From assembly GCF_002075285.3 (NCBI RefSeq), contig NZ_CP021983.2, forward strand, positions 90,001 through 122,000: a stretch of 32,000 nucleotides of DNA, written 5' to 3'. Positions 1-32,000 of this stretch are shown in pieces (within the stretch, counting starts at the first letter, position 1; each line of letters starts with the position of its first letter). The DNA is from Halomicronema hongdechloris C2206 (GTDB lineage: Bacteria > Cyanobacteriota > Cyanobacteriia > Phormidesmidales > Phormidesmidaceae). The translations under genes were made by a program, and so were the position numbers. The notes under the pieces are model-generated. The model was not told where the DNA came from. It was given only the letters and a program-made list of their open reading frames with translations, and made no database searches.

Positions 1-159
1 ATAGCGAGCATTGCGCCCAGTGGCCTCTGGTTGTTTCTTGAAGCGATCTAATTCCTCAATCAATGTGATCGGCAAAACGACCTCATTGTCCTCGAATCGC
101 ATCATGGCGGATGGGTCATGCAGCAACACATTGGTATCGAGGACGAAGACTTTCTTCAT
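1..159 (-). CDS. PhoH-like ATPase with N-terminal PIN domain (YlaK type); 5' part only, gene runs off the window
   Basis: Reverse-strand ATG at 157-159. The translation MKKVFVLDTNVLLHDPSAMMRFEDNEVVLPITLIEELDRFKKQPEATGRNARY matches the PIN-domain N-terminus of YlaK/PhoH-like proteins (VLDTNVLL, ELD, GRNAR). The frame stays open to position 1. It is too short to appear in the supplied ORF track. Confidence 0.65.
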   Translation of the reverse strand, partial: MKKVFVLDTNVLLHDPSAMMRFEDNEVVLPITLIEELDRFKKQPEATGRNARY

Positions 160-468
160 AAAACCACTGAGCAATGGAGAGGGGCTTTAGGACCAGGCCA
201 GATGACAAGCAACGAGGCAGACTCCTAATGTCCAGAACGCTGCTGCCTCCTACCCATGGCTTTATGTCTAAAAGAGGTAGAAGCTGATCCCACGCTCACT
301 TTACCGCATCTCTCTGCAGCTCTCTGGGCAGGAGCTGGTCCAGCTGTCTTCGGTAAAACTCCTGCGCGGGTAGGCGGCTCAAGTCTAATTGCCATTGCTT
401 AAGATAGATGATGAGAAGATTAGGATAGAGATGGCGTTGACCAGGCAGGATATCGGGTTGAGGGACTG

Positions 469-693
469 ATGATGAAGCAAGTATTGCTGTGGCTGATTAG
501 GGGCTATCGAGCCTTGATTTCCCCGCTGCTTCCTTCCACCTGCCGGTTTCAACCCACCTGTTCCCAATATGCCCTCCAGGCAGTGGAGCGATTTGGCCCA
601 ATCCGAGGCAGTTGGTTAGCCGGACGTCGTATCCTGCGGTGTCATCCTCTACATCCTGGGGGTTACGATCCGGTACCTCCGGCAGACTCCTAA
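469..693 (+). CDS. yidD: membrane protein insertion efficiency factor YidD
   Basis: 74-aa [38 protein letters not shown] and [17 protein letters not shown] form the near-invariant YidD signature. Confidence 0.9.
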
Positions 694-851
694 AATATCG
701 GTCCTATCATACAGTCCAGCTGAGCCATTGCCTATGGTCGGCGTCATCACGCTTTGGGCAATGGTAGGCCTAGACTCAGCCATTGCAATGGCTAACATGG
801 CCCTAGGCTGACTGGCTACCCCCATCGTTCATCTGTGATGAAAACAACTCC

Positions 852-875
852 AAAAAAGGGTGGCCACAGCCACCC
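852..875 (-). terminator. rho-independent terminator downstream of the PEP-CTERM gene
   Basis: Read on the minus strand: GGGTGGC-TGTG-GCCACCC (7-bp GC-rich stem, 858-875) followed by TTTTTT (852-857). It lies about 35 nt past the stop at 910-912. Confidence 0.65.
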
Positions 876-909
876 TATCTCATCTATCGCTCATGGATTA
901 TGCGGTCGG

Positions 910-1686
910 TCATTGTGGGCATTGACGACGGCGAGTCAGTGTCAAGGCCCCGGCTACTATCCCCAAGCCAATCACGGTGGCGGGTTCTGGCACCTGAGCA
1001 GCCACGACTTTGTAATCGGGCCCCTTGGAAGTAGCATTGCTGCTGAGCTGTAGCCAGCTAGCTCCGGCACCATCCAGTTTCAGGCCCAGGGCGCCTACGG
1101 ATTGGGTATTGGCGATCTCGGTGGTATTGATCTGGAAGCCAGCGTTCTCCCAGAGGTCGCGGGTGATCGTAAAGCTCGCTAGGACGGTACCGGCGTCGTC
1201 GAGGGCTTCTACTTGTAGGTCGCTGTTGAGACCACGCTCCCAGAAGAGGAAGTGGTTCTGGGCTTGACCAAAGCCCACCTTGAGGGTAGCTGTGCCCTTG
1301 TCTTCGGTATCAATGATGCTATTCAGGTTGAGATTACCTAGGGATGCCACTACGTCGGCATCGGTGGGATCTTCGACCATGGGGCCTTCTGGAGCAAGGG
1401 CTTGGAGCGTGGTCTGATCCCCGTGGTCGGAGCTGGCAGCGCCGCTGTTGCCGCCGGTATAGGGAGGATTGTAGAGAATGGAGGCATCGGTGACGGTGGC
1501 AAAATCTGAGACTGTTTTGCCATCGATGGTGACAGCGTTTAGTAATACATCTCCTTGCGGGGGATTCCCGCTCCAATGGGTCTGAAATAAGAATGGCGTA
1601 AACGACGCGGCCTGGGCGGAGCCTGTGATAGTACTGAGGCTACCTGCCAGGGCGCCTAGATAAGACACGATATGGCTAACTTTCAT
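910..1686 (-). CDS. secreted PEP-CTERM sorting-domain protein
   Basis: The C-terminus VPEPATVIGLGIVAGALTLTRRRQ has the PEP motif, a hydrophobic helix and an Arg cluster. I chose the internal ATG at 1684-1686 (MKVSHIVSYLGALAGSLSTITGSAQA) because it gives a signal peptide; the ORF track extends to 1827. Confidence 0.8.
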   Translation of the reverse strand: MKVSHIVSYLGALAGSLSTITGSAQAASFTPFLFQTHWSGNPPQGDVLLNAVTIDGKTVSDFATVTDASILYNPPYTGGNSGAASSDHGDQTTLQALAPEGPMVEDPTDADVVASLGNLNLNSIIDTEDKGTATLKVGFGQAQNHFLFWERGLNSDLQVEALDDAGTVLASFTITRDLWENAGFQINTTEIANTQSVGALGLKLDGAGASWLQLSSNATSKGPDYKVVAAQVPEPATVIGLGIVAGALTLTRRRQCPQ

Positions 1687-2126
1687 AGGGTTCCTTGCTG
1701 CAATCAACTCACGGTGGATGACCTGATGGGGGATGGGCCATCTTCTTCGGGAGAACGCGAGGATTGCGATGTACAGTAATGGCGACCACCTAAACGTTGA
1801 GTGCGATCGCATATCAGCCGACAGCATTCAGTTCTCAGGGGCAACCATATTACTACCTAGTCATCTGACTGACCTATATATCACTCTAGAGTAATTAAGC
1901 AGGATCGCCTAGAGGGCTGTAGCGAATTTTACCAATGCTTCACAAAGTTTTCCGTGTTCTCCCCAGACTCTGTCGTCTGGAGAACCGTTCGGCTTTGTGG
2001 CTAGGATGGGAGCTCACAGGTAAAACCACTCATGTGCCGGGAGACAGGGGCGCTAAAGCCTTGCCGCAGGGCATGGGAATACATCGTGGCCTTGACGAAT
2101 AGGGCCTCGAGCCCAAATCTTCTCGG

Positions 2127-3065
2127 TCAGTCGAGGACCACATGCTTGGGCACGCAGGATGGGGAGGCGGGCGACTGTCGCCATCGTCTGGCCTGGCGCA
2201 ACAGTCGCCAAGCCTGGGGAGACAAGGCGGCGGGCCAACCTAACTGCAAGGCCATACCCAGGCGCCTTTGCTTCAGGGCTACGAGGCTCCAATGCAGATG
2301 TAGGTAGGCGCGAATTACGTCCAACTGGGGAGCCTGGGCTCGATAGGCTGGGGGCAGGTGTTGATAGATGCGCTCTTTGATCACAATATTGGTGGCCAGG
2401 CGCTGGGGTAGGGGAATTTTCTGATCGTAGCCGCCGGGCCATTGGGTGCGGTAGGCCAAGCATTGGTTGATAAATAGGGCATCGCCATAGTCGGCGACGC
2501 GAATCCAGGAATCGATGTCGTCACAACTGGTCATGGCCAAGTCCCAACCGCCAGAGTTGAGCAAGGCATCTCGCCGCACGGCCACCTGAATAGGGGTGCC
2601 AAAGGGGACGGCTTCCAGTAACATGCCGTAGTGGATGGCTTCCTGGGGAATGTAGAAGGCCTGGCCTGGCCCCGTGGGAGGAGTGCGGCTCAGTGCTTCT
2701 CCCTGGGGATTGACCTGGGCTGCCTGGCCGGAACAAATGACGGCCTCGGGGTGATGTGCGATCGCAGCGGCCATCGTCTCCAGACAATGAGGCGCCAAGT
2801 AGTCATCATCATCCACCAGCTTGATCCAATCCCCCGTCGCCACCTTGGCACCAGCATTGACCGCCCCCGCATGGCTGGTATTGGTAGTATTGCGGTAGTA
2901 AACCACCTGATTTCCGAGGTGACGGAGATAGGCCTCAGTGCCATCGCTAGAGGCATTATCAACCACCACCACCTCCGCCGGCAGGGCCTGCGCTAAGGCC
3001 GACTTAACCGCCCGCTGCAGCAGCTCGAGACGGTTGTAAGTGGTAATCACAATACTGAATTTCAT
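2127..3065 (-). CDS. family 2 glycosyltransferase
   Basis: MKFSIVITTYNRLELLQRAVKSALAQ, VVVVDNASSDGT and KLVDDDDYLAP (DxD) are the classic GT-A/GT2 N-terminal motifs. Confidence 0.85.
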   Translation of the reverse strand: MKFSIVITTYNRLELLQRAVKSALAQALPAEVVVVDNASSDGTEAYLRHLGNQVVYYRNTTNTSHAGAVNAGAKVATGDWIKLVDDDDYLAPHCLETMAAAIAHHPEAVICSGQAAQVNPQGEALSRTPPTGPGQAFYIPQEAIHYGMLLEAVPFGTPIQVAVRRDALLNSGGWDLAMTSCDDIDSWIRVADYGDALFINQCLAYRTQWPGGYDQKIPLPQRLATNIVIKERIYQHLPPAYRAQAPQLDVIRAYLHLHWSLVALKQRRLGMALQLGWPAALSPQAWRLLRQARRWRQSPASPSCVPKHVVLD

Positions 3066-3246
3066 GGGGAGGAATCGGGCGAGGGGAACGGCTGAGGATC
3101 AGATGCACGCTGTTGTTTCAGCTTATCGCCAACTGCCTAAGGATGGGTTAGCCCTTAGGATTTTAAGAGAAACCCTGACCCATTGTCCCCATCGGTTGTC
3201 AGGACCGAGTCTGCAGTGACTCCTTGTCTTCCTGCTAAGCATACCT

Positions 3247-5439
3247 ATGAACCCGATCACTCAGCTCAAGACCAAACTCCCCGCCCCCCTGCAGCGCCTA
3301 GGCGACCTCGCCTACAACTACTGGTGGAGTTGGACCGCCGACCATCTCTCCCTATTTAGCACCATCGATCCCACCATCTGGCAGGCCTGCCGCCACAACC
3401 CTGTGGCCCTGCTGGAGTCGGTCTCCTATGAACGGCTCTCTCAGATTGCCGAAAATCCTGAATACCTAAAGCGGCTTAAGACCCTAGCCCGGCAATTCGA
3501 CAGCTACATGACCGAGCGCGACACCTGGGCCAGTCGGGTGGCGCCGCAGCTCTCCCACGAGAAGCCTGTGGCTTACTTCTGTGTAGAATTCGGCTTGCAC
3601 GAGTCCCTGCCCATCTATGCCGGTGGCTTGGGTGTCTTGGCCGGAGATCACCTAAAATCGGCCTCGGATCTAGGGGTGCCCATGGTGGGGGTAGGCTTGC
3701 TCTATCGCCAGGGTTATTTTCGCCAACGCCTCAACCGCAGCGGCTGGCAGGAAGACTATTACGACGATAACGACTTCGAGCACATGCCGCTGGAGCTGGT
3801 GCGGGACGAGTTTGGCCAACCAGTCACCATCAAGGTACGGATTCGGCAGCGCACCGTACGAATTCAGGTCTGGAAGGTGCGGGTCGGTCGGGTTGAGCTC
3901 TATTTGTTGGATGCTGACCGCAGCGACAATGATCCCATTGACCGCCGGCTGACCGGCCATCTCTACGGCGGCAATCGGGAAACTCGCATCGCCCAAAAGC
4001 TGCTGCTCGGGGTGGGCGGCGTCTGCATGCTGGAGGCTCTAGAGATTGAGCCTTCTATCTATCATCTCAACGAAGGCCACGCCGCCTTTGCCCTACTGGA
4101 AGTGGCCCGCTACGAGACCGAACGCACCGGGGAAAACTTCTTCGAAGTAGAGCCACGGCTGCGCAAGCAAGTCATCTATACCAGCCACACACCGGTGCCG
4201 ACAGGGTTTCAGACCTTCTCAGCCGATATGATGGATTCCTTCTTCGCCGACTATTGGCCCAAACTGGGCCTCTCTCGGGAGGAATTTCTATCCCTAGGGG
4301 CCCGTCGCCTGGGGGATCCTTGGGAGCCCTTCAGCATGGAAGTGTTGGCCCTGCGCCTCAGCCGTGCCGCCAATGGCGTCAGCCGTCGTCACGGGGAGGT
4401 GTCCCGGGAAATGTGGCATATTCTGTATCCAGAGTGTGAAACTGCTGAGCAGGTGCCCATCAGCCACATCACCAATGGGGTCCACGCCCGCACCTGGACG
4501 GCGCCCTTGCTGAATGATCTCTACGGTGAGTATCTGGGCCAGAGTTGGGCCCGGGAAATGGGGAACACCGAGATCTGGACTCGAATTAATGACATCCCCG
4601 ATGAGGATCTGTGGCAACGTCACTGCATCTTGAAGGAACGGCTGATCGCCCACACTCGCGCCCGAGTGCGTCAGGCTCGTCTCGGCCGTGGCGAGGCCGC
4701 CGATGATATTGCGGCGGTAGAACGCTTGTTGGATCCCGACACCCTGACCATTGGCTTTGCCCGTCGCTTTAGTCCATACAAGCGCGGGGGACTGCTGTTT
4801 CGAGATCTACACCGGGCCATCCGGATTCTGTCCAATCGGCGGCGGCCGATTCAGCTGATCTTTGCTGGCAAGGCCCATCCTGCCGATGATGAGGGCAAGC
4901 GGATCATTCAACGGCTGATGGAGTGGTGCCGCCATCCCTCCCTACGTGATCGCATCGCCTTCATCGAAGACTATGACATCTATACCGCCAAACTCATGGT
5001 GCATGGAGTGGATGTCTGGCTGAGCACCCCCCGGCGCTCTCTAGAGGCCTCCGGCACCAGTGGTCAAAAGGTCTGCCTCAACGGCGGCATCAACTGTGGT
5101 GTGCTCGATGGCTGGTGGGCCGAGGCCTATCAGGAGGGACCCAATGGCCGTGGGCTCAATGGTTGGGCCATTCGCAAAGAGGCCGATACTCGAGAGCAGG
5201 AGATCCAAGATCAAAGCGATGCCGAGACTCTCTATGAGCTCCTAGAAGAGCAGATGGCTCCCCTGTTTTATCAACGGGACCGGCACGGTCTTCCCCGGGG
5301 CTGGATCACCCTGATGAAGGCCTCCATCCGCATGGGAGCCCCCTGTTTCAATACTGACCGCATGGTGGCGGAGTATGTCACCCGGCTCTACTTCCCAGAG
5401 ATAGCCATCCCCAACGAGCCAGTACTGGCCAGCGCCTGA
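3247..5439 (+). CDS. glgP: alpha-glucan phosphorylase (GT35, short bacterial GlgP type)
   Basis: 730-aa ORF. Family hallmarks are YFCVEFGLHESLPIYAGGLGVLAGDHLKSASDLGVPMVGVGLLYRQGYFRQ, ITNGVHARTW and EASGTSGQK (the PLP lysine). Confidence 0.85.
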   Translation: MNPITQLKTKLPAPLQRLGDLAYNYWWSWTADHLSLFSTIDPTIWQACRHNPVALLESVSYERLSQIAENPEYLKRLKTLARQFDSYMTERDTWASRVAPQLSHEKPVAYFCVEFGLHESLPIYAGGLGVLAGDHLKSASDLGVPMVGVGLLYRQGYFRQRLNRSGWQEDYYDDNDFEHMPLELVRDEFGQPVTIKVRIRQRTVRIQVWKVRVGRVELYLLDADRSDNDPIDRRLTGHLYGGNRETRIAQKLLLGVGGVCMLEALEIEPSIYHLNEGHAAFALLEVARYETERTGENFFEVEPRLRKQVIYTSHTPVPTGFQTFSADMMDSFFADYWPKLGLSREEFLSLGARRLGDPWEPFSMEVLALRLSRAANGVSRRHGEVSREMWHILYPECETAEQVPISHITNGVHARTWTAPLLNDLYGEYLGQSWAREMGNTEIWTRINDIPDEDLWQRHCILKERLIAHTRARVRQARLGRGEAADDIAAVERLLDPDTLTIGFARRFSPYKRGGLLFRDLHRAIRILSNRRRPIQLIFAGKAHPADDEGKRIIQRLMEWCRHPSLRDRIAFIEDYDIYTAKLMVHGVDVWLSTPRRSLEASGTSGQKVCLNGGINCGVLDGWWAEAYQEGPNGRGLNGWAIRKEADTREQEIQDQSDAETLYELLEEQMAPLFYQRDRHGLPRGWITLMKASIRMGAPCFNTDRMVAEYVTRLYFPEIAIPNEPVLASA

Positions 5440-5443
5440 GGGA

Positions 5444-5527
5444 GAGCGGAGAGCGGAGAGTAAAGAGTAAAGAGTAAAGAGTAAAGAGTGACGAGTAAAG
5501 AGTAAAGAGTGACGAGTGACGAGTGGA
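5444..5527. repeat. heptanucleotide tandem array (12 units, STRR-like)
   Basis: Direct reading gives gagcgga x2, gagtaaa x4, gagtgac, gagtaaa x2, gagtgac x2, gagtgga. The array starts 5 nt after the glgP stop. Confidence 0.9.
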
Positions 5528-5651
5528 TGGGTGGATGGGACAGGGTAGGGGGCGCGGTTGCCGCGCCCAATAGAGAAAACCGGCTACCGTGCCGATGCGA
5601 CGCGATCTTGAACGACCAACCGACAGGTCCTTCCGCAGGGTCCAAGGCGGT

Positions 5652-5723
5652 GATTCGACTACGCTCATCACAAGTAGTTCGACTGCGTTGCTCCTGCAAG
5701 TTCGACTTCGCTCACTACGAGCG
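5652..5723. repeat. three degenerate ~23-24-nt direct repeats sharing the core TTCGACTNCG
   Basis: TTCGACT occurs at 5654, 5678 and 5701 (spacing 24 and 23 nt). Units 1 and 3 also share CGCTCA. Confidence 0.6.
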
Positions 5724-5896
5724 GAGCCGCTTTGCGAACACCACAAGCGGTTCGTCCTGGTCGTAGGAGTCCGAGGGGGAGCGAGATCCCCTCGGGTGAG
5801 CCCCCCGAGCTACCCGATTAAGCGCAGTCTTATCGAGGTTCATGGCCATTGATCGACATGCCCTGATAAAACGACGACGAACCAAAAGGAGCAACG

Positions 5897-6646
5897 ATGA
5901 TTGCTTGGCAGGTTGACTGCTACCGCCGTCCTCTGGCAACTCCGGAAGGACAGCCTCTGTGGGAACTACTAATATGTGAAGCGGCTGATAAGACCCTGGG
6001 GTTTACCTATGGGGTGATGGTCCCCCAGTCTGAGGTCACTGCCGAGTGGCTACGCCATCATCTCCAGGTAGCCCTAGACAGGGCTCCTCGTCCCCCCGAG
6101 GAAATTCAGGTGTTTCGCCCTCAATGCCTGAGTTTGGTAGAAGCGGCGGCGGCTCCCTTGGCAATTTTGGTGGTGGCTAGCCGCCATACCCCTACCCTGA
6201 AGCAGTGGTTACAGCAGCGGGCGGCCTGGTACCCTAGCCTGGACCATTACACCGGCGAGTCGTACGACTCTTTGGCATTAGATCGGCCGCCGCCCAATCC
6301 CCTGCCTGAATCACTGTGGGGAGAGCAGTGGCGATTTGCCGCCATTACCGCCGGGGAATTTGAGCGCACCTTTCCCCACGAGCCCATCCCCATTCGCCAG
6401 ATGCCGCCAGAGCAACTGCCACAACGGCTGGGAGTGGCCAGTACTACCCCTATCCCTGGCGTGGTGATCGATGGGGGACGGCAATCAATGCCCCTAGCGC
6501 GCTGGTTACAATCGGTGCAGCCGGTATTCCTAGAGGTGATCGCCGGCCCCCCCCATGGCTTGGTGCTGGAGGCAGGATTGGTGGATCGTTGGATTCTCAC
6601 TACCTTCGCGGATCCACAGGTGGCTGAAGCGGCCCAAACCTTTTGA
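5897..6646 (+). CDS. Tab2/ATAB2-family RNA-binding protein (DUF1092)
   Basis: The N-terminus WQVDCYRRPLATPEGQPLWELLICE fits the family signature as I recall it (W.LDFY.RP ... W.LLIC). AAGGAG lies 5 nt upstream of the ATG. Confidence 0.6.
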   Translation: MIAWQVDCYRRPLATPEGQPLWELLICEAADKTLGFTYGVMVPQSEVTAEWLRHHLQVALDRAPRPPEEIQVFRPQCLSLVEAAAAPLAILVVASRHTPTLKQWLQQRAAWYPSLDHYTGESYDSLALDRPPPNPLPESLWGEQWRFAAITAGEFERTFPHEPIPIRQMPPEQLPQRLGVASTTPIPGVVIDGGRQSMPLARWLQSVQPVFLEVIAGPPHGLVLEAGLVDRWILTTFADPQVAEAAQTF

Positions 6647-6908
6647 ACAACGACAGGCCGACAGCCAAGGACTACACTTCCTCTTGGTGCGTCCGGATGA
6701 CACCGGCATGACCTATACGGGCCTGTGGCTATTGCAGCGGTGACTAAGTGAGTGACCATTAGGTTTCGCCACCGATTAACGGTAACATCAGCTTTAACGT
6801 TTCTTAAAGCTTTCTCAACTAGCCTGGCTCCACTAGGAAATGGGTTGAGGAGAAGGCTACGGTAGGTGGAGAGCTCGCTCTCAGCCTGCCACCTCTTTAA
6901 CCCTGTCT

Positions 6909-8690
6909 ATGACTGCTGATATTGTCCTGACCCTAGCGATTGCGGCTCTGGCCCTGCTGCTGTTTATGCTGGAATGGCTGCCAGCTGATATCACTGGCAT
7001 GGTAGTCATGGTAACGCTGATGCTGTTGGGGCAGGTGACGCCGCGGAAGGGTTTCTGGGCTTCAGCAATCCAGCCACCTCTCACGGTGATGGCCATGTTT
7101 ATTCTCAGTGCAGGCATTGCCCGCACCGGGGCGCTGCAACGGTTAAACCAAGCCCTAATCGCCTGGTCGGGGAAGCAGGCCCAAACAGATGCTGCCTTGG
7201 GGTGCGATCCAGGACCATTATCGGGAGTAATCAAAAACCCGCCGTCCTCTCAGTGTTGCTGGCCGACGGTAGAAGATCTCTGCCGCCGCCAGGGCTTCTC
7301 GGCCTCGCGGCTACTGATGCCCTGGTCCTTCATCACCATCTTGGGAGGCATGTTGACGGTGGTGGGCACCTCCACCACGGTGCTAGCCAGTGGCCTTTCG
7401 GGCCAGTTGGGCTACGGGGAATTTGACCTATTGTGTTGTGACGGCCCTGGGGGCGATTGCCTTGGCATTGGCCTGGCCTATCTGATCTTTGTCCCCGCCG
7501 CTGCAGACCATAAGCAGTCCCATACCTCCTTCAGCCAGGAGTATGACCTAAGGGGATATGTCAGTGAAGTGGTGATTACGCCGCGCTCCAGCCTGGTGGG
7601 ACAGACCCTGCGGGCTAGTGAATTGCAGCGGCGCTTTGATCTAGATGTGTTAGAGCTGATTCACAATGAATCGCTTCGCCCAGCCCTAGCAGACAAGGTG
7701 TTGTCGGCGGGGGATATTTTGCTGGTGCGCTGTGGCCGCGGCGACTTGCTGAAGATTCGCGATAGCGAAGGGCTGGAGATCTTGCCAGACGTTCAATTTG
7801 GGCAAAAGTCCTGGCAGGCGGATCTGAGTTCCGGCGAGGAGGGCATCGCCGAGGTCTTGGTGCTGGCCAACTCCAACCTGATTGGCTCGACGCTGAAAGA
7901 AATGCGCTTCCGCCAGCGCTACAACGTCACGGTGCTAGCAATCCGGCGGGGGGAGGAACTGGTGCGGGACCGCCTGGGCAAGGTGCCGCTGCGGTTTGGG
8001 GACCTATTGTTGGTGCAGGGGCCGAAGCAAAGTTTTGTGGGATTGCAGACCAGCCGCGATCTGCTGGTGCTGGAGCAACGGGATCTGGAAACGTTGCGAT
8101 CGCAAAAAGCCCCCATCGCCATTTTGATCGGCCTAGGGGTAGTGGTCTTGGCGGCTCTGAATCAAGTGCCGATCCTAGTGGCGGCCCTAACCGGCAGTGT
8201 GTTGATGGTGCTCAGCGGTTGTCTGAAACCAGGGGAACTCTACCAATCCATCCGCTGGGACGTGATCTTTCTGCTAGCCAGCCTGATTCCCCTGGGCATT
8301 TCCATGGAAACCTCAGGGGCTACCGACTGGTTGGCCACTAACCTAGTCGCCCTAGGCCAGCACCTCTCCCCCCATGGACTGCTGATGGTCCTGTTTGTCC
8401 TCACGACAGTACTCACCGGCATTCTCTCCAACACCGCCGCCGTCATCCTGTTGCTACCCGTGGGAGTACAGATCGCCGAAACCCTTGACCTCAATCCCTT
8501 TACCGTCATGGCCGTGATTACCTTCGCCGCCTCCAACAGCTTCATGACCCCGATTGGCTATCAAACCAACACCATGGTCTACGGAGCCGGCGGGTATCGC
8601 TTTTTAGACTTTGTCAGAGTCGGTGGTCCCCTGTGCCTAGTGATGGCACTGGTGATACCTTCCCTGGCGGGCTGGCTCTATGGTCTGTAG
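6909..8690 (+). CDS. SLC13/DASS (CitMHS-type) permease with two central TrkA-C (RCK_C) domains; possibly damaged (see findings)
   Basis: Hydrophobic N- and C-terminal halves carry LLMPWSFITILGGMLTVVGTSTTVLASG and FMTPIGYQTNTMVYGAGGY. Two soluble repeats lie between them (VITPRSSLVGQTLRASEL ... DILLVRC and VLVLANSNLIGSTLKEMRF ... DLLLVQG). Confidence 0.8.
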   Translation: MTADIVLTLAIAALALLLFMLEWLPADITGMVVMVTLMLLGQVTPRKGFWASAIQPPLTVMAMFILSAGIARTGALQRLNQALIAWSGKQAQTDAALGCDPGPLSGVIKNPPSSQCCWPTVEDLCRRQGFSASRLLMPWSFITILGGMLTVVGTSTTVLASGLSGQLGYGEFDLLCCDGPGGDCLGIGLAYLIFVPAAADHKQSHTSFSQEYDLRGYVSEVVITPRSSLVGQTLRASELQRRFDLDVLELIHNESLRPALADKVLSAGDILLVRCGRGDLLKIRDSEGLEILPDVQFGQKSWQADLSSGEEGIAEVLVLANSNLIGSTLKEMRFRQRYNVTVLAIRRGEELVRDRLGKVPLRFGDLLLVQGPKQSFVGLQTSRDLLVLEQRDLETLRSQKAPIAILIGLGVVVLAALNQVPILVAALTGSVLMVLSGCLKPGELYQSIRWDVIFLLASLIPLGISMETSGATDWLATNLVALGQHLSPHGLLMVLFVLTTVLTGILSNTAAVILLLPVGVQIAETLDLNPFTVMAVITFAASNSFMTPIGYQTNTMVYGAGGYRFLDFVRVGGPLCLVMALVIPSLAGWLYGL

Positions 8691-8773
8691 AGTCCAGATG
8701 CCATCGGAACCCAATTACCCATCTGATGGCGACAATGACCGTTTGCCGATGATAAGGAGATAACGAATAGACT

Positions 8774-9319
8774 ATGGAACATCGCGGTGTCACCATCTGG
8801 TTTACAGGATTGAGCGGGGCTGGGAAATCCACCATTACCCAAGCCCTAGAGACAAAACTGCGGCAACGTCAATGCAAACTAGAAGTGCTGGACGGGGATA
8901 TCGTCCGCACCAACCTCACCAAAGGCTTGGGCTTCAGCAAGGAAGACCGGGATGAGAACATCCGCCGTATCGGCTTCGTCTCTCACCTACTCACCCGCAA
9001 TGGGGTAATTGTACTGGTATCCGCCATTTCTCCCTATCGAGCCATTCGGGACGAAGTGCGGCAGCGCATCGGCGACTTCATGGAAGTGTACGTCAGTGCT
9101 CCCCTAGAGGTCTGTGAGAATCGCGACGTGAAGGGCCTCTACAAGCGAGCCCGAGCCGGTGAAATCAAGCAGTTCACCGGCATCGATGACCCCTACGAGC
9201 CCCCCCTCAACCCTGAGGTCAACTGTGAAACCCACAACGAGACCCTAGAGGAAAGCGTCAATAAGGTCCTAGCCAAGCTGGAGGAGATGGGCTATTTGCC
9301 GACAGCGGTGACGGCGTGA
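8774..9319 (+). CDS. cysC: adenylyl-sulfate (APS) kinase
   Basis: [17 protein letters not shown] (P-loop), LDGDIVR and [19 protein letters not shown]. Confidence 0.93.
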
Positions 9320-9347
9320 TTAAGGCGATGGAGTACTGAAGGTGATG

Positions 9348-9431
9348 GAGTGAATTGAGTATTGAGTGGCGAGTAGCAAGTAACGGGTCATAAGTTTCTG
9401 CATCACTCTTCACTCTTCACTAGTAACTCCC
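9348..9431. repeat. degenerate GAGTNNN heptamers in inverted orientation between convergent cysC and glpK
   Basis: Plus-strand units are gagtgaa(tt), gagtatt, gagtggc, gagtagc (9348-9377). Opposite-strand units are cactctt x2 and cactagt (9404-9424, reverse complement aagagtg). The two blocks are about 19-26 nt apart. Confidence 0.6.
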
Positions 9432-9445
9432 CCACTGCCATTCCC

Positions 9446-10960
9446 TCACTCTGCCCAATGCTTGGCCCGCTCCACGGCTTTTTGCCAGAAGGCGAAGTTG
9501 GCCTGGGCTTGGGCAGTCCCATCCCCGGGTTCAAACACCCGATCGGTGGGACGGTTGGTGACTAGGGCCCGATAGTCGTTCCAGAAGCCAACGGCTAAGC
9601 CAGCAGCGAAGGCGGCCCCCTGAGCTGTTACATCCAGCACGGTCGGGCGTTCTACGGGAATGCCCAGCGCATCGGCTTGGAATTGCATCAAAAAGTTGTT
9701 GCGGCAGGCCCCGCCGTCGACCACTAGTTGCTTGATCGGGGTGCCAGCATCTTGGTTGACGGCATCGACCACTTCTTTAACCTCGTAAGCAATGGCTTCT
9801 AGCACAGCCCGCACCATGTGTTCCCGCTGAGCGGCACTGGTGATGCCCAGGAAGGCGCCCCGGGCGCTCATATCCCAGTGGGGGGCTCCCAGGCCACTCA
9901 AGGCCGGCACAAAATAAAGGCCCCCGTTGTCAGAGACTTTCTCGGCTAAGGACTCGGTATCGGCGGCACTGGTGATGACGCGAATGCCATCCCGTAGCCA
10001 CTGGATGCAGGACCCGGCGGTGAACATGCTGCCTTCTAGGGCATAGCCGATATGGGGAGGTCCCTGATCTGTGGCCTCGGACCAGGCAATGGTAGTGAGC
10101 AATTGGTTTTGCGATCGCGCGATTTCATCCCCCGTGTGAGAGACCAAGAAAGCGCCGGTGCCATAGGTGCACTTGAGTAACCCCGGTCGATCACAACCAT
10201 GGCCATAGAGGGCCGCCTGCTGGTCGCCAAAGATAGCCATAATTGGGATCTCGGCCCCAGTGATGCCAGGATCGGTATGGCCAAACAAGCCTAGGCTGGG
10301 CCGAATAATCGGCATCATATGGGGAGGAATATTGAATAGGGCCAACAGAGACTCATCCCAATCCCCCGTCTCGATATTCAGCAGCATAGTGCGGCTGGCG
10401 TTACTGTGATCGGTGGCATGTACCTGTCGCCCGGTTAAATTCCATAACACCCAACTATCGACAGTACCGGCCAGCACCCGGTTAAAATCTACAGGCGGAT
10501 CAGTCTCTTCCTTAACCCGATCCAATAGCCAGGCCAACTTCGTCGCCGAAAAATAGGCATCTAGTACCAGACCCGTGCGTTGGGCAATTTCCTCCGCCTT
10601 GCCCATATCCCGCAATTGATTACACATGGGAGCCGTACGCCGGTCTTGCCAAACGATGGCATTCTGCAAAGGCCGTCCGGTATCACTGTCCCAGAGTAAA
10701 CAGGTTTCCCGTTGCACCGTCAACCCAATCGCCGCCAATTCACCAGGCTGGATTTCAGCATTGCCAATGGCCGCCCCAATGGCCCAATCGATGTCTTGCC
10801 AAATTTCCCGGGGATCGTGTTCGACCCAGCCCGGTTGAGGATAGTACTGAGTCAATTCCTTGTACGCCTGACCGGCGATGTTACCATCCCGGTCGAAGAT
10901 AATGGCCCGATTGCCAGTGGTGCCCAAATCGAGGGCCATGATGTAGTTAGCGGAGGTCAT
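9446..10960 (-). CDS. glpK: glycerol kinase
   Basis: 504 aa. ALDLGTTGNRAIIFD, GWVEHDPREIW, FGDQQAALYG and VDGGACRNNFLMQFQADALG. Confidence 0.95.
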   Translation of the reverse strand: MTSANYIMALDLGTTGNRAIIFDRDGNIAGQAYKELTQYYPQPGWVEHDPREIWQDIDWAIGAAIGNAEIQPGELAAIGLTVQRETCLLWDSDTGRPLQNAIVWQDRRTAPMCNQLRDMGKAEEIAQRTGLVLDAYFSATKLAWLLDRVKEETDPPVDFNRVLAGTVDSWVLWNLTGRQVHATDHSNASRTMLLNIETGDWDESLLALFNIPPHMMPIIRPSLGLFGHTDPGITGAEIPIMAIFGDQQAALYGHGCDRPGLLKCTYGTGAFLVSHTGDEIARSQNQLLTTIAWSEATDQGPPHIGYALEGSMFTAGSCIQWLRDGIRVITSAADTESLAEKVSDNGGLYFVPALSGLGAPHWDMSARGAFLGITSAAQREHMVRAVLEAIAYEVKEVVDAVNQDAGTPIKQLVVDGGACRNNFLMQFQADALGIPVERPTVLDVTAQGAAFAAGLAVGFWNDYRALVTNRPTDRVFEPGDGTAQAQANFAFWQKAVERAKHWAE

Positions 10961-11133
10961 CGCTGGTGCTTATGGTCACAATAGGAGGTGCGGCGAGTCC
11001 TCACTGCTGAGCGCAGACCACTGAATCACCCAGGACGATACAGCATCCCAACCTATTCGCGGTCCCTCTGCGGACCCACCCTCTTCCACTTATCGCAGAC
11101 GACCAGGCTGAATTACAAGCGATATCTATGGAA

Positions 11134-11913
11134 CTACAAGATCTGTGACAAGAACTGCTTGGTGCGACCTTCCTGAGGAGCCTTGAAGAATTCGTTCGGG
11201 GTATTCTCTTCAACCAGCATGCCTGCATCCATAAGTGCCACGCGGTCAGCGACTTCTCGGGCAAAGCCGACCTCGTGGGTAACACAGACCATAGTCATGC
11301 CGCTGCCAGCCAAATTACGCATCACATCCAGCACCTCCCGCACCATTTCCGGATCCAGGGCAGAGGTGGGTTCATCGAAGAGCATGATCTTAGGCTGCAT
11401 GGCTAGAGATCTGGCGATGGCGACTCGCTGCTGTTGTCCCCCCGAGAGCTGCCCTGGAAATTTATGGGCCTGTTCTAAAATGCCAACTCGATCCAACAGT
11501 TGCATCGCCACATCTTGAGCCTTGGCCTTAGGCCAGCGCCGCACCCATATAGGAGCTAAGGTGACGTTTTGCAAAACGGTTAGGTGGGGAAACAGATTGA
11601 ATTGCTGGAATACCATGCCCACTTCCCGGCGAATGGCCTCGATGTTCTTCAGGTCGTGGGAGAGGAAGATGCCGTCTATTGCAATGGCCCCCTTTTGATA
11701 GGCCTCTAAGGCATTGAAGGTGCGAATAAAGGTAGACTTACCGGAGCCAGATGGCCCCATGATGACTACCACTTCCCCTCGGTTAACCGTTAGAGTCACG
11801 CCCTTGAGCACGTGAAAACCGTTGTCGTACCACTTCTCGACGTTACGGGCGACGATCATGGGATGAGCCTCTCGGGACTCAACAGTCGCTGACTCTGTCT
11901 GGAACTGGGCCAT
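11134..11913 (-). CDS. polar amino-acid ABC transporter ATP-binding protein (GlnQ/BgtA-like)
   Basis: Walker [10 protein letters not shown], signature [16 protein letters not shown], Walker [14 protein letters not shown]-loop VCVTHE. An alternative ATG start at 11859 ([11 protein letters not shown]) is equally plausible. Confidence 0.9.
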
Positions 11914-12337
11914 TAACGTGCGCTCTCTACCGACTCTTCGTGACTGCTATAGAATGGGATAGCAGGGAAGTCACCTGTTGGCCACTGCTAGGGCCAGTCT
12001 CCTCCCATTCTGCCTCAGCATAGGTGACTTCAGCGAGGTAGGACTGTTAACTGTTACACGGCGGACTCAATCAGAGGTGATTGACAAGCCGCCTAAACAG
12101 TAGTCAGAGCAAGGTTTTCAGAAACACCGCGAACACTCCTGCAAGATCGCTAGAAGCCTTGAGAACACTTGCCTTGACGGCTCTTTAAGATTTCCTTTGC
12201 CAATGAGCTCTCAGTAGGCTTGGGAAGCGGCTTGCCCTGTATGTTTTCAGACCAGCTACCCCCTAGCATCGGCCATATCCCTTGGGTCACAGGCAAAGCG
12301 ACCCCAAGAGTAAGGAGTATCGACGTTCCAGGAACTC

Positions 12338-13417
12338 CTAGCTCTTGGGAACTAACGCTAGGGCCTGCTGCACCACCTCTGGACCGGCACCTGGTTTGCA
12401 GCTGTACTTACTCAGGTGGCGTTTCCAGGCACGACTGCCGGGTTGGCCAGCGAATAGCATCAGCATATGGCGAGTAATTTTGTGAAGCTTGAGTCCTTGC
12501 CCAGTCCAATGGTCAATATAGGGCAGCATTGCCGTGACCACCTGATGGCGGCTGGGTGGTAGCTGGGATGGAGTGAAGAGATCTTGTTCCAACTGGGCAA
12601 ACAAGTAGGGATTGTCATAGGCGGCCCGACCGATCATGACCGCATCAACCCACTGTAAGTGCTGATGGACTTGCTCTGGGGAGCGAATGCCGCCGTTGAT
12701 TTCAATCTGCAACTGGGGAAAGTCTTGCTTGAGACGATAGATATCACCGTAGCGGAGGGGGGGCACGTCTCGGTTTTCTTTGGGACTCAGTCCCTGTAAC
12801 CAGGCCTTGCGAGCATGGACGCTGAAATGGCGGCACCCGGTCTCGGCCACCACTTGCACAAAGTGGGCCATGTCTTCATAGCGGTCGAGGTGATCGATGC
12901 CGATACGGTGTTTGACGCTGACGGGTAGAGGCGAGGCCACCATCATGGCGGTGACGCAGTCGGCTACCTGTTGGGGGTGAGCCATCAGGCAGGCACCAAA
13001 GTTGCCGCTTTGCACCCGATCGCTGGGGCAACCAACATTGAGATTAATCCCGTCGTATCCCCAGTCGGCGGCAATGCGAGCACACTCAGCCAGTAGGGCC
13101 GGGTCATCGCCGCCGATCTGCAGGATCAAGGGTTTTTCGGCCGGGGAAAAGCCTAATAGAGTGTCCCGATGGCCATGATAGATTGCTGGGGCCGTCACCA
13201 TCTCGGTGTAGAGCAGGGTATGTCGGGTGATCTGCCGCATGAAGTAGCGATAGTGGCGATCAGTGCGATCCATCATGGGCGCAATGCTCAGGGGATAACC
13301 CCTGGGGGCCGTCTGTAGCTCCCTATTTAGGGTGTCAATGGTTGTGGCCGGTATCCCGGGCATGGGTCGTTGGTGTATCTCGGCTAATACTCTAGGGTAG
13401 CAAGCCAACCCAGGCAT
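12338..13417 (-). CDS. dusA: tRNA-dihydrouridine(20/20a) synthase
   Basis: LSIAPMMDRTDRHYRYFMRQITRHTLLYTEMV, INLNVGCPSDRVQSGNFGACLM and HARKAWLQGLSPKENRDVPPLRY closely parallel E. coli DusA. Alternative start ATG at 13363. Confidence 0.9.
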   Translation of the reverse strand: MPGLACYPRVLAEIHQRPMPGIPATTIDTLNRELQTAPRGYPLSIAPMMDRTDRHYRYFMRQITRHTLLYTEMVTAPAIYHGHRDTLLGFSPAEKPLILQIGGDDPALLAECARIAADWGYDGINLNVGCPSDRVQSGNFGACLMAHPQQVADCVTAMMVASPLPVSVKHRIGIDHLDRYEDMAHFVQVVAETGCRHFSVHARKAWLQGLSPKENRDVPPLRYGDIYRLKQDFPQLQIEINGGIRSPEQVHQHLQWVDAVMIGRAAYDNPYLFAQLEQDLFTPSQLPPSRHQVVTAMLPYIDHWTGQGLKLHKITRHMLMLFAGQPGSRAWKRHLSKYSCKPGAGPEVVQQALALVPKS

Positions 13418-13531
13418 ACCGGCTGCATCGATGCAGGCGTCAGCCAGTGACAGATTGCGTTTTATTGAAGAGATTGGGGGGATCCGGGCAGATCTTTTAG
13501 AATTGCCAGTATTCTATCGGGGGCATGGTCT

Positions 13532-15376
13532 ATGGGTAACATGGGCACCGGTTGGACGCCAGATCAAATTGATTTCCAGGATTACACACTCCGTCACAAC
13601 AAGATCCATGCCCTGGTGAAGCAGATTCAGACTTTTCGCCGCTGTGTTGAACTGCTTGAATCCTTTGAAACGTTTCTCAATAAATTACCGGATGCCCAGA
13701 GTGCACCTGGATTCTTGGGGTGGTTGCTGGGCAATAGTCCCGGAGCCCTGGGTAAACAGGCATTGTTGGAAACCAGCACAGGGCTGCGGCAGGATCTGGA
13801 GATCATCCTGCAGGACATGGTCTCTGGCATTGATCTAATTGTGGCGGAGCCAGTTCTAGATAGCCCGAGTGATCTTGACCGCTTACGACCATTGCCGCCG
13901 CCCTTATCACTGGCGGTACTAGAGGCCTTACAGGATTGCGATATTGTGACGTCGTCAGACGGTGGACAGGGGTCTCGCGATTATCAGGATGCGGGGTTAC
14001 GGTCGATTCGCCACGTACTCGGTCACCTGACGCCCTTGGGACAGTATGGCCAATCGCAGCAGCTGAAATCAGCAATGGTCGACCTGGTGAAGCAGGGACA
14101 ACCGCAGGCTGCGGCTGAGTCCCCTCGACCGGAGAATGTGATCCGCATCAATCCCGACACCATGTATGACTTGCAGGTGAACCCTGCCAGCCGAGCGAGT
14201 CTGCGGCTGCCCCTGACCATGGCCCTGGTGGATGAGCTCAAAGGCCCCCAGGAGCAGTATTACGTGTTGCCCAGCATTGTCGATCTGAGCTATTGGTGTG
14301 GGGCGGTGAAACAGCAGGGAAGCCGCAATAGCTGCACCAGCCATGCGATCGCATCCTTGATCGAATACTTTCAGACCAAGAGCTTTGGCAAGGCCTCCAC
14401 TTCATCGGTGCGCTTTCTCTACAAGGTCACCCGCCGCCTGGGCGAGCTGAGTCAACCACAGCGGCAATACCTACAGGGACTGCTGCGGGATGGTGTCGCC
14501 GAAAAATCCGATGACCAGGCCTTTTCGGCGTTCATGGATACCATCACTGCCTTCAATACCGATGACCACACCCGGGTACAGGAGATTCAGAAGCGGGTGG
14601 CCGACGGGCAGGTTCAGGCCTTCGTCGACCATGCCTTTGACGGCGGCGCGTCCATTCGCCAGACCCTGAAGGCCATGCGACTATTCGGCCTGCCCCCGGG
14701 AAAATACTGGCCCTATACCGTTGAATTTCCCGATTTCGATGAAGAACCACCCCAATTTTGCTATGCCTTTGCCCAAAATTACCAGGCCGTGAAGTATTTT
14801 CGCCTGGACTACTTTGGCGACACGGCTCAGCCCTCGGGTTCAGGAGAGTATGGAGAGGCACCCGCCCCCGAGGCCTCTCCGCAATCGGTGGCAGGACGTG
14901 TCGTACTGACCCAGATCAAGGCGGTGCTGGCCGCCGGCTTTCCGGCAGTGTTTGGGTTCCCCTATGATGCCGCCAATGATCATCCCTATCCTGCCGCCGA
15001 TGGCAGCCAGGCCCCGATCAATTCCTCCAATGGCATGATTAAACTTCCCGAGGATCTCGACACCTTCAAGCGCACCCTGCGGGAAATGCGCCAGGGCAGT
15101 CAGGATGCCATGACCGTGTCCTCACAAACGGCTATTCGTGGCCACGCGGTGATGGCTGTGGGCTATGACGATGCTCGGGAAGCGTTTCTGATCCAAAATT
15201 CCTGGGGCACTGAATGGGGCAACCAGGGCTATGGCTGGCTGGCCTACGACTATGTGCTGCACGGACTGGCGACAGATTGGTGGTCGTTGCTCAATGCCGA
15301 ATGGGTGGAGGCGGGGCAGTTTGGCCTCGACGCGAAATTGGGCGGTACCCAGCAAGTTCCCAAAGCTTTTGGGTAA
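13532..15376 (+). CDS. cytoplasmic papain-like (C1A) cysteine peptidase with an uncharacterised ~245-aa N-terminal region
   Basis: VLPSIVDLSYWCGAVKQQGSRNSCTSHA gives the mature-end LP.S.D motif, oxyanion Gln262 and catalytic Cys268 (tgc 14333-14335). GGASIRQTLKAM...YWPY follows. RGHAVMAVGYDD carries His538 (cac 15143-15145), and IQNSWGTEWGNQGYGW carries Asn556 and the Trp. There is no N-terminal signal peptide. Confidence 0.8.
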   Translation: MGNMGTGWTPDQIDFQDYTLRHNKIHALVKQIQTFRRCVELLESFETFLNKLPDAQSAPGFLGWLLGNSPGALGKQALLETSTGLRQDLEIILQDMVSGIDLIVAEPVLDSPSDLDRLRPLPPPLSLAVLEALQDCDIVTSSDGGQGSRDYQDAGLRSIRHVLGHLTPLGQYGQSQQLKSAMVDLVKQGQPQAAAESPRPENVIRINPDTMYDLQVNPASRASLRLPLTMALVDELKGPQEQYYVLPSIVDLSYWCGAVKQQGSRNSCTSHAIASLIEYFQTKSFGKASTSSVRFLYKVTRRLGELSQPQRQYLQGLLRDGVAEKSDDQAFSAFMDTITAFNTDDHTRVQEIQKRVADGQVQAFVDHAFDGGASIRQTLKAMRLFGLPPGKYWPYTVEFPDFDEEPPQFCYAFAQNYQAVKYFRLDYFGDTAQPSGSGEYGEAPAPEASPQSVAGRVVLTQIKAVLAAGFPAVFGFPYDAANDHPYPAADGSQAPINSSNGMIKLPEDLDTFKRTLREMRQGSQDAMTVSSQTAIRGHAVMAVGYDDAREAFLIQNSWGTEWGNQGYGWLAYDYVLHGLATDWWSLLNAEWVEAGQFGLDAKLGGTQQVPKAFG

Positions 15377-15394
15377 TGATGTCGCCGACTGTCT

Positions 15395-18169
15395 ATGGTC
15401 CTGCTGCCCATGGCTAATGATGCCCTTAAGAGCCAATACCATGTCTTTATCTCCTATTCCCGTCGGAATAAGGCCTTCGTGAAGCAGCTGTTTGAGTATC
15501 TGCGACAATGCGATCGCACCGTTTGGGTCGACTGGGAAGACATTCCCCCCCTGTCCCAGTGGCGCGATGAAATTCGCCAGGGCATCTTGGCCGCCGATAA
15601 CTTCCTGTTCATTCTCAGTCCCGAATCGGCCAACTCGATGGAGTGTCATAAGGAAGTGGAATGGGCCCTGGCCTATCAGAAACGCCTGGTGCCTATCATT
15701 ATCCAACCCATCATAGACACCGACGTCCATCCGGCCCTGCGGGAGATCAACTGGATCTACTTTGACAATCCCGATCAGTTTGAGCAATCTGGGCAGACCC
15801 TGCTGCAGGCTCTCGACACCGATTTAGATTATGTGCGAGCCCATACCCGCCTGTTAACCAAAACCGATGAGTGGAGTCAGCATCAGCGGGATGACAGTCT
15901 GCTGCTACGAGGACAAGTGCTGGAAACCGCCGAGCGATGGCTGATTGAAACCCATAAGAAACCGTCCTTTACCCAGGCCCAGCGAGAATACGTGGCTACC
16001 AGTCGTCGGGCCGAAACCCGGCGGCAACGGCAACGGCAACGACTCCAAGTACTTGCCTTAGGGGGCATCACCATGGCCCTGGTGGTGGTCACTGGGGTGG
16101 GCTTGGTGGCGGAAAGTCGCCGCCGCCAGGCTGTCGTCCAGGGCATCGAGGCCCTGAGTGCTGCCTCGACCGCAAATTTTAGCCTGGGCAATCCTCTCAC
16201 GGCTCTGATGGCAGGATTGCAGGCCGGCCGACAATTGCAATCTGCCCCCTGGGCCGATCCTGAGCTGACCCCGAGGGTTCTGTCGACTCTGGCCGAATCG
16301 GTGTACTGGACTCACGAGCGCAATCACTTAATCGGTCACAGCAATTGGGTGTTTGGAGCCGATTTTAGTCCAGACGGCAACCAGTTAGTATCGGCCAGCC
16401 TCGATGGCAGCTTGAAGCTATGGCACACCAACGGAGAACTACTCAAGACCCTGGAAGGTCACGACGGCAAGGTCGTAGACGTTAGTATCAGCCCCGATGG
16501 CCAAGTCATCGCCTCAGCGGGAGAGGACGGCACGGTACGGCTGTGGCACCCTGACGGAGAACTTTTGAACACCCTGGAAGGCCATCAAGCCTGGGTGACT
16601 TCCGTACACTTTAGCCCCGATGGCCAACGGCTAGCCTCCGCCAGTCTCGATGGCAGCGTGTATCTCTGGCAACGGGATGGTACCTTGCTGCAGCAGTTGA
16701 CTGGTCATACCGGGCCGGTGTTGAGTGTGCACTTTAGTCCCGATGGGCGCTGGCTGGCCTCGGCTAGTGGCGATGGTACAGTGCGATTGTGGGGACGTGA
16801 TGGGGCAGCCTTACAGGTGTTACCAGGAGATAGCAGTAGCCTTTTCGAGGTGCGCTTTAGCCCCGACGGGCAGAGTTTAGCGGCAGCCAGTGAGCAGGGG
16901 AAGATTCTCCACTGGCAAGTGGACGGTACTTCCTTACCAACGATTGGTGACAGTAACCATAAACTCCTTGCCCTTGCCTACAGCCCTGATGGCCGCGTCA
17001 TCGGGGCTGGTAGTGATGATGGCCAGGTGCATCTATGGCGACTGAATGGCCAGCGACTGGCAAGCTTACCGGGACATCAAGGCTCAGTTCGTCATGTTGC
17101 CTTTAGTCCCGATGGTCAATTCATCGCCACCACCGGCGAAGACAATACCGTACGATTGTGGCAATGGCCCTCACCCTGGGTAACGCCTCGATTCGACTCC
17201 GATGTCGTCACTAGTGTGGCTGTGAACCCAACCACAGGACAGTTGGTGTCGGGTAGCGACGATGGCACTCTGAAACTCTGGTCCCCAGCAGGCACCGTGA
17301 CCGCAACCTTGCAGCGGTCTCTCGTGGTCATCAACGGCATGGCGGTGAGTCCGGGAGGGCAGTATCTTGCCGTGGCCGGGGAAGCGGAGGAGTCTGGACA
17401 GGGACTGGTGGAACTCTGGACAGCAGCTGGGCAGTTTGGCCGCCCCCTGGGCAGCCATGGCCAATGGGCCAATGGGGTTGCCTTCAGTCCCGATGGCCAC
17501 CAAATTGCTTCCGTTGGCGGGGATGGCCTGGTTAGGCTCTGGAGTGTGGCGGGGCAATCTCTGCAAGAGCTGGACCACGGCGGTAATCTCTTCGGCGTCG
17601 GCTTTAGTCCCGATGGTCAACGCTTGGCCTCAGCTGGAGAGCAGTCCTTAAAAATCTGGAATCTGGCCGCCGGCAGCGTGGAGCGATCCTTGACTACGGA
17701 GGCCAATCTCTACAGCCTTAGTTTCCATCCCCAGGGCCATACCCTGGCCATTGCCAGTGCCGACCATCGGGTGGGGTTATGGTCCCTGGAATCCGCAGCG
17801 CCCCGTTGGCTAGCGGGCCATACGGCCGAGGTCAATTTTGTCCAGTTCAGCCCCGACGGGACCCGCCTGGCCTCAGCCAGTCAAGACCAAACGGTGCGGC
17901 TCTGGAGTCAGCATGGAGATCCCATCGTGGCCCTGGCCGGCCATGATGAGGGGGTCAAAGCAGTCCGGTTTGATGCCGGGGGGACGACGTTGATCTCAGC
18001 CGGTGAGGACAACCGCATCCTGGTGTGGGATCTGAGTATTTTGCAAGTAGAGACCCTAGTGCAGTTGGGCTGTGCCTGGATCCAGGACTATTTGCAGACG
18101 AATCCGACTCTGACGGAGGCGGAGCAACAGCTCTGTGATGGGGTGACCAAGGATGCAAAGGCTGATTAG
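15395..18169 (+). CDS. TIR domain / single hydrophobic span / 14x WD40-repeat protein
   Basis: aa 16-130: HVFISYSRRNKAFVKQL ... VWVDWEDIPPLSQWRDEI ... FLFILSPESANSMECHKEVEWA is a TIR_2-type domain with the conserved Glu candidate E87 (gaa 15653-15655). aa 218-239: VLALGGITMALVVVTGVGLVA is flanked by Arg clusters. aa 311-882: 14 units of the GH..V..V.FSPDG..LAS.S.DGTVRLW type. The ATG lies 18 nt after the upstream stop; alternative ATG at 15410. Confidence 0.85.
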   Translation: MVLLPMANDALKSQYHVFISYSRRNKAFVKQLFEYLRQCDRTVWVDWEDIPPLSQWRDEIRQGILAADNFLFILSPESANSMECHKEVEWALAYQKRLVPIIIQPIIDTDVHPALREINWIYFDNPDQFEQSGQTLLQALDTDLDYVRAHTRLLTKTDEWSQHQRDDSLLLRGQVLETAERWLIETHKKPSFTQAQREYVATSRRAETRRQRQRQRLQVLALGGITMALVVVTGVGLVAESRRRQAVVQGIEALSAASTANFSLGNPLTALMAGLQAGRQLQSAPWADPELTPRVLSTLAESVYWTHERNHLIGHSNWVFGADFSPDGNQLVSASLDGSLKLWHTNGELLKTLEGHDGKVVDVSISPDGQVIASAGEDGTVRLWHPDGELLNTLEGHQAWVTSVHFSPDGQRLASASLDGSVYLWQRDGTLLQQLTGHTGPVLSVHFSPDGRWLASASGDGTVRLWGRDGAALQVLPGDSSSLFEVRFSPDGQSLAAASEQGKILHWQVDGTSLPTIGDSNHKLLALAYSPDGRVIGAGSDDGQVHLWRLNGQRLASLPGHQGSVRHVAFSPDGQFIATTGEDNTVRLWQWPSPWVTPRFDSDVVTSVAVNPTTGQLVSGSDDGTLKLWSPAGTVTATLQRSLVVINGMAVSPGGQYLAVAGEAEESGQGLVELWTAAGQFGRPLGSHGQWANGVAFSPDGHQIASVGGDGLVRLWSVAGQSLQELDHGGNLFGVGFSPDGQRLASAGEQSLKIWNLAAGSVERSLTTEANLYSLSFHPQGHTLAIASADHRVGLWSLESAAPRWLAGHTAEVNFVQFSPDGTRLASASQDQTVRLWSQHGDPIVALAGHDEGVKAVRFDAGGTTLISAGEDNRILVWDLSILQVETLVQLGCAWIQDYLQTNPTLTEAEQQLCDGVTKDAKAD
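16325..18040 (+). repeat. 14 tandem WD40-coding units (~123 nt each) inside the TIR gene
   Basis: The recurring motif tt(t/c)ag(c/t)cccga(t/c)gg (FSPDG) appears at roughly 123-nt spacing, for example near 16613, 16733, 16856, 17103, 17477, 17603 and 17847. The units are diverged at nucleotide level. Confidence 0.85.
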
Positions 18170-18295
18170 ATTGAGATATGCTAAAAGCCAGGTGGTTTGC
18201 GACCGTCCTCAGGCCCTGGTCTAATCGCAAGCACGATTTAAACAGGCGTTTCACCCTAGAATAGACCTACTTGTAACTTATCAGTGAGTCGTGCC

Positions 18296-18511
18296 ATGTC
18301 TGTGGAAACCGTCGGTAACCCGCCTCCCGAGGCCGATCAACTGCGGGCCGATATCGAAAAGCAATTACCCAACATCATCGCCAGGTTTAGCCAGGTGCTG
18401 CAAGAGGAATATGGGTTTACCGGCCTGCGGGTCGGCGGCTTTACGGTCGTGCCTGAGCAAGCGGCAACTGGTAATATTTCCTGCGACCAAGAAACCTGCT
18501 CGACCAATTGA
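18296..18511 (+). CDS. small hypothetical protein (71 aa from the ATG; 75 aa from GTG 18284)
   Basis: The ORF has C/G-rich third positions like neighbouring genes. A TAGAAT -10-like hexamer sits at 18257-18262. Other frames overlap here, so coding status is unproven. Confidence 0.35.
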   Translation: MSVETVGNPPPEADQLRADIEKQLPNIIARFSQVLQEEYGFTGLRVGGFTVVPEQAATGNISCDQETCSTN

Positions 18512-18549
18512 CCAGCAGATGCGAGCACCGTCCTCCAGCACTGACTCGC

Positions 18550-19314
18550 CTATTTTTTCTTTTTTTTCTTTTTCTTGCTGGATTTCTTGCTGAATTTCTT
18601 GGATGGAGAGGCTGCCTGGGTTCCCCCAGATCCAAATCCTTGTACTTGCGTCGGTGAAGATGGTTTAGGGGCCTTAAGAGAGCCCTGACCAAATTTGGCT
18701 GGTGTCTCCGAAGCAAGGGCGTCTAAATCTAGGGGCAACCCAGATTTTACGGCACTCACCTTGCCTTGGTTCGAGAGGTCATTCAACCATTCGCTGAAGG
18801 CCTCTAGCTGCGGCAAAGCCGCCCGCAACTCTCGGATGGATTCCGGCACGAAGTCATCCGGCTCGAAGTCTGATTCTGCTTTCAATCCCAGATCCACTTG
18901 CACCCTAGGCCAAGTCCCCGCACACATCTCGTCGATGTTGCCCTCGGCATAGACGGCGGCAATCAAATCAGCCGCCTCTACAACCTGAAACTTAACCAGC
19001 CCGTCCACCAGCCAACCATTGAGACCATCAGCATTATCGCGATAGGCCTTTAGCTGCTGCCATAGAATTTCTACACAGGTTGCCTGGGCATCGGGATACT
19101 GGTTACCGATGAGTTTAATGCCCTCGGCAATGGGAATCTTGCTCCACTCCGATAGGCCTTCGCGGGCTAAATAGGGCATCAGATCCGGTAACACCTCTGG
19201 TCCCATCAGAGCCAAGACCTCAGGGATTTCCTCACAGAAATAGTCATCATATTCATACTCTACTAGGAGCTTCAGGAGCGGCTGCAGGGCCTCTATCGCC
19301 CTAAGTTGTCCCAA
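18550..19314 (-). CDS. HEAT-repeat-like hypothetical protein with a C-terminal lysine-rich tail
   Basis: The 254-aa ORF starts at TTG. LGQLRAIEALQPLLKLL resembles a PBS-lyase/HEAT repeat. The C-terminus is KKFSKKSSKKKKKKKK. The first in-frame ATG is only at aa 37. Confidence 0.5.
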   Translation of the reverse strand: MGQLRAIEALQPLLKLLVEYEYDDYFCEEIPEVLALMGPEVLPDLMPYLAREGLSEWSKIPIAEGIKLIGNQYPDAQATCVEILWQQLKAYRDNADGLNGWLVDGLVKFQVVEAADLIAAVYAEGNIDEMCAGTWPRVQVDLGLKAESDFEPDDFVPESIRELRAALPQLEAFSEWLNDLSNQGKVSAVKSGLPLDLDALASETPAKFGQGSLKAPKPSSPTQVQGFGSGGTQAASPSKKFSKKSSKKKKKKKK

Positions 19315-19717
19315 AGCCCGCCAAGCATGGGCCGTAGACCATGATTAAACCGTCTGAGGGCCGTCGTTTGGATGCCTATCTCCGCCCCCTTCGCCGGTAG
19401 CAAAACTTACATTATCAGCTGGGGCAAACCCCGTAGGCACGATGGCAGTCCCTTTCAACTAGGCGATCGCATTAGTCAGGCAGAGACCGGATGGGTTTGA
19501 TGCTGAGGGCTATTCACAACCAGCAATCTGAGGGAGCCCGCTAGGCAGGCAGCACCAGAGGTAGGGAACTCGGGGCGGGCGCTGCTCGTCTTGATACTTT
19601 AGGCAAGGTATTAAAGATTACGTCCTTAATGCCTGGTCTCGGGATTGAGGCTCTGCCGTAGCGCTCAGCCTAGTAACTATTTGGATTGCTATTTCGCCTT
19701 TAACCATCGTAACGCCT

Positions 19718-20953
19718 ATGTTGATGCTCAGTGGTTTATCAAACCGTGCCCCCCTTGGGGCAATCGGTGTTCTTGTGGGGGCCCTGGTACCTTTGGGGAT
19801 GGCGGCACCGGGATGGGCCCAATCGGTGGAGTTTACCGATGTCAGTGATGACTATTGGGCGCGGCCGTTCATCGAGCGTCTGGCAGATGCCGAGATCATC
19901 GCTGGCTTCCCCAACGGTAGCTTTAAGCCCAATCAACCAGTGACCCGAGCCCAGTTTGCGGCCATTGTACGCAATGCTTTTGAGCAGCCGCAAATCCGCT
20001 CGGCTACCCGCTTTAGTGATGTGTCGGCCGACTATTGGGCCCGGGATGCGATCGCAGAAGCCTATCGCCGGGGCTTTCTCTCGGGCTATCCCAATGGCAC
20101 CTTTCGACCCGAACAGCAAATCCCCCGGGTACAGGTACTCGTCTCTCTAGTGAATGGGCTGGAGTTTAGTGCCAGTGGCTCGATCAACGAGGCCCTCAGC
20201 CTCTACCGCGATGCTGACCAGATCCCTAGCTATGCCGAGGATGAAGTAGCGGCGGCCACCGAGTCTGCCCTGGTGGTGAACTACCCCAATATCGACACCT
20301 TACGTCCAGAGCAGGTGTCGACCCGGGCCGATGTGGCGGCCTTCATCTACCAAGCCCTAGTAGCTGCAGGGCGGATGCCGGCCCTGCAAGCTGGCCTGCA
20401 AGCCAGCAACTACATCGTAGGCTATAGTGGGGCTATCCCCACCGTCTCAGGGGTGGTGCGGGCTGGTACATCAATTGAGCTCCACTATCCCAATGGCGAT
20501 GATGTGGATCTTGTGGTTGCTCCTGGGCAAACTGTGACCACCACCTTGGAGGTGGCTCGCCCGCTGCGCAATCAGCAGGGGCAGATCGTGATCCCCGCCG
20601 GTAGCCCGGTACAAGGACGAATTGTGCCGGTGGAGATCCGCGGGGCCTCGGTGACTGCGGCTAAATTCGTGGCTGATAGCCTGAGCGTGAATAATCGTCG
20701 CTACTCCATCGATGCCGAATCAGATGCGATCGCAGCCACTACCTCCGTCGAAGCTAGCACTCTGCAAGGGGCCTTGGTAACGGCTGCCGCCGAGTCCATC
20801 CTGGCTTCCCTCACTGGCAACCGTAACTTAGGCAGCCTAGTGGAAGCCATCCTCACCGGAGATAGCCAGACCACGTCCCAAAGTGCGGTGATTGTCATCG
20901 ACCCTACCCAATTGGATCTCACTGTCGAGTCAGATTTCACCGTAGGGAATTAA
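19718..20953 (+). CDS. S-layer-homology (3x SLH) domain protein with signal peptide
   Basis: Signal peptide: LVGALVPLGMAAPGWAQ. Three SLH units: FTDVSDDYWARPFIERLADAEIIAGFPNGSFKPNQPVTRAQFAAIV, FSDVSADYWARDAIAEAYRRGFLSGYPNGTFRPEQQIPRVQ, and YRDADQIPSYAEDEVAAATES. Confidence 0.8.
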   Translation: MLMLSGLSNRAPLGAIGVLVGALVPLGMAAPGWAQSVEFTDVSDDYWARPFIERLADAEIIAGFPNGSFKPNQPVTRAQFAAIVRNAFEQPQIRSATRFSDVSADYWARDAIAEAYRRGFLSGYPNGTFRPEQQIPRVQVLVSLVNGLEFSASGSINEALSLYRDADQIPSYAEDEVAAATESALVVNYPNIDTLRPEQVSTRADVAAFIYQALVAAGRMPALQAGLQASNYIVGYSGAIPTVSGVVRAGTSIELHYPNGDDVDLVVAPGQTVTTTLEVARPLRNQQGQIVIPAGSPVQGRIVPVEIRGASVTAAKFVADSLSVNNRRYSIDAESDAIAATTSVEASTLQGALVTAAAESILASLTGNRNLGSLVEAILTGDSQTTSQSAVIVIDPTQLDLTVESDFTVGN

Positions 20954-21111
20954 ACCTTACTACCAGCCTAGACCTGAATGTCTAGGCCTCGCTATAGCAC
21001 CGCCCTGGGCTTGGTCTAGACATTTAGAACAGTTATATGACGAGAATGACTTGCTGCTAGTAATGCAGTCGTAGTAGCATTAAAGACTGTGTCGAAATTG
21101 AAACACCACCT

Positions 21112-21309
21112 ATGCCTAAACTAAAGACGCGCCGGGCCGCAGCTAAGCGTTTTCGACGCAGCGGTAGCGGCAAGATCATGCGCCGCAAAGCATTTCGCAA
21201 CCATCTACTGCAACACAAATCTACCGATCGCAAAGCTCGTCTCGCTAAGATATCGACGGTGGATGACTCTGATGCGCCCAATGTGGAGGCGATGCTGCCC
21301 TATCTCTAG
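21112..21309 (+). CDS. rpmI: 50S ribosomal protein L35
   Basis: [33 protein letters not shown] is the canonical L35 sequence. Confidence 0.95.
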
Positions 21310-21378
21310 GGACCATTTTGGGGCAGCAGCCCTACCATTAAGGTGTTATTCATTTGCTTACTGCTAAGGAAATCAGTC

Positions 21379-21729
21379 ATGGCACGTGTCAAGCGCGGTA
21401 ATGTCGCCCGTAAACGCCGCAAAAAGATTCTAAAGTTGGCCAAGGGATTTCGGGGATCTCACTCTAAGTTATTCCGCACGGCTAACCAGCAGGTCATGAA
21501 GGCCTTGCGCAATGCCTATCGTGATCGTCGTCGCCGCAAGCGCGATTTTCGGCGATTGTGGATTACTCGCATCAATGCGGCTACCCGACAGCACGGCATG
21601 AGTTATAGCCGGTTTATCGGTCAATTGAAGCAGGCGGATATCCATCTTAACCGCAAGATGCTAGCCCAGATGGCCGTACTTGATCCAGAAGGCTTTGCCA
21701 AGATCGTTGACGTAGCCAGTAACGCGTAG
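21379..21729 (+). CDS. rplT: 50S ribosomal protein L20
   Basis: [26 protein letters not shown] is the canonical L20 N-terminus. AAGGA lies 8 nt upstream. The ORF-track start at 21343 is upstream of the true N-terminus. Confidence 0.95.
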
Positions 21730-21798
21730 GCAGGCCAGGGGTCACTTGCTGCGCCAAGATTCCGCCAGAGGTGACCTCAGCATAGTGGCGATTGCCCC

Positions 21799-22578
21799 AT
21801 GGCAAGGCTTTATCAAGCGTTAGTTAGTTTAGGTGTGATGTTGGGAGTGTCATTGGCTGCACTCCCAATTTCTGTTGCCGCTGAATTGGAAGAGATTCGG
21901 GCGCGCGGGCATTTGGTAGTGGCCGTCAAGGACAATTGGCGGCCCCTGGGATTTCGCAATGATGCCGGGGAACTGGTGGGCTTTGAAATCGACATTGCCC
22001 GGCAGCTGGCTCAAGTTTTAGTAGGCGATGCGGCTGCCATTACGTTGGCACCTGTGGCCAATCAGGAGCGCCTACCAGTGGTAATGGAGGGACGGGTTGA
22101 TCTGGCTATCGCTGGGGTAGCCGCTACCCCAGCCCGGATGCGTTTGGTCAGCTTCAGTATGCCGTATTACCTAGATGGGACCGCCGTTGTGGCCCAGGAT
22201 CCCCAAATCCGGGCCCTGCAGGATGTGGGCCCAGGTCCTCTGACCGTCTTGGCAGGCTCTGATGCGATCGCAACCCTACAATATTTACTCCCCCACACAG
22301 TGTTAAACAGCGTCACCTCCTATCAGGCCGCCTTGAGCCGCCTACAAGCGGGGCAAACCAGAGGAGTTGCCGCAGATCTCACCGTCCTGACTGGCTGGGT
22401 GCAAGAACACCCAGACTATCACCTGCTGCCAAACACCCTCTCATCAGTGCCTCTGGCCGTGGTCATGCCCAAAGGCGTTCAGTATAACGACCTACGTCGC
22501 CAAGTCAACAACAGCATCCATCAATGGCATCAAGACGGCTGGCTAGAAGAGCGAGCCACAGCCTGGGGATTACCCTAG
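21799..22578 (+). CDS. amino-acid ABC transporter substrate-binding protein (family 3 SBP)
   Basis: Signal-like N-terminus, then RGHLVVAVKDNWRPLGFRNDAGELVGFEIDIARQLA and FSMPYY, typical of polar amino-acid binding proteins. Confidence 0.85.
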   Translation: MARLYQALVSLGVMLGVSLAALPISVAAELEEIRARGHLVVAVKDNWRPLGFRNDAGELVGFEIDIARQLAQVLVGDAAAITLAPVANQERLPVVMEGRVDLAIAGVAATPARMRLVSFSMPYYLDGTAVVAQDPQIRALQDVGPGPLTVLAGSDAIATLQYLLPHTVLNSVTSYQAALSRLQAGQTRGVAADLTVLTGWVQEHPDYHLLPNTLSSVPLAVVMPKGVQYNDLRRQVNNSIHQWHQDGWLEERATAWGLP

Positions 22579-22636
22579 CCAGTAGCCTCTCATGGCATCA
22601 TGGATGCGAAGGTAATCACTGGGCATTGAAACACAG

Positions 22637-23179
22637 ATGGAGAACAGCAACCTGCTCCTGATTTATTTGGCCACGTTACTCGTGCTGCTTACCATTGCAG
22701 CCGTCCTGGTCATCCGGCAAGTGCTAAAGACTCGTCGCATCGAAGGCACCCTGAACCGCCTGCAAAATAAGCTGAGCAAGGAGAAAGGCACCGCTAAGGA
22801 ATATTACGAGTTGGCTAGCTTGCTCTTAGACAAGAAGCTCTACACTCAGGCTGCCGTCTATTTACAACAGACCCTCAAGCAAATCCCCGAAGAGGAGGCC
22901 GAAAATGCCGCCTTGGCATACAACGCCTTGGGGTTTGCCTACTTTGCCCAAGAGCAGTACGACCTAGCCATCCGCAACTACAAAGAGGCCCTTAAGATCG
23001 CGCCCAACTATGCCACCGCACTCAATAACCTGGGCCACAGCTACGAACGCAAGCAACTCATCAGCCAGGCCTTAGAAGCCTACGAGGCCGCCCTCGAAGT
23101 AGATCCGCAAAACGCCACGGCCCGACGTCGAGCCAACTCCCTGCGTAAACGCCTAGTGACCTCCTCCTCTTCCTCCTAA
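22637..23179 (+). CDS. membrane-anchored TPR protein, likely photosystem I assembly factor Ycf37
   Basis: N-terminal TM helix followed by VIRQVLKTRR. TPR units follow (ALAYNALGFAYFAQEQYDLAIRNYKEALKIAPNY, ATALNNLGHSYERKQLISQALEAYEAALEVDPQN). The size (~180 aa) and layout match Ycf37 as I recall it. Confidence 0.55.
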   Translation: MENSNLLLIYLATLLVLLTIAAVLVIRQVLKTRRIEGTLNRLQNKLSKEKGTAKEYYELASLLLDKKLYTQAAVYLQQTLKQIPEEEAENAALAYNALGFAYFAQEQYDLAIRNYKEALKIAPNYATALNNLGHSYERKQLISQALEAYEAALEVDPQNATARRRANSLRKRLVTSSSSS

Positions 23180-23207
23180 GAGCTAAGTTGCCAGAGCTAA
23201 GTTGCCA
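23179..23207. repeat. perfect 14-nt tandem duplication (gagctaagttgcca x2)
   Basis: Direct reading. It spans the 17-nt gap between the convergent stops of the TPR gene (taa 23177-23179) and the PTPS gene (cta 23197-23199). Confidence 0.95.
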
Positions 23208-24066
23208 TGGCAGGGGCTGCCACCCTGTTCTGGTCAGCAAGAGATGCCGAGGAAGAGCAGTATACCTCCACCGAGTTATTGGGACTCTCTATCAGCTTTA
23301 CCTTATGAAGTCTGGCACCAGTTGCCTGAATGGGCTGGCGCAGACGATCCCGAATATGCACAGCAATGTTCTCAGCCGTAGGCACAACCTCGGCAAAATA
23401 GGGGACATCTTTATTGAGAAACGTGTGATCGAAGGGCTCAACCACATGGGTATCAATGGCAACCTGTAACTCTCCCAGGTCAGCAATCATACCCGTGCGG
23501 GAATCAATTTCCCCGCACACCGTGACCTCCAGATGATAGTTGTGGCCATGGCCGTGGGGACGGGCGCACTTACCATAGATGGCGCAGTTTTCTTCATAGC
23601 TCAGCTGTGGCAGTGCTAACCGATGGGCGGCACTGAAGTGAGTACTAATGGTGAGATAGGCTTCCATGGAATCTCCTGTATAGTCAGCCCAAAGTTCTGG
23701 ATGTTCGTACAGGCGAATATTTACCAATGGCAGGTACGATACCAGGCGGTGCCAGAGGACATAGGCCATATATTCGGTAGTGGGCAGCGTCTGCTGAAAC
23801 TCCGGCCATACATCGTTGAGATAGGCAAAATCAAGCTGGCTAGTCACCTCTCGCTTGATTACCGTCTTGACATCAGACAGGTTGAGCACCATGCCATACT
23901 CATCCAACTGCCCTGCCATAGAAACATACAGCACATAATTGTGACCATGGCCCGGTGCCTTGGTACAGAGCCCAAACTGGTCAGCATTGTCAGCCGCGCT
24001 TAATTCAGGCAGCCAATATCGATGGCTAGCGGAAAATTGAGCCCGGCGATGGATGATACAGGTCAT
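23197..24066 (-). CDS. tandem-domain 6-pyruvoyl-tetrahydropterin synthase / QueD-family protein
   Basis: There are two complete PTPS modules: FSASHRYW...CTKAPGHGHNY...LDFAYLND and FSAAHRLA...KCARPHGHGHNY...FDHTFLNKD...PTAENIA. I chose the ATG at 24064-24066 (MTCIIHRR). Upstream alternatives are the ATG at 24174 and the TTG at 24180. Confidence 0.8.
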   Translation of the reverse strand: MTCIIHRRAQFSASHRYWLPELSAADNADQFGLCTKAPGHGHNYVLYVSMAGQLDEYGMVLNLSDVKTVIKREVTSQLDFAYLNDVWPEFQQTLPTTEYMAYVLWHRLVSYLPLVNIRLYEHPELWADYTGDSMEAYLTISTHFSAAHRLALPQLSYEENCAIYGKCARPHGHGHNYHLEVTVCGEIDSRTGMIADLGELQVAIDTHVVEPFDHTFLNKDVPYFAEVVPTAENIAVHIRDRLRQPIQATGARLHKVKLIESPNNSVEVYCSSSASLADQNRVAAPAMAT

Positions 24067-24345
24067 GGGAATACTATGAACAAGTTCTACGTTGCATGAA
24101 TCTGTGTTAACTGCTCCCACTCCAGGATAACGGAAAGTTTTAGAGGCTGACTCCCCTAACAGAGGCGCTTTCATCCCCAATTAGAAGGCGCCCTAAAGTA
24201 AGGCTAATTTTGGGTAAGGCCAGAATTAATTTTTGATACAGATTTCTCTGAGGTTAGTGCAGTGAGTCCTGCCAAATACTCTCATACTGGAAGTTTCAGC
24301 TATTTTAAAGTTAATCTCATGAGTTGCTGACAAAGGAGCAAAACA

Positions 24346-24359
24346 GTAAAATAAGATAC
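24346..24359. promoter_or_regulatory. NtcA-type box GTA-N8-TAC
   Basis: GTAaaataagaTAC is a perfect match to the NtcA consensus. It lies in the AT-rich divergent promoter region, 13 nt upstream of the riboswitch P1. Confidence 0.5.
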
Positions 24360-24371
24360 AGAATAGTAAAT

Positions 24372-24458
24372 CGTTCATCCTACCTAAGGTCGCATGTCAA
24401 GGTCGCATGTCGATGCTAAGGGGGACGGAAGTAGGGACTACTCCCGAAGGAACGCGCC
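24372..24458 (+). promoter_or_regulatory. glutamine riboswitch (glnA RNA motif)
   Basis: aaatCGTTCATCC ... GGGGGACGGAAGTAGGGactactCCCGAAGGAACGcgcc. P1 pairs CGTTC (24372-24376) with GAACG (24450-24454). The conserved ACGGAAGUAGG and GAAGGAACGC blocks are present. The P3 hairpin is GGGA-cuac-UCCC. It sits in the 5' leader of a DUF4278 gene, the usual cyanobacterial context. Confidence 0.75.
24386..24411. repeat. perfect 13-nt tandem duplication (aaggtcgcatgtc x2) inside the riboswitch P2 region
   Basis: Direct reading: 24386-24398 is identical to 24399-24411. Confidence 0.95.
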
Positions 24459-24506
24459 TCAAATCGAAGATTTCCTAGCAATTGCTTAGATGACAGGAGG
24501 CGATAA

Positions 24507-24935
24507 ATGAAACTTTGCTATCGCGGCGTTGAATACGATTACAATCCCCCCATGCTAGAGGTTACCGATGAAGAGCTGCAGGGATGTTATCGTGGCCGTT
24601 CGCTACGATTTTCCTATGTACGTCATATTCCCATCCCCCAACCAGTAGCGGAGATGACCTACCGCGGCATTCCATATCGCACCAATTCCAATGGTCAAGT
24701 AGAGCCTGCTGCCACTAAGCCCAAGTCATCCCTAACACTGAACCTAACTAGCCCAATGGCCAATCCAATGGCAAAGGCTCGTCGCCAGTTACTGCGCGAA
24801 GCGGCTAGTGCTCACCGTGATAACATTCAGCGCAGCCTTCAGCACCGCCTGGAGGTTGCTCGAGCCCAAGGTAATCAGGCCCTGATTCAGCAGTTAGAGG
24901 ATGAAATGCATCAGCTGACTGAAGTGGTGTCGTAA
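24507..24935 (+). CDS. DUF4278 protein; candidate glutamine synthetase inactivating factor IF17 (gifB-like)
   Basis: MKLCYRGVEYDYNPP ... YRGRSLRF ... TYRGIPYR is the DUF4278 N-terminal pattern. The C-terminal helix is Arg-rich (ARRQLLREAASAHRDNIQRSLQHRLEVARAQG). AGGAGG lies 6 nt upstream. The gene is preceded by a glutamine riboswitch and an NtcA box. Confidence 0.7.
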   Translation: MKLCYRGVEYDYNPPMLEVTDEELQGCYRGRSLRFSYVRHIPIPQPVAEMTYRGIPYRTNSNGQVEPAATKPKSSLTLNLTSPMANPMAKARRQLLREAASAHRDNIQRSLQHRLEVARAQGNQALIQQLEDEMHQLTEVVS

Positions 24936-25050
24936 CATAGTCTGGCCTCATACATCTAGGCTTAGGCTAAAGAGTCGGTGAATGTACGCTAGGACAAAAT
25001 TCAAGGCTGGTAAGCATAAGTTGAGAGTTGTGCTGTAGCTGGAGCAGTCG

Positions 25051-25079
25051 GGGTATGCGTTAACGCATACCCTTTTTTT
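25051..25079 (+). terminator. rho-independent terminator of the DUF4278 gene
   Basis: GGGTATGCGT/TAACGCATACCC forms a perfect 22-nt palindromic hairpin (25051-25072), followed by TTTTTTT (25073-25079). Confidence 0.85.
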
Positions 25080-25145
25080 ATGGCCATTCCTAGCTTGCTC
25101 CCTGCCCCCTAAGACCATGGGCGCACCCAGCCCAGAGTAGTAGCA

Positions 25146-26285
25146 TTAAGGGGCTTGCAGCTGAGGTTGTAGGGGTAAGTCGGTGCTGATAAATCGGAGA
25201 TCGTGAGCGACGCTAGGGTGGTCCAGGCTAGGGTGAGTCCCCCAACAGAGATGATGACTGCCCACAGGTAGCGGTTGAGGCGTTTTAGCACCTGGACTTA
25301 GCCAGATGACCGGTTGGTTTGGCAATTTATACGTCTGCCCTACCCTTTGAGGATAAATAGCGGCTAAGGCTGATAATACAGTGATTTGGGTGGATAGACG
25401 GCCAGTGGTTGCTGTCCACAGATGGGCTGAAAATCCCTGTCTATCAGCATAGATGTAGAGAGAAGCAGCAGCGATGACGGCTTGCTCAAACCCATCGGCC
25501 TGCCAAGGGCTGGTGATATCTAGAGCAATGATGATGGTATGGCCAGCCGTAAATTGCTCTAGTTCCCGCACCCGCAGCTCTCCATAACGGGCACTGGTGC
25601 GCCAGTGGATCAACCGAGTCGGATCCCCCCAACGGTAGGGACGTAGAGAGCGGGTAAGGCCCTCACTGGTGAGGTAAGACGTGTAGTCAGAGGTCCACTG
25701 TTGTCCGATAGCTTCTCCACCTCGATCTAGCAGGGGACAGTGGGTCAGTGGCAGGATCTGCGGGTAGACCGTCGCCACCGCTGGAACCTGTCGATAACGG
25801 CGGCACCAGAAAAGTCCTAGGGGAGCTGCGGTGCGTAGGCGAACTCGAGACCAGCGATACAGTCCTCGTCGCCGGGTAGGAATCTCATAGCGCCATTGGT
25901 AATGGGTGCCGGGAGCAACAGCAATCGTGGTGATTTCATCAGCGGTTGCTAGGCTCGCTGGTAGCTCATCGCAAATTTGCAGGGGGGCCTTGGACTGGGA
26001 AGCCGTATTCTCGAGGCGTAGCGTTACTTGCAGCGGCTCTCCCGCACTCACGGGACGGATAGACAAGCGGGATACCTGCAACCCTCGCAGACTACGGGGA
26101 GGCAAAATGCCTGCAATACTCAGCAAAGCCAGCAGCCCACCACTGATGACGTAGAGCCAGCCGGCCATGGTATTGGTTGCAGCTGCGAAGAAAAATAGAG
26201 CCAGCCCGACCAGAACCCAACCCCCGTAAGCAGGCGCTAGCCAGCGGCTCTCTAACCAGGTGACGACGGTAGTCAAGGTAGACAT
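25146..26285 (-). CDS. DUF58 (vWA-like, MoxR-associated family) membrane protein
   Basis: Two N-terminal TM helices are followed by RSLRPYRWGDPTRLIHWRTSARYGELRVRELEQ, the DUF58 core motif. I chose the ATG at 26283-26285 (MSTLTTVV); the ORF track extends to 26360. Confidence 0.8.
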   Translation of the reverse strand: MSTLTTVVTWLESRWLAPAYGGWVLVGLALFFFAAATNTMAGWLYVISGGLLALLSIAGILPPRSLRGLQVSRLSIRPVSAGEPLQVTLRLENTASQSKAPLQICDELPASLATADEITTIAVAPGTHYQWRYEIPTRRRGLYRWSRVRLRTAAPLGLFWCRRYRQVPAVATVYPQILPLTHCPLLDRGGEAIGQQWTSDYTSYLTSEGLTRSLRPYRWGDPTRLIHWRTSARYGELRVRELEQFTAGHTIIIALDITSPWQADGFEQAVIAAASLYIYADRQGFSAHLWTATTGRLSTQITVLSALAAIYPQRVGQTYKLPNQPVIWLSPGAKTPQPLPVGSHHLCWGTHPSLDHPSVAHDLRFISTDLPLQPQLQAP

Positions 26286-26627
26286 GGAAATAGGGCTGTG
26301 GAGGATGGCTGAGATAGGAATATCATTGCCAGGTAACTGAGGCCAAGGGGGATTTGTCAATGCCCCAACTGTCTCGGCAACGGGGTTCGGATTCCTGTAC
26401 CAGGCCCCTTGGCATAGGTCCCCTTCTCTTAGCTATGATAGATGCCAGTTCTACTGCGGCGTTGGTGACTGCCAACACTGTTTTACGATCTATGTTTGTT
26501 CGATAAGGGAACTGAGATGCTGCGGTGGCAGTAAACCGGGCTTGTACCCGGAAACTTAAAGCCGTAGCCACGGTGCCCACCTGGTTTTACCAGGTCGAAA
26601 ACTGAGGTAAGACGGCGTCGCGGTGAA

Positions 26628-29327
26628 CTAATTCAAGCTTTCCCCATGGCTAAGCTGATGAGAGGGGTGATGGCCGTTCTGGGGTGCTGAGAGATCACGA
26701 CTGGGGGGATTTTTTTGCCACAGAGGAATCTCTACGACGAATTGGCTACCCCGCCCCGGTTTAGAGCGGCAGCGCAGTCGGCCATGGTGTTGATTGACGA
26801 CGATCTGGTAAGTAATTGACATGCCTAAGCCAGTCCCTTTTCCCACGGGCTTGGTGGTGAAAAACGGATCGAGGATGCGCTGTTGAGTCTCTTCTGAAAT
26901 GCCGATGCCATTGTCAGAAATGGTAATTTCTACTCTGTTTGCATCTGGCAGTGCGGTTGCGATCGCAATGGTTGGTATCCACCGCGGCGACGGCTGGGCC
27001 TGCCATTTTTCCTCTAAGGCATCTATGGCATTGCTCAGTAGATTCATGAATACCTGATTTAGCTGGCTGACATAGCACTCTATGGCAGGTAAGGGCTCGT
27101 AGTGCCTTCGCACCAAGATGGCCGGGCGTTCTCCGTGGGCTTTGAGGCGACTGCCCAGAATCGTCAGAGTACTTTCAATGCTGTCGCGAATGTCGACCAA
27201 CTTCAGCTCGGTGCCACCCTGCCGCGAGAAGGTCCGCAGCGACTGGACGATATCGCGAATGCGCTCGGTGCCACCACGCACCGATTTCAGTAACTTGGGT
27301 AAATCTTCCAGGAGATACTCTAGCTCAATCTTCTGTTCAAGGTGCTGTACGGCTGGCGGGGCAGGGTCAATACTGTGCTGATAACTCTGCAGCAGCGTCA
27401 ACAGGTCATCAACATAGTGTTCAGCATGGATGAGATTGCCATAGATATAGTTGACCGGATTATTGATTTCATGGGCTAGACCCGACACTAACTGGCCTAA
27501 ACTCGACATTTTCTCGCTTTGCACCAGCTGTATCTGAGCGGTCTGTAGGTCTTGTAAGGCTTGCTCAAGCTGACGGGTTTTGCGGTCTTTTTCGGCCGCT
27601 TCTTGGATAGCTTCTTCGGCTTGTTTGCGGAGAGTAATATCTCGCAGGATCACCGTGTAGAGCGTCTCGTGGCGAGTTTGCATGGTGGCCACGGTGACCT
27701 CAACCGGAAATGAACTACCGCTGCGGCGACGACCGACGACTTCGTAGGGGTTGCCATCGGCACTGGCGGCAGCCAAAAACCGCGCCATTGTCTCTTGGCA
27801 GTCGGGGGCGGTCTCCTCTATGGACAGCAGCAAGGTCAGAGGTTGACCGCAGAGTTGTGCCTCTGCAATGCCAAATAGCTTCCGCACGGAAGGGTTGGCC
27901 GTTTGGACGGTGAGAGAATGGGGCGATACGGTCAAGATGGCCTCGATGGCCGATTGTACGATGGCCTCGGTATGGGCGACGGCTTCCTCCAGGGCAGCCA
28001 TGACGCGGTTATAGCGGGCGGCGATTTGGCCCACCGGAGTAAAGGGTTCTGCCGGGCTACGCAGGCTCAGATCGCCACTGCGTTCTTGGCGGCGCATGAC
28101 AGCGATCAGATCGACTAGGTCGCTGGTGGCTCCATGCTCAGCTACGTTGAGGCCGATATGCTCTTGCCGACGCCCCACCCGCAGAGGATACCAGCGATTC
28201 AGGGCCGTCAGTAATGGATAGGTGAGGCCAAAGGCCCAAAGGGCGGCGATGACGATGCCTAGGCATTGAATTTGCAGCTGCTCCAACCGAGTTAACCCGG
28301 TATTGAGCAGGGTCAGGTCGCCAAATAAAGCAACCGCTAGGGTGCCCCAAATACCGGCACTGAGATGGACTGGAATGGCGCCTACGACATCGTCGATGTG
28401 CCATCGCTGCAGTAGGCGTTCGGTGGCTAACATGAGGCCGCTGCCAAGGCTACCGATGAGTATGGCGTCGAAGGCGGTGACGGCATGACAGTTGGCGGTA
28501 ATGGCCACCAGGCCAGCCAGGGAACCATTCATCACCGCGGTGACGGCTATGCGTTGTCCCTGAAGTAATCCCAAGAGAATCGGGGTGACTAAGCCGGCGG
28601 CTGCGGCCAGGAGAGTATTGGCAATAATGCCCGGTACGGTGTCATCTAAGGCGAGGACACTGCCACCGTTGAAGCCAAACCAGCCCAGCCACAGTAGTAG
28701 AGTGCCTAGGGACGCCAGGGGTAAATCGTAGCCAAACAGTTGACGGTTGCCTCGCTTGCAGGAAAAACGACCGATGCGCGGCCCCAAAATCAGGACTGAG
28801 GCTAAGGCAACCCAGCCGCCGATACTGTGAACCACGGTGGAGCCGGCAAAATCAATGAAGCCTAAGTGTCCTAACCAGCCGGTAGTCGCGTTGCGCTCTA
28901 AACCTCCCCAGGCCCAATGGCCAAAGACGGGATATACAATCCCGGAAATCAAGATGGCGATGAGAACATAGCTGCTGAAGCGCATGCGTTCTGCTACGGC
29001 ACCGGAGACAATGGTGACGGCGGTGCTGCAGAACATGGCTTGAAACAGGAAGAAAACGCCCATCCAAACCTGGCCCTGGCCCACATCGGGAGCCCAGTGA
29101 CTGGTGCCGATCCAGCCGTCGTAGGAGCTGCCAAACATGAGGCCATAGCCAAAGCCCCAAAAACACAGCACCGATAATCCCAGATCGGCAATATTCTTGA
29201 TGACGACGTTGATATTGTGTTTGCTGCGGGTGGATCCGGCCTCTAGGCAGAGGAAACCAGCCTGCATCAGAAATACCAGGCTGGCGCAGACAATGACCCA
29301 GAGGATATCGATGAGGTCTTTAGTCAC
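26628..29327 (-). CDS. ammonium transporter (Amt) domain fused to PAS and histidine kinase (HisKA + HATPase_c)
   Basis: aa 1-400 are Amt: LMQAGFLCLEAG, FIDFAGSTVVHSIGG (D159, H167), GPRIGRF, FGFNGGS, AIPVHLSAGIWG (H321). aa ~455-565 are PAS-like. LAHEINNPVNY carries the candidate phospho-His619. DNGIGI and GKGTGLGMSI are the G1/G2 boxes. The start codon is GTG. Confidence 0.9.
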   Translation of the reverse strand: MTKDLIDILWVIVCASLVFLMQAGFLCLEAGSTRSKHNINVVIKNIADLGLSVLCFWGFGYGLMFGSSYDGWIGTSHWAPDVGQGQVWMGVFFLFQAMFCSTAVTIVSGAVAERMRFSSYVLIAILISGIVYPVFGHWAWGGLERNATTGWLGHLGFIDFAGSTVVHSIGGWVALASVLILGPRIGRFSCKRGNRQLFGYDLPLASLGTLLLWLGWFGFNGGSVLALDDTVPGIIANTLLAAAAGLVTPILLGLLQGQRIAVTAVMNGSLAGLVAITANCHAVTAFDAILIGSLGSGLMLATERLLQRWHIDDVVGAIPVHLSAGIWGTLAVALFGDLTLLNTGLTRLEQLQIQCLGIVIAALWAFGLTYPLLTALNRWYPLRVGRRQEHIGLNVAEHGATSDLVDLIAVMRRQERSGDLSLRSPAEPFTPVGQIAARYNRVMAALEEAVAHTEAIVQSAIEAILTVSPHSLTVQTANPSVRKLFGIAEAQLCGQPLTLLLSIEETAPDCQETMARFLAAASADGNPYEVVGRRRSGSSFPVEVTVATMQTRHETLYTVILRDITLRKQAEEAIQEAAEKDRKTRQLEQALQDLQTAQIQLVQSEKMSSLGQLVSGLAHEINNPVNYIYGNLIHAEHYVDDLLTLLQSYQHSIDPAPPAVQHLEQKIELEYLLEDLPKLLKSVRGGTERIRDIVQSLRTFSRQGGTELKLVDIRDSIESTLTILGSRLKAHGERPAILVRRHYEPLPAIECYVSQLNQVFMNLLSNAIDALEEKWQAQPSPRWIPTIAIATALPDANRVEITISDNGIGISEETQQRILDPFFTTKPVGKGTGLGMSITYQIVVNQHHGRLRCRSKPGRGSQFVVEIPLWQKNPPSRDLSAPQNGHHPSHQLSHGESLN

Positions 29328-29443
29328 AGGGAACGGGATATATGCTGTAGCAAGCGCTAGCTAGCCATCTAGACAAAATGGCTCTGCCAGCACTTTACAG
29401 GAGGTCACCGGGGAAATCCGACAAGTTTATGCAAACTCTTCCC

Positions 29444-31513
29444 TTAGCGTCGGGCGGTATTGCCGTAGTTCAACAGTCGTTCGATGGTAGTGAGGCGATG
29501 ACGCCAGGTTTGCAGTCGATAGTCGTTGCTGACGGTACGCAGGGCCATGGTATGGCCTAGGGTGGCGCGCAGGCTGATGAGTTGCGATCGCACCTGGTTG
29601 AGTCGGCGAGGGGACGGCTGCTGGGCCAGGGCTGCTAAATCTTGCTCCAATTGATGAACACCCGCGATCCAATCGGCCTCACTTGCGGGGGCTAACCAGA
29701 GGTGACCCTGGTTAGATAACCAGCTCCACTCTCCCTTGAGGATGCGGTATCGTTCTAAAGCCGCTTGATAAGGCTGTTGTTGCGGTGGCGAGGTCGCCGT
29801 TTGGGTTTGGCTCAAGAGCCTGTGCACGGGTCCCGTCATCAGGTTCTCGGCGGCAAACAAGGCATAGCCGGCGGCCGGCAGATCTCGCAGGGCCTGAATC
29901 TGATCGAAGGCAGCGGCTTCAGACAGGGCCAGCAGCCGAATCCCTGGAATCACTAGAGTCGACTCATAGTCATGGTGCAGCAACCAGGGCGTCACCAAGC
30001 TTTCTAGGCGGTTAGCGTCTTCGGCATAACTCATGAGCACGATCCAATCGACCCACCCCTGCTCGGCCCAATGCTCCCAGTCCTGCTGGATCTTAAGCAG
30101 ACGTTCTCGTTCTGGCTTGGCGAAGGTCGCCGCCGATAGTAGCAGCTCTGGCCGTTGTCGCTGCACCAGTCGGGAGACTTCAGCCACAAAAGAACTCACC
30201 TGCTGAATCCGAAATTCAGTCCAGCGCTCCCACAGATAGAGCTGGCGCTGCCGTTCCGGTCCTGAGAGATCTGACTCTAAACGGGGGGATAGCTCTACCG
30301 GGTCGATGCCAGTCATAGCCTTAAATCGCTGCCTGGCTGCCTGGCCATAGCCAAAGGTGCGATCGGCGCTGGGGTCTTGAAACGGATAGCGAATATAGTC
30401 CAGCTGCAATCCATCGACCTCATACTGGGTGATGATTTCCGCAATCAACCGCAGCAGATAGTTGCGCACTTCCGGATTGGCAGGATCTAAAAATGGCTTA
30501 GTTTGTCCCCGAGGAATTAACTCACCTCGGTTATCCCGGCCAGCCCAATCAGGATGCAGGCTCAGCACCGGCCCTGGGTAGTCTGTCGGCAGATTGAGAA
30601 TCCGATTGTGAAGCTGGTTGCCAGCAGCAAAGGTCCAGATCCAGGCATGGAGTTCCATGTCGCGCTCATGGGCCAGCTCCACGGCCGCTGCTAAGGGATC
30701 CCAGTGGCGGCTCAGGGGGTTCTGGGTCGGAGCCACCCGGCTGGGATAAATGGGATACCCCGCGTTGACTGTCTCGAAGAATACGGTATTGAAGCCTGCC
30801 GCCGCCAAGCGATCGAACACGTTTGCCAGACGCTGGGGAGAGCCAGCTCGCACAATGGTGCCTCGATCCAACCAAACCGCTCGGATTTCGGGCTGGTTCA
30901 GGGGGCGATCCATGGGGAAGTTATTCCAGATGGCTTGGCGGGTTGCCAACCAGCGCTGTCGGGCGGCCTGGTATTCCTGGTGTTCGATCAGGGTGGACCA
31001 TTCCGCCAGCAGCTGACGGCCCTGGGCTAATGCCGGATGCAATAGCGGTGAGGTCAGATCGACTTTGCCGGCAGAGGCGGTCAATTGCTCAGTCCCGGGC
31101 GCCAAGGTCAGCTCTGACGCCTGACTCGAGGCCCGAGCCAGCAGTAAGGCACTCTCGAAGCGCCCCATGAGTTGCTCTAGCTCCTGACGCATGGCCAAGG
31201 CCAGGTAGGGGCTAATGGGTTGCTCCCCCGGTAGCACGGTGAGACCAGGTGGGGCAATGGCTTCGGCAGGATCGGCTATGGCCTGAGATACTCGCACACT
31301 CTGCCCGGAGGAATTGTCTACGGCAGTTGCTGCCGGGATATCTGTCACTGGGGCAGCGGGGGAGGACGGGGGGACGGAACTGGGCGACGGGGAGTCTTGC
31401 TCGGCTCGGATGGCCCCTGGCCATAGCAGTACTAGGGCGATACCCAGGCTGCTGGTGATCAGCTGTTTGACCGTGAGACCCCACTGGGGGGAGGTGATAT
31501 GAACCGTTGCCAT
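29444..31513 (-). CDS. secreted glycoside-hydrolase-like GHL10 (DUF187, YngK-like) protein
   Basis: IRAVWLDRG, FNTVFFETVNAGYPIYPS, ELHAWIWTF and EVDGLQLDYIRYPF are typical of the GHL10 TIM-barrel family. There is a signal-like N-terminus from the ATG at 31511-31513; the ORF-track TTG start is at 31525. Confidence 0.75.
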   Translation of the reverse strand: MATVHITSPQWGLTVKQLITSSLGIALVLLWPGAIRAEQDSPSPSSVPPSSPAAPVTDIPAATAVDNSSGQSVRVSQAIADPAEAIAPPGLTVLPGEQPISPYLALAMRQELEQLMGRFESALLLARASSQASELTLAPGTEQLTASAGKVDLTSPLLHPALAQGRQLLAEWSTLIEHQEYQAARQRWLATRQAIWNNFPMDRPLNQPEIRAVWLDRGTIVRAGSPQRLANVFDRLAAAGFNTVFFETVNAGYPIYPSRVAPTQNPLSRHWDPLAAAVELAHERDMELHAWIWTFAAGNQLHNRILNLPTDYPGPVLSLHPDWAGRDNRGELIPRGQTKPFLDPANPEVRNYLLRLIAEIITQYEVDGLQLDYIRYPFQDPSADRTFGYGQAARQRFKAMTGIDPVELSPRLESDLSGPERQRQLYLWERWTEFRIQQVSSFVAEVSRLVQRQRPELLLSAATFAKPERERLLKIQQDWEHWAEQGWVDWIVLMSYAEDANRLESLVTPWLLHHDYESTLVIPGIRLLALSEAAAFDQIQALRDLPAAGYALFAAENLMTGPVHRLLSQTQTATSPPQQQPYQAALERYRILKGEWSWLSNQGHLWLAPASEADWIAGVHQLEQDLAALAQQPSPRRLNQVRSQLISLRATLGHTMALRTVSNDYRLQTWRHRLTTIERLLNYGNTARR

Positions 31514-31835
31514 GAATGAAGTCAATGAAGCAGTACCAAGTCTTCGGTAGGTCTAGCCCCTGAAAGCACTCAGTGCATCTTACACTGGCGTATCTTGCTA
31601 TTTCTCTGGAGAGAGAAGCCCTATGCCGGGATGCGATCGCAACCGCCACTAATAGTAGGTGGTGTCCAAACGCTATCTCTCAATTCAGCCTGCTCGTTAG
31701 CCAACCCGGAGAAAACCCCTTGCTGACAGAGTTCACAGGGACTTCATCCCATGGCATCTCTCCGATTTGATTGAATATAGCCTGACCTAGGCCTGAGATT
31801 GTCGTAACCAGAGGGCTAACCCACCGCCGCGATCG

Positions 31836-31861
31836 CAGGCGGCCATATCAGGCGGCCATAT
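31836..31861. repeat. perfect 13-nt tandem duplication (caggcggccatat x2) abutting a HIP1 site
   Basis: Direct reading: 31836-31848 is identical to 31849-31861. HIP1 GCGATCGC occupies 31829-31836. Confidence 0.95.
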
Positions 31862-32000
31862 ATTGAGCTGCCCCAGGGACCGGTGTGCTGCCATAATGAG
31901 GGGCGACTGCTCAGGACTCTGCCATGACCTCTCCTCCCAATCGCCTCCGGGTTTCCCTGCCTGCCTTTGTGGGCCGAGGGGCCACGGTGTCTAGCGTCCT

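Follow-up and report, generated by a model that had tools for sequence, protein, structure and literature searches.

Positions 13532-18169 of the Halomicronema hongdechloris C2206 sequence analysed here, a forward-strand window of 32,000 nucleotides, hold two co-directional genes on the + strand. Gene A (13532-15376; XM38_000860) appears in the list of open reading frames with a product of 614 aa, which shows 100% identity to P0001 of H. hongdechloris C2206 and is an extended form of the xylellain-type C1A (papain-fold) cysteine proteases. Gene B (15395-18169; 924 aa) encodes a TIR domain, a mid domain, a putative transmembrane (TM) helix, a stalk, 14 WD40 repeats and a cap with a Cys pair, and is predicted to be a single-pass membrane receptor with its N-terminus inside. 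The TAA stop of gene A (15374-15376) and the ATG of gene B (15395) leave a spacer of 18 nt (15377-15394, +), in which terminator-like sites were looked for and none was found; with so short a spacer and no terminator, co-transcription of the two genes is likely. These open reading frames, their shared direction and the gap between them match exactly those of the initial annotation of the locus, and the housekeeping neighbours that it described, including a divergent Dus-family gene, are borne out by a reading of the flanking genes. The HIP1 sites at 14345 and 15510, one inside each gene, which it had taken as a sign of long residence, are also where it had placed them, and the window holds 14 such sites against 0.5 expected; the GC content of the gene pair resembles that of its surroundings. 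A phage or prophage origin was considered and rejected, PHROGs returning a generic peptidase match alone and both HIP1 density and GC content being host-like. Two distant C1 domains, with 22% identity, occur in jumbo phages.

The product of gene A is a member of peptidase family C1A, in the xylellain-type subgroup, and its catalytic activity is predicted from sequence. Pfam Peptidase_C1 (PF00112) matches it at 31.2 bits (cut-off 20.7) over residues 534-573 only, the match being confined to this His/Asn segment because the catalytic domain (14261-15331, +; residues 244-600) carries internal inserts. The domain is delimited by invariant columns and by alignment to xylellain (3OIS), the closest solved relative (E=1e-16), in which the Cys, middle and His/Asn segments are all aligned. 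The complete catalytic set claimed by the initial annotation withstands this comparison: Q262 (14315-14317), C268 (14333-14335), H538 (15143-15145) and N556 (15197-15199), all on the + strand, align and are invariant both among 16 gene A orthologues and across a family alignment of 34 sequences. The spacing of 6 between Q262 and C268 is that of Q19 and C25 in papain, H538 lies in a GHAV motif, and N556 lies in QNSWG, of which the NSW motif is papain-like. The lack of a signal peptide was likewise read correctly, as gene A has no N-terminal hydrophobic segment, signal peptide or TM helix; signal peptides, Tat motifs and TM helices are absent from every protease examined, and the Cys content of these proteases is ordinary, often odd-numbered and without conserved pairs. 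The gene A protease is predicted to be cytoplasmic. An AF2 model built with the 16 orthologues is weak (pLDDT 59, catalytic core <50), and Foldseek searches with it gave papain-fold matches only, headed by 3OIS, with nothing for residues 1-245.

Residues 5-18 of gene A (13544-13585, +; GTGWTPDQIDFQDY) carry the N-terminal signature of the family, with consensus GWxPDxPDxRDY, from which residues 7-18 (GWTPDQIDFQDY) diverge slightly; G7, W8, D11 and D17 are invariant among gene A orthologues. Nearly all of the xylellain-type C1A peptidases surveyed in bacteria and archaea share this signature, and in stand-alone forms it sits 35-55 aa ahead of the catalytic domain. An insert between the two is seen in WD40-linked proteases only, and in these the family-wide signature has hence been parted from the catalytic domain by the insert. 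In gene A the clade-specific insert spans residues 19-243 (13586-14260, +; ~225 aa), an orphan and mostly helical region, which AF2 models as helical at moderate confidence and for which a Pfam search gave no match. A profile search of the N-terminal region against 1.84 billion representatives yielded 22 matches: C1 orthologues, fragments, and long-form C1 proteins matched over their first 55-95 aa, with nothing else among them. The protease is probably latent, and the insert probably regulatory. A 75-aa segment bearing the signature gave no match to 3OIS in a search of the PDB, so the signature is not equated with the xylellain pro-region, and a role as an active-site plug can only be surmised. 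Long-form proteases related to gene A carry PG_binding_1 (E=1.4e-18), a domain for which the Pfam search gave no match in gene A itself. In bacteria, PG_binding_1 usually denotes an extracytoplasmic protein; in matrix metalloproteinases, the same fold makes up a protease pro-domain. The idea that the N-terminal extensions act as adaptor domains, with effectors swapped on the protease side, was rejected, since, in profile searches, neither kind of extension occurs apart from a C1 domain. The same searches also caught true peptidoglycan hydrolases, via PG_binding_1.

The TIR_2 domain of gene B (15437-15817, +; residues 15-141; AF2 pLDDT >95) is recognized by Pfam over residues 17-136 and scores 95 bits there (cut-off 28; E=5.9e-27). 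Its putative catalytic residue, Glu87 (15653-15655, +), already singled out in the initial annotation, lies in an S-x-x-C-x-x-E motif and is invariant in 10 gene B orthologues and in 103 relatives with TIR and mid domains. E87 is the putative counterpart of SARM1 E642 and AbTir E208. Foldseek matches the gene B TIR to those of AbTir, SARM1, SPARTA, TLR and MyD88, with target-normalised TM-scores of 0.69-0.86 for single-domain TIR chains, and a TIR of the NADase type is predicted from the fold and the conserved Glu. The predicted cytoplasmic mid domain (15824-15973, +; residues 144-193), which is helical and has an invariant D143/W160 region, is homologous across the TIR-type partners of related proteases and is repeated after every TIR in multi-TIR heads. 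Beyond the predicted TM helix (16049-16105, +; residues 219-237, VLALGGITMALVVVTGVGL), a helical stalk (16106-16321, +; residues 238-309), kept in the partners compared and with AF2 helices at 267-282 and 291-309, leads from the membrane to the first of 14 WD40 repeats (16322-18049, +), the predicted extracytoplasmic sensor. The 14 blades counted earlier agree with 14 'xLW' repeat ends and a Pfam WD40 match at E=6e-123. Among solved structures the nearest is 2YMU (E=3e-204), a WD40 repeat protein from Nostoc, which starts at the same ERNxLxGHS boundary; the WD40 region of Apaf-1 also ranks among the closer ones. The C-terminal cap (18050-18166, +; motif GCxW..YL..NP...LC) contains an invariant Cys pair, C893 (18071-18073) and C914 (18134-18136), which probably forms a disulfide. 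Domain searches found no NTPase domain (P-loop STAND) in gene B.

Hydrophobicity, charge bias and Cys pattern agree in pointing to an N-in/C-out topology. The best Kyte-Doolittle 19-mer of gene B has a mean of 2.27, the next best reaching 1.38, and its hydrophobic span is flanked by 7 K+R on the N-side and 3 K+R on the C-side. One strong hydrophobic 19-mer (KD 1.9-2.8) is found in 14/14 partners, with a more positive N-flank in 13/14, and the AF2 model of gene B (pLDDT 91) draws a continuous 70-residue helix (194-263) through the span, with pLDDT >93 there. Cys accounts for 1.14% of residues in the heads and 0.022% in the ectodomain core (Fisher p=1.5e-23; window background 1.01%), a scarcity that could, in the WD40 repeats, partly stem from amplification of a Cys-free repeat unit. 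The ectodomain core of gene B is Cys-free, and 14/14 partners have exactly two Cys among their last 45 aa. The span noted in the initial annotation is thus present and very probably crosses the membrane as a genuine helix, which would put the TIR in the cytoplasm and the WD40 repeats outside. A simple picture of everything lying in the cytoplasm under a WD40 sensor would be ruled out by a TM helix that places the WD40 part outside. With the sensor outside and the protease inside, direct contact between the two would be impossible.

The neighbourhood survey proposed with the initial annotation found homologues of gene A co-located with homologues of gene B. All evaluable 'extended' C1 genes of filamentous cyanobacteria (23/23) adjoin a gene B homologue on the same strand, with gaps of 4-233 nt among the 17 mapped pairs, and these loci, set in unrelated neighbourhoods, share no further neighbour. 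The order is C1 followed by WD40 in one clade and the reverse in the other, and the protease and its partner have diverged together (Mantel r=0.83; reached by 0/2000 permutations). Stand-alone short C1 forms, including the cyanobacterial L028 and L040, lie without such a neighbour, and the identified hosts of the module are filamentous cyanobacteria. The adjacency of genes A and B is far beyond chance, and the two genes are a conserved, co-oriented module. The partner heads consist of one, two, three or at least five TIR domains, C14 with nSTAND1, CHAT with nSTAND1, or nSTAND1 alone. The pair of a papain protease with a TIR-WD40 protein, as first annotated, is hence upheld as a conserved module, but not with the TIR as a fixed element: the pairing is one of an extended C1 protease with a variable head joined through a TM helix to WD40 repeats. 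A STAND NTPase cut off from its sensor by the membrane, as in the nSTAND1-type partners, is mechanistically unorthodox. Since the heads swap while the protease remains constant, the protease appears tied to the receptor body and not to a nucleotide made by the TIR. A tblastn search with the mid region gave no match at E<1e-4 in the nSTAND1-type partners L012 and L036, so that a common cytoplasmic docking site is only putative; a similar-looking juxtamembrane pattern is seen in nSTAND1-type partners by eye in the sequences. Obligate reciprocity was rejected, the dependence being one-sided: no C1 gene lies within 6 kb of three TIR-TM-WD40 relatives, including a close one from Phormidesmis, and the protease is therefore an add-on, not essential to this type of receptor.

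PADLOC returned nothing for gene A and weak, generic TIR matches for gene B, on which its ThsB models reached E=4.5e-8 or weaker through the generic TIR core. NCBIfam Thoeris_type3_ThcB4 scored 25.6 bits on gene B against a cut-off of 220, and the retron-TIR models also fell far below theirs. Membership in any described defence system was rejected on these sub-threshold scores, and no description of the pairing or of the TM topology was found in PADLOC, NCBIfam or the searchable literature. The initial annotation had anticipated as much, expecting the domains to be found with no known system called, and naming no described system of a papain-fold protease with a TIR-WD40 partner. No defence-island context was seen here or at the other loci examined, where neighbours are unrelated and mostly housekeeping; the neighbourhood hence lends an anti-phage role no support and, with PADLOC giving weak TIR matches alone, an immune role is at this stage putative. 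The alternative heads (TIR arrays, and caspase or CHAT with nSTAND1) are effectors and NTPases classical of such systems, and for this reason the module is most reasonably read as serving conflict or cell death, within which we infer the function of a receptor-controlled latent protease. This undescribed gene pair is probably a new kind of switch by which bacteria defend themselves or commit suicide as cells.

In the model that we tentatively favour, at somewhat below even confidence, the pair constitutes a two-component module of filamentous cyanobacteria in which a protease is coupled to a membrane receptor with interchangeable heads. Gene B would join a cytoplasmic TIR and juxtamembrane domain, by a long rigid helix crossing the membrane, to a stalk and a WD40 part that would face the periplasm or thylakoid lumen and be closed at its cap by a disulfide. 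Upon binding of an envelope-side cue by the ectodomain, such as a phage component, wall damage or a signal from a neighbouring cell, clustering or movement of the helix would gather the cytoplasmic heads and turn the TIR on, leading to NAD+ cleavage or to the making of a signal. In parallel, the clustered receptor would activate the protease docked on its cytoplasmic juxtamembrane part, allowing it to cut cellular proteins, the preferred target, or the receptor's own linker, and that cell of the filament would then stop growing or die. The protease would thus be coupled to the constant receptor body, with the TIR as one of several interchangeable output heads. A broader and more doubtful reading would make the pair part of a trans-envelope 'death receptor' family of filamentous cyanobacteria, defined by an extracytoplasmic WD40 sensor, a single rigid TM helix, swappable executioner heads in the cytoplasm (TIR arrays, or either caspase or CHAT with a STAND NTPase), and, dedicated to each receptor, a latent papain-fold protease by which the signal is transduced or executed.

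The association of a constant protease with a variable head would also fit an action of the protease on a part common to all partners. In this alternative, which takes up the second model of the initial annotation and which we consider unlikely, the C1 protease would cut the juxtamembrane linker of the receptor and free the head, be it TIR or caspase-nSTAND1, to oligomerise, or, in a variant covered by the same estimate, would trim the receptor continuously, for safety or turnover. An Arg/Lys-rich juxtamembrane segment is found in all partners, and the tight linkage and strong co-divergence of the two genes agree with such processing. Analogies exist in the bacterial gasdermins, which neighbouring proteases switch on, and in membrane-tethered factors known to undergo regulated proteolysis. 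However, no cleavage site is identifiable in the receptor, the mid domain is not demonstrably common to the nSTAND1-type partners, and physical contact between A and B is at this stage putative. Furthermore, the TIR-TM-WD40 relatives that lack a protease imply that release from the membrane is not generally needed, and membrane-tethered TIRs are already able to cluster in two dimensions. The first model of the initial annotation, in which a cADPR-type nucleotide made by the TIR is bound by the N-terminal region of the protease and releases it, draws on the invariance of E87, on the resemblance of the gene B TIR fold to NAD-processing TIRs, on the orphan N-terminal region of the protease, and on the precedent of a TIR signal switching on a cysteine protease, N7-cADPR being reported to activate the caspase-like protease of type IV Thoeris (bioRxiv 10.1101/2024.10.24.620036). 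It is nonetheless disfavoured, and we regard it as improbable, because the protease family stays paired where the head has no TIR (C14+nSTAND1, CHAT+nSTAND1 or nSTAND1 alone), and because the N-terminal regions of the protease are wholly different between clades that both use TIR heads. Domain searches found no SLOG, Macro, SAVED or STING nucleotide-sensor domain, the Thoeris models score far below threshold, as given above, and none of the 29 Thoeris configurations of a systematic survey has a papain-fold effector or WD40 repeats.

The two other alternatives concern the purpose of the module and the side of the membrane on which the protease acts. An envelope-sensing or developmental module outside any conflict, serving filament fragmentation, necridia, hormogonia or envelope stress, with the TIR as scaffold or NAD-linked regulator and a regulatory protease, would differ from our preferred model in trigger and purpose, not in molecular anatomy. 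The housekeeping neighbourhood, the signs of long residence (HIP1 in both genes, GC content like the surroundings), the filamentous habit of the identified host lineages and the lack of defence-island association at the loci examined are all in keeping with it; against this, caspase, CHAT, nSTAND1 and tandem TIR heads are hallmarks of conflict and cell-death systems, and the gene B family invariably keeps the Glu that is catalytic in NAD-cleaving TIRs, making this alternative quite improbable. Least probable, and by our estimate very much so, is a periplasmic module in which the protease, exported by an unrecognised route, would act beside the WD40 ectodomain on the peptidoglycan side, for instance by shedding the ectodomain or processing its ligand, leaving the TIR as cytoplasmic read-out. 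Such a location would suit the predicted extracytoplasmic WD40 part and the PG_binding_1 of long-form relatives, typical of wall-associated proteins outside the cytoplasm, and non-classical secretion has been predicted for xylellain-like peptidases of plant pathogens (PMC12090721). It sits poorly with the missing export signals and TM helices of the proteases examined and with their ordinary, often odd-numbered Cys, unpaired in conservation. The PG_binding_1 argument is itself weakened by the use of this fold as a pro-domain and by its absence from gene A.

To our knowledge, the bacterial immune proteins of TIR and STAND type described so far are usually taken to be cytoplasmic sensors of phage components. 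The proteases wired to TIR/STAND death machinery to date form a short list of caspase-like, trypsin-like and other enzymes, which a papain-fold protease would join if the receptor-coupled protease model is correct. The model would also mean that a sensor located beyond the cytoplasm is able to drive this machinery, raising the question of which envelope cue (phage adsorption, wall damage, or kin and neighbour signals) triggers death in multicellular cyanobacteria, and it would provide a first partner anchored in genetics, and with it a testable role, for the xylellain-type C1A peptidases, which are widespread but obscure in function. Should the death-receptor reading hold, the family would be a bacterial counterpart of Toll-like and death-receptor signalling, sensing danger outside the cytoplasm, and would comprise the first STAND/TIR immune modules with a sensor across the membrane. 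With two genes only and clear active-site residues (E87, C268), the system is experimentally tractable.

Several known systems share elements with the module. The short C1A peptidases of the xylellain type (3OIS; PMC10380794) belong to the same catalytic family, to which gene A matches at E=1e-16 and a short cyanobacterial relative at E=1.6e-32, and have, like gene A, the Gln-Cys-His-Asn set, the GWxPDxPDxRDY signature and no signal peptide. Gene A differs from these short forms in its orphan insert of ~225 aa, its internal inserts and its obligate TM-WD40 partner gene. Type IV Thoeris, which combines the ThsB TIR with the caspase-like ThsE, is also a two-gene system of TIR and cysteine protease in which death or growth arrest is expected. 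Here, however, the protease has a papain (C1A) and not a caspase (C14) fold, the TIR heads a 924-aa WD40 membrane receptor, and the protease pairing persists without a TIR; the HMMs remain below their cut-offs, and there is no defence-island context. The pair hence departs from Thoeris in scoring below the ThsB thresholds, in having none of the described effector partners (ThsA SIR2/SLOG, Macro-TM, ThsE), and in not depending on a TIR.

The effector-(STAND)-WD40/TPR conflict systems of multicellular bacteria (Kaur, Burroughs, Iyer, Aravind 2020, 2021) have in common with the module their variable N-terminal TIR, caspase and CHAT heads, the nSTAND1 that the module has in paralogous partners, and their enrichment in filamentous cyanobacteria, and the cyanobacterial caspase-WD40(14) 'cbMC-beta' proteins (PMC2853523) end, like gene B, in a C-terminal WD40 sensor of 14 repeats. 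In contrast, gene B is without an NTPase and has a TM helix between head and sensor, an arrangement of which no discussion was found in the Kaur et al. or PMC2853523 papers. Kaur et al. do not describe a papain-fold protease partner, 'papain' there denoting a peptidoglycan peptidase and a transglutaminase-like domain. With Toll-like receptors, gene B would share a repeat ectodomain, a single membrane pass and a cytoplasmic TIR, and its TIR superposes on those of Hydra TRR-2 and TLR1/6/10 with target-normalised TM-scores of 0.64-0.86. The polarity of gene B is inverted, with an N-terminal TIR, its repeats are WD40 and not LRR, and it keeps the catalytic NADase-type Glu. With no sign that the two architectures share a descent, the likeness is one of analogy only. 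Finally, the Apaf-1 apoptosome and the bacterial gasdermin-protease pairs couple a WD40 or other repeat sensor to a latent cell-death cysteine protease, much as proposed here. Those systems are wholly cytoplasmic and their proteases, of caspase-like or other folds, are CARD-recruited or fused to the sensor, whereas in the H. hongdechloris module the protease is papain-fold and has a gene of its own, and a position across the membrane is predicted for the sensor.

Genes A and B of the window, which encode a xylellain-type C1A protease and a TIR-TM-WD40 protein, constitute a real, conserved two-gene module. The pairing of the two families across genomes, proposed in the initial annotation, is conserved in 23 of 23 evaluable loci, three further loci cut by contig ends having been left out, and its range is wider than had been envisaged. 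In Leptolyngbya, Leptothoe, Adonisia and uncultured Leptolyngbyaceae, every gene A orthologue is followed by a gene B orthologue (L001-L009), as in the window. A second, larger C1 clade (L010, L012, L014, L015, L019, L022, L030, L036, L025, L026, L076-L079) comprises proteins of ~590-1030 aa in which the same N-terminal signature precedes a long helical extension, often with PG_binding_1, and the C1 domain. Genes of this clade lie directly downstream of a homologue of the TM, stalk and WD40 body of gene B, and those partners that have a TIR head also have the homologous mid domain. Native pairs of the long-form type are present in Anabaena/Nostoc. All 17 precisely mapped pairs are encoded on the same strand with a gap of 4-233 nt, and their neighbourhoods have nothing else in common. 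When loci are compared in pairs, identity in the protease catalytic domain tracks identity in the partner ectodomain (Mantel r=0.83, reached in 0 of 2000 permutations), shared species history contributing to this correlation. No gene B-like neighbour accompanies the short C1 enzymes that stand alone, whether in Cyanobacteria (L028, L040) or in many other phyla. The A-B dependence is one-sided: around three TIR-TM-WD40 relatives, a C1 gene is absent from the surrounding 6 kb. One of these three, from Phormidesmis sp. 146-20 (L075:6001-9006), is a close homologue of gene B, with 57% identity in the TIR, and is broken into ORFs of 449 and 518 aa, which may reflect decay following protease loss or an assembly frameshift.

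In the window, the two reading frames lie exactly where they had been placed, at 13532-15376 (+) for gene A (614 aa) and 15395-18169 (+) for gene B (924 aa), with the reported 18 nt between them and no terminator-like site found in that gap. The gene A product is 100% identical to XM38_000860, annotated as 'Peptidase C1A papain'. The GC content of both genes is that of the surrounding DNA, and the HIP1 sites (GCGATCGC) claimed inside each are present at 14345 and 15510, the whole window holding 14 against 0.5 expected by chance. The flanks are housekeeping genes, as described, and include a CitMHS transporter, an APS kinase, an FGGY sugar kinase, an ABC ATPase and the divergent Dus-family gene, as well as an SLH protein, a solute-binding protein, a TPR protein and PTPS. 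An antisense ORF of 221 aa across the A/B junction (15122-15787, -) is most likely spurious, because both sense-strand genes are conserved over that stretch. Downstream of gene B lies a convergent 254-aa ORF (18550-19314, -) that ends in a poly-lysine tail (SKKSSKKKKKKKK) and has no Pfam or PHROG match. The window also contains a full-length 6S RNA (SsrS, Rfam RF00013) at 26448-26630 (+), with a score of 106.6 bits (gathering score 46.4), and a Glutamine riboswitch aptamer (RF01739; 48.5 bits against 35) at 24370-24458 (+), within a low-GC stretch (24001-25000, GC 0.474).

The complete C1A catalytic set read from gene A (Q262, C268, H538, N556) shows no variation among 16 full-length orthologues or across an alignment of 34 family members. 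The Pfam match to Peptidase_C1 (31.2 bits, gathering score 20.7) is confined to residues 534-573 because the catalytic domain carries several inserts. Among solved structures, the nearest is Xylella fastidiosa xylellain (3OIS, E=1e-16), whose alignment with gene A comprises three segments, one with the Cys, one in the middle and one with the His and Asn, and a short cyanobacterial relative of 295 aa (L028) matches 3OIS over the whole catalytic domain (E=1.6e-32). Residues 1-243 have no Pfam match, and their profile retrieved only 22 proteins from 1.84 billion cluster representatives: C1 orthologues, fragments, and longer C1 proteins that matched over their initial 55-95 residues. The extreme N-terminus bears a signature with the consensus GWxPDxPDxRDY, which in the form GW[LIQ][PR]D.PD.RD[YFKWH] is common to nearly all short xylellain-type C1A enzymes of bacteria and archaea (L013-L072). 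Signature and catalytic domain are 35-55 residues apart in stand-alone enzymes, whereas in gene A an insert of ~225 aa separates them. The signature is a candidate pro-peptide plug or structural strand; its placement in the active site is putative, the predicted structure of gene A being poor and no match to the 3OIS chain having been obtained for the motif. Two features, the family-wide signature and the regulatory-looking insert, suggest that the protease may be latent.

The TIR_2 match in gene B extends over residues 17-136 (95 bits, E=5.9e-27), and E87, the glutamate highlighted earlier at the position used for NAD+ cleavage, falls in an S-x-x-C-x-x-E motif and is invariant in 10 orthologues and 103 TIR+mid relatives. 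With those 103 relatives as input, AlphaFold2 gave a confident model of residues 1-328 (pLDDT 91.4), in which a TIR fold (15-141) is followed by the two mid helices (144-162 and 173-184), a helix of 70 residues without a break (194-263) and another two helices (267-282, 291-309). In Foldseek searches, the TIR matches both NAD-processing TIRs (AbTir with 3AD, SARM1, SPARTA) and receptor or adaptor TIRs (Hydra TRR-2, TLR1/6/10, MyD88), with TM-scores normalised to the target of 0.64-0.86 for single-domain TIR chains; the mid and stalk parts of the model have no match. The 14 WD40 blades counted previously were recovered as 14 repeats in the C-terminal 600 residues (Pfam E=6e-123), which match the Nostoc WD40 repeat protein 2YMU (E=3e-204) with the same ERNxLxGHS start boundary. 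The TIR and mid domains, with or without the TM helix, also occur with other C-terminal domains (TPR_9, PF13371; SH3_3, PF08239) and outside Cyanobacteria, in Pyrinomonadaceae, Poribacteria and Burkholderiales (P0083, P0087, P0090, P0110, P0133, P0157), and the juxtamembrane module is thus a widespread building block.

Topology signs were compared over 14 partners that differ in genus and in head type, and three of them agree. Each has a single outstanding hydrophobic 19-mer (Kyte-Doolittle mean 1.9-2.8), which in gene B spans residues 219-237 (2.27; runner-up 1.38) and is probably a membrane anchor. Lys and Arg are more abundant in the N-terminal than in the C-terminal flank of this helix in 13 of the 14 partners. 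In the stretch that separates this helix from the C-terminal 45 residues (~640 residues per partner), Cys accounts for 2 of 9003 pooled residues (0.022%), a low content to be read in the light of the mutual relatedness of the 14 partners and of WD40 repeats that may stem from a Cys-free unit; the corresponding figures are 58 of 5110 (1.14%) before the helix and 1.01% in other window proteins. The last 45 residues contain exactly two Cys in 14/14 partners, within a conserved GCxW..YL..NP...LC motif, and C893 and C914 of gene B are invariant in the orthologue alignment. Domains folding in an oxidising compartment usually show just this avoidance of Cys together with one conserved pair, and on these grounds gene B is predicted to be a single-pass receptor, with its TIR in the cytoplasm and its WD40 domain in the periplasm or lumen.

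The cytoplasmic head of the partner is variable. One TIR is found in the window clade, L014, L022 and L030, two in another Halomicronema (L076:2845-6960), three in L010 (2864-6926) and L015 (1339-5352), and at least five in L019 (60-5309). In all four loci with tandem TIRs, the TIRs precede the TM helix, and in L010, L015 and L019 a separate mid module comes after each of them; such heads may be pre-assembled TIR arrays. Other partners carry Peptidase_C14 and nSTAND1 (L012, L078), CHAT and nSTAND1 (L079), or nSTAND1 preceded by some other N-terminus or by none that could be recognised (L036, L077). Neither type of protease N-terminal extension was ever found with a non-C1 domain in profile searches. 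At L079:13250-17087, a metagenomic contig with one C1/WD40 pair holds a local cluster of such receptors: a second C14-nSTAND1-WD40 gene and additional Peptidase_C14 proteins occur within 7 kb, as do a stand-alone PG_binding_1 protein and a transposase fragment.

In conflict systems, what varies is usually the output, and what stays constant makes up the core that senses and transduces. Since the head varies while the protease stays constant, the protease would go with the receptor body, and not with TIR chemistry. The function that we infer as a whole, and prefer only tentatively, is that of a receptor-coupled latent cytoplasmic protease. The WD40 ectodomain would pick up an envelope-side cue, and the signal would travel through the rigid transmembrane helix or through clustering, so that the cytoplasmic heads gather and become active. 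The latent protease, sitting at the juxtamembrane region of the receptor, would be turned on and cut cellular proteins or possibly the receptor linker. A docking site common to all partners is putative, because no match to the mid domain was detected in L012 and L036, whose partners are of the nSTAND1 type.

Processing of the receptor by the protease would also accord with the constant association of protease and receptor body, and is a distinctly less probable account than the receptor-coupled protease. Activation of the protease by a TIR-made nucleotide, the Thoeris-type relay considered in the initial annotation, would fit the invariant E87 and is unlikely; as a general mechanism it is disfavoured by a protease that remains constant while heads are swapped, including for TIR-less ones. 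The overall reading of that annotation is supported in part, as regards a real, undescribed module, and not as regards this relay. The window locus is no defence island, and a non-immune envelope or developmental role is slightly more doubtful still, the kinship of the module being with conflict systems. A periplasmic protease would share the predicted compartment of the WD40 domain and is the least probable option, very unlikely indeed: as first reported, gene A has no detectable signal peptide, nor was a TM helix found, its top 19-residue hydrophobic window (mean 1.64) lying within the conserved catalytic core.

Cyanobacterial TIR-WD40 and caspase-WD40(14) proteins have long been known (PMC2853523), nSTAND1 has been defined (Kaur et al., 2021), and the pairing of a TIR with a caspase-like protease is type IV Thoeris. 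As anticipated, neither PADLOC nor NCBIfam assigns the A/B pair to a known system. In the literature covered, which took in few subscription journals, a papain-fold C1A partner is undescribed in Kaur 2020/2021, the 2026 STAND survey, the 2025 systematic TIR survey (29 configurations), and papers on papain-family evolution and cyanobacterial caspases, and a membrane-spanning arrangement of TIR/STAND-WD40 receptors is likewise undescribed in these sources. The module is best classed among the effector/WD40 conflict systems, as a so far undescribed form that is new in two respects: it has a papain-fold protease of its own, and its sensor is predicted to be extracytoplasmic. Whereas type IV Thoeris joins a caspase-like protease to a TIR, the A/B module joins a TIR to a papain-fold C1A protease.

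Follow-up and report, generated by a model that had tools for sequence, protein, structure and literature searches.

In Toll-like and IL-1 receptors, a single membrane span lies between a non-cytoplasmic ligand domain built of repeats (LRR or Ig) and a cytoplasmic TIR domain, and the natural model for their activation is that a ligand brings TIR domains together. Toll-like receptors are type I proteins with a signal peptide and a C-terminal TIR domain, which acts as a scaffold that recruits adaptors such as MyD88. The TIR proteins that act as NADases (ThsB, Cat1, TIR-SAVED, and SARM1) are soluble and cytoplasmic. To our knowledge, NAD+ cleavage by bacterial TIR domains has so far been linked to defense or toxicity (Thoeris, CBASS-TIR, or Cat1), and the known bacterial TIR defense proteins have been described as cytoplasmic sensors or effectors. 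In effector–STAND–WD40 proteins (Npun_R6612, or "WRAP", and Apaf-1-like proteins), an NTPase switch lies between the effector and the sensor, and in the usual model of STAND regulation, the sensor and the NTPase share one compartment. The WD40 arrays of STAND proteins have been treated as intracellular sensors, without discussion of the helix that we describe here (bioRxiv 10.1101/723619, PMC13581612). Bitopic receptors such as PknB-type kinases and ToxR/CadC have an N-terminal cytoplasmic domain (a kinase or HTH output), one signal-anchor helix, and an external sensor. Cyanobacterial kinases have been described that carry either an SH3b domain after a TM segment or WD repeats (PMC1262709).

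We analyzed a stretch of 32,000 nucleotides (the window) from Halomicronema hongdechloris C2206, which is a filamentous cyanobacterium. It encodes a 924-residue protein that comprises, in order, a TIR domain, a helical linker, a hydrophobic helix, a helical cap, 14 WD40 blades, and a C-terminal helix with a cysteine pair (Table 1). An initial annotation of this sequence had described a TIR domain, one hydrophobic helix, and two 7-bladed propellers, with no STAND or NTPase module. Pfam, hydropathy, AlphaFold2, and the homologous structure 2YMU bear out the layout, and searches with Pfam, NCBIfam, and PADLOC found no NTPase or STAND domain in the protein. The region where a STAND NTPase would sit (residues 137–307) is taken up by the linker, the hydrophobic helix, and the cap. 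The gene is flanked by a C1 peptidase, whose stop codon is 18 nt before the start of the TIR-TM-WD40 ORF, and by an unknown 254-residue ORF. Housekeeping genes make up the surroundings (DusA, an SLH protein, and transporters); we found no defense genes or mobile elements in the window, which is not a defense island. Models from PADLOC, NCBIfam, and PHROGs matched the TIR-WD40 protein at the domain level only and did not match the peptidase or the downstream ORF.

Table 1. Features of the TIR-TM-WD40 gene and its partner, in window coordinates
Feature	Residues	Position	Strand	Basis or remark
Papain-like (C1) cysteine peptidase	614 aa	13532..15376	+	Directly upstream of the TIR-TM-WD40 gene
TIR-TM-WD40 ORF	924 aa	15395..18169	+	Single ORF
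TIR domain	17-136	15443..15802	+	Pfam TIR_2
Catalytic-type glutamate	E87	15653-15655 (codon)	+	Within motif SMECHKEVEW
Helical juxtamembrane linker	137-216	15803..16042	+	Modeled helices, column conservation
Predicted single transmembrane helix, LQVLALGGITMALVVVTGVGLVA	217-239	16043..16111	+	Hydropathy; position conserved family-wide
Helical segment and cap after membrane helix	240-307	16112..16315	+	AlphaFold2 helices; precedes blade 1
WD40 blades 1-7, first 7-bladed propeller	308-595	16316..17179	+	Pfam, AlphaFold2, homology to 2YMU
WD40 blades 8-14, second 7-bladed propeller	596-880	17180..18034	+	Pfam, AlphaFold2, unit parse
C-terminal helix with invariant cysteine pair		18035..18166	+	Motif GC.W[LIV]..YL..NP....(D)R.LC
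Cysteine	C893	18071-18073 (codon)	+	Invariant
Cysteine	C914	18134-18136 (codon)	+	Invariant

The TIR domain had been placed at residues 16–130, and the match to TIR_2 (PF13676; E = 6e-27; 95 bits versus a cutoff of 28), which covers positions 1–121 of the 122 in the profile, confirms it at residues 17–136. Its top sequence matches in the PDB are Cat1 and SARM1; the TIR domains of TLR6 and TLR1 match with E = 2e-4 to 0.07. Glu-87 is invariant among 22 orthologs and aligns with the glutamate in the "HKE" motif of SARM1 and in the "WDE" motif of Cat1. By this alignment, the TIR domain carries the conserved glutamate of the NADase-competent type (as in SARM1, ThsB, or Cat1). Since this catalytic-type glutamate is invariant, it points to enzymatic cleavage of NAD+. 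The protein thus shares with the NADase TIR proteins a TIR_2-type domain with the catalytic glutamate, but they lack its conserved membrane helix and its 685-residue propeller module. Also, the partners of the NADase systems (ThsA/SLOG/SIR2/Macro, a CD-NTase, or CRISPR) are absent here. The ThsB_TIR model scored 15.3 bits (versus a cutoff of 21.2), the Thoeris type III ThcB4 model scored 25.6 bits (versus 220), and SAVED-TIR gave a weak, domain-level HMM match that was under the family cutoff. Because the ThsB_TIR score is below its cutoff and no ThsA-like gene lies beside the TIR-TM-WD40 gene, we rejected membership in Thoeris.

No Pfam family matched the region between the TIR domain and the hydrophobic helix, which AlphaFold2 models as helices at residues 144–162, 173–184, and 194–220. 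A conserved helical linker had been noticed here, and we find that it is indeed conserved: it includes LLRGQVLETAERW (residues 170–182; nucleotides 15902–15940), in which Leu-171, Gly-173, Glu-180, and Trp-182 are invariant across 22 orthologs, and the basic stretch SRRAETRRQRQRQR. Its column conservation (0.68–0.69) is at or above that of the TIR domain. The motif recurs after each TIR domain in relatives with three TIR domains (3xTIR) and after the ATPase in AAA-like relatives.

The hydrophobic stretch that follows, QVLALGGITMALVVVTGVGLVA, was given exactly in the initial annotation (residues 218–239; nucleotides 16046–16111), as were its flanks, RRAETRRQRQRQR and ESRRRQ. The 19-mer with the top Kyte-Doolittle score in the protein (2.27) lies here, and no other segment is strongly hydrophobic. 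The helix is uniformly apolar (KD 2.1–3.0) and not amphipathic (the hydrophobic moment is low, at 0.43), and its summed insertion energy on the Hessa scale is about -0.2 kcal/mol. AlphaFold2 gives pLDDT below 50 at residues 218–228. Whether the segment is conserved had been left as a check for homologs. A hydrophobic helix lies at the equivalent position in 105/120 N-terminal homologs, and the exceptions are mostly short fragments without this region. Among full-length homologs, 117/120 have it with KD of at least 1.6, and two more have it at about 1.5 (~119/120). Peaks with KD of at least 1.6 are rare in these proteins (only 124 in 150,605 residues, or about one per protein). This conservation of both position and hydrophobicity is typical of a membrane anchor, which is the interpretation that we favor.

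If the helix spans the membrane, then several observations suggest that the N terminus is inside. An N-terminal domain of ~216 residues does not cross the membrane unless it has a signal peptide, and hydropathy shows no N-terminal hydrophobic signal in the 924-residue protein; a spanning helix therefore implies the N-in orientation. The 15-residue flanks of the helix contain 7 (N-side) versus 3 (C-side) lysines and arginines. Over 117 relatives, these counts average 4.75 and 2.67, respectively; the N-side has more of them in 84%, and the mean net charges are +2.9 versus +0.8. (The C-side flank opens with E-x-RRR; such a sequence is unusual next to the periplasm and counts against an extracytoplasmic C-side.) In 145 WD40 proteins with a TM helix, cysteine content is 0.34% after the helix versus 0.86% before it (Wilcoxon p = 2e-20), while the difference is not significant in 83 proteins without a TM helix. 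These statistics used the long multidomain proteins that the post-helix part matched in a representative library; common descent and taxonomy confound them, and WD40 arrays are cysteine-poor in general. Last, the heads that are found N-terminal of the helix (TIR, AAA-like, nSTAND1, or NACHT) all use NAD or ATP. Together, helix conservation, flank charge, the cysteine pattern, and the types of heads are independent, though indirect, indications of a topology with TIR inside and WD40 outside, which we favor as a prediction. The initial annotation had placed the domains this way from the charge on the N-side; the charge bias stands, and we hold the topology itself as favored only. We rejected the converse, a periplasmic TIR domain: the protein has no signal peptide, its N-side flank is the more basic one, and NAD+ is cytoplasmic. 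As a precedent for localization, Slr1410 from Synechocystis is listed as a "periplasmic WD-repeat protein" (PMC3479031). The top 150 library matches included no short relatives with a signal peptide and WD40 repeats; all were long multidomain proteins.

The WD40 region (Pfam WD40, E = 6e-123) parses into 14 units of 38–46 amino acids each. In the AlphaFold2 model of the protein (pLDDT 88, with the blades above 85), residues 308–879 form 56 strands, or 14 four-stranded blades. The nearest solved structure is 2YMU, the WRAP array from Nostoc punctiforme (45% identity; phmmer E = 3e-204), whose 14 blades make two 7-bladed propellers (bioRxiv 10.1101/723619). Because this homolog has two propellers, we assign the same arrangement here. 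Thus the parse, the modeled strands, and 2YMU all agree with the 14 units and two propellers that were originally proposed, for which a structure model had been suggested as a check. The repeats of the second propeller diverge more than those of the first, and a search for tandem repeats at the DNA level found no recent amplification of blades. Before blade 1, AlphaFold2 places helices at residues 226–263, 267–282, and 291–305 (pLDDT 85–95), which correspond to the end of the membrane helix and the cap; an "ALxxGxxL" region of the cap is also found in TM-WD40 relatives with other heads.

The predicted C-terminal helix, LVQLGCAWIQDYLQTNP (residues 888–904), is confirmed by a modeled helix at residues 885–902. 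Just two cysteines, Cys-893 and Cys-914, are present in the 685 residues after the membrane helix; both are invariant, and this pattern fits an extracytoplasmic propeller domain. Similarly, 95/117 relatives have exactly two cysteines after the helix, and 80/117 have the strict cysteine-pair motif. The pair is also kept in relatives with a short C-terminal part that lacks WD40 repeats. Most of the WD40-less relatives that we examined have 0, 2, or 4 cysteines after the helix (two fragmentary-looking ones have three), and one clearly bears FGE-sulfatase-type sequence there. Cys-893 and Cys-914 are candidates for forming a disulfide.

The TIR domain is one of several heads that are joined to a mobile cassette, which consists of LLRG..L..A..W, a basic helix, the TM helix, the helical cap, and WD40. 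Relatives carry the same cassette behind 3×TIR, AAA-like, or nSTAND1/NACHT heads, and the cysteine-pair motif, the cap, and the preceding hydrophobic helix are all found in the AAA-like, nSTAND1, and NACHT relatives. At one locus, the neighboring gene encodes a CHAT protease. The exchange of heads and such neighbors are typical of conflict systems (PMC7159879). It had been argued that without an NTPase, the activation logic must differ from that of Avs or NLR-like systems. An NTPase is absent from this protein, but this is not a property of the family: because the cassette also lies behind STAND or AAA NTPases in relatives, the lack of an NTPase is one variant. As for the protein itself, it shares with the effector–STAND–WD40 proteins the type of 14-blade array, but in it no NTPase switch separates the effector from the sensor; lacking a central P-loop NTPase, it was rejected as a member of STAND/Avs.

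The gene directly upstream encodes a conserved partner that was missed by the initial annotation. It is 100% identical to XM38_000860 from H. hongdechloris and matches Peptidase_C1 from Pfam (E = 3e-7; 31.2 bits versus a cutoff of 20.7). A profile search of the PDB identified xylellain (3OIS, E = 8e-23), and the best matches from Foldseek were 3OIS, Lpg2622, and cathepsins. The catalytic set is intact, with Gln-262, Cys-268, His-538, and Asn-556 invariant in 17 orthologs. While it has the papain fold and the Gln/Cys/His/Asn set of the xylellain/Lpg2622-type peptidases, it differs from them by its helical N-terminal extension of roughly 240 residues (with the conserved motif GTGW.PD..D..DY), by an insertion of about 70 residues in the xylellain-like catalytic domain, and by its linkage to TIR-TM-WD40. 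The AlphaFold2 model was of moderate quality (pLDDT 64), and the fold search recognized the papain domain alone, with no sensor fold in the N-terminal 240 residues. No signal peptide was visible upon inspection of the N-terminus by eye. Some more distant relatives of the peptidase carry PG_binding_1.

The peptidase is a conserved neighbor in two gene orders. In five loci (this one, L001, L002, L004, and L007), it directly precedes the TIR-TM-WD40 gene and shares its strand, and in L005 it is downstream of a 3xTIR variant. A contig scan with the peptidase profile, which depends on exact patterns, gave 2 loci, and we extended the linkage by looking up contigs. Another eight pairs of identifiers lie on contigs of matched size, but P0243/P0179 and P0254/P0139 are L002 and L001, which were already counted. 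The pairing is absent at the more distant TIR-TM-WD40 genes L006 and L008.

The initial annotation had likened this protein to animal Toll-like receptors. As an analogy of layout this holds: a single span is predicted between a non-cytoplasmic, repeat-built ligand domain and a cytoplasmic TIR domain, and for both, one would naturally suppose that a ligand activates the receptor by drawing TIR domains together. The type of ectodomain and the orientation of the TIR domain do not fit. Pfam found no LRR in the 924-residue protein, whose C-terminal module is WD40 (a double propeller rather than LRR or Ig); the TIR domain is N-terminal and the predicted topology is type II, without a signal peptide. 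Also, the SARM1-like catalytic-type glutamate is kept, unlike in scaffold-type TIR domains, and there is a papain-like peptidase as partner instead of a MyD88-like adaptor. Given WD40 in place of LRR and the N-terminal TIR domain, we rejected membership in the TLR family; the homology is confined to the TIR fold. The predicted arrangement of N-terminal cytoplasmic catalytic domain (about 200 residues or longer), signal-anchor helix, and external sensor also resembles the bitopic PknB-type kinases and ToxR/CadC, but the output is TIR instead of a kinase or HTH and there is no sequence relationship. We judge the protein to be a variant of TIR/repeat-sensor conflict proteins.

Our main reading, to which we give a probability of roughly 0.55, is that the two genes encode a conflict/defense or cell-death module: a single-pass type II (N-in/C-out) TIR receptor with an external double propeller, together with a peptidase. 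The helix would tether a cytoplasmic, catalytically competent TIR domain to a double WD40 propeller that faces the periplasm or perhaps the thylakoid lumen. The propellers would bind an extracytoplasmic ligand, such as a peptide or a component of a phage or of the envelope. The ligand would cluster or rearrange the receptor, and the signal would pass via the membrane and juxtamembrane helices to bring TIR domains together. The assembled TIR domains might then cleave NAD+, which would either deplete it or produce a signal nucleotide. The papain-like peptidase may act in the same pathway as a co-effector or as a processing or activating protease. The TIR/peptidase pair would most likely be a conflict/defense or programmed-cell-death module of filamentous cyanobacteria.

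The topology is where this reading is most directly challenged. The whole protein could be cytoplasmic, with the helix buried, oligomerizing (as the initial annotation also considered), or acting as a peripheral tether, and with propellers that sense an intracellular ligand. Both flanks of the helix are basic, and it runs into long helices on either side (residues 194–263 in the AlphaFold2 model), which could form a coiled-coil stalk. Also, homologous WD40 arrays follow STAND NTPases, and arrays of the same sequence type in STAND/Apaf-1-like proteins have been modeled as intracellular sensors (PMC13581612). But the same helix is present in the STAND and AAA-like relatives, which thus raise the question of topology again rather than answer it. 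Against this alternative, the helix is uniformly apolar, with a low moment and with conserved position and hydrophobicity, and AlphaFold2 models it without confidence; also, the lone invariant cysteine pair and the depletion of cysteines after the helix would be left unexplained. The four lines of evidence on topology weaken this alternative, although the RRR on the C-side keeps it alive, and we consider it unlikely. If the helix does span a membrane, that membrane could be the thylakoid, with propellers that face the lumen instead of the periplasm. Cyanobacteria send bitopic proteins to either membrane system, the sequence does not tell these systems apart, and the evidence for N-in/C-out applies equally to both. 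Nothing positive points to the thylakoid, however, and it is less easy to see what a TIR receptor would bind in the lumen. The related Synechocystis protein is listed as periplasmic as well (PMC3479031), and we view a thylakoid location as highly improbable.

A bitopic receptor need not be an immune one. It could monitor the envelope, cell-cell contact, filament integrity, or development, with a TIR domain that signals or acts as a scaffold and a regulatory peptidase. (The peptidase would then be comparable to the regulated proteolysis of anti-sigma factors.) The housekeeping chromosomal context, without mobile elements or defense genes, fits such a role, as does PG_binding_1 on some related peptidases. 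Among orthologs, the propellers are about as conserved (0.60–0.62) as the TIR domain (0.67), so they are not hypervariable, as a sensor in an arms race might be, and their repeats show no recent amplification in the DNA. In contrast, the invariant glutamate points to NAD+ cleavage, which in bacteria is tied to defense or toxicity, and the cassette is swapped among TIR, 3xTIR, and STAND heads, with the CHAT protease as a neighbor at one locus. On balance, a non-immune role seems to us a minority prospect, and we prefer the conflict or cell-death module.

Our literature searches, which covered subscription journals thinly, found no description of the TIR-TM-WD40 membrane architecture or of the pairing of TIR with a C1 peptidase. 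More tentatively, the cassette of basic helix, TM helix, cap, double WD40 propeller, and cysteine-pair helix might define a class of bacterial transmembrane receptors of the innate-immune type, in which propellers on the outside would detect external cues and relay them to interchangeable cytoplasmic heads (TIR, 3xTIR, or AAA/STAND NTPases), and the TIR form might be the first case of outside-in TIR signaling in bacteria. If so, TIR-TM-WD40 with its papain-like protease would be a functional analog of Toll-like receptors. A TIR enzyme that is wired to an external propeller would put the outside-in logic of animal Toll-like receptors in bacteria too, and the two-gene pair would offer a tractable system for studying it. 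The same helix separates WD40 arrays from STAND or AAA NTPases in many cyanobacterial "apoptosis-like" proteins. Its topology would therefore alter how ligand sensing is viewed in the prokaryotic relatives of NLR and Apaf-1, a large group that is often cited: if the propellers are indeed external, many of the cyanobacterial "Apaf-1-like" WD40 sensors would not be cytosolic.

All of the elements that the initial annotation had assigned to the TIR-TM-WD40 protein (a TIR domain, a linker, a predicted transmembrane helix, 14 WD40 blades, and a C-terminal helix) were recovered where it had placed them (see the table). Searches of Pfam, NCBIfam, and PADLOC found no NTPase and no enzymatic domain besides the TIR. 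The array parses from the sequence into 14 units of 38-46 amino acids each, with the signature FSPDG...AS..D..V.LW. These units have diverged from one another, and a tandem-repeat search of the array's DNA detected no repeats. Given an alignment of 22 orthologs (37-49% identity), AlphaFold2 returned a model with a mean pLDDT of 88 and a pTM of 0.70. The best match in PDB, by structure and by sequence, was 2YMU (45% identity; Foldseek E = 3e-60; phmmer E = 3e-204), which is the 14-blade "WRAP" array of Npun_R6612 from Nostoc punctiforme. The blades of 2YMU assemble as two 7-bladed propellers (bioRxiv 10.1101/723619). Because this homolog has that arrangement and 14 blades were modelled here, the two 7-bladed propellers that had been predicted are well supported.

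Features of the TIR-TM-WD40 protein, its partner gene, and other ORFs discussed in the text
Feature	Position	Strand	Basis or remark
Papain-like peptidase ORF, 614 aa	13532..15376	+	stop 18 nt upstream of TIR gene
TIR-TM-WD40 ORF, 924 aa	15395..18169	+	ORF call
TIR_2 domain	aa 17-136	+	Pfam E = 6e-27, 95 bits vs. cutoff of 28
TIR fold, then helices	helices at aa 144-162, 173-184, 194-220		AlphaFold2
Sole strongly hydrophobic segment	aa 217/218-239, nt 16043/16046-16111	+	hydropathy
Low-confidence break in model	aa 218-228		AlphaFold2
Helices past the break	aa 226-263, 267-282, 291-305		AlphaFold2
WD40 array	aa 308-880	+	WD40 and many propeller-family matches (Pfam)
56 beta-strands (14 four-stranded blades)	aa 308-879		AlphaFold2
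C-terminal helix	aa 885-902		AlphaFold2
ORF, 221 aa	15122-15787	-	antisense to peptidase-gene end and TIR-gene start
ORF, 254 aa	18550-19314	-	convergent with TIR gene
ORF, 899 aa	26628-29327	-	complete Amt domain (aa 9-401) fused to PAS and HATPase_c

The hydrophobic segment has a Kyte-Doolittle (KD) 19-mer maximum of 2.27 and a Hessa-scale sum of about -0.2 kcal/mol. It is preceded by RRAETRRQRQRQR and followed by ESRRRQ. The initial annotation raised the question of whether the segment is conserved in homologs, and it is: in a search with the full-length protein, 117 of the best 120 relatives have a single helix with KD >= 1.6 just ahead of the WD40 array, and two more have a weaker helix (KD ~1.5) at the same position. 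The background in the full-length relatives was 124 such peaks per 150,605 residues, or about one per protein. A search with the first 319 amino acids found 174 relatives. Of these, 120 were listed, and in 105 of them a 19-mer reaches KD >= 1.6 at residues ~200-230, immediately following the conserved motif (S/A)SR..E/A..RRQR; those without the helix are mostly short fragments that do not cover the region. Because its hydrophobicity and position are conserved and its hydrophobic moment is low (0.43), the helix appears to behave as a membrane anchor, unlike an amphipathic packing helix.

We put the probability that this is a true span, with the TIR inside and the propellers outside the cytoplasm, at roughly 0.7. 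If the helix spans, this orientation is suggested by the charge of its flanks, an N-terminal domain that would not be translocated, the cytoplasmic substrates of the heads, and the pattern of cysteines. Within 15 flanking residues, there are 7 lysines or arginines on the N-side vs. 3 on the C-side. Across 117 relatives, the means are 4.75 and 2.67 (net charge +2.9 vs. +0.8), and the N-side is more basic in 84%. A caveat is that the C-side flank opens with E-x-RRR. A folded N-terminal domain of ~216 amino acids without a signal peptide is not expected to cross the bacterial membrane, and every head that we saw N-terminal of the helix is a user of cytoplasmic NAD+ or ATP.

As for the cysteines, a depleted content combined with a single invariant pair is a classical mark of an oxidizing, extracytoplasmic compartment. 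The TIR-TM-WD40 protein has four: the TIR holds C39 and C84, and the C-terminal tail holds C893 and C914. The latter two are invariant in the 22 orthologs. Exactly two cysteines are found among ~690 post-helix residues in 95/117 relatives, and the strict pattern GC.W[LIV]..YL..NP...(D)R.LC matches 80/117 (most of the listed misses are close variants). In 145 TM-bearing WD40 proteins, cysteine content is 0.34% after the helix vs. 0.86% before it (Wilcoxon p = 2e-20), and in 83 WD40 proteins with no upstream helix the corresponding difference is not significant; these proteins share ancestry and are not phylogenetically independent, and WD40 arrays are generally cysteine-poor. The WD40-less relatives that we examined mostly have 0, 2, or 4 post-helix cysteines (two fragmentary-looking sequences have three), and relatives with short ectodomains retain the terminal pair. 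Annotation offers a precedent for cyanobacterial WD-repeat proteins in the periplasm, as Slr1410 is listed as a "periplasmic WD-repeat protein" (PMC3479031). The outer compartment may be either the periplasm or the thylakoid lumen.

The protein contains a cassette: LLRG..L..A..W, a basic helix, the hydrophobic helix, a helical cap, the WD40 array, and a C-terminal helix with the cysteine pair. This cassette appears to be mobile, as it is joined to differing N-terminal heads among the relatives. These heads are a single TIR (proteins of ~920 aa, the form in the window); a wHTH-like extension and one TIR; three tandem TIRs, each with its own LLRG-type helical segment (~1350-1400 aa, with the hydrophobic helix at ~aa 650); AAA-like ATPases; and nSTAND1/NACHT NTPases. 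The relative P0123 has three TIR_2 matches. Paralogs with three TIRs include P0123 (L006:6001-10119), P0192 (L005:6001-10065), and many matches from the full-length search; the TIRs and LLRG..L..A..W segments precede the TM-WD40 cassette. The initial statement that there is no NTPase thus holds for the TIR-TM-WD40 protein and not for its family: since relatives join the cassette to AAA-like, nSTAND1, or NACHT heads, the NTPase-free form is one variant. In P0167, P0191, P0188, and P0230, the same strongly hydrophobic helix (KD 1.9-3.0) lies between such an NTPase and the WD40 array. If it is a true span, then the NTPase and the sensor would be on opposite sides of the membrane, against the usual STAND model.

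In other relatives, the TIR-linker-helix module is followed by TPR-like, SH3_3, or FGE-sulfatase domains, or by a helical domain of ~120 aa, instead of WD40. P0024, P0036, and P0057 (matches from the N-terminal search) have just ~120 aa past the helix, comprising the helical cap and the terminal cysteine pair, ...SC.[WYA]L...(about 20 aa)...WPCP. Because these proteins have the cap and the pair without the array, they suggest that the WD40 array is an insertion within a small helical domain that bears the cysteine pair.

The initial annotation also likened the protein to animal Toll-like receptors. The resemblance is an analogy of layout (TIR, helix, propellers) only: the protein has no LRRs and is not type I. 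The proposed topology, with the TIR inside, is likely. It belongs with the TIR/repeat-sensor "conflict" proteins of multicellular bacteria (PMC7159879, PMC10907252), although it lacks their NTPase. It also has a predicted membrane helix, a feature that we did not see discussed for WD40-bearing forms in the papers that we read. Database names of the relatives are just "TIR domain-containing protein" or "WD40 repeat protein."

Within the TIR, all 22 orthologs share E87 (motif S-M-E-C-H-K-E87-V-E-W), which aligns with the glutamate of the SARM1 "HKE" and Cat1 "WDE" motifs; its position is that of SARM1 E642, the catalytic residue. Because of this invariance and alignment, the TIR is predicted to be of the NADase-competent kind. 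Cleavage of NAD+ by TIRs requires assembly, as established for SARM1, ThsB, TIR-SAVED, and Cat1. Models for Thoeris ThsB/ThcB4, SAVED-TIR, and retron-TIR gave weak domain-level matches, far under the family cutoffs.

The window derives from Halomicronema hongdechloris C2206, and the product of the ORF upstream of the TIR gene matches XM38_000860 of that organism with 100% identity. This ORF encodes a papain-like peptidase. It matches Peptidase_C1 in Pfam (E = 3e-7), its profile matches xylellain (3OIS, E = 8e-23) in PDB, and its top matches in Foldseek are 3OIS, Lpg2622, and cathepsins. Gln262, Cys268, His538, and Asn556 are invariant across 17 orthologs. By eye, we saw no signal sequence at the N-terminus. 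The N-terminal region (~240 aa) is helical with no assignable fold, and contains a conserved motif, GTGW.PD..D..DY. More distant relatives (P0259, P0269, P0282, and others; L005:10247-13144) are 800-1000 aa and contain PG_binding_1; we saw no N-terminal signal peptide in these, and all keep GTGWIPDYPD.RDY, which resembles the LP..VDL.. segment at the start of the peptidase catalytic domain.

A scan found no terminator-like site between the two genes. In four other loci, a TIR-TM-WD40 ortholog is immediately preceded on its strand by an ortholog of the peptidase: Leptolyngbyaceae SM2_5_2 (L001), a JGI metagenome (L002), filamentous cyanobacterium CCP5 (L004), and Adonisia turfae (L007). The two that we aligned (L001 and L002) are 44-47% identical to the peptidase. 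In Leptolyngbya sp. LCM1.Bin17 (L005), a 965-aa PG_binding_1 relative of the peptidase is directly downstream of a gene with three TIRs and the TM-WD40 cassette. Across both match lists, 8 pairs of peptidase and TIR-WD40 identifiers have longest contigs of equal size, including 6 beyond L001 and L002. The pairing is absent from the more distant members that we examined, Coleofasciculus (L006), where a TPR-CHAT gene is near the locus, and Leptolyngbya NIES-3755 (L008). The linkage spans two architectures and occurs in both gene orders, and thus speaks for the two genes being a functional module in one clade. A metallo-beta-lactamase-fold gene with a weak Pfam match to Anti-Pycsar_Apyc1 adjoins the Adonisia turfae pair (L007:7998-9053, - strand), and another such fold is encoded upstream in L005; these may be coincidental.

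Elsewhere, the window holds housekeeping genes, encoding DusA, an SLH-domain protein, a glycosyltransferase, glucan phosphorylase, a Tab2-like protein, a CitMHS transporter, APS kinase, an FGGY kinase, an ABC ATPase, and others. The annotated genes include no defense island or mobile element, and GC content is uniform. The 899-aa ORF is predicted to be an ammonium-transporter/sensor-kinase fusion, resembling a "transceptor." The 254-aa ORF has a lysine-rich tail (KKSSKKKKKKKK), no match in Pfam, NCBIfam, PADLOC, or PHROGs, and no counterpart beside the orthologous TIR genes at the loci compared. The coding sequence on the + strand most likely gives rise to the 221-aa ORF as a by-product.

The simplest working model of the TIR-TM-WD40 protein is a receptor. 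A ligand on the external propellers would cause the membrane helices and the conserved juxtamembrane helices (conservation of 0.68-0.69 across ortholog columns, at least that of the TIR) to cluster or re-orient. The TIR domains would then assemble in the cytoplasm and deplete NAD+ or convert it to a signal. The peptidase could be a second effector downstream or a receptor-processing enzyme upstream. Conservation among the orthologs is 0.60-0.62 for the propellers vs. 0.67 for the TIR. Because the propellers are about as conserved as the TIR, a conserved ligand would fit better than a fast-evolving one.

Follow-up and report, generated by a model that had tools for sequence, protein, structure and literature searches.

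The kinase gene and its neighbourhood

The window, which was the whole 32-kb stretch of Halomicronema hongdechloris C2206 DNA that was analysed, contained a single open reading frame of 899 amino acids with a GTG start and a TAG stop, flanked by a GHL10-family gene upstream and a DUF58 gene downstream (Table 1). The length of the reading frame was identical to that of the deposited protein (ASC69172.1/WP_088428799.1), and the database annotation of WP_088428799.1 was "ammonium transporter" and nothing more. The GTG was the earliest possible start downstream of an in-frame TAG, and its position was consistent with the N-terminus kept across the orthologues. The order of the modules in the product was an Amt domain, a HAMP-like two-helix linker, a PAS domain, a DHp domain with H619 and an ATPase domain.

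The gene was real and intact, with an Amt domain of the known ammonium-receptor type fused to a histidine kinase. At least 117 orthologues with the same architecture, from filamentous cyanobacteria, aligned with the protein end to end at 48-96% identity, and the fusion of Amt and kinase is therefore no artefact. In the closest relative (L085), the protein was 96% identical and the DNA only 88%, and the GHL10 neighbour was only 81% identical, which indicated purifying selection on the kinase gene. A decaying gene, or a frameshift or assembly error that joined two genes, in favour of which nothing was found beyond a HisKA score slightly below the Pfam threshold, can be regarded as already refuted by this comparison with the orthologues and by the agreement with the deposited protein. 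The preliminary description of the locus had claimed one reading frame with Amt, PAS, HisKA and ATPase modules, and this was borne out by Pfam, NCBIfam and the orthologues; the profile searches confirmed Amt, PAS and HATPase_c, and HisKA was partial and slightly under its cut-off.

Both flanking genes were as previously described, according to Pfam. The GHL10 gene was located on the same strand as the kinase gene with a gap of 116 nt, and no terminator-like site was found on the minus strand within this gap. The two genes are possibly co-transcribed, and their association is uncertain. The GHL10 neighbour was shared with the 96% relative and with a 67% relative (L088), and was absent at the loci of the remaining relatives. 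No perfect NtcA box was found upstream of the kinase gene or the GHL10 gene, and this agrees, though weakly, with the independence from NtcA and PII that had been proposed earlier for the sensor. One site with a single mismatch, at 29347-29360, was within chance expectation, and no conclusion was drawn from it.

On the other side, a 6S RNA gene overlapped the stop codon of the kinase gene. The distance from the kinase gene to the riboswitch-controlled open reading frame was 1693 nt, in agreement with the 1.7 kb given earlier; the identification of that gene as gifB was not supported: it encoded a long protein with DUF4278 and a PirA module and resembled PirA more than a clear gifB. Neither the 6S RNA nor the glutamine riboswitch was present in the seven relatives' loci examined. 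Both adjacencies were therefore treated as local, and the proposed local concentration of nitrogen-status sensors was not conserved at any of these seven loci.

No receiver domain was found in any open reading frame of at least 100 amino acids in the window, and a receiver profile matched none of the six-frame segments of 50 amino acids or more, so the reported absence of a receiver gene from the window stood. The sampled cyanobacterial relatives also had no adjacent response regulator, with two exceptions: an OmpR-type gene was located 1.7 kb from the kinase gene in one relative (L001), and a REC-HATPase gene was adjacent in PCC 8106. For the cyanobacterial Amt-PAS-kinase family, it is normal that no response regulator gene adjoins the kinase gene.

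Table 1. Features of the kinase gene and its neighbours (positions in the window)
Feature	Position	Strand	Evidence or remark
Whole gene, Amt / HAMP-like linker / PAS / DHp / CA sensor kinase	26628..29327	-	ORF, Pfam, NCBIfam
Amt domain, residues 9-401, 11 predicted TM helices	28125..29303	-	Pfam E 3e-114
HAMP-like two-helix linker, residues 402-459	27951..28124	-	Sd-Amt1 alignment, orthologue identity, predicted helices
PAS domain, residues 460-568	27624..27950	-	PAS_9 1.2e-13, PAS 1.2e-09
Signalling helix and DHp hairpin, residues 569-702	27222..27623	-	partial HisKA, predicted helices
Catalytic ATP-binding (CA) domain, residues 703-870	26718..27221	-	HATPase_c 1e-23
C-terminal tail (residues 871-899) and stop codon	26628..26717	-	predicted disordered
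6S RNA gene	26448-26630	+	between kinase gene and DUF58
GHL10-family gene	29444..31525	-	GHL10 2.2e-32; directly upstream of kinase gene

The Amt domain and its receptor-site residues

The Amt domain aligned with positions 1-397 of the 399 in the Pfam model Ammonium_transp (PF00909) at 382.3 bits (cut-off 23.2), and it matched the NCBIfam model TIGR00836 'amt' with 387.8 bits (cut-off 343.3). The structure model contained 11 long helices within residues 5-379, and the closest solved folds were the receptors Sd-Amt1 of Shewanella denitrificans (PDB 8QJ3/8QJ4/8QPF; Pfluger et al. 2024, PMC11152129) and Ks-Amt5 of Candidatus Kuenenia stuttgartiensis (kuste3690; PDB 6EU6; Pfluger et al. 2018, PMC5764959), with TM-scores of 0.95 and 0.92, respectively. 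The pore residues W140, S223, F99, F219, D159, H167 and H321 mapped onto those of Sd-Amt1 and Ks-Amt5, and no loss of pore residues was seen in this alignment. D159, H167 and H321, as well as the motifs GPRIGRF (182) and FGFNGG (217), were all located where the preliminary description had placed them. The retained pore residues do not tell a sensor from a transporter, and the same applied to the receptor-site residues.

Mapping against the two receptors placed Q22, E29, N45, D48, T105 and S108 at the sites N1 and N2 (Gln22, Glu29, Asn45, Asp48, Thr104 and Ser/Thr107 in Sd-Amt1), K44 and Y120 at the switch positions (Lys-44/Tyr-119 in Sd-Amt1) and N267 at the exit (Asn-269 in Sd-Amt1); F25 was also the same as in Sd-Amt1. 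In the alignment of 118 sequences, the N1/N2 ligands and F25 were invariant or nearly so, K44 and Y120 were each kept in all 118, and N267 was kept in 117. The mean identity of the Amt domain among the orthologues was 66%. The published AmR signature, Q-X6-E-X15-N-X2-D-[F/T]-X54-60-T-X2-[S/T], was not strictly matched: the sole mismatch was L49, where Phe or Thr was expected, and the spacing and the remaining positions agreed. Position 49 was variable among the orthologues (F in 55, L in 41, A in 10, V in 10 and I in 1). Since the Phe at this position is not a ligand in Sd-Amt1 (PMC11152129), the mismatch was read as looseness of a signature taken from two structures rather than as loss of the site.

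The N1/N2 signature was also considered as a discriminator between sensors and transporters, and it was rejected. The comparison sample, which also supplied sequences for the tree described below, came from a scan of genome contigs in which matches to the generic Amt motif WLGWFGFN prevailed. It consisted mostly of stand-alone Amts and included only one cyanobacterial orthologue. Most of the stand-alone Amts of 410-440 amino acids in this sample carried the complete ligand and switch set, and the receptor residues are therefore no proof of sensing without transport. The authors who defined the AmR class reported that their cluster 2 takes in genuine transporters such as plant AMT1 (PMC11152129).

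The bit scores of the Amt domain were 444 with Sd-Amt1 and 311 with Ks-Amt5, compared with about 109 with AmtB. A neighbour-joining tree of 88 Amt domains with 100 bootstraps, which is a simple distance method applied to a biased sample, grouped the Amt-PAS proteins with Sd-Amt1 in 100 of 100 bootstraps, and the same clade with Ks-Amt5 added was recovered in 63 of 100. All 13 members of this receptor clade, among the 88 sampled sequences, were fused sensors. An exclusive cyanobacterial clade was obtained in only 28 of 100 bootstraps, and therefore no claim is made on a vertical or a horizontal origin.

As judged from sequence and model comparisons, the product of the gene is probably a membrane-bound receptor for ammonium that belongs to the AmR class (sensor Amt) and has a histidine kinase as its output. 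The earlier proposal of an ammonium sensor of the Ks-Amt5 kind appears very probable, since the Amt domain was nearer to the receptors than to AmtB, fell into the fused-only clade with Sd-Amt1 and had all of the N1/N2 ligands and both of the switch residues. The protein could instead be a transceptor that combines useful ammonium transport with signalling, in which the kinase would report the flux through the pore and not static binding. Every pore residue needed for transport was retained, the N1/N2 set also occurs in stand-alone Amts and plant AMT1 transporters, and the exit Asn "may not fully prevent transport" according to the authors (PMC11152129). We consider this reading unlikely because both Ks-Amt5 and Sd-Amt1 chiefly bind ammonium instead of translocating it (PMC5764959, PMC11152129), because the Amt domain belonged to a clade of fused sensors only, and because the exit residue N267 was kept in all but one of the sequences.

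Transducer modules and a proposed signalling route

The segment after the Amt domain aligned with residues about 385-447 of Sd-Amt1, with 19 of 63 positions identical, and was modelled as a helix (403-417), a loop and a second helix (431-459). Its mean identity among the orthologues was 61%, on par with the conservation of the Amt domain. The corresponding region of Sd-Amt1 has been described as a HAMP of one short and one long helix (PMC11152129). The Pfam model HAMP (PF00672) gave no match in the kinase protein at E <= 0.01, and the segment was homologous to what the authors of the Sd-Amt1 study called HAMP; hence we call it HAMP-like.

In the PAS domain, the PAS_9 model matched residues 463-565 with 51.7 bits (cut-off 27) and the PAS model gave 38.7 bits (cut-off 22.6). 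A PAS fold with a five-stranded sheet and flanking helices was predicted at residues 462-563. This was the least conserved folded module, with a mean identity of 47% among the orthologues. No recognisable cofactor motif, for example the LOV motif NCRFLQ, was found in the sequence of the kinase protein.

Ligand binding is common among PAS domains. With a confident match and a predicted fold, the PAS domain might be the true sensor, responding to an intracellular metabolite, the redox state or light, and the Amt domain might be a membrane anchor or oligomerisation scaffold. This is very improbable: the PAS domain was conserved less than the Amt domain (47% vs 66%) and had no cofactor motif of the kind sought, and the pore and N1/N2 residues were invariant across the 118 orthologues, which would make no sense if the Amt domain were a mere anchor. 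Alongside an Amt domain that senses ammonium, a second input through the PAS domain could exist.

The putative phospho-acceptor H619 (codon 27471-27473) was located within the H-box SLGQLVSGLAHEINNP, and the DHp domain formed a helical hairpin (583-650/658-702) in the structure model. The HisKA model matched only residues 610-632 and scored 25.2 bits, short of its cut-off of 26.9, which is explained by a long insertion within the DHp domain; orthologues such as L001 passed this model. H619, E620, N623 and P624 were invariant in the 118 sequences, and the H-E-x-x-N motif suggests a bifunctional kinase. The HATPase_c model matched residues 754-869 with 84.3 bits, and the conserved motifs of the CA domain, invariant or nearly so in the 118 sequences, were the N-box (N766), G1 (D805/G807/G809), the F-box (F822/F823) and G2 (G831/G833/G835). 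H619 within LAHEINNP and intact G1 (805-809) and G2 (831-835) boxes had been claimed previously and were found as stated. The C-terminal tail had a mean identity of 13% and a pLDDT below 50 at residues 875-899. No match to Response_reg was found in the protein, which is thus non-hybrid, unlike two relatives from other phyla (L002 and L003).

The most likely role of the H. hongdechloris kinase is to report external ammonium to a regulator that is not linked to its gene. External NH4+ would be recruited at the periplasmic vestibule formed by W140 and S223, would then go through the Phe gate (F99/F219) and along the twin histidines (H167/H321), and would be diverted past F25 and E29 to the internal sites N1 and N2, formed by E29, N45, D48, T105 and S108. 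N267 is predicted to narrow the cytoplasmic exit so that the ion goes to N1/N2 rather than out. Occupancy of these sites would turn E29 away from K44 and flip Y120, which would shift the cytoplasmic end of the Amt domain. The shift may be relayed via the HAMP-like linker, the PAS domain and the long signalling helix to the DHp domain, where it would change the ratio of H619 autophosphorylation to phosphatase activity, and the phosphoryl group would be passed to a response regulator whose gene lies at another place in the genome. A trimeric sensor would have to drive a dimeric transducer, as has been proposed for Sd-Amt1. We infer that ammonium controls the kinase and that net transport is low; the direction of the response and the identity of the regulator and of its targets are likewise a matter of inference.

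Amt/Mep proteins are known to control transport through their C-terminal regions. By analogy with those of plant AMT1 and fungal Mep2, the PAS-kinase part might act in the reverse direction and regulate the opening of the Amt channel. Such coupling is hardly credible here, since the catalytic set of the kinase was complete and conserved, including the phospho-acceptor His, and since relatives add receiver domains and sit in phosphorelay operons, which indicates outward signalling.

Significance and comparison with known systems

The nitrogen status of cyanobacteria is thought to be read intracellularly, from 2-oxoglutarate via NtcA, PII and PipX. No direct sensor of external ammonium was described for cyanobacteria in the literature searched, and the search returned no functional data on any cyanobacterial member of the Amt-PAS-kinase family. 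Provided that ammonium controls the kinase, this group would have such a sensor. We tentatively suggest, as a possibility rather than an expectation, that many filamentous cyanobacteria possess, in addition, a receptor dedicated to external ammonium, which signals to an unlinked response regulator independently of the NtcA/PII/PipX network and controls perhaps behaviour (motility, biofilm) or nitrogen assimilation genes, and that the Amt-HAMP-like-PAS cassette is a portable ammonium-input module re-wired to various outputs across phyla. Among the database entries that bear only the name "ammonium transporter", hundreds are probably signalling proteins, and metabolic reconstructions should leave these out of the uptake capacity. 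The Amt-PAS-kinase family is widespread in cyanobacteria and already catalogued, and it has been known since 2009 that Amt fusions occur widely. The importance of the finding is limited because both the class and the mechanism are established, the fusions have been known since that time and there was no mechanistic surprise.

The PAS insertion is not specific to cyanobacteria. The same Amt-linker-PAS cassette was found in Polyangiaceae (L002), Bradymonadales (L003), Latescibacterota (L004) and Neiella (L005), and the Amt domains of these proteins were 50-58% identical to that of H. hongdechloris with identical receptor-site residues. The architecture was Amt-PAS-HK-REC-REC in Polyangiaceae and Bradymonadales and Amt-PAS-GGDEF-EAL in Neiella. 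The presence of the cassette on GGDEF-EAL outputs or, in Myxococcota-type relatives, on hybrid kinases with directly adjoining receivers shows that it acts as an input module. The Polyangiaceae and Bradymonadales proteins had two C-terminal receiver domains, whereas the cyanobacterial proteins were non-hybrid and genomically orphan. The Bradymonadales and Latescibacterota genes adjoined single-domain receivers, and the former also had an Hpt-REC-GGDEF gene downstream.

Among the characterised proteins, E. coli AmtB and A. fulgidus Amt1 share the 11-helix fold and every selectivity and pore residue with the H. hongdechloris Amt domain at an identity of only 25-30%. They lack the N1/N2 ligands and have a wide exit lined by Tyr and Ser; no transducer is fused to them, and GlnK is their usual partner (PMC11152129).

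An ammonium-dependent output and its mechanism have been published for both Ks-Amt5 and Sd-Amt1 (PMC5764959, PMC11152129), and these two are the only ammonium receptors known to change their output on ammonium binding and to give binding currents in place of sustained transport. Ks-Amt5 is an ammonium sensor composed of an Amt domain and a C-terminal histidine kinase; its Amt domain was 43% identical to that of H. hongdechloris, the N1/N2 ligands were common to both, and, as in the cyanobacterial family, there is no known adjacent response regulator. In contrast to the H. hongdechloris protein, Ks-Amt5 has Arg, Asn and Thr at the positions of K44, Y120 and N267, and it is shorter (679 vs 899 amino acids) with the kinase coupled directly to the Amt domain. 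The kinase cores also differ, in that the H. hongdechloris protein has a HisKA-type H-box (HEINNP) and a long insertion in the DHp domain. Since Ks-Amt5 has neither PAS nor HAMP, the PAS domain can be counted as an addition relative to this protein, as had been proposed; as a cyanobacterial feature it cannot, in view of the relatives in other phyla.

Sd-Amt1 was the nearest solved protein, with an identity of 47%. It has the same N1/N2 ligand set, switch Lys and Tyr, F25 and exit Asn as the H. hongdechloris kinase, as well as a homologous two-helix HAMP-like linker after the Amt domain; position 49 is Phe in Sd-Amt1 and Leu in the H. hongdechloris protein. In Sd-Amt1, the HAMP leads straight into a GGDEF diguanylate cyclase as the output, whereas the linker of the H. 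hongdechloris protein is followed by PAS and histidine-kinase modules. If the kinase is controlled by ammonium, this protein would represent a third architecture by which a trimeric Amt sensor is connected to a dimeric transducer, with the linker of Sd-Amt1 and the kinase output of Ks-Amt5.

The fused gene and its relatives

The protein encoded by the kinase gene was exactly ASC69172.1/WP_088428799.1 of Halomicronema hongdechloris C2206 (Nodosilineales), which is named "ammonium transporter" by NCBI and "histidine kinase" by UniRef. The GTG start was the earliest possible start codon past an in-frame TAG. The protein scored above the curated cut-off of NCBIfam TIGR00836 "amt", and its HisKA score fell below the threshold because of a long insertion in the DHp. 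The HisKA model was passed by orthologues, and the AlphaFold model contained a helical hairpin (583-650/658-702) of the form expected of a DHp. The pore residues cited in the preliminary description (D159, H167, H321, GPRIGRF, and FGFNGG), as well as the LAHEINNP motif with H619 and both ATPase boxes (G1 and G2), were found where it had placed them. Residues H619, E620, N623, and P624 were invariant in 118 aligned orthologues, and little or no variation was seen in the same set at the pore residues or in the catalytic boxes of the kinase.

At least 120 clusters were among the homology-search matches listed, and 117 of the 120 were 840-950 aa long and aligned nearly end to end with 48-96% identity. 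The fusion was thus intact, and a frameshift or an assembly artefact joining two separate genes was excluded. Among the matches listed, those with names were all cyanobacterial and mostly filamentous, including Leptolyngbya PCC 6406 and PCC 7375, Lyngbya PCC 8106, Trichocoleus, Spirulina, Phormidesmis, and Hormoscilla. In the nearest relative (locus L085), the kinase was 96% identical in protein and 88% in DNA, and the GHL10 protein was only 81% identical, a pattern consistent with the kinase gene being under strong purifying selection.

It has been known since 2009, from a review cited by Pfluger et al., that sensor-Amt fusions are widespread; detailed studies exist for two of them. The window protein and hundreds of orthologues were already present in public databases, and no publication on a cyanobacterial member of the family came up in a literature search. 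The protein merits an annotation note and is a reasonable experimental target, although it would not surprise a specialist.

Features of the window and of related loci (domain positions in residues of the encoded protein)
Feature	Position	Strand	Details
Kinase gene ORF	26628-29327	-	899 aa, single ORF, GTG start
Ammonium_transp, window protein	9-401		Pfam, E 3e-114
PAS_9/PAS, window protein	about 452-565		Pfam
HisKA, partial, window protein	610-632		Pfam, 25.2 bits (cut-off 26.9)
HATPase_c, window protein	754-869		Pfam
GHL10-family gene, window	29444-31525	-	same strand as kinase gene
GHL10-family gene, L085	703-2715		same strand as kinase gene
GHL10-family gene, L088	7685-9850		same strand as kinase gene
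Glutamine riboswitch	24370-24458	+	
ORF after glutamine riboswitch	24507-24935	+	142 aa
DUF4278, riboswitch-linked ORF	1-57		
PirA module, riboswitch-linked ORF	90-135		complete; NCBIfam equivalog, 69.6 bits (cut-off 50)
6S RNA gene	26448-26630	+	Rfam RF00013, 106.6 bits, full length
Cassette, Polyangiaceae MAG (L002)			with HisKA-HATPase-REC-REC
Cassette, Bradymonadales MAG (L003)			with HisKA-HATPase-REC-REC
Cassette, Latescibacterota genome (L004)			with hybrid kinase, ORF split
Cassette, Neiella holothuriorum (L005)			with GGDEF-EAL

Receptor features of the Amt domain

The solved proteins nearest to the window protein by sequence were the two ammonium receptors proven by experiment, Sd-Amt1 (Shewanella denitrificans; 444 bits, 47% identity) and Ks-Amt5 (Kuenenia stuttgartiensis; 311 bits, 43% identity); scores were lower for A. 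fulgidus Amt1 (169 bits) and E. coli AmtB (about 109 bits). The AlphaFold model (mean pLDDT 80.3) was best superposed on Sd-Amt1 (TM-score 0.95) and Ks-Amt5 (0.92). The receptor site consists of two internal NH4+ positions, N1 and N2, reached past the twin-His (Pfluger et al. 2024, PMC11152129). [quoted passage not shown] The full set was present in the window protein (Q22, F25, E29, K44, N45, D48, T105, S108, Y120, and N267) and was invariant or nearly so in the 118 orthologues. The literal published pattern had one mismatch, L49 instead of the expected F/T, at a position that is not a ligand in Sd-Amt1 (PMC11152129) and that was occupied across orthologues by F (55), L (41), A (10), V (10), and I (1).

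The same eleven-residue pattern was found in most of the stand-alone Amts of 410-440 aa in the 80 loci returned by a genome scan, and the N1/N2 "cluster 2" also takes in characterised transporters such as plant AMT1, according to its authors (PMC11152129). Because they are so common, the receptor residues are no proof against transport; they show that the protein would be able to bind ammonium in the manner of a receptor, and additional transport is still compatible with them. Neighbour joining, a simple method, was applied to 88 Amt domains from a sample biased to relatives of the query (100 bootstraps). The resulting tree placed eleven Amt-PAS proteins and Sd-Amt1 in one clade in 100/100 bootstraps, and a 13-member clade including Ks-Amt5 was obtained in 63/100. 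All 13 members were fused proteins, and none of the other 75 sampled Amts fell inside the clade. The tree is better evidence than the residues for what would be a dedicated sensor lineage.

Genomic context of the kinase gene

The GHL10 gene upstream and DUF58 downstream of the kinase gene were confirmed, as was the reported lack of a receiver gene in the window: no receiver domain was found in ORFs of at least 100 aa or in six-frame segments of at least 50 aa, searched with a profile made from the relatives' receivers. Eleven further cyanobacterial contexts were compared. GHL10 was also directly upstream in L085 and in L088 (a 67% relative), with gaps of 68-150 nt in these two loci and the window, and no other neighbour recurred in the eleven contexts. 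No terminator-like site was found in the GHL10-kinase gap of the window, and co-transcription of the two genes is possible.

An adjacent stand-alone receiver gene was absent in most of the eleven contexts; therefore, orphan status is the rule for the cyanobacterial Amt-PAS-HK family and no peculiarity of the window locus. In L001, an OmpR-family response regulator (REC and Trans_reg_C; 7602-8306, + strand) was located 1.7 kb upstream of a 64%-identical orthologue and separated from it by a divergent 370-aa ORF. No other regulator carrying a DNA-binding domain was seen near a cyanobacterial member in the contexts examined, and the proximity of this one may be a coincidence. In Lyngbya sp. PCC 8106 (L083, 3097-9752), three paralogous kinase genes (GAF-PAS-HK, REC-HATPase, and dCache-HAMP-HK), one of them with a receiver, were directly upstream of the orthologue. 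Their kinase cores shared 41-53% identity with the core of the window protein, and these tandem kinases could converge on one regulator.

The preliminary description had placed the kinase gene in a cluster of nitrogen sensors beside a glutamine riboswitch and gifB. Neither the riboswitch nor 6S RNA was found near the kinase gene in the loci of seven relatives, so the supposed cluster in the window is most likely a coincidence. No clear gifB was found either: the riboswitch-linked ORF encoded DUF4278 together with a complete PirA module. Such DUF4278 genes have been taken as IF17/gifB-like (Klahn et al. 2018), and the reality of long PirA forms has been doubted (Bolay et al. 2021). The ORF had 233 homologues, and those listed were 133-152 aa long, many of them named PirA. 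This suggests that the riboswitch may control a long PirA-type, PII-interacting regulator here. A perfect NtcA box (GTAAAATAAGATAC, 24346-24359) was ahead of this ORF, and none was found upstream of the kinase gene or past 24359, the GHL10 upstream sequence included; a one-mismatch site at 29347-29360 was within chance expectation. These results speak neither for nor against the NtcA/PII-independent route proposed in the preliminary description. A 327-aa ORF with two tandem 6-pyruvoyl-tetrahydropterin synthase domains (23197-24180, - strand; Pfam, two stretches, E 4.3e-63) was divergent to the riboswitch locus. The 6S RNA gene was located between DUF58 and the kinase gene, convergent with the latter, and its 3' end extended over the TAG stop codon of the kinase gene (3-nt overlap). 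An 85-aa ORF antisense to it (26323-26580, - strand) is probably spurious.

Proposed signal coupling and comparison with known sensors

The segment before the PAS domain (402-459) had been overlooked. It aligned to the Sd-Amt1 region termed a HAMP domain by its authors (19/63 identical; PMC11152129), but the Pfam HAMP model had no match over it, and it is therefore called HAMP-like. It was conserved among orthologues nearly as the Amt domain was (61% versus 66%), and AlphaFold predicted two helices joined by a loop, the first short (403-417) and the second long (431-459) and continuing into the PAS. In a fold search, the cytoplasmic half resembled PAS-kinase proteins of the FixL/YF1 type. Of the folded modules, the PAS was the least conserved (47%), and no cofactor motif was recognisable in it. 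We take it to be mainly a module for transmission and dimerisation; a second input is possible.

The PAS had been described as a cyanobacterial addition. It is indeed extra relative to Ks-Amt5, but it is not specific to cyanobacteria, since the Amt-linker-PAS cassette recurred with other outputs in L002-L005 (Amt domains 50-58% identical). In L003 (218-7817), a single-domain receiver ended 7 nt ahead of the hybrid kinase gene, which was followed by genes for a REC-HisKA-HATPase kinase, for Hpt-REC-GGDEF, and for a further receiver. From this arrangement, ammonium may act on c-di-GMP synthesis via a multistep relay. In L004 (9530-13487), a single-domain receiver ended 70 nt upstream of the kinase, whose Amt-PAS and PAS-kinase-REC parts were on two overlapping ORFs (9995-12034 and 11790-13490), a split that may be a frameshift in a long-read assembly. 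These contexts show that the cassette serves phosphorelays and c-di-GMP signalling as an input module.

In the proposed mechanism, NH4+ would be chosen by the canonical Amt filter, turned aside past the twin-His into N1/N2, and would re-orient E29, K44, and Y120 on binding. The Amt domain would consequently shift at its cytoplasmic end, and this movement would reach the DHp by way of the HAMP-like hairpin, the PAS, and the signalling helix, altering the balance between autophosphorylation of H619 and phosphatase activity. H-E-x-x-N is the HisKA phosphatase motif. The phosphoryl group would be passed to an unlinked regulator. The analysis shows an intact gene, its domains, its conserved residues, and its place in the clade of fused sensors, whereas control of the kinase by the ligand, low net transport, the direction of the response, and the partner with its targets are inferred. 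As in the discussion of Sd-Amt1 (Pfluger et al.), symmetry would also be broken in the window protein at the step from trimer to dimer. Like the orphan cyanobacterial kinases, Ks-Amt5 is without a known response regulator, and it has neither PAS nor HAMP; the architecture of the window protein therefore joins the linker of Sd-Amt1 to a Ks-Amt5-like kinase output, with the PAS and a long signalling helix between them.
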